Positions 1-64,000 of a stretch of DNA of 64,000 nucleotides are shown piece by piece. The notes beneath the pieces are model-generated. The model did no database searches and was not told the DNA's origin. It saw only the letters and a list, made by a program, of their open reading frames with translations. Source of the stretch: Oikopleura dioica (Eukaryota > Animalia > Chordata); the NCBI GenBank assembly GCA_907165135.1, contig OU015568.1, positions 16,255,208-16,319,207 on the forward strand, in the 5' to 3' direction. A program made the translations under genes and the position numbers. Within the stretch, counting starts at the first letter, position 1. Each line of letters starts with the position of its first letter.

Positions 1-395
1 ACTTGCTCTTCGATAACATGCTAGATCTAACAAGTGGTGCCTTATTATAATCTTGCTATTTGAAATCGAATAAAATGACGTTTCATTTTCTCCGCTGAAC
101 TCAGTAACCTGTGCATAAAACTTGAGTTATCCTTGAGTTGAGAGCTGCAGAGCGGCTTTTTGAATAAAGAAGCCGCAGTGCGGCTTCGAAAAGAGTACCA
201 TAAATAATCTTTATCAAACTCTAGCAAAGCCTACCTTCTTTTATAAGCCACATATTTCAAAGCCACATATTTCATTTTGATATTTCATCAATTGTCAAAC
301 TTTCATGTCATAAGTTTCTAGTAGAAATTAGAATATTAGTTCCGGACGGTGTAGTGGGTAAACCCTCGACGGCCAAGGACTTTTACCGTTGAGAC

Positions 396-784
396 CAGAG
401 TTGGTAAAAAAGTATACTTCACTCGCCCTTCAGAATGAAGTATACTTCATGAAGTATACTTCAGGGCGTTGCAGGGCGTTGAAGGGCGTGAAGTGTACTT
501 CCGCCCTTCCCTCTACTTCAACCGCCCTTCCGCCCTTCACTCTACTTCAACTTGATTCTGTCGGCCATCAGAATCCATCCGCCAGAATTTTTTCAAATTT
601 TGCGCTTATTGGCTCTCAGGCCCCATGATTTAAATCACGCTAATTGTGGCAGATGAACCGATAGCTGAAGTATACTTCAGGGCTTTGAAGGGCGCGTGAA
701 GTACACTTCACCGCCCTTCAAGAATGAAGGGCGCCCTGCAGATTTTTGAAGGGCGAGGGGAAGTATACTTTTTTACCAACTCTG
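396..784. mobile_element. hAT-type MITE
   Basis: TIR CAGAGTTGGTAAAAAAGTATACTTC at both ends; perfect 8-bp TSD GTTGAGAC (388-395, 785-792); internal GAAGGGCG and GAAGTATACTTC repeats. Confidence 0.9.
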
Positions 785-1189
785 GTTGAGACAACAAGCA
801 TTAGAGGAATTATGCGATTATCTTGATCTTGATACTCACTTGAACTTCACTTCTACCCGGAAAGAATTTTAGCTTTATCGAGAAGATAAGAGAAGTAACA
901 AGTGCGGATGATTAAATATAATTCAGATAAAAACCAGCTGAAAAACTACAAAGGCTTAGTCCTTAGGTGGGGGGTCCCGGAGGGGCGTAGGCCCCTGGGT
1001 TAGGTTTAGGGTTAGGAGCAGCGCGAATGATAACCCCCTACTACCTCAGGGTCAGACAAAGCTTGAAAGGTCGAGTTCAATAAAAATTTCTATTCAGCTT
1101 ATTCTTCAATGACCAGATTAATTACTGTTCAGAATTCTCGAACTAGAATATTCGAATTCTTCGACGAGCTTATTATTTTGATGTGAGGT

Positions 1190-2253
1190 TCTTTACAAAA
1201 TATGAAAATTACACCTTTTTGCGCGGCTCCACCCACGAAGGTTAACCACATTAGCTCGTTTTTAGAACATTATGCTTCCTCTCCCCAAAAAGCTTAGCTA
1301 CGAAATTTACTTACAAAAGAACAAGCCAAGACAACCCGTGATGATCCAGAAGTTTCGCCGCTTGTAGAAAGGGTATTTGCGGCTTGCTATTTCGCGGTTG
1401 ATTTGATCGTCGAAAATTTTCTGAAATTCAGGCGACTTTTGGCGAGGTTAACAGACTTAATCTCTTGTAAAGGCAGAATTTTTAACTTTGGAATTTGAAA
1501 TTTTTAAAGGCAACTCCAATTTCGCCTAAATCTGTAACCGTCCCGTAGAAACGTTGAAGATATCCAGGTACCACTGAGGAATGATTGGATCCGTGACATT
1601 TCCAACCTCTTGCTTCATTTTATTGTACTGAATCTCAGTCGGCAAGCAGTACTTGTAATTCCTCGGCCTGTTGTACTTGGGGTCGGAGTTGTACTCCCTT
1701 TTGGGAGGGAAGAGCGTGTCTGTTATATTTTTCGGAATTGCAGTTAATTCCGCGTTGTTTTCGCAGCGATCTGAGCTCCAAGATCCGTGGCTTTCGAATT
1801 CCAAACTCGGTAAAATGTACTTTGAAAAGCGACTTCTCCATGAATCCTTTGTCCGGCCATTTCCTTCATTGCCTTGTCCTGGCTTAATTTAGGGTGGGAA
1901 CAGATCTCAAATTTCCATGATAAATCTTTCAGGGGTCCCTGAATCAGGTTTTCGACAGGGGATACTGAACCTAGATTCAGTAACTAGAACGGCAGCATTC
2001 CCAGTTTTTGCCCACCCGAGCCTGTATTTGGTGCCCCTCCCAGTAAGTCAAGTAGCCGACTGTAACTTGACAGTGACGACCATTAACCAAGTCCAGAGCA
2101 GTAAGACCTTCAACGATGGAGCCGTCTTTTTCTACGAAATCATGTCCCATACTGATAATGCTTCTTTCGTCGGTGCACTTTGACATGGCATCCTTGCCCG
2201 AATCGTCGCAGGGGACGATGTCGCCATTTCTGCCGGTGCAAGTTTCCGTGTGG
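1190..2253 (-). CDS. Spliced gene of unknown function, Cys-containing, with a possible C-terminal membrane segment (partial model)
   Basis: Acceptor tttcag at 2254, open exons (HTETCTGRNG..., ...WYLDIFNV), hydrophobic NFWIITGCLGLFF followed by a GTAAGT donor. Confidence 0.3.
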
Positions 2254-4569
2254 CTGAAATTTTTATTGAATTTCTTTTGAGATAAGAAATTGAAGCTTCT
2301 AAATAATTCAGAAAAATAATGAGAGCGGACGGTTATTTGAACTGATTTTCGATTTGGTAATGGGCGATTAAAATTTACGCGTAAATGGGCTGGAAACACT
2401 TAAATTCGCGGGTGCTCGATATCAAGTGCGCTTGAATCGACACCTGTCAGAATTGGTGAAACGATAGGAACGCGCTCTCTCGCCTCGGGCCAAGCCGCCC
2501 GTGGGAAAAAAGGAGGAACATGCTCGTTCTCAAATTTATTATTTATTCGAACTTCTGTTCAGGCCTCTTAGGATCAGCCCTAAATTTGAGTGTACGCTTA
2601 TTATTTATTATACGTTCAAGCCGAATTGGATTTTTCGATACTTACTAGCATGGGCAGTAAACGAGCGGGGGGCTATCATTCGGAAACGGGGCTTCAGTCG
2701 TTGTGGTTGTCTGACTAGAAACTGAAGCTGCTAGAAGAAGGTGGACGGAACATTTTGTCATCGCCGATTTTAGCTCATTTCATCCGACTTAAAATGATCG
2801 ATTATTACCAAGAATATTTTCAGCCAGTCAAACGCATCTATTTTGTCTACGAGCCAATGAACGAACGAGAAGACGGAAACTTCGTCAAATTTTAGCCAAT
2901 AAGAGAGGAAGAAATTTGCGTAGGCGGGTTTTCGATCGCTGATTGGTCGAAAAAAAATCGAAATCTAACAAAATCATACCTGTATAAGATGCTTTAACCA
3001 TTCGCTGCGTTAGCAAACGAACCCAATTTCAATAATTATCAAGTCTAAAAAAGCGTTTATCAGTTTCGGTCTTCCTTTTCCTATTTTCTGTTTTATCCGA
3101 AAACAAAAGCAGAAATTGATCACGATTTCCACAGTCACTTTTTGACCACTTTTACTCTCTTTTCTTCGGGTTCAGAATCCTATGTTAAAAAATAAAAAAG
3201 CAAAAATTAAGTTAATATTTATTAAAAAACTGGGTCAATACTATTGACCGAGTCCTTGTTTACTCAATTAGCAATTCGCCTTTTGCATTAAACTTTTAAA
3301 AACCTTGTACCAATCAATTCTCTCAAAAATGTCAAGTTCTCAAAAAATACAAGTTCTTTGGCTTCCCTAAAACGGCCTTGTTTCCTTATCTTTCTTTTGC
3401 GAGCGCTTGGTTCGCGCAATGTTGAGAATTCATGAAGCAAAGGAGTTTTTTTGAATGGCAGAGGGATAGACTGACATATAAAAAAGACTCATTTTCCGTT
3501 GTCTGCCATTTTAACACCCATCGACACGTGTCAATTTTGGGAATTTCTGTTATGAAGAGGCTAAATCTGGCTGATCAACCTGTGCAGAAAACCTGAGTCA
3601 GGGTCTGAGAAATAATTTTATGCTAGAATTTTCTTATAATTTTTAACTTTATAATCGGTTTTTTTCTATCTTCATTTTGTAACTCAAGGATCAAAGGGCG
3701 AGAAACTTTAGTTATTATAATTTATAATCCCTCTTTCGAGCTCTTAGTCTGTTTTGTATAAAGAAAAGTTTGTAAGTTGACACTCGTGAGGTTTGGCGCC
3801 TTTCCACAAAAGTTTATTTTTAATAAAACATCGGCCCGTTATGAAAGAATTTTTTTAGGAAGCTGATTTCAAAAAAAACTTCACTGCAATTTTCGATTGT
3901 TTATAAAAAAATAAAAGCTATATTTTAACTTTGAGCGAATTTTGAAGCTGTATTTTTGAGAAACTAAATTAAAAAAACCGACATAAAGTTACTAATCGGC
4001 CACAAAAAAAATCGGTATTATTTTTGTAAAAACATGCCTTTTTGTGGTTTTAAGAAATTGATGGGTGGGCATTTATTTTGACCTGTAATAGCTAGTAGCT
4101 ACAGACCGGTCCAGTAGTTGACTGGGAGACATTCTTTCAGAGAGTACAGTAAAAATTCCCTGAAGTATTTTTTGAGGGTGCTAGCGTAAGTAGGAACTCC
4201 AACAAAAATTTAAAAAGTCGCGGAGCTAACCAGCGTAGATTTATGCGCGAAAATATATTTTATTCTAATTAAAAAAGCAATTAAAAAGAAAAATCGATCT
4301 ATAATTCAAAAAATATTCAAAATAAATCAAAATTTATCATAAAAATCATTTTTTGCAACAAAATAAATAAAAATATCTTAGCTTTAATTTCAAATAAAGA
4401 AAAATTATTTCTTAATTTATAAATTATAAAAATTTATAAAGCAATTTGACTTGATTCATCAGCTTACGTCATCTTTTCCGGGCTTTTATAAACCAAAAAA
4501 ATAACAAATAAGAAATGTCCCTTTCGAATAAAGCTAGAAAAATAAAAAATTATATTAAAATTGAAATTT

Positions 4570-7500
4570 CTAAAACTCGACCTTTTTTCTGAACCCTCTC
4601 CTTTTCTCTTCTTCCTTCTCTTCTAGCTTCGATCTTTGGTGATATCTCTCGATTAAGAGTCTCTCTCGGTTAAGCTTGTTTCTGTTTTTCTTTGGTCTGT
4701 CACCGGTCCAAATTCCTTTCGCCAGGAGTTCTTGCTTCGAGTGGTGCTGTTGTGCGCCGTGTTCTAATTGAATCGCGCACAGCGCACGCAGCGGCGCTAG
4801 CAACAACCTTACTCACAATTTCAAAAATAAAATGAAATATAAATATATCTAAATCGCCATGTGCCCAAGCGGATCAAAAGGGATAAGGATTGAACTATTT
4901 ATGCAAATAACATCCTGAAAGATAAACTAAGGAAGTTGAAAAATGCTGAATAATTAATCTTGATAAAAATGACATCATAATTTTATTGCCTAAAAATATT
5001 AATGGTTATATTAACCCGCTTGCGTAAGGAAAAATGTTGACCTTGCATGAAGCTTTACCTTATTATTGGCCTTAAAATTAATTTTATTCTTCTTTTAATT
5101 TTTAATAATACATTAAATTTTTGAATAATAAAATTAATTTTTAGGGCCAATTTAAAGTTGAAAGGTTCATACAGTTTCTCATCTTCCCCTGCGCAAGCAG
5201 GTTAATATAATCATCAATAATTTTAGACAGTAAAATAATGATGTCATTTTTATCAAGATATAATTATTCTGCATTTTTCAACTTCCTTAATTTATCTTTC
5301 ACTATGTTATTCCATAAATAGTACGATTTACCCTGCGCTCCGCAGACTGTAGAAAACCTTAGTCAGGGTCTGACAAATCATTAATTTTTAAGCATTTGAA
5401 GCCGCTCCAGACCCTGACACAGATTTTTTACGCAGGTTTAATCAGTTCAACCTAGGCGCGATAACATTCAAGTTTCTTCTTGTTGTTTGTTGTTTATTCT
5501 CTTGTTTTTTAACATTTAATCTGTTTGTCGAACAACTTGTTTTGTTGGACAAGCTGTTTGGGGGCTCGAATCTAGCAACGAATTCTGTTTCGAGTTGGTT
5601 CCCAAAAGTTCTTCTTACCTGTGAGCGTATCGTATAATGATGGATTACACTATTTTATTACTTATTCATTCGTAAGAATTTTTTTCACTTGATCGAATTT
5701 TTTATGTTACATTCATAAACTATGTTGAACACGACGGGCTACGGTAAATTGAAAAAATGGCTTTTGTCAATTAGAAACATGGTCAATGTTTTTAAGAATT
5801 TTCGAATTCTGAGACAAGATCACTCAAATTCTTTCGGTTTTTCTCGAAAATAATTGTTACAGGGGAACTACTAGCAGACCGTAGAATTGAATAATTATTT
5901 CGAAATATAAAATAATTATCGATTTTAAATAAAAGACCATTGGAATTTTGGGGGCTTAGAAAGTTTTCCCCTGAGCTAGGGAATAAGTGAAGTAAGGACC
6001 TGCCATTTTTATCACGTTTGATTCTGTTGAAAGGATATTTCTTCGATTGTTAAACGCTAGATTTTCTTTTGAAAGTAGGGGTACATAATTTTATGGTCGG
6101 AAGAGTAGCGCTCTTTCAAATAAAATGAGGTTGTCGCTATTGGGAAGGCAAGACCTGGGCTTGGCCACCTGTGGAAAAAACCTGAGTCAGGGGTCGAAAG
6201 AAGAACCCTGATCAGGTTTTTTCCACAGGTTGCCGAGCCCACGTCCTTCCTTCCCTAGTGACAACCTTATTTATATCTCACCTGACCATAAAATCATGGT
6301 CCCCTACTTTCAGAAGAAAATCTAGCGTTTAACAATCAAAGAAGCATCCTTTCAACATAATCAAAACGTGATAAAAACTGGCCGCAGCTGACTTTTTTCC
6401 GATTCAAGGGCGAAATATCAACGCTGGGTTTTTGACTAAGTGCCCGTAAGTTTTATCTTGGAATGCTCAAGTTAGCGATAAGACTATTATTTTGAACAAG
6501 TTTTTCCTCTGATTCGGCGAGGGCGGCGGCGATTGCTTCCAGCGTAGAGACGAAGCCTTCCTCGGGCTGGGTGCGGATGATGTATTGGTTTTTGAATTGC
6601 TTCTTTGAAAGGTCGATCCGGCACTTTGGCAGATCGGACAAACCAGTCGATGTGAAGAGCATGTTCCTGAATTTTAATTGTCAGAGTTCAAATGTCAAAT
6701 CTTCCGATTTATTAGGCGATTGGCGATCGATCATCAATAGCCCTATCATTTGAACAGGGTACTAAAATAGAGGGTGGTCTTAACTAGCCCCTTCTTGAGG
6801 GCTTGACTCAGGAACCTGTATAGAGAACCTGAGTCAGGGTCTAAGAAATCTTGAATGAAAAACTGCGAAGCGGCCTCCGATTGGATGAAAGCACCCCAAA
6901 AAAAAAGAACAGAGCAAATGCTGTTACTGTACTGTTAGCGTTGGTAAAGTTGGCCAAGTTATTCTTGTATATATCTTGTTTTAATCCATCGCCGGTCACA
7001 CCGACCGGTTTAGAAATCAAAACAAAGCTTGTTTACCTCGCTTGTCTCCATGTGCCGTCGATTGCGATAAGCGCTGCATTGTCCGGTAAATTTTCACAAG
7101 AAATGGCATCCTCCGAAGGGAATAGAAGAAACGGCTGCTTATCTTAATTAAAAATGTTGATAACAGAATTCCGGTGCAGGGATTAATTGTTCGCATCCAA
7201 GGATTAAAAATCGAAAGTCGAAAGATGACAATTTTCTAAAAAATAGAAACGGTTTTTTTTTCAATTCAAGATTTGAAAATGAAAAATTTCGGTTCAGAAA
7301 AACCATGGCGAGCAAAAAGGTGACCCTCCCTTGGCAGGCTTAGGTTCAAATGGATTAGTTAGAGCTGACGAAAATTGAAAAATACTGCCAAATAACGGAT
7401 AACTACTGTATATCTTCTTTCTGTTCGTTTATCTTTCAAAACCAAGGCCTAACCGACATGTAAAAACTACTTGACCATGAGTGAGGGAGAGTGCTTGATA

Positions 7501-10461
7501 AGTTTGCTTGTGGTACAAATATTATTTCATCCCTTTTTTCTTGTTTTTGCAGATTTCTGAAAGTCTCATGTCTTACCTTTAAATAATTCCTTGAGATCGG
7601 GACGGTCAAGATTATAAACCCGGCGGCAACGAATAACATGGCTTTTTGGATTCAAAAGACCATATTTTTGCGTATTTTCAACTTCTTCCGGACTAGACTT
7701 GGCGACCTGCGCAGAAAACCTGACAAAGGGTTCTGAAGCGCGGCTTTTCATTAAAGCTCCTTCAGAGCCCTAAGTCAGGTTTTGCACACAGGTTGCATAG
7801 CTCCCTGAACTTTGACTATAAATAAGATAGGGCTACCGTGGGCGAGAGATATCACGACGGAGTCAGAAGGCCCGGGCCGGGAGTTTGAATATTTCGCGCA
7901 CATTCAAGTATTTTCCCATGCCTGATGGAGGACTTTTATCTGGTGGAAGACCCAATTGATGGAAGATAGGTCTAACCTAGACTCTATAAGATGAATTAGA
8001 TTTTTACTTATAAATAGATAATAATTTAAAAATCTTGATCATGTGACTCTTGGATGACCCCTGGAGGACTTTTTCTGGTGGAAGACCGGCCTTCCTGGAA
8101 GACCCTTAAGATTCAGCCACCTTCCATGATTTTTAAATTTAAGGGGCTTGTCGGGCCGTCTCAGCCCCGTCTCTGGCAAATTTAAATTAAGGGGCTTGAC
8201 GGCCCTTCGGGCCGTCTCAGCCCCGTCTCTGGCAAATTTAAATTAAGGGGCTTGACGGCCCTTCGGGCCGTCTCAGCCCCGTCTCTGGCAAATTTAAATT
8301 AAGGGCTTGACGGCCCTTCGGGCCGTCTCAGCCCCGTCTCTGGCAAATTTAAATTAGGGGCTTGACGGCCCTTCGGGCCGTCTCAGCCCCGTCTCTGGCA
8401 AATTTAAATTAAGGGGCTTGACGGCCCTTCGGGCCGTCTCAGACCGTCTCTGGCAAATTTAAATTAAGGGGCTTGACGGCCCTTCGGGCCGTCTCAGCCC
8501 CGTCTCTGGCAAATTTAAATTAAGGGGCTTGACGGCCCTTCGGGCCGTCTCAGCCCCGTCTCTGGCAAATTTAAATTAAGGGCTTGACGGCCCTTCGGGC
8601 CGTCTCAGCCCCGTCTCTGGCAAATTTAAATTAGGGCTTGACGGCCCTTCGGGCCGTCTCAGCCCCGTCTCTGGCAAATTTAAATTAAGGGGCTTGACAA
8701 TGGCTGGGAACTCCGAGGTGATCAATCTCAGTCCTCAACCCCGCCCACACCCATCGTTTTTAAAATTCAAATTGACAAAGTTTTCAATTATGTTATGGTT
8801 TTGAATATATTTTTTCAATTTAAAGATTTCTTTTATTATTATTTACAAATAATTATTATTAAGTTTATTCATTATTACTAAATGAAAGTCAAAGTTATAA
8901 GAATTGAAGGAGGAAGAAGTTTCTTTGGTCAATTATTGAGAAAGGTGAATTGTGAAAAATGTTTCTAGACGGGGGGTTGTTGTTGTTCTTCGCGGAGGAC
9001 CCACTCCCACGTGGCGCAAGATGCGCGCCAAAAAGAGCAAAAAGATTGGGACGAGAAAAACACGCGCAAATGCCCCAATCTATTTCGCCCTCCGTCGTGA
9101 AATCTCTCGCCCACGGTATAAATAAGAAGGGCTTATCTATCCAGCAGATAGAGGACCAAATGCAGAGAGAAGTGGCTAGTTAAAATTTTTGCTGATTAAA
9201 AATTCAGAATCCGATTCCAATCGTGGAGCGCTGCTTCGAGCAAGGGCATCGTCCTCAATGGTCGTTTTATCTCGTTCGGGTGCTCTTTCAGGGCTGAGTG
9301 CTTGTTTTCTCGCTGATCGAATGTAAAATCTGAACCACTAGAGCGTGGCAAGTAACGAGGGCCTGATTTATTTTCTGTAAGTACTTTGGCAATGGCCTTG
9401 TTGACAATGACTTGATGAGAGATGAGGAACCAGAATAATTAATAAGATAATATCGAAAGCGATAAAATATATATACACTTAATAATATAAGCAATTAAAT
9501 AACCAATCAAACATGCTTGCTTACTGACTAGGTGTTTACGCAAATTTTATATTTTATATACGGTATATTATATATACGGTATATATCGTATATAATATAC
9601 CTCATTTGTAAATGACTACTTTGTCCGCCTACGTATTTACGGTATATATCATACATGCCGTAAATAAAATACGTAGGCGGACAAAGATGTCATTTAGAAA
9701 TGAGTATCGCAGTATAATATGCTTTGATTCTAGCGCGACCAAGATCGCTTTCTGAAAATTGTGACTAATCCTTTGTTTATTTCCAATCAGAAGGTAGCTT
9801 ATTGTAATTTTGAGGTGCCAGATCGCAGCCTTCTGATTAGACATAAACAAAAGATAATTCACATTTTTCAGAAGTAGATTGAGTTCGTGCGAGAATAAAG
9901 AAATAAAACATGTCATATGTGTTTTTATTTCGACGTTTCCATGAATAACAAGTGTTTTTCCTTGAATATGACTGTAACTCAACTAATGACCATCTGTGAT
10001 GATACAAATACATCATTTATCATCGTCAATTTTTACTTATGGAAATAAATAGACCTTGCAGGTCCACAATAAAAAAAATATGCCAAAAACAGAACTTAGC
10101 AGGAATAGATGAAGCTCCACATTGAATACCTCCTGTTTTTTAGCGACAAGCAAATTGAAAACTGTGTATGTAGGGCTCCGCCCTAGAAAGGATAAAGGAG
10201 AGAAAATCCTGCTTCTTTTCATCAAAAAAGAAACCCGAAAAGAAAAGTTCAAAAAACTTCATACAAAATCGGCAACCCTTTCTGAATAACGACAACTCGC
10301 GCTTTCGTGTTGATCTTTGGCGAGGCAATATGCGCACAGAGACAGACAGATGTCGGCCGAAGGCATTTGACGCAGCTTTTGCGGCAAAATTCGCCAGGTC
10401 GATCGCTCAGAATTTCCTCTTCTTCGAATAAATCATCGCCAAAATCTACATCTCCGATCAT
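4570..10461 (-). CDS. DTWD2: DTW-domain protein (tRNA aminocarboxypropyltransferase, DTWD2-like), 7 exons
   Basis: CVKCLRPTSVCLC, HPNEIKRPLRTMPLL, LLFP, IDGTWRQA, YIIRTQP..STLEA and APLRALCAIQLEHGA in the expected order. Confidence 0.88.
4895..5325. mobile_element. Degenerate foldback element in a DTWD2 intron
   Basis: Imperfect inverted arms of ~150 bp or more (AAGGAAGTTGAAAAATGC / GCATTTTTCAACTTCCTT). Confidence 0.65.
6002..6382. mobile_element. Foldback element with a nested CCTGAGTCAGG-family MITE (~6156-6241)
   Basis: Outer inverted arms (AAACGCTAGATTTTCT / AGAAAATCTAGCGTTT); inner TIR GGGCTTGGCCACCTGTGG / CCACAGGTTGCCGAGCCC. Confidence 0.7.
7834..9118. mobile_element. Non-autonomous TIR element carrying a satellite array
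   Basis: 29-bp TIR TACCGTGGGCGAGAGAT(A/T)TCACGACGGAG; TAAATAAGA direct repeat near both ends. Confidence 0.8.
8141..8698 (+). repeat. Tandem array, about 10 x 56 bp, hairpin-containing
   Basis: Unit AAGGGGCTTGACGGCCCTTCGGGCCGTCTCAGCCCCGTCTCTGGCAAATTTAAATT. Confidence 0.97.
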
Positions 10462-10773
10462 CTTCTTACGATTCACGATTTCGATCGACTTTTCACACTT
10501 TTTAGAGAATTTATTTCTGGATTTTTTTTTTATTTTTTCAGTGAACATTTTTTTTATTTGTATCTGTGAAGTTCAGAAGGTGATTTTTTTCAGGAACACG
10601 CTGGAGAAAATAAAAATCCTAACAGGAAAAAGGCGGAACAGAAGATAAATGGTCGCCTTTTTCTTTGGTTGATAAATGGCAGTTTTCAAAATAAAAGCTG
10701 TGTTTTTATTCTAGCGCGAGCCAGATCGACTTCTGAAAAATATAAATTATTAAAAAAAGAGTGAAACTGGGGC

Positions 10774-12304
<1,531 letters not shown>

Positions 12305-13117
12305 TCTAAAATAATTTTAAAAGGTTTCAAGCTTCGAATTAAATATTTAATATCATTACGAAGCCATTTAAAATTAAATTGCACAGGGAGGGGTTAATTC
12401 GTTGCTTTGCACATTGAGAATAAATAATTCTGCATAAATATGAATAATAAGCACGTGGTTAATAGAAGGGTTAAATGTGTTTTTGAACGATCACGTGATT
12501 ATGAAATAATGGTAGAGGCCAGTTGAAATACAAAGGAAAGCGTTTCGTTGTGAAATTTGAACTTTTGAAGGGTCGCCCCAGTTCAGTAAAGGAGGTAGTT
12601 TACAATAAAGTAAAGGAGTTGAATAATCATTTTTTATCTGAAAACCGCGATTTTTTATTTATCTCGAAACTTTTGAATTTTTTAAAGAAGTGTTATGTAA
12701 CGATGGAAGACATTTTCTCTGTATTATGTTATGGCGAAAAATTGATAAAAAACGAAGTAGATGAGCTTTTAAGGGCATCGGCGCAATCGCGGTCATTTAT
12801 CGCCGACCGCCTCGCTCTTTTTTTCATCCAATATAACTTGTTTTATCGCGAAGTTCGACTGTTCTTGAAGAAAGGTTGATTGGGTAGTAGTACAAGTTGA
12901 TTTTCGCGTAAAATAATTAATAAATACATGAATCATCAGTTATCAAAAATGCTGGTATGGACATATCCATGGCGTGCTAAATAGAAAAGAAATCTTTTAA
13001 TTACGGTCGAGTGGGTCGTAATGGGTGTGTTAGACTGAAGCTTGAGTGCGTTGTTATGGTTCTTCGTTTTTCGTTTTTGAGTTTGAAGTGAGGCTTGAGC
13101 GTTGATATTGTGCAATT

Positions 13118-16100
13118 CTAGAGAATTGGTTCGGAGATGTAGAATCCGATTTTTACCCTCCTTCTTGCGTCCTTGATCTTTTACAGGCTTTTTATTTGCT
13201 AGCTTGACGATGTTTTAGGCTATCTAAGAGCATTTAGGGGCATTAAGGGACATTTGGAGACATTTAGGGACATTTGGACACATTAAGATACATCTAGAGG
13301 CATCTAGAGACGTCAAGAACAATCTTGAGATCTCTAGAGCTGTCTCGAATTATCTAGAGAAACATGAAGACATTAAGGGACGTCTAGAGACATCTAGAGA
13401 CATCAGGAAGTATGATAAATTGTCTCTAGATAACCAACATCAGTGAAAAAATAAGCCGTTCCTTTAGAGTTGAGTGATCAGGAGCAGAGACGGAGGATAA
13501 ACTTAGAGCGTTGGTGGAGAACTGGGCGGCAAATGCAGTCGGATTTCTAAGATTCATTTACAGTTACTGTTTGAAAGAAAGTTGAATTGACTCACGGGCA
13601 TTTGGACAAATACGCAGTGAAACTTTGTTCGACGCCGCTCTCCAAATTCTGCAGCAGAAAGGTTGAGAAGCCATTTTCCACCTGATGATTTGTTTCACTT
13701 TCGCACTCGTCAAACGTCGAGCTCTTGATTTACAGTTAGATTACAGGCAGAAATCTTAAAGATATTCACCTTGAGCAGGAGTTTCACTTGACCAATATTC
13801 GTCGTTGGTTTGGCAACTACTTTGACTTTGAAATCGTCTTGTTCTTTTTTCCAGTAACTGGCGAGCAGGAGTGGCAAGTTCGCGGTAGTGCTACATAAGA
13901 AGTGATATTATTCTGTCGTAGAAGTGACGACTCTGCGTATTTATCGCGGTCATCAAAGCCATTTTAAAAGCCTTGGCGAATGTGTCAAAGGCACGAGATA
14001 AGCTGCACTGTATGTCGTGCTTATCGTCATTCCTTGTTCAGGAAAAAACTTGACTCACTAAATACAGGGAAGAGTTGGCATCTTACCATTTGACCCTGTA
14101 CGTGGCCACCTTCATCATGTGATGGCTCTGACTTGGCCTGTCCCGCGCCATCTTCTCCAGGAAACTCATCAAGCAATCGTAATCCAAGCTGATGGTGTTT
14201 CCTTCGCCGCGGCCGAAAGCAGGGTTCACTTTCACCTGCGCTACTTCGCCTTCCAATTTCAAGTCAAAATTAGCCGACTTATTCAAGTTCTTCAACGCGC
14301 TTGCTGGGAAGTCTTAAAAGAGGAGGTCAAAAAGGAGATGAGAAAAGGGATTTACCGAGGTATAAATCGGCGTTGCTCAGGACTTGGGTATTTTTGTCGC
14401 CGACAGCGAGAAATTTGGCATTGACTGTTTCGGTAATTGCTGTTCGGATGGAGATTTCTCCGTTGGCGTTGACTGGCGATGTGGGGGTCACTAAAAGAAA
14501 TAAGTGGACATTTTCGGTTTTTCGAAGACTTCTAGGGATATCAAACGACATCCAGAGTACACTAGATATTCAGAGATATCTAGAGCGATTTCCTGAAGTC
14601 AGGAAATTTGAGAGTTCTCAAATCTATCTTATCTTATACTTACTGACTGGGCTCAAGCTTTCGATCGACGCGATAGGAGCATCGTAAGGCATCCCTTGAG
14701 GCTGTGTCCAAGTAATATTCTCATTCGATAAGGATCCGCCAGTCTTGACCGGTGTCAACGGACGCGCCCGCAGCGCCGGTTGATTCAAGAGGGGCGATTT
14801 CGGCTTTGGCGACTCGCGCGTCTTTTCCGGATTCGACTCATTCAGCAAAATGCTAGCGCATTTTTCGTGCAAGTGCAAAGTCTCGTCCGATTTTTCTTCC
14901 TTGGCTGGCGAAAGCGGCGGGATTGGTTTTTCAGGAACCTGAATGATCCAGAATGAAGATAAGAAGGGAAAGGTGGTCATACTTTTGGCAATAAAGGAGG
15001 TATGGTAAGAGGACTTGTTGAAGCTGGAGGAACGTTTCTAGGACTGCGACCGGGTCTTGGAGCTTTTCGGACTGGAGCGGCCATCAAAGGAGCATCTAGT
15101 TTGACAACGGATTGGGTGCTTTCTTTGTTTGCCTTTTCTTTTTTTATCTCTTCGAGGCTTTTGATTTGAACCTAAAAACGAGGTAGATATGTATGTTGAT
15201 GTCTTCAGTGTCCGACAGTCTCAATCATTGAAAGTAGATGCCCTTTGACATCACGAGAAGACATCTAATCACATTTGCGCGTACCTTGATCTTATACGTA
15301 TCAAGTTTTCCATCTTCTTCAAAGTCCCAGCCAGAACTGTCACTAGAAGTCGACGATTTCCTGCTCCTATCCGAAACCTCTGGCTTTCGTATCGTAAAAC
15401 CTTCTTCATCCACTTCTGCAGAAGATTTACTTTCAACCCTTTTTGGCTTTGGCGGGATTTTACTGCTGCTCATTTTCTTGACAGGTTTTTTCTCTGGACT
15501 CTTTTCAGAATCGTCGCCATCGGAATCGCTAAAAATGAAAACTGCCGGCGAGATCTAGAGATTGCGCGTTACCTTTCGTTTTCGGTGGACTTTATGACTT
15601 GGCTGCCAGAGTCGGATTTATTCGCCGTCGAAGGTCGCAGGAAATTGGGCATTATGGGCTTTACATTGAGGGACTCCTGACGCTGCACTGGTTCTTTGCA
15701 GAAAGTCGAAATCGCGGTACTTGAGCATTTGTTTATCGCTCTCAAAATGTAGCAATTTCAAACTTAGAAACAGCCGCCTAGAAGCGCTTTAGTTGATCTG
15801 TTTGTTACAAATGCTTGCACCTGAGATTCTAGTACTTTGACTAGAATCTTGTAAAGATTGAACTAAAGCGCTAGAAACACAGGTGCGAGAGCTCTGTTCT
15901 AACTAATTTTAGAAAATGTGTTTCAGAAATCAGAATTTATAGAATTTGTGCATAACTCTGAGTCAGTGTTCTTTCAAACCCTGACTTAGGTTTTCTGCAC
16001 ATGACTCCCAGCTCAAAATCAAGAATCAACATTTATTTTCGACTTTTTCCTGAAGAGGTAGAATTCGCCGAAGAAACCGATCTATTGAAAGAATTCGAGT

Positions 16101-17509
16101 CTTCCGGTCGTTGCTTTTCCGGCGATATGGATACATTTCCCGCCCCTGCTTCTCCTGAATCGAAGCTTTCTCTTTTCGGCCGTTCCATTCCAGTTCCGCG
16201 CCGCTTCGCGAATTGCTGAAGAATGTATTCTGGCTTGGCGTTGTTTTCCAGCGTTTCTTGAAAAGCGGCGTTGTTGATTTGAGAGATGGCGATGCAGCTG
16301 GCGTAGCCCTTGTGCAGCTTTGTCATGTAGCCGCTTAGTCGTTCGAGATGCTCGGTTTCGAGCTTTTCGAGCACTTCGCAGGAAGCAATCATTGCTGGCT
16401 CGAATGTTTCCAGCGCCTGATTGTACATTTCGACATGTTTCTTCATGTCGTCCGCAGATCGCCGCAGCTGTTTTTCATGTTTCGACCCCGACGCGCTGGA
16501 CGACTCGATCCTCGTCCTCGATTCTTTGCTCTTCGTCAAATGAGTTGTTGCGTGTTGCATTTTCGTCGTCGCTTGGCCAGTCGCCAGCAGTTGCTTTTTG
16601 TGACTTTTGTAGCGCTCGCGACAGTCTTCTTCCGAGTATTTCCGGATGTCGCGCGAAATTTCGAAGAGACGCTGAGCGAGTTCGAGATGAGCTGCTCCTG
16701 AGTTTTCCATCGTCGTCTAAAAGCAAGAATTAAATGTTGATGGGAAATGTGGATAAGGAGTGAGATTTTTAGGCATTGGAGAAAATTGTCAATGATAAGT
16801 GCCTACTCTAGAGACAACTAGAGTTATCTAGAGACATCTAGAATTATCTACAGACATCCAGAGACATCTAGAGACATCTAACGGCATCTAGGGACATCAA
16901 GGGGCATCTAGGGACATCTAGGGACATCTCGGGACATCTAGCGACATCTAGGGAAACGTAGAGTCTTCTAGGGACATCAAGAGACATCTAGAAATATCTA
17001 GAAACATCTAAAGGCATCTAGTCGTATCAAGGTACATTAAAAGACATCTAGAAATTATCTAGAAGTATAAACATTCCGTAATTCACGAGATATTATGAAA
17101 AATATTTTGATATCAATCCACATTGAGTAACATTTACTCGCATTCCTTTTAATAAAACTAATAAAAGACTAAGAAGCATTTTTAAAGAGCCTGACCTTCA
17201 ATATTTTCCAAATAGGCGACAAGAGGATATGCTGGGCATTTGTTTTTTCCTGTTTCCCAAGTCTAGCTAAATTCTTCGCCATTTGATCGTGCTGCGAGGC
17301 GACTTCTCGGATGAACTCGGCAATTTCTTTCGTCGCAGCTGGAGCGCTAGAATTATTGAAATCGTAAAATCGTCAAAGATGAAAATCACTTACGATTTGA
17401 GGGAGGCGTAGAGGACCTCGAATCCTTTATGATCGGCGCCCCAAAAAGCATTTCGGAAATTTGGCGAGTCCTCCGGATCTGGCGGAATTGCCAGCAAATC
17501 TCCTTTCAT
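13118..17509 (-). CDS. FCHO2: FCHO1/2-like muniscin (F-BAR + Pro-rich linker + mu-homology domain)
   Basis: FWGADHKGFEVLY F-BAR start, AITETVNAKF muHD start, AAQFS near the C-terminus; a short upstream exon near 17764 is possible. Confidence 0.85.
16805..17065 (+). repeat. Intronic 10-bp minisatellite (GACATCTAGA/G)
   Basis: About 25 degenerate decamers; similar arrays at ~11975-12210, 13215-13430 and 14530-14590. Confidence 0.85.
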
Positions 17510-18001
17510 ATCCTGAAATCGTAGTTGAAATTTAGGAAAAATAAGGTTCCCCATTCTAACAGGAAAACTGCTCTCAGGGACCCTGAGTCAGGGTCTGAAA
17601 GATCTTCAATTAAAAGCCGCATAGCGGCTTTTGATAAATCATGTTTCAGACTCTGACTCAGGTTTTCTACACAGGTTGCCTGTTAAAATTTTTGATCGAA
17701 TATTTTCTTCGAGCGATTTTCAGTTCTCTCTCGAACCTCTGAATTTCCGCATCCAAGAAGTCTCATTTTTCATCCATCAATTAATATAATTAATTTTTAC
17801 TTTTGCATATTCTCTTTTGATTTTTAATTGATTTTTGAATAATTCATTTTTACTTGAAACGAGAAGTGACTCAGTCGGAGATCGAAATTGATGCTCGTTA
17901 AAGTTGTCTCTTCTGATGTCAGAAGAAAGAAGAATCAGAAGAGACAAAAGACAATCGACATTTTCAGCTATCAATTGAAATCGGGAAAGAAAGGAAATAT
18001 T

Positions 18002-18563
18002 GATGAATTACCATAAGAATTTTTCGGGCAAAAAATTTTTTGAGATATTGGTATAGTCTGAAAGCCCGTAAAAGTTCTCCAGAATCACCAAATTCTAGGG
18101 TCAGATGACGTCATTATGACGTCATCGGGGTGATTTGAAAATTTTGTCTTTGGAACGCTTTTTCGAGCCGAAAATGTTTTTAATCATATTTCTCTCGACG
18201 GATTCGGATTTTCCATAAAAACTACGTAGGGACCCGGGATCAAACCATTGAATATCAACCATTACCGACCGGTTCAATTTTGAAACCGGTCGGTTCGAAA
18301 ATAAACCTCGGGTCCCTACGTAGTTTTTGATGGCGAACAACATGCCATCAATAGAAAAATCTATTTCCAGAAAAAACCGCCTCAAAAAGCGTTCCAAAGT
18401 TTCATGAATTTGGAGCCTTTTCGGACAATTTTAATCATAAATGACGTCATAATGACGTCATTGAGCCTAGAAATTTGGGAATCGACTAATTTTGACTTGG
18501 GCTTTCAGAATATGTTCTTATCTCAAAAAATTTTTCGGCCAAAAATTCTTACGGTAATTCATC
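18002..18563. mobile_element. MITE with GAT...ATC termini and 4-bp TSD
   Basis: TIR GATGAATTACC(A/G)TAAGAATTTTT; TATT on both sides. Confidence 0.8.
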
Positions 18564-18709
18564 TATTGTTGAATCAAATGTCAAAGAGGATAAAAAGTAA
18601 ACCGCGGATTTTCTTTCAGGATTCTTGGTCCAGGAATTTACAAATTTATCGAGCGTACCTCCACAAAAATCGGGGTCCTGGGCTCGACAAACTGTGTAGA
18701 AATTTTGTC

Positions 18710-19043
18710 AAGATTGTGGATAAAATTTTGAAATAGGGCCCAAGATTATCGATTGCCCGCTTTTGAATTTTACGCTTACTCTTCTGACTAGCTTGATATC
18801 GGCTAATGACTTGGGCTAGGGTCTATCACCTGGGTAGAAAACCTGAGTCAGGGTATGAAAAATCTTTAAAATTGAGGGGGCTTCGTTAAAGATTTTTCAT
18901 ACCCTGACTCAGGTTTTCTACACAGGTGATAGACCCTAGCCCAAGTCATTAGCCGATATCAAGCTAATCAGAAGAGTAAGCGTAAAATTTAAAACGGGCA
19001 ATCGACAATCTTGGGACCACTTTCAAGATTAAATCGACAATCT
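18710..19043. mobile_element. Foldback element with a CCTGAGTCAGG core in the FCHO/PPT1 divergent intergenic region
   Basis: Near-perfect inverted arms of ~160 bp. Confidence 0.85.
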
Positions 19044-19616
19044 TGTTTTTATATTTCAATTCAAAGATTTTTGGGGAATGTGTCATAATATTTCTGTTCT
19101 TAATAATTTAAAATTGTTAGCAATAATTTCGGTTATGAATTTAAAATGTACTAAAAATTACGCTACCTCAAAATATAGTTTCTTCTCTCTTCTTTTTCAT
19201 TCTTCAATTTTCGTTCTTTCAAAATCTCTAATTTTTCGAAGCCGTGGGAAAAAACCTCGAGTTTTTCGTTCTTTCTTCTCGCGTCGAAAAAATGGAGACT
19301 CGCGCGCCCACGCTTTCCCTTTTCCCTCGCCTCGAGTTTTCTTCGATTTTTTAGCTTTTTTGCCAAAAATATTTCTTTACGAAATCTTCAGTTGAAAATC
19401 AGTGAGTCGCGAAGAGCACGAATGAAAAATCAACAAAAGAAAGATCGATGACTCATCGCGAACAATTTTTTACAATTTTACGAAGAATTACGGTTTTTTA
19501 AAATAAGTTTTCGAGAAAACTGTCGGGGGCGGCTTTTTGATTTCTGATTGGCTCTTAGATAAATCTAGCCTTTTTAATGGTTAAAAATAGAGTCTATTTT
19601 CTTCTCTTTTTTTAGA

Positions 19617-21105
19617 ATGAAATTATTGTCAAATTTAATTCTGACAGTACTTGGCACTCCTGTCGTCCTCTGGCACGGAATGGGTACTATTTTTGTTACA
19701 TTTTTCCTTTTCAAAAACTCTTTTTAGGGGACAATTGCTGTCACAGTTTTTCAATGGGCGCAGTTTCAAAAATGATCCAGAAGAAAATTCCGACAGTCGA
19801 ATATGTCAAATCTCTGATGATTGGCGACTCTGAAGGTTCCGACACTAGCAATGGATTTTTGATGCCAGTTTTTCAACAGCTCGATTTGGCATGTCAGCAG
19901 ATTCAAGCTGATCCAGGTTAGAAAACATGCAGAAATCAAAATGTTCACAAATATCTCTAAATGTCTGAAATGTCAACAGATATTCTTAGATGTCTCTGAA
20001 TGTCACTACTCAGATTTAATTTCTGCAGATGTCTATTGTGAATAGAAATCTAAGTAGTGAAATTCAGAGTCATCTAAAAATGTCTGTTGACATTTCTGAC
20101 ATTTAGAGACATTTGGGAACATTTCGACATTTTTTTGTAAACATTTAGATTCTTAGATGTCTATTAAATCTACTGAAGTTTCCGTGCGCTTTTTTTCTTG
20201 GGAAATGTCATAAGATGTCTTTAATGTCAGTTGATGTCCGAAAAACATATTTTTATTTCTAGCTCTTCAAAATGGCTACCACGCTGTAGGATTCAGTCAA
20301 GGAGGACAGTTTCTAAGAGCTTTGGCCCAAACCTGTCCTTCTCCACCGATGAAGAATCTCATCTCGATCGGGTCAGTAATCTTTCTAAAGAGTTTTCTAT
20401 CAAAAATTTCAGTGGCCAGCAGCAAGGAATCTTTGGCTTTCCAAAGTGCCCCGATGGAAGTTCAATTTGCGAGTACGTCCGAAAAATGCTCAACTGGGGC
20501 GCCTACACTTCTTTCATTCAAAGCAGACTGGTTCAAGCTCAGTACTGGCACGACCCGCTGCAAGAAGAAACTTACAAGGAATATTCTCAGTTCATCGGAG
20601 TCGTCAACAACGAACACGAATTCAACCAGACTTACAAGGACAGGGCTCGGCAATCTGTGTAGAAAACCTGACTCAGGGTCTGAAAACCGCGCGAAGATTT
20701 TTCAGACCCTGACTCAGGTTAAATACACAGGTTGCCGAGCCGAGTAAAAGGACAACTTGCTGAAGCTCGAAAACTTGGTGCTCGTCAAATTCGAAAAGGT
20801 ATATAATATACGGTATATTATATACCGTATATTTAAAATAAAAAAACAAACTGAAATCAACAACGATTATTCTTTTCCAGGACTCAATGGTCGTCCCAAA
20901 AGAATCCTCCCATTTTGGCTACTATTCGCCCGGCCAAGATGCAGAAATACTCCCTTATGATCAGACAGAACTTTACACAGAAGACCGAATTGGTTTAAAA
21001 ACGCTCGATACTGCCGGAAAGTTGCACTTTTTCACCTTCGCTGGAGATCATCTCAGATTTACCGACGAAGAATTTACAGAGAACCTCGCCCAATTTCTTG
21101 CTTGA
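19617..21105 (+). CDS. PPT1: Palmitoyl-protein thioesterase 1
   Basis: [48 protein letters not shown]. Confidence 0.95.
20641..20744. mobile_element. 104-bp hAT-type MITE forming PPT1 intron 20639-20750
   Basis: TIR CAGGGCTCGGCAA / TTGCCGAGCCGAG; TSD TACAAGGA / TAAAAGGA. Confidence 0.88.
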
Positions 21106-21601
21106 TTTCTGATTTCAAATACATGTATTACAATTCTTATAAAATCGCAAGTTGTTTAGCAGTAATTTGCGCTTTTCCCGCCCGTCCGGGCCTGCTTGAC
21201 ATTCATCGTCTGAATTAGAAGGTCAAATTTTGAGAATGTTGGAAATTTGTCTCTAGAACGTGGCTTGTTGTTTGGGCAAAACTGATGGTTTCTTCAGTCT
21301 TCGGATTTTTACAGTCCGGAAAGCAGCTAATTTAGGTAATTTTAACGGTTTTTTCTGATTTTTAATTATTTTTAGATTTCTTCAAGAACAAGAAGAAGAA
21401 AGTTACCCGAAAGAAGGTAACAATAGCGATCGGAATAGCATATTCTGAATCAATGTGCTCTTTGCCTTACTGGTCGGTTTTCTTCTTTTACCTGAATAAA
21501 ATCAATTTCTTATTTCAAATTTCGTGTGTTTTTCTTTTACTTGCAGGCTCAGTTAGCTTAGATCATCGGTTTTGTTGTGAGAGAGTTTTGGTAGTAGGGG
21601 G

Positions 21602-21868
21602 CAGAGTTCCGAATCACTTCACTTTAACTTTGAAGTGAAGTTACTTTGAAAAATAACTTCATTGCCATATTGAAGTGAAGTGAAGTGATTTTATTTTTGA
21701 GAAAAATGAAGTGAAGTGAAGTGAAGTTAAAAATATAACTTCATTCGAAGTTGAAGTGAAGTTATTTTTCAATATCAAAATTTTGAAGTGAAGTGAAGTG
21801 AAGTGAAAAATAACACTTCATGAAAAAAGTGACTTCACTTCAAGTGACTTTCACTTCTGAAGTAAGTT
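21602..21868. repeat. (GAAGT)n-rich, probably truncated MITE
   Basis: Starts CAGAGTT like the 396 element; many GAAGTGAAGT and ACTTCACTT units. Confidence 0.55.
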
Positions 21869-22470
21869 CCTCCTTATTCAAATTTTAATAGTGAAAACCT
21901 ATTGAAATCACTTAAAAACCGTCATTTTGAAAGAACCCCTACAACCCCCTACTAGGGGGTTGTTCTTCCAGTTTTCCCTAACGGGGCTAGCTACCTTTGA
22001 GGAACCCCTGCGAGAAATTTTTGTTCGCGATGTCGAGCATCTTGGCCATGTCGTCGGTTTGGACGATTAGATTGTCTTTCTGGCGTTACTGAATTGACAT
22101 TCAAGCCTATTTCAATATTTGACCTTCTCTTTAGCAGCGGGAATCTTGCTTTTATTTTGCACAAAATTTAATTTTGCCGCAATATTCGAAAAACAAACGT
22201 GCTTTTTTTCTAAAAAGAAAGAATGAGCGGTTTTCACCCGCGAGGATTGACGAGAGATGCCGTTGAGAAATGGCTGAAAGATTTTAAGAAGAAATTGAAA
22301 AGAACGACGAGCAGAGGTGATTTGGATAGACTGATTTTGTCGGTGGAGAGATACGAGTTTGAAGATGATTGGTGTGCTAAATGGGAGGAGGTTATTTTTG
22401 AAAATGGAAAAGGAAAAATTATGACAGGATTTGCGAATGAAGAATGGAAAATAACTTCATTTCAAAAAAT

Positions 22471-22814
22471 GATGATTTTCGAAAAATTTTTCAGGCCAAA
22501 AATCACTTTTTAACTGTTAGTGCCATCTTCACCGCCGTCTCAAACCGAGTCGAACGGTATATGTATGGCTTGAAAATTCTAGAGTTTCGGGTACTTCCGG
22601 TCAAATTTACGAAATTCTAGTATTCCACTGCCGTTTTTGATACAGAAATGGTACCATGGCATATGGTATGTCAAAATGACCGCTAGGACGTGAGGAATGC
22701 AGGGGTCTCAAAAAGCCATACATATACCGTTCGACTCGGTTTGAGACGGCGATGAAGATGGCACTAACAGTTAAAAAGTGATTTTTAGCCTGAAAACATT
22801 TTTCGAAACTTATC
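22471..22814. mobile_element. GAT...ATC MITE inserted in an exon
   Basis: Long TIRs, AAAT TSD; removal restores FQKMILDRNP, matching the paralog FQKTIIDKNP. Confidence 0.88.
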
Positions 22815-23171
22815 AAATGATCCTCGACAGAAATCCTCAATTAGAAGGAAGACAAATTCAACGCTCGGAACTCAAAGAAGAACCTGGAGAATGGATTCTA
22901 AATGAGTTTCTTCAACAAAAAATAATTTCAGCCGGAGGAGAAGCGATTGCTTTGAAAGAAATGTTTGGAGAACTGAAAGTAGCGGTTCGGGTTCAGGCTT
23001 TTGATTCAGCGCTTTTTACAGACGTTGATGAGGAGTTGACGTTTGAGATTAATCTCTCGAAAGGTTACTTTTTTATAAAATTTTTCAATTTATCAATCTA
23101 GATTACGAAATCGCCGAAAAAGACGAAAAAGACGACGCTCCAGTACTCCCTGTTCATCCAAACGTGATCAA

Positions 23172-24121
23172 TAGGTAAACTTGATGAAAAATGAGCTCTT
23201 TTTTGAGCTTTCAATATAGAGAGTTTAATACATTTTTAGAATCCCCAGAAGCTTGGGATCATTTTGACTATTGATACTTGGGGTTTGGTTCATGCCCTGA
23301 GGCGTTTTAGGTCTTCCAAAGTCCAAAAATCGGGCAATCTCGGTGAAATGGCCATAACTTTTGTTCTCCCCACTTTCTGATGATGCTAAGCATCTCAACT
23401 TGTAGCTGGGGTTCTGACGGTTCAGAATCTATGTAGAAAACTACCGGACACCCCCATTCTAGGGCCCCTAGAACCTCTAGAAGTTAGGGAAGTCCACCGA
23501 AAATCGGTACTTTTCAACTGAAATGTTGTAAAAGGTGTAAATTTTTGTCCGAAATCGATCAGAACTCGATAAAATCGGCTCTCTGATGTCCAAAATACAG
23601 TTGCAAGGCATCGAAAGTCACTTCAAATCAAATTATGTGCAAGAAAAAAAATTTCATAAAAACTCACCCGAAGTACTCTATAATGACCCCAAATATATTT
23701 TTGAGGTCACAAAAACGATTTTATTATTCCTAGATCGTTTTTGTACAGAAATATATCTGTTTTACCATATTTTAGTAAAAAGTACCGATTTTCGGTGGAC
23801 TTCCCTAACTTCTAGAGGTTCTAGGGGCCCTAGAATGGGGGTGTCCGGTAGTTTTCTACATAGATTCTGAACCGTCAGAACCCCAGCTACAAGTTGAGAT
23901 GCTTAGCATCATCAGAAAGTGGGGAGAACAAAAGTTATGGCCATTTCACCGAGATTGCCCGATTTTTTGGACTTTGGAAGACCTAAAACGCCTCAGGGCA
24001 TGAACCAAACCCCCAAGTATCAATAGTCAAAATGATCCCCAGCTTCTGGGGATTCTAAAAATGTATTAAACTCTCTATATTGAAAGCTCAAAAAGAGCTC
24101 ATTTTTCATCAAGTTTACCTA
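23172..24121. mobile_element. 950-bp hAT-type foldback MITE in an exon
   Basis: Near-perfect arms of ~340 bp starting TAGGTAAACTTG; perfect 8-bp TSD GTGATCAA. Confidence 0.95.
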
Positions 24122-26205
24122 GTGATCAAGAATTTCTGCAACATCGAAATTTTCTTGAGCAAAGACGAGAAAAGACAAGACTGCCTTGGGTGGATTACGA
24201 TTATGGAGAAGTGCGACGGCGATTTGAGGAGCGGATTGAAGAAGGAAGATTTGAGCTTGGAAGAGAGGAAGAAAATTGCGATTGGAGTGGAGAAGGGAGA
24301 AGAGTATTTGAAGAGCATTGGAATTTTACATCATGATCAGAAGCCGGAAAATATTTTATTGAAAAATGAAGAATGCAAATGGATCGATTTTGGAACAATT
24401 GAAGAAAGAACTGGAAGGAAGAGCTATCGAAAGATGGGCTACGTGAGAAGAGGGAGCAAATATAGATTTAATAAACATTTATGTAAGTTTTAAAGTCTAT
24501 GTCTTCGAAAATGTTTTTTCGAAGATGCTGGATCTGCTGCTTTTTCGGACAGTTTTCAACTTTTTGGAGAAGGAGGAGGAGATGCATCATCACTTCACAT
24601 TCTGATTCTTTGCGATTGGAAAACAGCGTGGAGTCTTCTTTATAAACCAATTGAAGAAGACGAACGAGAAAAGATCAAAGAAGAATTGAAGGCGAGTCTT
24701 CAAAATTTATTGCTTTTAAAGATAACACTCATAAGGCCTGCAATGCTGAGAGGCTCTTATATAAAGGCAAATTCGGATCAATCAAAACTCCCTCAACCGA
24801 AGAAATCGAGAACTTGTCAAAAATAATTTCTCTAAAAATGCGTCTTCTGATTTTTGTCTTGACGATCCAAATTTAACAAAGTCTTCCGCGATGGCCAATC
24901 TCAAGCAAAAACTGACGAGACAGATGAATTTCGACTTCGAAAATTTGACGAAGAGAGTTTTAAACCAAAAGAAAGCGATCTTTGTGTCCCCATTTCAGTT
25001 TCCGTTCTTTTGAGATGGGCACTCCAAAATGATTTGAAAGTTGATGATTGGAAAATGAATGCATATTTAACTCTCGAAAACATCTTCACAAATATGACAA
25101 TGGTTATTTATCCGCGGAGTTTGGCAGGGTTAAATCTCAACCCCAAAAATGGAGAACAAGAATTTCAAACAAACGAAATTGAAATACTTCTAAGAAGAAT
25201 GAAGTTCGGAACTTATTTGAAACCAAGCGGGTGGTAAATTATCATAAAAGATTATTTTCGAGTAAAAGGCGATTTTAATTTTGAAAAAGGTTTTGATGAA
25301 ATTATTTCTTGAATTTAACTAAAATAATTATTCAAGTCTTCCTCCACCACAACTTCGCCTTCACCCGCCCCTTAACAGTCACGGGCGCCTACCTGAATCC
25401 CGACGGCTCAATAGTTTTCCACCAAATGGTTCTTGACCGAATCGAAAACTCCGAATTCATTCTCCAAAACACTTTAATCGCCCATTACGGCTCCCAAATC
25501 AGAATTCCTCTTTCTCGCGAATTCTACGCTTTTTACGAAATGATGGAAGATTGCTTCAATTGCTACAACGATTATGTTTACTACGGGCCAAACAACGAGT
25601 TTTCTGCTTTGACGAACGAACATTTCAACATGGAAACTGAAAAATGGTTTCTCCTCCCTCAAGCGTATTCAATTACTCTTACACCTAAATAAACAGTAAG
25701 CATTTATCACACAACAAATATCACTTGGATACTATCAAATTTTCAGGGGTAGAGCTTCCATCATCGCTTTTGCCGCCAGAATCGCTTTTTTATAAAGAGT
25801 TCTCTCGTGAAATTTCACTGCAAATAGAAAACAGTCCAAGTTTAGTTTATATGCATATTAAATAATAAATGGAATCATAGAGAAGTAAAACTGAAGAGCT
25901 CAAGCAGGTGGCGAAATTGTCAAGCAGTAGAAGCCCTGCTTCTATAAATTAATTGCCATAAGGAATCTTCGATCTTTCTTACCATTCTTCATATGTCGTA
26001 TATATTATCATTGAGAAGTATATGACATAATGTTTTCGCACAGTTTATCATATACGAAAACAAATTATTTGCTCCACCTGTTATCGGAGAAAGGAGAGTG
26101 GCGTCTCTTTAATTCATTGCCAATGAATCATTGGCGTCTCCCAAAAAATGTTAAAAGACACGCCATTCTCTTATCTCCAAATTTCTCCCAAAATCACCAG
26201 CTTAA

Positions 26206-26936
26206 GGGACCCGGGCGAGTAACGCGAAGGCCAACTTCACGCGCTCGCCATTGATCTTTCAGAAAAGCTTTTTGAAATTTGTTTTTGCTTAACATATCTG
26301 CATTCACTCAGCTTTCATCTCCAACTTTCAGATTTTTATATCATACTTAATTCTTGAGCTAGAGTGAAAAGAGAAGTTCAACTTCAAAGGGCATCAACTC
26401 CTGCTAACCTCATTCTATTGACATAAAACCAGCACCATTAAAAAGCCCATTAAATTCTGAACAGATCATACTTAATGCGCTAAGCTGGAACTCTACTAAT
26501 TGCCCTGAACGCGCTGATAAACGAACGGACTGAGCGCTCGCAGCAAGGCAGGACACTCCGATCGGGCTATTTTGGGCTCCCGGGACATGATTCCCGCTGC
26601 GCGCGCACTAAGTTTTCTTGTTTATCTGGCCTTAATCGCTCATTACTGCAGTTTCAGCTTAGCGCATTAAGTATGATCTGTTCAGAATTTAATGGGCTTT
26701 TCAATGGTGCTGGTTTCATGTCAATAGAAAGAGGTTTGCAGGAGTTGATGCCCTTTGAAGTTGAACTTCTCTTTTTCACTCTAGCTCAAGAATTAAGTAT
26801 GATATAAAAATCTGAAAGTTGGAGATGAAAGCTGAGTGAATGAAAATATGTTTAGCAAAAGAAATTTCAAAAAGCTGTTCTGAAAGATCAATGGCGAGCG
26901 CGTAAAGTTGGCCTTCGCGTTACTCGCCCGGGTCCC
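26206..26936. mobile_element. TTAA-flanked foldback MITE with GG termini (Kolobok-like, tentative)
   Basis: Arms of ~280 bp starting GGGACCCGGGCGAGTAACGCG; TTAA on both sides. Confidence 0.9.
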
Positions 26937-26947
26937 TTAAGACTTAC

Positions 26948-27857
26948 CTTCAAATGTGCACGAAAACTCTGAATATACTTCTACCGTTTGGATGGATCCG
27001 TTTTCGCCCTGAAACATGCTGCCGAAAATGGCATTAGTATAAACGTCATGTGTTGCGTTTGAAGTTTTCTGCATTCGACAAGCCTCGTCGCCATAGAGAG
27101 CGAACTTGTAGTCAGTTTCAGTCTCGTAATCGAGCTTTCCGACGCAAGTGTTGAGTCCAGATGGTTGGAGAGGGCTAAACTCGTTTACTACATGTAAAAA
27201 TTGTAAATACTGTACTCGGTAGGATTGATGCCGTTGATCGACAAGTCTTCTAGTTTGAATCCCAATCGATGCATAAGACACTTGTCGACTTTTACCACCA
27301 TTTCATCTCTTGAGTTGCAAGATAGGTGGACATGGTCGTCGATGTTTATCTAATTTTTACTAATCTACTAAAAACGATTTCAAGTAATACTTGATCTGGT
27401 TCAGGCATCGATTCCAAGTCGCAAACGCATCCAGTTTCTTCAGTGCATGAGCCATAAGGCCCGCATTCGGTCGTTTCTCTTGAATGACACTTTGGCGAAG
27501 TAGACAAAAGTCCTCCAGCGTCTTCGCATGGTAGAGTGCAAATGACTGAGCAATTGCCGTTCCAAATTTCCTGAAGATCGAATCCTTCTCCTTCGATCAC
27601 CTCGCATGTTTCGTTTCCGCCAGTTGTTGTTTTCGCCAGAAAATCGTGAGTTGATGAGAAAACAGCGGGAACAGTGGCGTTCAGGTCGAATTCAGCAGGA
27701 AAATCGATGTTGAATTCGAACTCGACGGATTTGTCAGTGTTGGTGACTTGGAAAGCGTCGAATGTCGCGTAGCCGGTTCCGGGTTTGAAGGTTCGAAATG
27801 GCAAAATTAGGGTTAGAGCAGTGATTTTCTCGGTCTTCCGGACATTTTTCGGGGTGA
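26948..27857 (-). CDS. EGF-like + zona pellucida ZP-N domain exons (gene fragment)
   Basis: CGPYGSCTEETGCVC; LSCNSRDEMVVKVDKC...SNATHDVYTNAI...EFSCTF; flanked by AG and GT sites. Confidence 0.65.
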
Positions 27858-28769
27858 CTGTAATGAAAGAAAATGATCGCCGTCGTCGATTTACTATAAT
27901 AGTAATAATAATAGTAATTTACAATTTGTAAATTTTCATTACAAGCGATTTTAAATTTTGACCCCTGATTTGCGTTCGGTCCCTATTCGAAGGGAACTCG
28001 ATCAAGTCCGAGTATCTCTCTACTCTCTCCGTCTCTAAGAGAGACAACGACGGTGGCTGGGTTGAGTGGGAAGCCAACGACAGTCAACATTTCCTCGTTC
28101 TGAAAAACACCATCAGTGGTGTCGGCGCCATTGTTGCAATGCACCATAGATGGTGCATGCAGTAATTCTCAAAACAAGCCTATTTCCGAACCCTACCCCA
28201 AACCAAGGATAGTCGAAAGTTAACCTAAGGGTATTTTATCGATAAATAGCCCTACAATTTCTTCCTTTTTCGAAACTCAAAATCACTTCGGTGGGAGACC
28301 TATTTTTCACCCCTGTTCCAGAGATCGTGCACCCTGGCCGGCTAAGGTTAAAAGTCGCGTTTAAAAATGACCCAAATGATGACCGACATGTCACATGTGC
28401 TACCCACTGGGAAGTCCCGCAGAGACTGCTCCTAGCACCAACTCTGAGCAAGGCTCGGTGTGAGATGGATCGAGCCAAAGTTAACACAAACAAGGTGAAC
28501 TGAGCTGCAAAATCGGATCAAGCTCCATGGCCAAAATCCTTTCATTATTTTTCTGAAAAATTTTTCAACTCTAGTCCAATCGACAAGTAGAAGAAGAGTT
28601 TATAAAAATTTTTTACCCATTTGAGCCTGAGAGCTGTTTGAAAATGGGCAATTTCCCGAATACCGCCCCACACCTCCTTAACGCCGAAACGCAGGGCGAC
28701 CAATTAATTAATATTAATTAATCATATTAATATAATATTAATCATACAAATATATTAATGCCTCATAAC

Positions 28770-31358
28770 TAGGGGGTGCACAGTGGGAAAATCGATTTTT
28801 TATCATCCTCTTATAGGGATGAATGATACATCAATTGAAAGCCTATGATCCACTGATCATTTTGACATGTGACTTGGGGTCATTGAAGGTCACCTGAGGT
28901 CACCTGAGGTCAAAATACGATTTTTCTCAAAACCGATTTAGATTAGGGATTTTATGCATAAAATTGATCGCTGATGATCACTGATCATTTTATTCGTCAT
29001 AAAAACCCCATCCGGATCCATCCTCATCCATCTGAGGGAAAAAATAAAAAATCATTAATTTCACTGTCAAAACTTTTTTACAACTGCTTTTACTCAAGAG
29101 AAACACGTTATTTAAGATATTTGTCGACGTCTCATAAAAACCATAATTAAGAAAAAAGCAAGAATTACTTAAATTTTCATATAAACGGGTGTGGGTGGGG
29201 TTGGGGACATAACTGAGATTGATCAACTAAGAGTCCCAGGCCTCTGTCAAGCCCCTTAAAATTAAAAATCAAGGAAGGGGGCTGAAACGGCCCGAAGGGC
29301 CGTCAAGCCCCTTAAAATTAAAAATCAAGGAAGGGGGCTGAAACGGCCCGAAGGGCCGTCAAGCCCTTAAAATTAAAAATCAAGGAAGGGAGCTGAAACG
29401 GCCCGAAGGGCCGTCAAGCCCTTAAAATTAAAAATCAAGGAAGGGGGCTGAAACGGCCCGAAGGGCCGTCAAGCCCTTAAAATTAAAAATCAAGGAAGGG
29501 GGCTGAAACGGCCCGAAGGGCCGTCAAGCCCTTAAAATTAAAAATCAAGGAAGGGGGCTGAAACGGCCCGAAGGGCCGTCAAGCCCTTAAAATTAAAAAT
29601 CAAGGAAGGGGGCTGAAACGGCCCGAAGGGCCGTCAAGCCCCTTAAAATTAAAAATCAAGGAAGGGGGCTGAAACGGCCCGAAGGGCCGTCAAGCCCTTA
29701 AAATTAAAAATCAAGGAAGGGGCTGAAACGGCCCGAAGGGCCGTCAAGCCCTTAAAATTAAAAATCAAGGAAGGGGGCTGAAACGGCCCGAAGGGCCGTC
29801 AAGCCCTTAAAATTAAAAATCAAGGAAGGGGGCTGAAACGGCCCGAAGGGCCGTCAAGCCCCTTAAAATTAAAAATCAAGGAAGGGGGCTGAAACGGCCC
29901 GAAGGGCCGTCAAGCCCCTTAAAATTAAAAATCAAGGAAGGGGGCTGAAACGGCCCGAAGGGCCGTCAAGCCCCTTAAAATTAAAAATCAAGGAAGGGGG
30001 CTGAAACGGCCCGAAGGGCCGTCAAGCCCTTAAAATTAAAAATCAAGGAAGGGGGCTGAAACGGCCCGAAGGGCCGTCAAGCCCTTAAAATTAAAAATCA
30101 AGGAAGGGGGCTGAAACGGCCCGAAGGGCCGTCAAGCCCCTTAAAATTAAAAATCAAGGAAGGGGGCTGAAACGGCCCGAAGGGCCGTCAAGCCCCTTAA
30201 AATTAAAAATCAAGGAAGGGGGCTGAAACGGCCCGAAGGGCCGTCAAGCCCTTAAAATTAAAAATCAAGGAAGGGGGCTGAAACGGCCCGAAGGGCCGTC
30301 AAGCCCCTTAAAATTGAAAATCAAGGAAGGGGGCTGAAACGGCCCGAAGGGCCGTCAAGCCCTTAAAATTAAAAATCAAGGAAGGGGGCTGAAACGGCCC
30401 GAAGGGCCGTCAAGCCCTTAAAATTAAAAATCAAGGAAGGGGGCTGAAACGGCCCGAAGGGCCGTCAAGCCCTTAAAATTAAAAATCAAGGAAGGGGGCT
30501 GAAACGGCCCGAAGGGCCGTCAAGCCCTTAAAATTAAAAATCAAGGAAGGGGGCTGAAACGGCCCGAAGGGCCGTCAAGCCCTTAAAATTAAAAATCAAG
30601 GAAGGGGGCTGAAACGGCCCGAAGGGCCGTCAAGCCCTTAAAATTAAAAATCAAGGAAGGGGGCTGAAACGGCCCGAAGGGCCGTCAAGCCCTTAAAATT
30701 AAAAATCAAGGAAGGGGGCTGAAACGGCCCGAAGGGCCGTCAAGCCCTTAAAATTAAAAATCAAGGAAGGGGGCTGAAACGGCCCGAAGGGCCGTCAAGC
30801 CCCTTAAAATTAAAAATCAAGGAAGGGGGCTGAAACGGCCCGAAGGGCCGTCAAGCCCCTAAAAATTAAAAATCAAGGAAGGATTTTTGTCTTCCAGGAG
30901 CACTCTTCTACCTGAATAGTCCTCCGGAGGACAAAAAAATGACTCACCCTAGATCACATGATCTGTGTTGATCATTTTATTGGGAAAAACGGTTTGAAAA
31001 AATGTTATCGTCGGGATTCGAACACCCGACTTGGCCGAAAAGTGAAGGTTTTTGACAAAGAATCGGCTCTAGAATTTTTGCCGGAAAGTGCCGGATACCA
31101 TTTTGGGGTCAAATTAAAGCTCTTTGTTTACTCTCTTAGATGCACTTTTCATTTTTTATAACCTTTAATATCTTGGGAGTAATTTGCTAAAAACCCCTTT
31201 TCTTAACCTTTTCACGTGATTTTCAGGGTAAAAATGGACATTTATGAAAAGATGATAATTGAAAGAAATGATTGTTAGGTTATAACAAAGTCATTCAAGA
31301 CTTTAAAATATCAAAAAGATAGTTAATTTTTTGACATTATCCCACTGTGCACCCCCTA
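28770..31358. mobile_element. hAT-type non-autonomous element carrying a satellite
   Basis: TIR TAGGGGGTGCACAGTGGGA; perfect 8-bp TSD CTCATAAC. Confidence 0.92.
29245..30882 (-). repeat. Tandem array, about 28 x 57-58 bp, hairpin-containing
   Basis: Unit (+) GGGGGCTGAAACGGCCCGAAGGGCCGTCAAGCCC(C)TTAAAATTAAAAATCAAGGAA. Confidence 0.97.
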
Positions 31359-31803
31359 CTCATAACTCAACTTTTACTTAACGCTAGAAAAAAATGAACC
31401 CCCACTTTTGGCGCTACTTTTTATCGAGGAATCGAGGTACGATCTGCGTTTAACTTAGAAAAATTTTATGCTTTCCGGCGTTAAGAAATAAAGCACGTGA
31501 CAAGACTGTCAAGCGGTTGACGCCTTTTTCCAGATATTTTGCCAAGAACAAGTCTCCAGTTGTTCGACAACACGCCCAGTTGCCGACCCCAGAAGAATGG
31601 TGGTGGAGGGCGTCCAAGTTACTTGTTCAGCTGCTCTTGTATTGTAATTAAACAAAAAAGAACGGATATTGACCATGGAAACTATTCCAATAAGTGACTT
31701 TTTCTCGCAGCGAGAGTCTGGATTTCATTGAATCGTGTTTTATTTTAATAATATTTGGGTGCAACTGTCTTATAACAAAGGATCCTTCATTATCTCAGGA
31801 AAA

Positions 31804-34529
31804 ATGAGCGAATTTTACCCAAAAGAATTGACCAGAGACGCTGTTCAGAAATGGTTAGGCGCTTTTATAAGGAAATTGAAGAGAACGACGAGTAGAGACG
31901 ATTTGGACAGATTGATTTTGTCGGTGGAGAGATACGACTTTCAAATTAAAAGGTCTGCTGGATGGGAGGAAATATTTTTTGAAAATGGAAAAGGAAAAGT
32001 TTTGAGTGAACATTATGGAACAAAACAAGAGGAATGGGAGATATCTTCATTCCAGAAAACAATCATTGACAAAAATCCTCAATTAGAAGGAAGAAAAATT
32101 TTCCGTTCAGAACTCAAAGAGGAAAAAGGAGAATGGATTCTCGATGAGTTGCTGCAGCAAAAAACAATATCAGTTGGAGGAGAAGCGATTGTTTTGGAAG
32201 AAAATATCGCTGAATTGGAAGTTGCGGTTAGGGTTCAGACTTTTGACTCGGCGCTCTTTGTGGAGAATGAGGAGTTGGCTTTTTACATTCATCTTTCTTC
32301 TGGTAATTTTAAATTTTTATAATCTTTTAATTTAATTGAAGACTACGAAATGGCTGAAAGAAGAACTGCCGGGGAGAAATACTCTGCCTCGCCTCCTGGT
32401 ACTTTACCTCAAAAAAGAAAAAGACTACGCCCCAGTTATCCCTTCTCATCGAAACGTGATCAAAAATCTCTGTAATATCGAAATTTTCTCGGGCAAAGAC
32501 GAGAAAAGAGAGGACTGCCTCGGATGGATTACTATAATGGAAAAGTGCGACTGCGATTTGAGAAGCAGATTGAAAAATGAAGATTTGAGCTTGGAAGAGA
32601 GGAAGAAAATCGCGATCGGCGTGAAAGAGGGCTTTAAATATTTGGGGAGCATTGGACTTTGGCATCAGGATCAGAAGCCGGAGAATATTTTATTGAAGGA
32701 TGGAGAAGGCAAATGGATTGATTTTGGGACGATAAAGGAAACGTCTGAAAGGGAATGCTATCGAATAATGGGCTACGCGAGGAAAGGGAGCAAATATAGA
32801 CCAGGGATCTATTTTTTTGGACTATCCCAATTTATGGAAGTTCATTTTTGGATAACCAATAAAATTACTGAATTCGGCCTTCCGGCAAATGAAAACCCTG
32901 ACCCATAAAATCACTTCCACAAATTGGTTTAACCCATTTTTTCCTGAAAATCGCGAGTAGCGAATATCTTGCGATTGCGGTGCGAAGTTTCCCAGAAAAC
33001 TCGAGATAATGGAATCGCAATCGCAGCTTAGTTTTCGTCAATATTTCACAAATTGCGATTTGTTTTCAAGTTTTTGTCTCGTGCAAATGCTTCGACGATA
33101 TTCTGACCTGAGTTTAGTTTGACTCAGAGCTTTTTTCTGTTTTAAAGGCTGAACAGAAAGCTAGGCTTCAAAACATATTCCTTTCAATAAAGATTTTTCA
33201 ACAAAACTTTATAAATCGCAATCGCATCGCAATTTTTGTAATTTTTTGAGTCGCAATCCCGATTGGTTTTCAAAAATAAAGATCCATGATACAGACATTA
33301 TCATTATTTATGTAGGTTTTATGTTGGAGTTATTTCAAATAACTTATTTGATTATTATTTGCTCGCATTTTATTTTCATAGATTCAGGATCAGCTGCTTT
33401 TTCGGGAAGTGACCAACTTTGTGGAGTAGGAGGAGCACATGGATCACCACTCCACGTTCTGATTCTTTGCGACTGGAATACTGCCTGGAGTCTTCTTTTT
33501 AAACCGATTGAAGAAGACGAGAGACAAAAAATCAATGAAGAAATTATGGTAAGTCTTCATTGTCGCGTTAGAAAGAATAATGATTCTCCAGGCCTGCAAT
33601 GCCAAGTGGCTTTCAAGAAAGACTCCCTCAACTCAACAAATCGAAAACTTGTCAAAAATCATTTCTCTAAAAAACGCGTCCTCTAATTTTTGCCTGGACG
33701 ATCCAAATTTGACGAAATCTTCGGCAATCGCAAATCTAAAACAGAAGCTGACAAAACAGATCAATTTCGACTTCAAAAATTTGACGAAAAATGTTTTAAA
33801 CCAAAAAGAAAGCGATCTTTGTGTTCCCATTTCAGTTTCGGTTCTTTTGAGATGGGCACTCAAAAATGATTTGAAAGTTAAAGATAGTAAAATGAGAAAA
33901 TATTTTACTCTCGAAACAATCTTCACTCAACTGACAATGATAATTTATCCGCGAAGTTTGGCTGGCTTCAATCTCAACCCAAAAAAAGAAGAACAAGAAT
34001 TTCAAACTAACGAAATTGAATTGCTGCTCAGAAGAATGAAATTCAAAACTTATTTGAATCCAAGTGGATGGGATATTATCACACATTCACGCTTACGAGT
34101 GGAAGGCGATTTTTATTTTGAAAAAGGTATTTATGAAAATATTTCGTGAATTTAACTAAATTAATTATTCTAGTCTTCCTCCATCACAACTTCGCCTTCT
34201 CCCGACCCCTAACCGTCACCGGCGCCTACCTCAATCCCGCCAGAGAAATAATTTTCCACCAAATGATTCTTGACCGAGTCGAAAACTCCGAGTTTATTCT
34301 CCAAAACACTTTAATCGACCATTCTGGCTCTCAAATCAGAATTCCTCTTTCCCGTAAGTTCTACGCTTCTTACGAAATGATGGAAGATTGCTTCAACTGC
34401 TTCAAAGATTATGTTTACTACGGGCCAAACAACGAGTTTAATGCTTTGACGAACGAACATTTCAACATGGATACTGAAAAATGGTTCCTTCTTCCTCAGG
34501 CGTATTCAATCACTCTTACACCAGAATAA
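31804..34529 (+). CDS. Atypical protein kinase fused to a papain-fold cysteine-protease-like domain, copy 2
   Basis: GGEAIV, VAVR, HRNVI, MEKCD, HQDQKPENILL, DFG; C-terminal NQKESDLC and FHQMILDRVENSEFILQN; carries one exonic MITE and an unexplained frame break near 32360-32415, so integrity is uncertain. Confidence 0.75.
32802..33288. mobile_element. Aged hAT-type MITE in a kinase exon
   Basis: TIR CAGGGATCT / AGATCCATG; TSD ATATAGAC / ATACAGAC; removal restores KYRHYHYL, aligning with the paralog KYRFNKHL. Confidence 0.8.
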
Positions 34530-35006
34530 ACAGTAAGCAAACTTATTTCTCTTGAATGCTATCAAATTTTCAGGGAGCAGAGCTTCCACAATCGCATTTG
34601 CCGCCAGAAACGCTATTTTTGAATGAAAAGTTCTCCAGTGAAATTTCACTGCAAATAAAGAACAGTCCGTGTTTATTCTATTTGCTTATTTAAAATAAAT
34701 GGAAACATCGAGAAGTTAAATAACAGAACTCAAGCAGGTGGCCAAATTGTCAAGCAAAAAAAGCCCTGCTTCTATAAATCATGAAGAGTCTTGGATGTTT
34801 ATTACCGTTTTTCATATGTCGAAGGGAATATATGAATTTTCAAAGTTGACTCTGGTTTGAGATTAAATCTCGGCTTATCTGCCCGGCAGATTCTGCCGTC
34901 TCGGTGTTCAGAATGCAAAGTCATCAGAAAGTTATTGTCAGAAAAAAATATTCCGAAGAAAAATTTTTCAATACAGTACAAGATTATACAGATTATAGAA
35001 GAGCAG

Positions 35007-38000
35007 TTAGAGAAGACATCCTTGGCATGAGAGTGGATCGCTGCAGGGCTCGCCCGGGTATTTGTCGGATGGAGTTACTCCAGGAAGACTCGAAGTGATG
35101 AACTAAAAATATTGTAAAATCATCGAAAATTCAAATTTTGAATCTTACTTCTTCGCCATCTAGCGAGAACACGAAATCGATGAAGCCTCCGTCCCACACA
35201 TTTTCCTCCGTCGACTCCAAATTCAAAGTCTGCTCCGCATCAGCCGTTGAATCAACCCGATTGAATGGAGTCTGATGAAAGTAAGTAGACTTGAAGTTAC
35301 GATTAAAAATAAACTTACGAAATCTGGTCTTAAATTCGGCACAATTCCGGGAATTCCTTCAGCTCCACAGACAGATGCGCCGGCGTAGTAAATCTGTCGC
35401 CAATCGCGTTTTCCGTTCTTTGACTTTCTTGAGAATGATCTCGTCGATTCTGGCGCCAATGATGATGTCGCAGATAGCGTCATGGAAGATACAGTCTCGT
35501 TGAAAGACGTCGTAATCGAGGGAATCGTCTCGGGCGCAGAAAGGAAAGCCTTGTAAAGCGCGGTGACTGACTGCCAGAGGCGATCTTGAGTATTCTCTTC
35601 CATCTCTCCCACATCTTGAACGGCCGTTCTCGAGATTTTGTCCGAAACACTGGACTCGTCCCGATCCCAACCTCCCCAGCTGCCGCCATGCGCCTGATCG
35701 GGAAGAATTCGCAAAAGCTTCTTTCCGGGAAGCATGTCCCAGTAAGAGAGAGGACCATCAAAGGGGAAGAACTCGTCGTTAGCCGCGTTAGTGATGTAGA
35801 TGAGCTGATCGGCGTAGCGGGAAGCGTACGTCAGGGGGTCGAAAACGGACATAGCCAGTTGCATTGGAAGAGTTCCAAAGTAAGCAGGAACTAAATCATA
35901 TTTTATTCAAGGCATTTGAGAAAGAAAAACAAACCTTGATGGTACCAGTAGTCAAAGAAGGTGTAACTCCAGCCAGCTAAGTTTCTTTGCGACATCTTCA
36001 TAAACTCGTCCGAGTTGAGCATATCGAACATCAACGGCGCGTTGAAATTGACTCGCTCGAAATCCGCCGCTGCGGCGAGCCAGTTTGACCAGCCACGTTT
36101 CGAAGCTCCGATCAAGCCAGCTTTGAAGGGATAATTTCCTGTTTTTGGAACGTTTCTTCTGCCATCAAATCTAGCGCGCGAATAGTCGCTTTTGCCATAA
36201 CTGGTTGGCCGAGTTGATTGAAGTCTGGGGCTCCTCCCATCACGCTAGTGATGAAGTTCTTCCAGGCCTGCGCTAGAACTCCGTCCGAGTGTTTGCCAAA
36301 GTACTGTCCCTCAACTCCGTAGATGAATGGATCACTTGGCGAATCGGCGGTAAATCGAATTGGATAGTTTGGATTTTGATTGAGCAGGCCGCAGACGACG
36401 CCAGTTTTGATTGCGAAGGTTTTTGTTCGCGGAAGATCTTTTGCATACTCTTCCTCGAGAGATCGGCGTTTTCGGGCTGGTTGGATGAAATTGCCGAAGT
36501 TGGAAGACTGAAGGAAGAAGGAGTCGGGATTGCTGATGGCTTTCGGAACGATCAGGTGAACGATGTGGGTCCAAATGGGCCTGTCGTTTACGGATTCATC
36601 GTTCCATCGCAGAGAAGTCATGTTGTAGTTGTAAGTTGTCACATCTTCTTCTTCTTCAATGTCAATCAAGTTGTAAGAAAAACGTTGTCTTCGGCCCACA
36701 TGATGCTGTCAATAAACGCAGGCGCGTGTGAGTTCTTCTTTGTGATATCCTCAGCGAAACTTGCAACAAGCGATTGCAAATTTTCCAAGTTAGAATCAGC
36801 TCGATGTTCAAGTTGAACAGTAGCAACTTGTTCGACTTGGCCGACGAAGGAATCTTCTAAGAAGCCGCTTCGAGATTCTTGCGGTCGAGTTGTCTTGAAC
36901 GGCTCGCTCGATTTGAAAACACGCGGGAGGAGTTTTCTTAAGGCATTTGAGTCTTGTTTCGTTGGAGTCACCACGTTGAATTCATCAGCTTTGGTTTCAA
37001 CGACAAGGAGGGCTTCGAGGTTTTCTTGGGAAGAGATGAAGTCGTTTAGTGCGCTAGCTTCCCAAGTCGAAAGAGATGAAGCGCCAGAGTACTCGTTTGA
37101 GCATGGATCGTCGCTGACTTCAAAGTTGACGTCGAAATTTCGCGTCAAATCGGTACCAACACAAACTGAGTTCGCTTCCCTCGTTTTTGTCCAGTATCGG
37201 TCATTATTCAGGGCGTAGTCGTAGCCGGATGGATTTGCCACTGGAGCTATGATGAAGTTCATTCCAGGAAAATCCTCTGCGAAGTTGTTGTTTTCGGCCA
37301 AGTCCGCGCAAGTTTTCGCGCTTTCGAAATCGTTTGCGCGCATTCCGCAGACGATCATTACCGTGGGATTGCTTCCTTCATTCAATTGGATCGCTTCTAA
37401 TTTGTTTCCTGAATCGTTGCTGTTCAAATCGATGATTTGAGAAGATCCGGGAGCGTTATTTTCTAACGATGTGATGATGCTACTGTAGCTCTTGTACTGC
37501 GAAAGGTCCTTTTTCTAATTCCGCTGCACTTTCCAGCGTGGTCAGCCACGCGCATAAGCTTTCGAGTCTGTGGTCCTAGCTTCTGCATTAAGCGCTTATT
37601 TGGGTAGCCCGCAGTGCAGCCATAATCCCGCGCGTAGCTTCTAATCATCGCTGCAACACTGTCGACTTCCTGGCAGAGCCCGCCCATTGCTCGGTCAACA
37701 GCGGCTTCGGCGGGAAGCGAGCATGCAGAAGTGTTGATATCGGCGAGTCCTTTGGCGAATCGGTTGACCCATTTTTTGACTTTGTTGAATTGGCCTTGGC
37801 TGCCATTCTGCTCGACGAGGGAAAGGAGATTGTTTGCACGGGAGCCGACTTCGGTAAGTCTTTCTGCTGCGGATCTAAATTTAATGTTTCAACTGATTTA
37901 AAAATAACATCGCTATTTCGAAATTCAAAAGAAGGGTTTATTTGAGAGCAAAACACTGGATTGACGCGTTGTCAGGAAAAATGCGGCTCGTGGCTAGACG

Positions 38001-38823
38001 GTGTGCCCGCGGAGCTTTTTTAGAATAACAGGATTAGCATCAAGTGGCTGCTGTCTGCATGCCACGCCTTTAAAAACTTCCGTACTTTTTAGTAGATAAA
38101 ATTTCAGAAGTTTTACAAAAAATTACCCGTCCAAAATTAAAAAAACGATTTTAGTTAAGGACCCCCCCCGTCAACACTTTTCGAAAAATCGATTTTCGAA
38201 ATTTCAAAATTTTGACCCCAGAAATGGATTCTACAGGTCAAAAAACGATTTTGAGGCTTCATTTTTTCGGGGTCTATCTTGACTTTAACACCCTCAAAAT
38301 CGCGTTTGAAAATCGGACTTTTTGACGAAAAATGATGAAAAAGTCCCAATTTTGCTTAAATTTCAGATTTTTCTTGGTCAAAAAGTGCTCCGAACAAGTT
38401 TTTATGATAAATTGAACTTGCAGGAACACTAAGAAGCCAAAATATGGCTTTTTTTGAAATTATCGATTTTTTGAGGAAAATTGTTGACGGGGGGGTCCTT
38501 AATCAAGGGAAAATAAGCGATTAACGGAAAATAACGGCCTTGATTATCTATTACTGCAATAATTTTTTAACGATCAATATTGAGCCTTTTTTTAAAAAGA
38601 AGACAAAATTAAGATTATATGAAAGAGAACCCCTTAATAATAATAGCGGTTCTTCCGGTGAATCATAATTTGTTTCATTTAGGGTTTATTAATTTTTTCG
38701 AGCATTTTTTTTTTTGCTCACCATTCTCTACTATTTCATTCGAAATCAGAGTACTCTATTTCAAATTCTGACTTACTGTGGATCTGCAAATGCGGCCGAA
38801 ATAAAGGCCGTCGAAAGCTTCAT
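35007..38823 (-). CDS. Secreted protein: helical Cys domain + inactive M14 carboxypeptidase + PqaA/AprA-family alpha/beta hydrolase
   Basis: Signal-like MKLSTAFISAAFA; PVANPSGY..WTKTR..CVGTDLTRNF..DPCSNEYSG; GASKRGW, DPLTY, NDEFF, PDQAH; three single-base frameshifts must be bridged. Confidence 0.78.
38159..38498. mobile_element. TTAA-flanked MITE in intron 1
   Basis: TIR GGACCCCCCCGTCAACA; TTAA on both sides. Confidence 0.88.
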
Positions 38824-40779
38824 CTCTTAGAGAATTCGTATTCTCAACGACTGACCTAATGAAGCGCCCGACTTTATGGTACCTGCACCACCACCACCAG
38901 CACCACGCGCCACCTATATAGTTTTATTTTTAGTTAACTCAAAGTTAGTGCAACGCGAAGGTTTCCATCATGAATTACCCTTGCTTATTGTTTGTGGCTA
39001 AATGAACATTGGAATTTGTAATTTTGGGAGCGAATTGTTTTCGCTATAACGGTAACTAAGCGGAACAAAGCGTTTATTTTTGTTATTCTTCAATTATAAG
39101 TTTCAAATTGAGAGCTCTCTCTCAACTCTAAAGAACTCATAATACTGACATGCTTAATTTTGAATATATAATTGAGAAAAAAAGAAATTCCGAATCCAGA
39201 TTGATTAAAAGATATTTTGCCGCCTTTTTAGCACTAGAAGTAGCTTATTTCATCTTATCTGAGTGAATTTGTGAGCAAAAATAGCCGCGAAATCAATTAT
39301 TATTGTCCGTGAAATCAAGGAAAAAAACGAAGTTAATCATAAATTGCTCAAAAAACCATTTGAACTAGCCGAAACGTAATTGACTCCCAGATCACCTAAA
39401 CAAGCTTCAAATCTAAAATTATGAATTGTCCCTTGAGATTCTAGTTGTGCTCGAGTCTTACATTATACCCTGTTCCGTTAAGGTTTTCACGTAACGGTCA
39501 GACCATTTTGGGAATCAAGTGGGGCTTGGACAGTCTCGGCGACCTGACGATCACGTGATCAGTTCCATTGGAATGAATATATTCATTTGATATCACAACA
39601 ATATCTATACAATCGGTGTTTACGAAACATCCCACTTTCAATTTTGATCATTCTGATTCCGACTCCGATCTCCTTTCAGCGTATTCTGAAATTGGTAAAA
39701 GACTATAACTTATTGTACAGTTGGGTAATAGATAGATGATGGCAAGAAAATAACAGAGGGAAATCAAATTCAAGAACAAAAATCATTTCATCCTTGTAAG
39801 GCTAAAATTTTGATAAGGCAAATTGAAACTTATAAAGCTCGTTTAAAAACATTGTGCTTGGTTTTTTAACAGGCATCAAAAAAGAGGGATAGAGGGACGA
39901 TTTATTTCTTAACAATCTAATTTCTCTTAGTTTTTTGTGGCAAAAAGATAGGTAAATTTGAAGAAATGACAACAAGGAAATAAATTGATAAATTATAAGA
40001 AGCTGAAGCTTTTATTTAGAATCTTACTTTACGACTTGCCAGTTTTATTTGAGTCGCTTCAAACAATTAGCCAAGCGTTAACGGGAAAATAGATAAAATG
40101 AAAAGTACGATTTTTTTTTTGCCGATTATTCGCCGAGATTCCGCCTCAGAGAGACATTATTCCCTTCATGTATATTGAAGGTCTGAGCGTGAGGATCTTC
40201 GTCCGTATCCACTTCATTATGAGAAGGAGTCCTAAAAAGAGTAGAGATTTCAAATTAATAGAAAATCAAACCCAGAAATGATGTTGTTTCTATTGTGAGC
40301 ATGGTCGAGCCACTCTGCGTTTTGGCGATTGACTAATTCCATGCTAAAAAAAAAAATTGAATACGGATTCAATGAATAACTTTTATTTACGAGAATTGCG
40401 TTGTCAAAAGGAGAGGGCCGTTGAAGTTGCTCATATTGCCGGAAAAATATCTCTTGTCTGATTTCTAAGGTTCTTGTTGTTTTCTTGAGGTAAGCGTCCG
40501 GCCAATCCAGATTCACGACAGTTTGTTCGGAGTTGGCCTTCAGGGTTTTCCCCGATTTCTTTTGTTTCTGTTTTTCCTAAAAAGTATTCAAAGACAGAAA
40601 GAATCTAACGGAATCATTAACATTGACTTTAAATTGTTCTTGCTTTACCAAATTTACTTTCAATCGAATTTACAGTAATATAAACGATGATTTTGTGAAT
40701 GAAATCGTTGATAAATGATTGAGTTTAGGCATGTTTTTTTGTATTTCGGATAAAGACTTAATCATAAAATCTTTATTAA

Positions 40780-42039
40780 GGGATCCCCCCCGTTTTGGCC
40801 ATTTTTGACTCGAAATTCAGCCGATTTGGTTTTACGAATCGGGACGTTCAATCTATTCTCTAGTACAGAGAAATAATTTGCTCAAGGACAACCTACCTCT
40901 AGGAGGCGCTAAAGTTCGAGAAATTCGAAAAAAACGCCATTTTTGAATGGAAATTCAGCAAATTCGGGCTTAGATAGACTCCATCTGAGACAAGATTCAG
41001 GTAGAATGGAGCCTTATCTTCAATCTCTAGTACAGAGAGCCCATTTGTTCAAGTCTTAAGAAAAATTTCTTAAGAACAACCATCTGTAGCTATTTTTGGC
41101 GTTTTTTGGTCATTCATTGCTCTCTAGCGCCAGCAAATGGGCAAAAATTCCTAATGCGGTTATTATATTCTTAATCGGCAGATTCTAAGCTTTCGAAAGA
41201 CCCCTTATATGGCTTATTTAGATGATATAAAAACGAAAACGATCCAATTTTCACGCTAAGTACAATTTATATGCATTTTTGCAATTTTTGAAGGCCGAAA
41301 TGTCGGGGATGGATGTTCGTAAGGGGGTCATGTGACACATCAATTGATCCTCGGAAAACGGGGAATCGAAAAATATCGGATACACGACGTTTAGCACAAA
41401 CCGACGTTTGGAACAAGTACGTTTAGCACAAAGCGACGATTAGAACAATATTCTGAACGTCGTTTTATTCCAGGCGTCGTTTTATTCTAAACGTCGCTTT
41501 TCGCTAAGAATTGCGTAGGCGCTCTCAAAAATTTGATTTGGACTAGAATCAGTTTGAAAACCGACGTTTTACACAAACCGACGAGGTTTTTACTCTTCTG
41601 AGTCATGTTAATATCATTCAAACTCATTTGAGGTTATTCTTATCAGATTTTTTCGGGTTTTTGAATAAGTTACATATTTAAATCACATACATATATGTTA
41701 AATAATATATTTATTCGGTAAAATATATCATAAGATAATCATTATTGATATTATATCGAATTTATACTGTTTATCAAATTAATATTTTGAGGAAAACTCA
41801 GGCAAATAACTTGTTCTCATTTCAATCTAATTCGTTCTGGGCGCCCACGCGTTTCAGACTGAAAAGCGACATTTAGAATAAAACGACGCCTGGAATAAAA
41901 CGACGTTTAGAACAGTGTTCCAGACGTCGCTTTGTTCCAAACGTCGTTTGTTCCAAACGTCGCTTTGTGCTAAACGTCGTGTATCCAAAAATATCAAACA
42001 TAGACCCTTATCAAAGAGTTGAAAAAACAGGGGGATCCC
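40780..42039. mobile_element. TTAA-flanked element with GGGATCCCCC TIR
   Basis: TTAA-GGGATCCCCC ... GGGGGATCCC-TTAA. Confidence 0.8.
41378..41986. mobile_element. Mutator-like MITE nested in the TTAA element
   Basis: TIR GGATACACGACGTTTAGCACAAA; perfect 9-bp TSD AAAAATATC; ~16-bp subterminal repeats. Confidence 0.92.
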
Positions 42040-42089
42040 TTAAAGGTAGTTTAGTTCTGTTGTTTCTAAAGGGCGAACAGGATTATTAA

Positions 42090-42485
42090 CCCGTTAACTG
42101 GGCATCCGATCTTATGCGTTAACGGGCGCGTGGCAGTCTAAAGTCCACGCACCTTTTGGTGTTTTCTGAGAAATATTCGTTTAGGGGTTGAAAATTGAGG
42201 TCAAAGTTACGTCAATTTTCGACGCTGAGATTGGAGAAAAAGGGAAAGAAGGGAAAGGCGGGCGATTTGTATTATTCTTTCCCTTTTTCTCGTTCACTGA
42301 AGTTTTTCTTTCGCTTCTCCCGACCTGAATTTCATGCCGATTTTTTTCAAAATCACACAAACAGATAGAGAATCGATTGAATTTTTAAAAAATACAAAAA
42401 TTTTTGATAAAAACTTGAGTTTCTCCTATCTTATCGCTCTAAAATGGCTGCGTGGCCGTGAGACAGCCACCTGCCTGTTAACGGG
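42090..42485. mobile_element. piggyBac-like MITE
   Basis: TTAA-CCCGTTAAC ... GTTAACGGG-TTAA; abuts another TIR element at ~42491-42806. Confidence 0.8.
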
Positions 42486-43737
42486 TTAACGGGGTAGAAC
42501 TAGGTTTTTCCGAAAGAAACCTAGACCGGCGCTCAAAGCCAGCAAACTATAGATTTTCAAATTTTTTCTTCGTCTATAGTCTATAGACTATAGATAGATC
42601 TATCTTAGATCTAGCAAAGTGAAACACCAACCCATTTCATCGAAAATCCCGATTTTGTCTAATTTTAGACCTCGAATATCTCGAGTCATGTGATTTGCCG
42701 AAAATTTCTAACTCTATTTTTCGAAAAAATTGCGTTATCAAAAACAAAACTTAGTTTTCTCTTGTTTCTAGCGCCAGTCAAAAATCGGAAAAGCTAATTC
42801 TACCCCCTTCATTTTCAGCAGATTCGCAATATATCCACGATTTGCCCTTTTGATGTCCTCCATGATGAGGATCCCTCATAACAAGTTTTTGATGAATCTT
42901 GAGATTGATTTTTTTGCGAATTATTTGTTAATCTAAAAAGCGTACTTTGAAGCAGTGGCTAAACTGTCAATAACGAGCGGCGGAGATGCAATCAAAGTAT
43001 ATGCATATTAAATTATCTGCCAAAGTGGAGTAGATTATTTATATAAAGTCCAATAAAGCTGTCGATTACTTTTCAAATTGATGAGCAATTGTTGTGTTTA
43101 GAAGAAGCGGCGAGTTTTACTGTCAATATTTTATTGGCACTTATCGAATAAAGTTTTGCTTCTTCAGATTTGACGGTTCGGCTTCGTATAAAAGTCTTGA
43201 TTGCTAATGTCTTTCCTAGTGGGCTTGGCAACCTGTGTAGAAAACCTGAGTCAGGCCTTGAAGATCTAAAATGAAAAGCCGCGTAGCGGCTTTTTTTGAA
43301 AAGGAAGCCGCAAAGCGGCTTTGCAACACAGTCACTCTTATGTATTTTAAAATATTGGCTTTGCGGCTTCGTTTTCAAGAAACGGCTTTTCATTTTAGCT
43401 CTTCATAGCCTGTCTCAGGTTGTCTACACAAGATTCTCCACGCACCAAAGCTTTCCTCTCCAAATGCTTTCGCTTCTTTCTTCGAAGCACAGTATCAATA
43501 CTGTCGTGCATTAGTGCGCTTTTAATTACCACAATTCGACTTTTGACCGCGCGCTGACACATTTTCGGCGAGCCGTTGAGTTTAATAAATTCAATCTGGG
43601 AATCGAATTATTTGCTAATGGTTGAATTTGAAGTAAGAGGATCTTCTGTCACTCGGGGTTAAATTAAATGATTAAAGCTGATCCACGAGGTTTGATGCAA
43701 TTAGCACGAATCACTCTTTTTGGAAGTTTTTTTAATA

Positions 43738-43954
43738 AGGGTAGCCATTTTAACGGACGAATTTCTTAAGGATGGGGACATCAAAGAGGATTTTTCCGGG
43801 GGTACTGAATTGTGCCGCCCTGCGCCGCCTTTGGTCGATTGGTTCCGGACCAGGCGGCGCTGGGCGGCGCAGGGCGGCACAATTCAGTACCCCCCGGAAA
43901 ATCCTCTTAGGTGTCCCCATCCTTAAGAAAGTCGTCCGTTAAAATGGTTAACCC
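43738..43954. mobile_element. Palindromic MITE
   Basis: Inverted arms of ~90 bp with a GC-rich centre. Confidence 0.8.
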
Positions 43955-44746
43955 ATATTTCCACTCGTCAAATACAGAAGAAGCAAGAATAAATGAAAAC
44001 TGCTTCTGTGGATAGTAATTCCTTGGCTGATCCTCTATTATTTCATCTATGTAGATTGTTTAATTTCATACTAATGGATTGATGGTAAATGAATCGGATT
44101 TGGGTTTGAGGTCATTTGAGAAATTAAATGATTTTATTTTTGAGTTTATTTGAGCGCTTATCCCGGAGCAGCAGCGAATTAGACAAAATGAATTCAATAA
44201 TCTCGGATATCGCGCTTTAGCAATTGATTTTAACTTGCACCAACAATAGCCGCTGTCTTGCAATGTAAGACTTACTACATTCTTGTCTCGTGACACAATG
44301 CCAGCGATTTTAATAGAGCTCCCTTCATTTGATGTCTATAAAATTAAAAAAAGGATATCACCTATTTTTAAGTAAAGAGCCTAGAGCTGAATGATCCGTT
44401 AAAAGGGTCCCCTCTGGAAGAATAGAAAATCCTTTATATAGGGGACATCCTTGAGGAACCCTAACCCTAACCCTAGATCTAATCCTGCTCTAACCCTAAC
44501 CCTAACCCCCCCCATTTACTAAGTGCCTCTTCAGATCCGAATTTCACTATTGCTGATAATAAGTTGTATTTTCTTTGTGAGAGTGTTTTTCGTTAATCCC
44601 GGCTTATCGGAATGTTATTCGCCGAGTCCCCTCTCTGGTGGCGCTGTTCTGTTCTCGCCCGAGGGGTGAGCGCCCACCTTTATAAGGCGTGAATTGATGA
44701 TTTTATTCCGACATTATCATTTTAATACGCCGATATTTTTGCGACA

Positions 44747-46149
44747 ATGGTAAGTGATGGAAACAAATAACAGGTTAAAATTTTTAATAGGCTCAGCAGA
44801 CGATTCCAGAACAAGAGAAAACTCAGGAGATTCTTGACGAGACGGAAAAGACTCATTCTATTTCTAGCATTCTTCTCAAGCCAAGCAAAAGTAAGTTCAT
44901 TTCTATCATATTTTTGCTAGTTCAAAAATTTTAGCTGAGGAGCAACTTATTCTTGCCGAAGAGCCGAAGAAAAAGCACCGTCGAAATCGCACAACTTTCA
45001 CAACTTTCCAACTTCACGAGCTTGAACGAGCTTTTGAAAAGTCTCATTACCCAGATGTCTACGCTCGAGAAGAACTCGCTAGTAAAATTAGTCTACCGGA
45101 AGTACGAGTGCAGGTAAACTCGAATACGCAATAAAAGAGCTGAATCAGACTTAGGTTTGGTTCCAAAATCGTCGAGCAAAATGGCGCAGACAAGAAAAAG
45201 TTGACTTGACTAATCCGTCTGAAGTGGCTTCTTCGCCAGACTCGGCCAAATCCAGGTAATTGCAAGTTTTTCAAAATTTTTAGCAAATAAATTGTCTTGC
45301 GCATTATTGATGCTGAGTAAAAAAGCGGGCAAAACCACAAAGTGGCTAGAAATTAGTGCTCTTGCTTGAACTTGAATACTGGGCTCGCCAACCTAAGAAG
45401 AAAACCTGAGTCAGGATCCGTATAGAGATTGCAGACCCTGACTCAGGTTCTCTACCCCAAAATTAGATAGATTTTTTATATAAAAATCAGTAAAGCTGAT
45501 CAACTCCACGGCTAATTGAATAATTAAGCATTGGTTCCCTTGACCCGTGGCTGTCATCCCGCTCATCCTTCGCCCTCCCGCTGCTTTCGGTAACTTCTTT
45601 CAAGTATTTCTGCAATTGCTTGACAGTAATTGATTCAGACAGGCCTCTTTGGCAATCCGATAATGCACAACCGCAGCTACTTCAATCTCCCCTCCGTATC
45701 CTCGGCCATTCAAAATTCCTTCTACAACTCTCAGGCGCACCTGTTTCCGGCGATTTCTCAGACTTCAGCCCTTCAGGGAAATAATTCTTCTCCAGAGCCT
45801 GGAAATGAAAATAATCCCAAATCCATTGATCAGGCTATTTTGCCTTTGAATTATTCAGGTACGAATTTTTATAATTCTCGGAATATTTGATCTCTTCTCC
45901 TTGGCTCGTAAACCTGTGTCGAGAACCTGAGTCAGGGTCTGAAAGATCTTGAATGAAAAGCCGCAAAGCGGCTTTTTTTTAAAACGAAGCCGCAAAGCGG
46001 CTTCGCGTCGATGTCATTTTGATCTATTTTCAAATTTTGGCGATCTTTCAGATCCTGACTCAGGTTTTCTACAAAAGTTGCCTAGCTAAAACTAAGGAAA
46101 ATATTCAGGAATAGCCGATGCATCAGCTGCTCCAACTGCTTCGCTGTAA
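44747..46149 (+). CDS. Rax: Retinal homeobox protein Rx/Rax
   Basis: Octapeptide HSISSILL; homeodomain [49 protein letters not shown]|[15 protein letters not shown]; LDPWL motif. Confidence 0.93.
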
Positions 46150-46267
46150 AATGAACCATCTTTGTTCAACTCTTTTTTTTTTCATTTATTTTGTAGTAAA
46201 AATTGAAAGTTTTAAAAAGTAATTGCAAACAGTTTATTTTGTTGATTATTTCGATCATGATTCAAGA

Positions 46268-47574
46268 TTATCGAATCTTGATCTTTCCAACTCTGTGTTT
46301 TGCTTTTCCAGAGCTGATCATCAAATCGTTGACTCGGTGTCGCAGGGTGTTCAGAGTGTACTTGTCGTTTTCCGCCTTGACGGTCAGGTCGTAGCGGTCT
46401 TCCTCCAGCTGGCGGACCCTAAATGCGATCATCGCTGTTTAAAAGAGGTATTTCTTACCAGTTGTACATCTCTTTGCACTTTTCCATCAGTTTTTCCTTG
46501 TTCAAATGATCAATGTTCAGCGGCTTTCGACGCTCAGCCAGAGCTTTTCGCTTGGCATCGCGCGCAGTTGTTCTGAGAAGAAGAGTGTTCTCTTCGTTGA
46601 TTTCTTAGATTTCTTACCTTTTGCCCTGGCGTCTGCGATCCATGTGAGTGTTGAGCATGGCCATTGACGCCATGAGCTCCTTTTTGCGAGCTTCTTCGGC
46701 TTCGTGTTTTTCCCTGATTGCTCGCTCTCGCGCTTCTTTTTCGTTCTGAAAGAATTTTTTTTCACCTGCATTTTCCCCTCAAAGTTGTACCTTTTCTCGC
46801 TCCTGACGTTCTTTTTCTTTCTTTTGCCGCTCAATCAGCTGTTTTGCCCGCATTTCTTTCCGTTTCTCAATTCGCTCCCTACATTCGTTTTCATCTGATG
46901 AATTTAAAAATGTCTTACTTTAGGTTGTTGAGTTCAATTTCTTCCTGTTTTCGCTGCTCGAAATGCCGGTTGATCATTTCCTGTAAATCGCAAAGATCCT
47001 TTTCGGCCTTTTTTCTTGTTATGTCCGAGATGTCCATTCCCTAAAAGAGAAAGGTTAAAACGCTGCTGGGTCTGGTGAAGCTTACCGCTTGAGATTTGAC
47101 GTTGGATTGAGAAGACATGCTTCTGCTCATTCCTCGCCCCATTGTTGGAATATTGAGTCCTTTTGGCGGCTCTGGATTTACATCAAGTTCGTCCAGAGCG
47201 ATGTCTTCCTCGCTCTCATCCTCCTCTTCCTCTGCTTTTTCCTCTTGCTCTTGTTGGATTTGGCGACCTCGTGACTCAGTTGAATTTTCGTCTTCCTCTT
47301 CTTCTTCCTCCTTTTCCTCGTCGCTGGAATCGCGATCTTCAGTGGCTTGTTTTCTGATGATTCGTGGAGGCTCCATTACCGGCTCTCTGAAAATTTAAAA
47401 TCCAAAATCTGATTGAAGCACTGAAAGAAAATTTACCTGTTGTAAGGATTCTCAACCTGAGCCACTTCTACTTCTTCTTCTTCGTCTTCCGAGGACGAGT
47501 AATAACGAGACGCATACCTTGAAAAATAAGCTCAAACTCTTGATCAAGAGTTTAAAATCAAACCTGCTAGCCAT
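46268..47574 (-). CDS. TNNT: Troponin T-like
   Basis: Acidic N-terminus; [35 protein letters not shown]; [11 protein letters not shown]; [12 protein letters not shown]. Confidence 0.88.
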
Positions 47575-47872
47575 GTTTCTCTTGTTCACAAATTTTTTGA
47601 ATGAAACTCGCAAAGGACTTTTTTGTCGACCGAGTTTTATCAACTGTCCCTGGCTTTGCAAGTCACATGATAACAGATCGAAATAGTCAGCTGGACTCGA
47701 TTTTCTATTTTTTACAAAGGAACGAGGAAAATATTTATTTTCATAAGAAACAGGAGATTTGTATTATTTTTTGCTGAAATTTAGTTTTTATTTAGTATTT
47801 AGTTTTGACGAAATTTTTGTTATAAAAGACCAACCGATCAGAAGTTTATGAGTCGAACCAGTTTAATTTTAT

Positions 47873-50800
47873 TTACAGAAAATAAACATTAAATCTTACA
47901 CCACGAAAAGCAGTTTCCCTTCGTAGTATTATCTCAAAATTCGGCCACCTATAGCCGAATTATTCGTCAATATTTTCAATAATTCTGAATGAAAAATTCG
48001 GCCAAATTGACCGAATTATTGGGCGGATTCTACAAAGTATTTTGGTGAAAAATTCGGCCAGTGAAATTCTCCGTGGACAGTCATTTTTCTTTTTTGAGGG
48101 CTTTCGCAATCGCTATGAATGCTTGTTATCAATTCTGATAATTTGATTTTTTAGGACAATAACCGGACTTATCATTACCACAAGAATTCCGGTCGACCTC
48201 TTTCTAATAGCAACTGGTCTGTGGCGCAGACTCTGCGCGGTAAGAGCTAGTTGCAGTTCCCCAGGACTTTTTTTGATAAGAAAATTAAGATCGTAGTATT
48301 CGCTAAAATAAAGGTTAGGGTTAGGGGGCACCTGCAAAAATGACGGAACAAATTACTCGAGGGGGAAAGGCCTTCGGTAACCCTAACTAACCCTAGACTA
48401 GACCCCGGCATCTTAGGACCGAAGGGGCGGAGCCCCGAGGTTAGGAACCATTAGATTGGATACTTTTTACTGATAAAATGGAGACTCTTAATAAACGAGT
48501 GGCTTTATAGGGGCGCGGCCTTTACTCTTGGGGGCCGAATTTTTCATCCAAAAAATCCTTCAATTTCGGTCGAAAAATTCGGCCAGAGTGGCCGAATTAT
48601 TCATTCAAAATATGAGTATATGAAAATTCGGCATTTGGCCGAATTTTGAGATCATACTACCTTTCCATTTTGTATTTGATAGTTTGTCGCTCTCCATCCG
48701 CCGCGCTTTCAATTTCTTGTCGATTCCGCTCTTCTCCGGTCTCATAACTAATTTCTTGCGCGACAGCTTTGAATCTTCCGCCGCCTTCTGAAATAAATTT
48801 TTAAAAATTGAAATTTTAATTTTCTACCTTTTTCCAGATTGATAAGTGATAGTACCGACCATCTCCTCCATTCCATTGAACAGCAGTTTTGAATTGCAAG
48901 TGCCATCCTGCTTCGGCGACCTCCCAATTAACACACCAATCAAACTTGTCGGAGAGTTTTTCGAAATTCTTTTTCGCTTTAAAAAATTAAAAACTCTCTT
49001 TCCTTGAGATTTATCTTTTTTCTCGAAGAGCCAACAGCTTCAGCACGTTTCGCAATTCTTCTTTTTCATTCCATCTCTAACTCCACCACAAGAAATCATT
49101 TTATCATCCCCAAAGAACTCGCCCGCTCCACCAATCGCGCCCAACTCCTCCCTCAGTTTCTCCAGTTCGCCATTTTTGGTTCAACCCTTTTTCTTCATTT
49201 TCAGCAATCGGCTGATAGTTTCTTCGCTGTTCTTTCAATCCTCGCCCAAATCTCTCAATTTCCTTTTTCTGATTTTCATTTTCCCGTCGATTTCTTTCCT
49301 TTTCTTCTTTCAAAATCGAGTGGAGCCGTTCAATTTCCCGTTTTGCTTTTTGCATTTCATTTTCTCGTTTTTTCATTTCAGCTTCGTTTCGCTAAATTTC
49401 TAATAAAAAAGGGAATTGATCTTTTTCTCACCATTTTGAGGTCGTCGATGATTTTCCTAGAATATTCAAAATTCTGCTCAAGCTCCGAATTCAATTTCTT
49501 CATTTTCGCCAGTTCTCGCTTTAAATTTCCGTTTTCTTCGTTCTGTTGCTCGTTTTTCTTAAAAATTTTAATAAGTTTCATAAAATCAAATTTAGCATGT
49601 TGATGAAGAGTCGATTGAAAAAGCTAAAAAACTAACTCGATTTTGCAGCGCGATTTGTTCATCCTTTTTCTTTGCTTGTTCTCTGAGTCGATATTCCATG
49701 ATTTCGTTGAAAGTGTCAAGTCGGCTCCGCAATTCTTGAATCATCCTGTCTTTTTGCACAATCTCTCCCTTGAGTCGTTCAACCTCGTCATTTTCGTTTG
49801 GAAAGGGAGGAGGAACGATGCTGCTCGCTCGGTCGCCATTTTCGATCCGCTGCAAGAAATCAACGAAGATAGCTTCATTTCGTAGCTCAATCGCGTTTCT
49901 CGGCCGTCTTGTTCGATCAACTCTCGTGCATTTTTCGATGAGAGTTTCGAACTCTTCAACTTCGTCCGTTTCGCCGAGCATTTCAAAGAGCGATGTTCTT
50001 TTGCCAGTTTGAATATTCGTCACTAAAATGTTACTGTTCAAAATTTAATTTTCCTGAAAACTTACGAATTTCAAGAAACAGAGCAGGATGGCCCTCAATT
50101 CGAGCGAATGGATGTTCCAGTGTTATGATTTCCTTCAAATAGTGTGTTATTTGATAATAAATCTTTTGAATGAGAACCTGAATAATCAGAGCAAAGCCCC
50201 AAACATCCAATGTAGGATGTTTCTTCGCAGTTTCGTCCGGGCTGTTGATTTCTAAAAAATGTTATATTTAGTCGTTTCAAGTAGCTTACCTGGAGCAGCG
50301 TAAAGAGGCGTGGACTTGATACCTTCCCCACTCGTAGTTGTCATAGTTTGTTGGATCGATCGCACTGTTAGGGCGCTTCCAAAGTCTCCGATCTTCACCT
50401 GAACATTTGTATATTTTATGCTTTCTGAGCTGTTTGCTTACGGTTATGTTATCGCCAAAAATGAATATATTGGCGGGTTTGAGGTCCAGATGGACCTTGT
50501 TCTTGCCGTGGCAGTAGCTCAGACCGGAAATGATCTGAGCGCCAATGATTCTCGCCTCGTCCATCGTTGTTCTTCGCCCGGTTCCCTTCATCTTCTCGAT
50601 CCAGTCGACCAGGCTTCCGCCAGCGCAGTGTTCCATGATGATGAAACTCATCGCTCCGAATTCAGCCCAGTCCGGTGTTTGCCGATCGAGAAAGTCGATA
50701 AATCGGACCACATTCGCGTGATCTAAAATTTTTTTAATGAAATTCGCTAGACAGAACTTTGGATAAACGATTTAATAGCTTGGTGCTTGCCCAAAATTCC

Positions 50801-51173
50801 CTAAGTTTAGGGTTAGGGTTAGGGTAAAAGGCCCAATTCTTCAAGCCCTAAGTTACGGCCGCCTGAGGCTGCGGCCCGCCTCTATTTACCTTATTCGTGC
50901 AAGGGTAAATGATTAACTCACCAAGCTCTCGCAGAGTAGCCGCCTCTTGCTGGGTGCTTTTCCAATGGCTTGCATTTTGAAGCAGAATTGCCTTGACGAT
51001 CACCGTCTCTCCTGTCGCCGTGTCCAAAGCTTCCGTCACTCCTTGATTCGTTTCGAATCGAGCAACGTCGATGTTCGCATATCTTCCGTCTTTCTTTCAA
51101 AAAGTTACAAAATCAAATCTAATAACCTAAATAATCTAAAACGTTTGTAACCGTAGCAGACTCTGAATCATTA
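47873..51173 (-). CDS. Divergent Ser/Thr kinase + coiled coil + C-terminal beta-rich domain
   Basis: VIVK, HANVVRF, MEHCAGGSL, HLDLKPAN, GDFG, TPLYAAPE; K/E-rich coiled coil; start codon uncertain. Confidence 0.75.
47923..48660. mobile_element. MITE forming the last intron of the kinase gene
   Basis: TIR GTAGTAT(T/G)ATCTCAAAATTCGGCCA; AATTCGGCC subterminal repeats. Confidence 0.85.
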
Positions 51174-51408
51174 TTGCCGATCAAAAATTCTTTTTGCTAA
51201 AAGAATAAACCGTTTCTCTAACGACAGATTTTACTGTGTTAGAAAAGAGCGAGTGATTCTGCTGCTGCATGCGCTTCCTGCAAATATTTGCCTGTTTGGT
51301 TGTGCTGACAATTTTGGTTCGATTCGGATTGGATTTTTCAAAGACCTGGTATTTTAGTGGTCAAAAATACGGAGACTTTTATGCCCAAAACAGTCATTTT
51401 TACACACG

Positions 51409-52046
51409 GATGATTTCAAAAAACTTTTGTGGGGCCGGAAATCGTAAAAAACTGCAAGTGCAGTTTTCTTCAGCTCTTCGAGACGAGTTGAATGATGGGT
51501 CTAACTCTGGATAACTCTAAGGATTTACCGGTTTACCGGCTGGTTACGGGAAAATACGTTGTCACCCGCCGTTTTTGTTCTAGAACTGATAAACAGATGA
51601 TCGACCCCGGAAATTGTTCCTTATAGTCAGTTCTACTCTAGGCTAAAAGATGAGAGTCGTATCATAACTCCGAAGAGAGTTATTACTAAAATACTATTTC
51701 TGGCGGAAATGGGACTAGAAATCAGGAACGTGCAGCGACAACGAAATTTATGCAAAATTTACTGTTTTTAGTGATAACTCTCTTCGGAGTTATGATACGA
51801 CTCTCATCTTTTAGCCTAGAGTAGAACTGACTATAAGGAACAATTTCCGGGGTCGATCATCTGTTTATCAGTTCTAGAACAAAAACGGCGGGTGACAACG
51901 TATTTTCCCGTAACCAGCCGGTAAACCGGTAAATCCTTAGAGTTATCCAGAGTTAGACCCATCATTCAACTCGTCTCGAAGAGCTGAAGAAAACTGCACT
52001 TGCAGTTTTTACGATTTCCGGCCACACAAAAGTTTTTGAAATCATC
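51409..52046. mobile_element. Young foldback MITE with GAT...ATC termini
   Basis: Near-perfect inverted arms of ~280 bp; no clear TSD. Confidence 0.88.
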
Positions 52047-52307
52047 GTCGGCTAGTGAGGCACCCCCAGTACTGATTCGCCTTCAGGTTTCCTATAGCCT
52101 ATAAGTTATAGGAAATGATAGTCCTTTTCAAATATTGACTTCGGTAGAAAAGGGAGTGCCTCCAAACGTATCAATTTTATTTATTTTTCCTCATACGTTC
52201 GCTGAGCCAATCGATAGATCTACTTGAGTGAACCAGAGCGTAAACATAAAATTGAAAACAATCGATAACTTCCATTTTTTAACGCCCAGAATCGTAAAGA
52301 AAGAAAG

Positions 52308-53339
52308 ATGAACAGAGAATTACAACTACGAGAAGTGCAATTTCTCGCCATCGTTGAATATTTCGACGATGACGATGACTCTACAGCCGAATTTGTCAAA
52401 TTTTGTGCGATGAGCAGCGACGCTTTCAAAGAAAACCTCCGATCAGCGATTCGGGCGAAATTCAGAATCGACATTTTTGGCGGGGTTTTTGACGTGTTCT
52501 ATTTGGACGACAAGACTGAAGTGAAGTTGAACTTGCTGGGCGACGTCAGCGATTTCTTGCTTTGGATCGGGTGTTTCTTTGATGATCAGCTTTTGCACTT
52601 GACTTTCAAGCTGCGACTAGTCGTTCGGAAGAAAAAGGCCTTTCGAAGGACATCTCAGCAAGGAATGACGATTCAACAAGCCCCAGCCCCGGCAATTTCC
52701 CTTCCTACTTTTCTTCCGCCATCGACGGTATCTGAAACCAGACCAGTGGAAAATCGAAAACAAGAAGAAGTCAAATCAAAACCTCCAATTTCAAACAGGT
52801 TTGAAAGAAATCAGTAGTTCTCAGAACAAGAAAAGACTCATCCTTATTCTCCTTTTAGTCCCTTATTCAATCCGCCATCAAGAGAATCGGAAAAAGCCGC
52901 ATCTCAAAAATCCTCGAATGATTCCGACGAGGACATGGAAATAGCCCTGCAGCCAGTGGAGCCGAAAAGATCGGTCTTTCGATCAAGAAAAGTAAGTCAC
53001 CGAAGTCATCCTTTTTCGAAACACTTTACAAGAGGCAGGCACGGATGAGTCGAAGTTGATCTTGATCAAAAACGAGCTGAAGCAAGTCGAAGAACTGGAA
53101 AATGTCGACCTCCCAGATGATCTGCTAGAAATGATAAATGCAGCTACAAACGGAGATATGGAAAGAGTAAACGCAATCAGGCAATTCCTCGACCTCGAAG
53201 ATGAGCCGGCAAGTTTCTTCCAACAAGCCAATTTATCCGTAATAAATAACAATTTTAGCTTCCCTTCACTATTTTTTAGGCTCTGCTAGAGACCTTCCAG
53301 AAATGTGACTGGGATCTTGACCGTGTTATGGAGGAATGA
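52308..53339 (+). CDS. PB1-like N-terminus + UBA-like C-terminus protein
   Basis: VFYLDDKTEVKLNLLGDVSDF resembles a PB1 acidic motif; ALLETFQKCDWDLDRVM resembles a UBA helix; last intron is GC-AG (GCAAGT). Confidence 0.5.
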
Positions 53340-53530
53340 TCAAATTGGAGACTTTTACCACCGAACTACCAATATTTTATCATTTCTCTGTACAGTTTTT
53401 ATGTTTTGACCAAATATTAAGCGTTTCAATTCTTCAAAATTCGCGTAATATTTATTCACCTTGCATTCGTCCTAGCTTGATGGCTTTAAAGTCAGCTCCA
53501 TATTCGCATCTAAGTCATTTTGGCCGAAAA

Positions 53531-56521
53531 ATGTTTTTGATTTGGTTCATATTTTTTTATAAGGCGGTCCTTTCTGCAGATTTGAGGGCAAGAATTCGCA
53601 AGGGTTCCAAAGAACGGTACAAAGAGTCTTTAAATCCTGAAGATGAGATTATAAACAATCAGAGAAGAGATTTTTCAGTTTTCAATTTTTCAGTGCCGCT
53701 GGCGGAAACCTGCGTGTAAGTGAATTTTTGCCGATTTCTTATATAATTCGTCGATGAGAAAATGAAATTTTAAATCTAGTGATGAAAATCTTTTCAATGA
53801 GTGCTACAGTCTATGTAGAATCGAATTTCTCAAATGCAGGGAAAACTGCGAGAATGCTCTTTGCGAAACTTCCTGTGAGCGAAATTTTGAAGGTATAATA
53901 GATAGTAAATTTTCGTGCTTAATAATACAGATTGTACATCATCCTGTCCATGCGGGACGAACTGTCCAAATGGGTGCCTCGGCTGCGCACATCCAATTTG
54001 TGGCGATCCTAATGATCCGGTAAAATATTTATAGTACGGTAAAATAATTTTCAATAAGGAAAATATTTATATTCTTGTCTTCGCGATGACACTAAGTGAA
54101 TCATATATTTTTTCTGGTGATGGACTTTCGCAAAAAAGTGCACCTATCGATTCTGAGTATTCAAATGGTTATGCAGATAATGCGAAATCTGCTTTCATTC
54201 AAGGACAATTCTATATTATTGGGGGAGAACGACCTTTCATGGTTAGAGATTTATTAAAAAGAATGTCAAATATAATACAAATTCTTTAAGATCTCTAGAC
54301 TCGATAATTGTAGCCTATCTTTAATGCCCGCTCGACTTACGAACGACTTTGCTTTTGGGTTTTCTGCTATTAATATTGATGATGGACAACGAGGTGTCAA
54401 TTTTAAAAGTGCTAAAAATTATATTTTAACTTTCTGTTTAAGCGCTGATATGCTTTGACCAGGGTTCTTAATCCACTAGTCAAGTTTCGACTAAGGTCCA
54501 AGATCGCCTCCCCCCCAAGTTCGGCGAAATGCGACCTGGGCGAGAGGTTAATCAGTATCAGGTTTATCAAAAGTTAATAAAAATCTAAAAGTGCAGTTCG
54601 AAAGAAAATGATCGATTTTGTATAATCAGAGAATTTCAGAAGATTACCTCAAGAGAAAGGTCAAATCGACAAAAATTGTACACTTCGGGTAAAGGGGTTC
54701 TTTATGCGGCTTCGCGTATAGGGGTTAAAAATTTCATAGGGTGAGCTGGAACTGTGGAGAAAAGGTCTTACTTATGACATCATCGCGAGCTACTGACGTT
54801 CCATAATTACCAAAGTTTGGACACTGAGAGACGTTACAAATTTACCGGGGCAAATGCGTCAAATACAGTGCTGTGATAGGTAGAATAAGGGACACGTTGC
54901 CCTTTTAAAAATGAAAAATCGCCATAAATCCGAAATTTCTGAGATCTTGAAAATCTAAGATGATACAGGCATGGAGCTAGAGATTCTCCACCGATCCGTA
55001 TACAGATGTCTGGGGCTACGATGTAACCCCTAGGCGCTAGAGCAATAGTAAGTTCGCCCAGGTAATTTTCAAACGGCTCTGAGCGTTTTTAACTTTGTTG
55101 AAGTAGCAGGGGATGCGATACATGAAATCCTCTTTTTTGTGGAACTTAGCTTCACATGTAGATCATTAGTAATGATTCATTACACCATTATCATTTTCAT
55201 GTATCACTTGCCCTGCTACCTTAAGCGTCAAAAGTTCCGAAATTTCCTTACTGTACCGGCTCATCTAGCGAATTATTTCTTTCAAATGAGTTTAATAAGT
55301 ATGGCTCAGGCTTTACGACGATAGGTTCTTGCTGAACGGGTGTAAGTAATGATAGGGAATTCTAAATGAAGTGATTTTGGAGTGTTCCAAGCCTTCTTCC
55401 CAAGATGGCCTCTCGCCAAACTTGAATAATTCCTTCTTAGTTTAAAATGAATATAATCTAATATCGCCTCTCGCCAAAGATCTCTTCCCGCCTAAGTTGG
55501 GCAAGAAGCGATCTGGGCAGGAGGCGACTTTGACAAGAGGCAATCTGGGCGAGAGGCGACCACTCCTAAAAATGTCCCTAGGGAGGCGATTGTCGACTAG
55601 TCGAAAAAGTCGAGAACAATATTGCAGAGTAAGTCAAAAAATCTACTCGAACAAGTCGAAAATCTAGTCAAAAATGTCAAAAAGAATCACTTAACGATTT
55701 CGCTTTCGACTTTCGATTAAATTTATAATTTTCGACAAAATTTTTATATTTTTCAAGTTTTTTCGACTTTTCGATTAATAAGTCGATTAAGTCGACTCGA
55801 CTCGACTAGTGAATTTTCAGATGGCGTTACGACTCGACTCGACTCGACTTCTGATTTTTCGCTCTGATTTAGAACCCTGGCTTTGACACCACCACGTCGA
55901 AAAATTGCGAGATTTTTGATACAATTACTATAACGAAAACGCATTCCTCACAATTTCGTCATAGATTTGGAAATCTTGGATACTATAAAGGAAAGCCAAC
56001 AACAGTCGGGGGATACTTGATTGACGGATGGCAAAAAGTTGAAACATACTCACCTGAAGGCTGGACTAGCTTGGTCAATCATCCTAAGTAACCCGATTTG
56101 ATTGTGTTCAACTATAATTTTTTGAGAATTTATCATTCTCATACTTTAACTGGCTTGGAAAGTGGTGCTATGATCATGGCGGGTGGATACGATGAAGCTG
56201 AAAGAGATTTTATTAAAGATATCTGGATTTTGAATGATGAAGTATGGGAACTTATTGGATATCTGAAGGAGGTTTTTTAATTCCTGTGATACATGAAAGT
56301 AAACCAGTCAATTTTAGTATATTAACGTTGGTTCATCATTAAAAATCGGCGATTACATCTTTATTGTCTCTGGTTACGAACGAAACTCAGAAGGTCTTTT
56401 TCCCGTGGAGAGAATCAAAATGATGAACGACGATTTAATTGATTCAGTTGTGATTGGCGGGCATGATTTTGAAAGCCTCGGCCCTCCCTTGTTACAAACA
56501 AGAGCAGATTATTGCGTCTGA
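53531..56521 (+). CDS. Secreted Cys-rich + kelch-like beta-propeller protein, interrupted by a MITE
   Basis: Signal peptide; CPCGTNCPNGCLGC; repeated GG and W blade motifs (FYIIGG, TTVGG, IMAGG). Confidence 0.7.
54460..55879. mobile_element. hAT-type element with nested insertion(s), in an exon
   Basis: TIR CAGGGTTCT; perfect 8-bp TSD GCTTTGAC; GTCGA and GGGCGAGAGGCGA repeats; removal restores LICFDTTTSKNC. Confidence 0.9.
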
Positions 56522-56639
56522 ATTTTCTTGTTGCTGTTTTAATATTATTTGTTTTTATCAAATAAAAACTGGTTGCCTTCGTGAAAAATATTTTTGAAAA
56601 TGAAATCTCAATAAGCTATGATCTGAGTAGAGGGATATT

Positions 56640-57710
56640 TAAAAGTCAAGAAATAACCTTAAAGATACTCATGAGAGGGTTGCAGGATTTTTTTCTCTTG
56701 ATTTATTTTTCTGTACAGTTACTTGCTTACATCGTAATTTGTCAAAGCCTTCGCATCTCTTCTTCGGCGACATCCCCAAATTGCCACTTCGAGGAGAATA
56801 AAAAATACAAGCGCCACACATACAAGAAGTATGATAACTAAAATCCGTTTCATAATAGAGAAATTAAAAACTAATTAAATGAAGATTGCTTGCTTACCAA
56901 CTGTTTTTTCTATTTCTGGAATGGCTTCATGAGCAGTCGTTTCTTGACCAACTTGATTTGTGTTTTCAATTTAAGATTTCAGGGTCACCATTTTAATTGG
57001 CAAATAGCTCTGGGAGGTCCTTATTTTAACGTCATTTGCATTTACATAGTTCGAGGTGCGCTTAACCCTAACCCAGGGGGCTACGACCCCCACCTAAGGC
57101 CTAAACCAGGGGACTTCGCCCCCCGGACCCCCCCCCCCTTTAACAGTAGCCCAGATTCTAGAGATATTGGATGGCTCGAATGGTGACCCCTCTCTACGCC
57201 CGGATTTTGTAGCCTCAGGCTTATTACGTTTACTCTTTCCAAAAATCACTTTTCAGAAAAAGGGGATGAACTTTGGGATTCCCTATTTTGTTTTAAAAAA
57301 ACTTTGTTATGATGGCATTGTGGGGTATATATTGAAAGCACGTTTCTGTAATTTCTCTCTGTGGATAAAACATGAAGACAGCGTGTGCGAAACCACTTTC
57401 TGCTGCGGCGGAATCCGCGCTGGACTCCAAGTCAGCAGAAGCATCAATACTTAATCCCTCCTCAACTACAATATTCAGACGGGAAACTAAACTCGCTGTT
57501 GAACGGGAAGTTCTTAATATTTACCCGCTAATACTCATCAATTAATTTCACCCGTTCAACAATCAAAATCACAGCAATCAGGAGTCCGTCGAGAACCAAA
57601 AGAATGAATACAGAAATATACTGTAAATACTCGACGGACTTTGGCAGTTCGCTCTTTTCATCGCCACTTTCGCTAACTTCCAGTTGAAATTTATTCTCTT
57701 TTTCGGACAT
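56640..57710 (-). CDS. Small spliced membrane protein, unknown function
   Basis: Two hydrophobic exons (ISVFILLVLDGLLIAVILIV; IILLVCVALVFFILLEVAIW) with GT-AG boundaries; ends approximate. Confidence 0.4.
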
Positions 57711-58450
57711 TTTTTGCGGCAAATTTAAGAAAAATGGAAACTCTTAAGAGTATTGTACTCTGTTTCAATCGACTATTTGAGTGTACTTCCGCTTCAGTAA
57801 AAGCAAAGAGGACAAAAGAAACGAATCCTCGAGGCTTGGCTTGAAAGTAAAAAGGTTGAGTTGATTCTTTTTTTGAGTCTGAAATGGGTACCGTCAATTA
57901 TGATATCCTCCCCTGCTGAATTATTAATTCCATTTGTTTAGCCTGCCATCAATAATGAAAGCGTTTAAAGCAAACTACAGTAAGTTCGCTTTCTTTACTT
58001 TTTCTGATTTGAGTTGCGGATAAAATCATTATCCGCTAGTTTATTTTTTTTAAATATTGTTTTGCAACTGTAAAACACACCAGAACTGTAGAAAGTAGCT
58101 GACTGAAATTGGAACAAATATTGCACAAGTACGCTGGTAGAGCAGAAGTTGAGAATGAACAGAAAGATTTATCACAGTAGTCGAGCATTGGTTCGTTAGG
58201 GCAGATAGGGGCGAAATTTTTTATTCAACTAAATGATTGCTAAATGAAACTAAATTGATTGGGCGAGTGAAAAATGGAGAAGTACGACTTTAAATAAGGA
58301 AAAGATAGGTTGAAGAAAATAATGGGAAAAATAATCTCAAAACGCAAAAAAAAAATCAAGGAGGAAAAACGGAATCTTGAAAATTTCGAAAATTGATATT
58401 ATTCGGTCTAAATCTTTGAAAATTAATCTTAAAAATCCTAAAAAAAAAGT

Positions 58451-60612
58451 CTAAAAGAATTTCTTGGCCTGTGCCTCTTGGCTCATCTTGTAGTGGACCA
58501 AAAAGGCAATGACGCAAATTTGTACGAGAGTTAGGAAGACGAAGGTGGTGGAAGAGACACAGGAAACTTCCGGGATCTTGGGGCAGGCGCTTTTTTGCCG
58601 CTCGATGTTGCCGATTTTGAGCGTCATTGTCTGAATGTCTTGCTTGAGATTATTCATCGTGTCTTGCTGGAGCTTTCGGAACTGGGCGTCCTCGATGTTT
58701 TGACTCGGGTTGCCCGTCGCCGCTTTTGGCTGCGATTGAAGAGTGGCCACGGCGTTTGCGATTTTAGAGAGTTCTTGGCGAAGTGCATTCAGGTCTTTTT
58801 CGAGGGTCATGATTTGGGTTTTGATTAATAGAGGGCTAAAACAGTGTTAGAAATTTGGGGGGGGGGGTCCCGGAGGCATCGCGCTTTGGGTTAGGGTTAG
58901 GCCCTACCTTAAAGCTTTTTGATAAGGGCCTGCCCGACTTATAACGTCCTACTACCGCTAAAACGGATCGTTCAACTAAGTAATAACGCTTTCATCAGAA
59001 GAGAAGATGAAAAAATCGTCTTTTACGGCGATCAGATGCTCGATTATTCACTCATCCATTAAAAAAAATGACAAATGTCCTAGCGCCAGATAAATTTCCG
59101 AAAAAAGAATTTTTCATTCATTCAGGCCCTTTCCGTTAGTCATCTTGCTCGTCTTCCCGTCAACTATCCTGATAGCATCAACAGCCTCATTAGATGCCTG
59201 ACTTGGAGGATTGGGAGGAGAAGCATCTTTAGCGTTGCCAGTGCTCTCCGCAGCTGCGGGTACGGAAATCTTAGCGGGCAACATATCTATCATTTCTTTG
59301 ACAGACGCAATGTCCGACGCGATCGTCTTAAAACGAAAATCAATTTCTTGGAAGGCGAAAACCTCAATAGCTAAATACCTTGATATTTTGCTGGATGTGA
59401 TTTTGAACAGTAAAAATCAGCTGCAATTGTGGATCATCGCTTCCAATGTCGAGCTGCTCTTTCGGTGCTAGATCTGGATTCTCCTCGGCGAATTTCTCCT
59501 TATCCTCGGTGAATTTCGTGTTGAGCTCGTCTACTTTTTGCTTGAGCTCTTCCTCCACTAAACAACAGATTACTCCTTTCCGCCAGAAAGTGATTCAAAC
59601 AGCTGGGAAGAAAATTCTCTTACATTTCTGAATCTCCTCTTGTTCCGCCTCGTCCGGCTGGGCATCCTTGCTCTCTGGATCGGTTATGGAGTGTGTCAGG
59701 AACTTCATGACGTCGTGATCATCGCTCAGGCCACCTGTAGCCGCGGACAAACCGAAGAAGCCTTTTTCCAGAACAACATTCTACAGTAGATTTCGAGCCT
59801 CTGTCGCTATTTCGATACTTACATCAGCAGAGCCGCAGAACTCGTAATCGTCAAATTCAGTGACTCCCGCGTGGTAGAAGATCGTCAGCGTGCTTTTGTA
59901 GTAACGAATCTTCAGTCTGACTGGATAAGGCTTGTTTCGAAAGTCCCGGCGGCAGGAAAACAGCGCAGTAGAACCACCATCCTTAAATCAGCTTCAATTT
60001 GAGAGAAGAATAACTGTAGCTAGTACATTAGCATGGTCATAAGAATTAGTTCCGTCGTTAATAAAAGCCATGATTTTTGGATTGTCGTGGTTGCCGTTGT
60101 TGTCGAACGAGTCGAGGAAGATACCCAAGCCCATCCACTGATCCTTCGCGCCGTAGACGTTTTTCTGTCTTGAAACAAACAGTAAGATACTTGGCGGAAA
60201 AGTGGCGACTTACGGGTCGGTCATTTCGCCGTTTTCGACTGTGTACCAAATTCCCATTCCGTCGGCGCCGACTTTGCCACGTCCGGAAATGCGGATGAAG
60301 ACCTCGATCTCCCACCAGTCTTTTTCAAAGGCCTTCTTTGTCCAAACTGAAAAGGCAAATGAGTTCCAGAAAGATTTAGAATCTAAAATTTTAGATTGCT
60401 TTACCAGAGCCCTGACGGCTTCTCAAAGATGGAACAAGACGGATGTTGTCGTCGCCGGCAAGAGCGTGTCCGTGATGAGACCAGAAGGGAATGGTTCCAT
60501 CAGTCTGCGTTATGTAGGGGCCCTTGAAGGAATACTGGTACTCGAACTTCTTGTTGAAGTCCTGTGCCACCGCTACACCCGCCAGAAGGAAAACGGCGGC
60601 GGCAACAACCAT
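58451..60612 (-). CDS. LMAN1: ERGIC-53 L-type lectin
   Basis: KFEYQYSFKGP, IRLVPSLRS, GADGNGIWY, CRRDFRNKPYP, GGLSDDHDV, TM segment + KKFF. Confidence 0.95.
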
Positions 60613-61193
60613 TCTAAAATAAGTAAAGATGCTCTCGTTGACTCTACATTGTAAAACCTGTGAATATGCACCCGTCGAAGACAACAAAGACAACGAATGA
60701 ATTTGGGTCTTTATTCAGTCACCAAAAAAAAGAAGATATTGCAGCAACCCGAAAGATAATATGAAAGGATATTATAGGAAGGGAGGATAGGTGACAGTAA
60801 AATCATGATAGAAGAAGAAAAAACAATGATTCGATGGTTGATGGTACAGGGTTTGAATGAATGGGGCCTGATTTGCGAACTCAGGAATTTAAAATAACAA
60901 AATTGCTGAAGGAAAACGGGATAAGGTCATAAAATATAAATAGATAAGGATAGCTTGTTCTTCGCCTCTTTGCTCGAATTATGATTTTGGTGGAGCGAGC
61001 TATTTTTAAAGGATTTACGCTCCACTAAGTCAATCAAGAATAACTTTAAATTTAGCTACAAATTAAGGTAATTATGTAAAAAAAAACATGAAAAAGGAGA
61101 AAAACGAGCGGAACAAAAAAGGAAAGTAAAGTTGTAGCAGAATTGAATAATATTGCTAGTAAGGAGGATAAATTTACTAGTATACAGAGTAAT

Positions 61194-64000
61194 CTACGAG
61201 TAGTTGTCTTTGAGTTTGTTGAAGGCGTTCCAGCCCGCACTCAGGGCACTGCCAGCCATTGACGCAGCGTTGTCGGCGATGTTCGAAGCTTGGTCCCTAA
61301 ATTACTGTCTGAATTGGTCTGATTTGGGAGGGTTCGAACCTGATGTTGTATCCAGAATAGGAGGAAGAGGAGCTGTTTCCATTGCCAAAGATGTCGGAAG
61401 ATCCGACCCCACTGGCGCCCGAGAACTGGCTCAATCTCGACTGAGGAGTGCTATCGGAGGAATGAGGCTCATCCCCGAAGAGATCGGCCGAGGAGATCGC
61501 CTTCGCTCCTTGGTACTTGTTGCTGTCGAAGGAGGCCGAAGTCGGGGCGATTTTCGTCGTGCTGGAAGAGTTGCTGTCCCGCGACATCATTCCCCGAGAA
61601 GAAGAGCTCTTCTCTTCGGTAAAACTGGAGACATTGTTCTAAAAACAACGCTAGAAAGACGGAAGGAATGAAAAAGGAGGATTATGTTTTTTTTTGAAAA
61701 AGCGGGAACACGAATAGGAGGAACTTCGAATTGAAGAGAGCGTTATTTTTTATAAGTAAATTTTACGACGAAATGGCACGGCATAAATTCAACTCTATTC
61801 AAACACATAGCAATCATGCCAGCTGGGCTGGGCAAGTGTATAAAACCTGAGTCAGGGCCTGAAATATCTCAGAAGAAGCGGCTTTGTTTCATTCGAGATA
61901 TTTCTGACCCTGATTCAGGTTCTATACACATGTTGCTGAGCCCACCGTGTGATTGTAGTTTGTCTATGCAAATCATCGATGATTTTCGTGATTGTCAATA
62001 AGCAACGGATATTGACCCGGTTAAAAAGTTACAGTTACAAATTCAAAGAGTAAAAAGTACACTTTTTGAAAAATCTTGAAAAAGAGATCAAGAATTCAGA
62101 AGTTTTAATTCAAAATTAAGTTTCTCTTTTTTCTGATACAAGTTTGAAATTTCAATTCGGCTAGAACTTGAAAGAGAGCAGGAATTTCGCTAGTAGTTGA
62201 ACAGAATATTTTCGATAAATAGCTTGTTGAATATTGCAATATTTTTTAAATAAACTAGAAGAAAAGTAAGTAAGAAAGGAGAGAGAGAAAGTGCTCGTTC
62301 TTTTTTTGGCATCTACGGCAATTTTGAATTTTGGAATTTTTTGAGACTTTTGACTTACGCAGATGAATTCATCTAGTAAGCGAACCTTTGATACATGTTT
62401 TCGCCCTGAACCAATTAGTGTTAGTTTACTTCCGAAAGATTTAGATTAAGAGTGATTAGTTTTCATGCATTCCAAGGTTCATTTCCTAGACGTAAATTCT
62501 CGAACAAATTTGATTACGAATTCGAACTTTTAAAAGGAAGTGTTGATGGCAGTGAATTAATCTTTAAAATTTGAAAGCGAGAAGAAGAGAAATTAATAAT
62601 TACTTATTAGCACCAAGTTTTTATTTATTAACGACCTTTAATTCTCACCTTTCGAGCGGCGTAAAGGTCAGCCAGATCGTCATTTTCTTCCTTACGTCGA
62701 GAGAAAGAGCCCATCGACTCTTCGTCAAGAATAGACGGCTCTTTGAAAGTAGTGGAAGCTTCGACTTGCCGGATTTCTTGGAAATCCGTGTCATGAGTAA
62801 CAGTCCTAAAACAGCGCTAGAATCAGCCAAAAAGAGAAGGAACGGACCTCATTCCGCCAAAGCCCATTCCAAGACGAGCAGCTGACTCCGCTTTCTTGCC
62901 GGATAGATTCGCCGAAGCTTTCTTTTGATCTCGCTCGATCTAAAAATAGAAGAAGAAGTTATGGGCGGTCACCTTTATGGTCATATTTACCTGTTTGTAA
63001 GTGAGTCGCGCAGCAGCTTCTGTCGAAAGAGTTGCTTCTCCTGAATCCATCTTCTGCACAACCTATAATTTATAGGCTATAAACCGTTCTGAAAAAACTC
63101 CAGAAAGAGAAAATTTACCTTTTCTTCTTTCTCGACGCGTTCAGCCGCGGAAGAAGCAGCTTTGAAGGCAGTTTTGTCGACCTTTTTGGCTCCTCCAAAA
63201 GCGCTCTTCTTTCCTGTTTTCTTCGCTCCCAGCTGAAAGAATCGATTTCATTGAGCGTGATCGCGGACTTTAACAAACCTTTGCAACTTTGACGGGTTTG
63301 GCTGGTTTCGTCTCGAGGTTGACGGACAACTTGTCCATTCCGTTTGAAACTTCGGCAAGGGTCTTTTCTGGTTCAACTGGAGTGACGATAATCGCTTCTT
63401 GTTTCACTTGGGCGGGGACGGGAGCTTCTTGCTTCAAGTCTGCGTTGTCGAATTTACTGAAAAACGATTCTAGCACAAAAGAATTATTTTCTCATTTTTT
63501 ACCTGAAGAAATCGTCATGTCGATTCTTCGCTGGGGCACTATCATCAGCAGAAGCGACGGCTCCAATGTGTGTTTCTCCGGCGTATTTTCTCACTGCTTC
63601 GAGCGCCAATTTTTCGATCTTCGCTTTGTATAGCGTCGCCGCTCGGGACGAATATTTCTTATTCTTGTCCGAAGTTTCTCCGCCATTTGCTCGGAAGAAG
63701 GCGCGTGCTTTCGCGTTTCCACCGACTTGCATGCATCGAAGCTGCTTCCAAGTCCATGCTCCGTCCAAATCTAGTTAAAAACTAGTTTTAAAACTAAAAG
63801 AGCGGCTTCCTGAGCTAACCTGAGCTTCTGATAAAAGTCAAATGAGTTCCCAGACTCCTGTGAACTCCGGAACACTCAAGGCAAACATACGCGCCGTAAG
63901 GAATCGTGCACCAGGACGGATTCTTCGTGCAACAGTCGAAACAGACTTTGTTTTCCGGAAGACTTCGCAGTTTTCGGAAAATCGCTTTCGTCGTTTCTAC
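61194..64000 (-). CDS. ARFGAP2: ArfGAP2/3 (Glo3-type); 5' end lies outside the window
   Basis: NKVCFDC..KNPSW...[26 protein letters not shown], tandem ISSADLFG / GSSDIFG Glo3 motifs. Confidence 0.92.

Follow-up and report, generated by a model that had tools for sequence, protein, structure and literature searches.

Organisation of the locus

The window, a 64,000-nucleotide stretch of Oikopleura dioica DNA (contig OU015568.1, positions 16,255,208 to 16,319,207), sits on a 17.1-Mb scaffold of the OKI2018_I69 assembly. The plus strand at positions 31804-34529 holds a gene for which we derived a five-exon model by comparison with paralogues. Exon 1 (31804..32302) starts with the ATG and encodes an N-terminal alpha/beta region of about 120 amino acids without known family, followed by the kinase N-lobe (SVGGEA at 32170, VAVR at 32221). 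It is separated by intron 1 (32303..32341; 39 nt, GT-AG), whose position is conserved across the family, from exon 2 (32342..33311), which encodes the hinge, the catalytic loop HQDQKPEN (32663), DFG (32720) and the activation segment, and which suffers two interruptions. Intron 2 (33312..33381; 70 nt, GT-AG) also lies at a family position, and RNA reads from a paralogue are spliced at the same place. Exon 3 (33382..33548) covers the P+1 loop and the alphaF region and lacks both the APE Glu and the alphaF Asp. Introns 3 (33549-33591) and 4 (34127-34173), plus-strand family introns placed by comparison with paralogues, flank exon 4 (33592..34126), which encodes a conserved linker, the oxyanion Gln (33802), the nucleophile Cys (33820) and the YPRS and GW motifs. 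Exon 5 (34174..34529) supplies the His (34257), the Asn (34305), the remainder of the papain sheet and the stop.

The original prediction, made from the letters of the DNA, was of a cytosolic kinase fused to a papain-fold protease. Its three kinase motifs and four catalytic residues were all verified in the sequence, with Gln-Cys and His-Asn spacings of 6 and 16 codons, and the papain tryptophan positions are empty, there being no Trp after the Cys and none two residues after the Asn. Neither a signal peptide nor a membrane helix was found (highest 19-residue hydropathy 1.1), as expected of a cytosolic protein, and Pfam gave no match to an I29 prodomain. Database searches were run exon by exon, exon joins serving for frame checks only; exon 2 matched the Pfam Pkinase model with 41.3 bits (cut-off 31.7).

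On the opposite strand, positions 35223-37427 hold a zinc carboxypeptidase (M14) exon and then PhoPQ_related (PqaA-like) exons. A 55-bp satellite of 29.6 copies occupies 29246-30882, about 900 bp upstream of the reported gene; at 8151-8698 there is a 56-bp array related to it (about 77% similarity) that runs in the inverted orientation.

Integrity of the reported copy and its upstream neighbour

That the reported copy is intact, as had been implied, is put in doubt by two inserts in exon 2. The first (32359..32410, plus strand), of 52 nt, is private to this copy and shifts the frame unless it is spliced out. The second (32802..33296), of about 490-495 nt, is composed of two dispersed repeats with 60 genome matches; its inverted ends are imperfect, an 8-bp near-duplication resembles that of a target site (32794-32801, 33289-33296), and it is located 15 nt before the family donor of intron 2. 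Aligned to close neighbours, neither insert is present in the compared paralogues, and the exon junction distances of the reported copy are outliers (187 nt versus 133-150 nt, and 601 nt versus 75-97 nt). With only the four family introns removed, the reading frame stops at codon 211.

From these observations, we lean, without great assurance, towards the reported copy being a recent pseudogene. Rescue by non-canonical splicing has, in our estimate, somewhat less than an even chance. The 52-nt insert is in principle removable, either through one of the open GA-AG options, which are 55-64 nt long, or through a GT-AG option of 37 nt, and a candidate GA-AG intron at 32806-33294 would preserve the frame across the repeat insert. 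Non-canonical introns make up 11% of those in O. dioica (PMC8008620), and the GA-AG type is common in the species (PMC8008620; PMC7072748). None of the RNA reads, which come from another strain, matches the reported copy at ≥99%. A long period of decay finds no support: the private changes of this copy are mostly constrained (dN/dS of 0.21 in the kinase and 0.40 in the protease, from small counts), and any death must therefore be recent. The reported copy is a poor choice for assays; its neighbour L002 (G000:C1:16356935-16359101) is better suited as it lacks both inserts, and it shows no stop in the exons checked.

The tandem paralogue upstream (22223..25692, plus strand) is a pseudogene. All four of its Gln/Cys/His/Asn residues are kept, as had been noted, but its damage is not confined to the single-base frameshift then recognised: beside the 1-bp loss near 24970 there is an in-frame TAA at 25235, between the Cys and the His, and two inverted-repeat insertions (about 22466-22824 and 23172-24121). 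The latter is a foldback element of about 950 bp in exon 2 of the pseudogene; its inverted arms are long, its target duplication of 8 bp is exact, and a related element occurs in the paralogue L062.

A large gene family in O. dioica

A search of the 64,281,565 bases (19 contigs) of the genome returned 136 matches to exon 1, 137 to exon 4 and 125 to exon 5, far beyond chance. Because a split copy contributes several counts, the 125-137 matches correspond to roughly 100 genes. As matches to the three exons are mostly adjacent and in the same order, the fusion is family-wide; kinase and protease exons are genuine neighbours, as predicted, and not a juxtaposition peculiar to one locus. We conclude that O. 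dioica harbours a family, so far undescribed, of about 100 genes in which a degenerate kinase is joined to a papain-type cysteine protease. Our literature search, which covered few subscription papers, found no description of the family and no other animal fusion of a protein kinase to a papain-type protease. The homologues that carry names in the databases are O. dioica proteins. A homologue search with a 635-residue read-through paralogue as query gave no scored match. Two annotation matters may be recorded here: in exon 2 of the paralogue L019 the frame is offset by one base within an A-run, which could be an assembly error, and the OKI2018 annotation joins family exons to DnaJ-like sequence in CAG5114306.1, which is probably a gene-model fusion.

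The median pairwise dN/dS (0.21 for the kinase, 0.27 for the protease) indicates purifying selection on the family. Such values, of 0.2-0.3, together with four conserved spliceosomal introns, largely refute the idea that these genes are selfish, or the cargo of mobile elements, and do nothing for the host, which we regard as very improbable. The idea is prompted by the roughly 100 dispersed copies, many of them struck by repeats, yet neither a transposase nor shared terminal repeats were seen around the copies. It also has against it that a pattern-based search of viral_contigs and genome_contigs, weak for distant kin, found no viral or prokaryotic relative, a result on which we likewise reject a viral or prokaryotic origin.

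Within this overall constraint, 14 of the 20 fastest-changing sites fall in the kinase C-lobe exons, which hold 30% of all sites, according to a crude parsimony site count that undercounts saturated synonymous change and in which 0 sites are significant after correction for 620 tests. They are placed at the end of alphaE, on both sides of the HxD His, right after DFG, in the activation loop and in the alphaEF-alphaF region, positions that we take from standard kinase anatomy to be mutually close, and they thus appear to be clustered around the activation segment. Broken copies are frequent and some copies have Cys changed to Ser, which is compatible with birth-and-death evolution. In four members (L009, L027, L031 and P0088) the frames are open and Ser replaces the catalytic Cys; these may be pseudo-protease partners or decoys.

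Poly(A) and single-cell reads from another strain match conserved segments of the family at 85-99%, and some span the position of intron 2 without the intron, which a contig from another run retains. The family thus includes members that are expressed as spliced transcripts.

A second animal lineage

Among 1.84 billion representatives searched with a profile, 205 matched, including a distant set that aligns to the family with a probability of 99.6% and forms a separate branch of the tree (support 100/97). The family is thus not restricted to O. dioica. The distant sequences lie on contigs from marine metagenomes that have a GC content of 29-40% and short GT-AG introns, and one metagenome contains at least 24 distinct family loci. 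The host is an animal, judging from an adjoining dystrophin gene whose three pieces are 65-68% identical to O. dioica dystrophin, versus about 43% and 61% identity to the mammalian protein for two pieces; on this sequence evidence we think it quite likely to be another larvacean. We conclude from the contigs that this second animal has its own expansion of genes with an ankyrin-like, kinase and protease order. The Ank matches upstream of its kinase are weak (E 0.001-0.01, below cut-off), and the reported copy has none; nor did the second animal's profile find ankyrin-bearing members in the O. dioica genome. No homology was detected between the N-terminal region of the O. dioica proteins and the pre-kinase region of the second animal. 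As the best O. dioica matches of the second animal's kinase are the family loci, the fusion is most likely older than the separation of the two lineages.

Several features of these contigs deserve separate mention. One locus of the second animal (L073:403-3455) has a kinase, a protease, a kinase C-lobe and another protease in tandem, the first protease lacking the His and Asn and the second having both. At another (L076:5717-8805), a family gene has as its neighbours tandem genes that encode decapeptide repeats and a 3CxxC zinc-binding domain. Sequences from other samples (P0200, P0213 and P0221, and P0226; loci L075, L120 and L078) form a further sub-branch and may represent a third or fourth species.

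The protease domain

The original prediction hinged on a papain-like fold. We modelled the domain in the paralogue L013 (74-76% identity), its two protease exons being read through an in-frame intron, from an alignment of 119 rows. The model reached a pLDDT of 84.5 and a pTM of 0.81, confidence being low only at the ends, in the read-through intron and in the linker (pLDDT 49-69), and it is indeed papain-like: Cys52 begins a central helix (52-67), His198 lies within a strand (195-206) and Asn214 follows a strand (209-213). The best 50 matches listed by VIA are all papain-like, among them Der f 1 (Z 10.8, rmsd 3.5 over 159 residues), xylellain (Z 10.7) and the C39 peptidase of PCAT1 (Z 9.6). 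Nearly all Foldseek rows are papain-like too, with staphopain first at E 0.011 and no row reaching E 0.001, while most of the ten nearest Atlas rows are C39-like. A distant homologue, whose model comes from the Atlas, has the same papain-like fold.

The catalytic set does not vary freely among paralogues: in counts that cover about 49 loci and are biased toward close copies, Gln is conserved in 42 of 42 distinct loci, Cys in 41 of 45, His in 45 of 47 and Asn in 44 of 47, and Val follows the Cys in 44 of 45. The Cys is likewise present in 80 of 84 database homologues. The papain-like spacing stands for the reported copy, but the His-Asn distance, described as exact, varies in homologues from 18 up to about 30. 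In the second animal, the protease has HAV and IKNS, as in papain.

Assignment to a named family fails. Pfam and PDB sequence searches with the protease domain and exons returned nothing significant; the phytochelatin synthase model PF05023 scored 12.2 bits against a protease exon (cut-off 24.9, E 0.1), and Peptidase_C1_2 matched a single distant homologue (E 0.03). The domain shares with the C1A peptidases (Der f 1, xylellain, cathepsins) the fold, the order Gln-x5-Cys, His, Asn and a T-x-x-V-x-D-Q lead-in. It is, however, only 11-15% identical to them and kinase-fused, and it has no Pfam Peptidase_C1 match, CGSCW, Trp26, Trp177, signal peptide or I29 prodomain; because these C1A hallmarks are absent, we regard it as a new clan CA family and not a cathepsin. 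With C39 and C39-like domains (PCAT1, ComA) and the C47 staphopain it shares a compact papain core (PCAT1 rmsd 2.9), but it matches no family HMM, has no transporter, carries a long helical insert after the Cys helix and uses Asn as its third residue where C39 uses Asp, and membership of C39 or of the phytochelatin synthases is rejected on the same grounds. On the model, then, the domain is a putative clan CA papain-like protease outside the named families.

A papain fold need not imply an endopeptidase, and the domain might instead be an isopeptidase for ubiquitin-like tags, or a deamidase or acyl-transferase acting on proteins recruited by the kinase. The missing C1A aromatics around the active site would suit such an enzyme, as would the weak match to phytochelatin synthase and the occurrence of ATG4, UfSP, Mug105, USPL1, phytochelatin synthase and CD lyase in the same fold list (Z 6.6-9.1). 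The best fold matches, however, are C1A and C39 peptidases (Z 9.6-10.8), and the Gln/Cys/His/Asn set with the IKNS of the second animal is C1A- and staphopain-like; the transferases of clan CA mostly use Asp. We therefore consider a non-endopeptidase rather unlikely, and continue to treat the domain as a cysteine protease.

The kinase domain

The N-terminal 440 residues of the paralogue CBY13560 were modelled apart from the protease (pLDDT 88.8). The model resembles protein kinases in general (Foldseek E 2e-9) with no family prominent, IRAK3, a plant RIPK and others scoring Z 12-13, and with the Pkinase HMM match we assign to the domain a predicted bilobal eukaryotic protein kinase fold. The Arg at the position of the VAxK lysine, first noted in two copies, is family-wide in O. 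dioica (28 of 28 rows at this beta3 position). HxDxKxxN and DFG are kept, the catalytic Asp in 40 of 42 and the DFG Asp in 40 of 40, and the catalytic Lys and Asn are nearly invariant. Three further landmarks, the APE Glu, the alphaF Asp and the Arg of PxxR between alphaH and alphaI, have been lost alongside the change of Lys to Arg. The related second animal keeps all of them, its kinases having the beta3 Lys, HLDxKxxN, DFG, SPEQ, DNYSxG and PxxR.

In an ordinary kinase the substrate-binding C-lobe is braced by the APE Glu, the alphaF Asp and the PxxR Arg. Their joint loss argues against an active atypical kinase in O. dioica that, with Arg for Lys, would turn the protease on through phosphorylation of itself or of the linker, as the canonical kinase of the second animal probably does. 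Such a possibility would fit the near-invariance of the catalytic Asp, Lys, Asn and DFG Asp, but we judge it improbable. KSR2, which has the same beta3 Arg, binds Mg-ATP, which suits the nucleotide-binding role proposed below; the weak activity that it retains also speaks for an active kinase (PMC4718504). The likeness to the KSR1/2 pseudokinases extends to the retained catalytic Asp, Asn and DFG Asp (PMC4718504). The family, however, lacks the KSR domains, whereas KSR has a complete C-lobe and no enzyme module; we see here a parallel and not kinship.

A putative sensor-gated protease

The architecture, predicted folds, residue conservation, purifying selection and two separate expansions described above are the starting point for a proposed mechanism. 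We infer that the kinase-fold domain of O. dioica would be a nucleotide-binding switch or sensor and not an ordinary protein kinase. The diversifying surface around its activation segment may read a ligand or foreign protein; sensing would lift a restraint imposed by the conserved linker, and the freed Cys-His-Asn domain would then cleave either itself or some target in the cell, the most likely purpose being defence. Our leading reading, to which we give somewhat less than an even chance, is thus a cytosolic sensor-gated protease of one chain (N-terminal region, kinase-fold domain, linker, clan CA peptidase) whose role is most likely defensive.

The logic would be like that of RNase L or MLKL, except that the output is a protease. 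In RNase L, IRE1 and MLKL, a kinase-fold domain switches an effector in the same chain, and the second animal, with its weakly ankyrin-like upstream region, may have the analogous order of ankyrin part, kinase and effector. Here, in contrast, the gating is putative, the effector is a cysteine protease and there are about 100 genes versus one; an RNase L-type KEN ribonuclease is excluded, the C-terminal domain being papain-like instead. Plant kinase-fusion resistance proteins and NLR families likewise form large birth-and-death families, with a (pseudo)kinase joined to a fused domain and a variable surface. Both lineage and fused domain are unrelated, however, and no NLR partner was seen for the family.

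The same switch and protease could serve a developmental or reproductive role, in the turnover of the oikoplast house, in gametes or in self/non-self recognition between cryptic species. Reproduction and house building, too, can employ large families that evolve fast, and diversification suits recognition of any kind; moreover, reads are present in unchallenged poly(A) and single-cell libraries, and the youngest clusters lie on PAR and X-specific scaffolds. The absence of a signal peptide, however, speaks against a secreted house or gamete-surface enzyme, and two separate expansions with many dead copies seem more typical of conflict genes. We therefore find such a role unlikely, though the strongest of the competing accounts, and prefer the defensive sensor-gated protease. 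More tentatively still, and as a possibility short of probable, we hypothesize that the genes constitute a cytosolic immune receptor family of the larvaceans' own, whose papain-fold executioner is controlled by a diversifying kinase-fold sensor in the same chain. It would have expanded separately in two lineages, its kinase in O. dioica having become a nucleotide-binding pseudokinase and the ankyrin-like part having been dropped.

The O. dioica genome is known for compaction and gene loss, and nevertheless it maintains about 100 copies of this gene under selection. The second animal provides a natural comparison, since one architecture contains a canonical kinase there and a Lys-to-Arg pseudokinase in O. 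dioica, and the conversion of kinase to pseudokinase and the gating of the protease are thereby directly testable in a laboratory chordate. If the family is defensive, it would represent a new kind of animal sensor-executioner.
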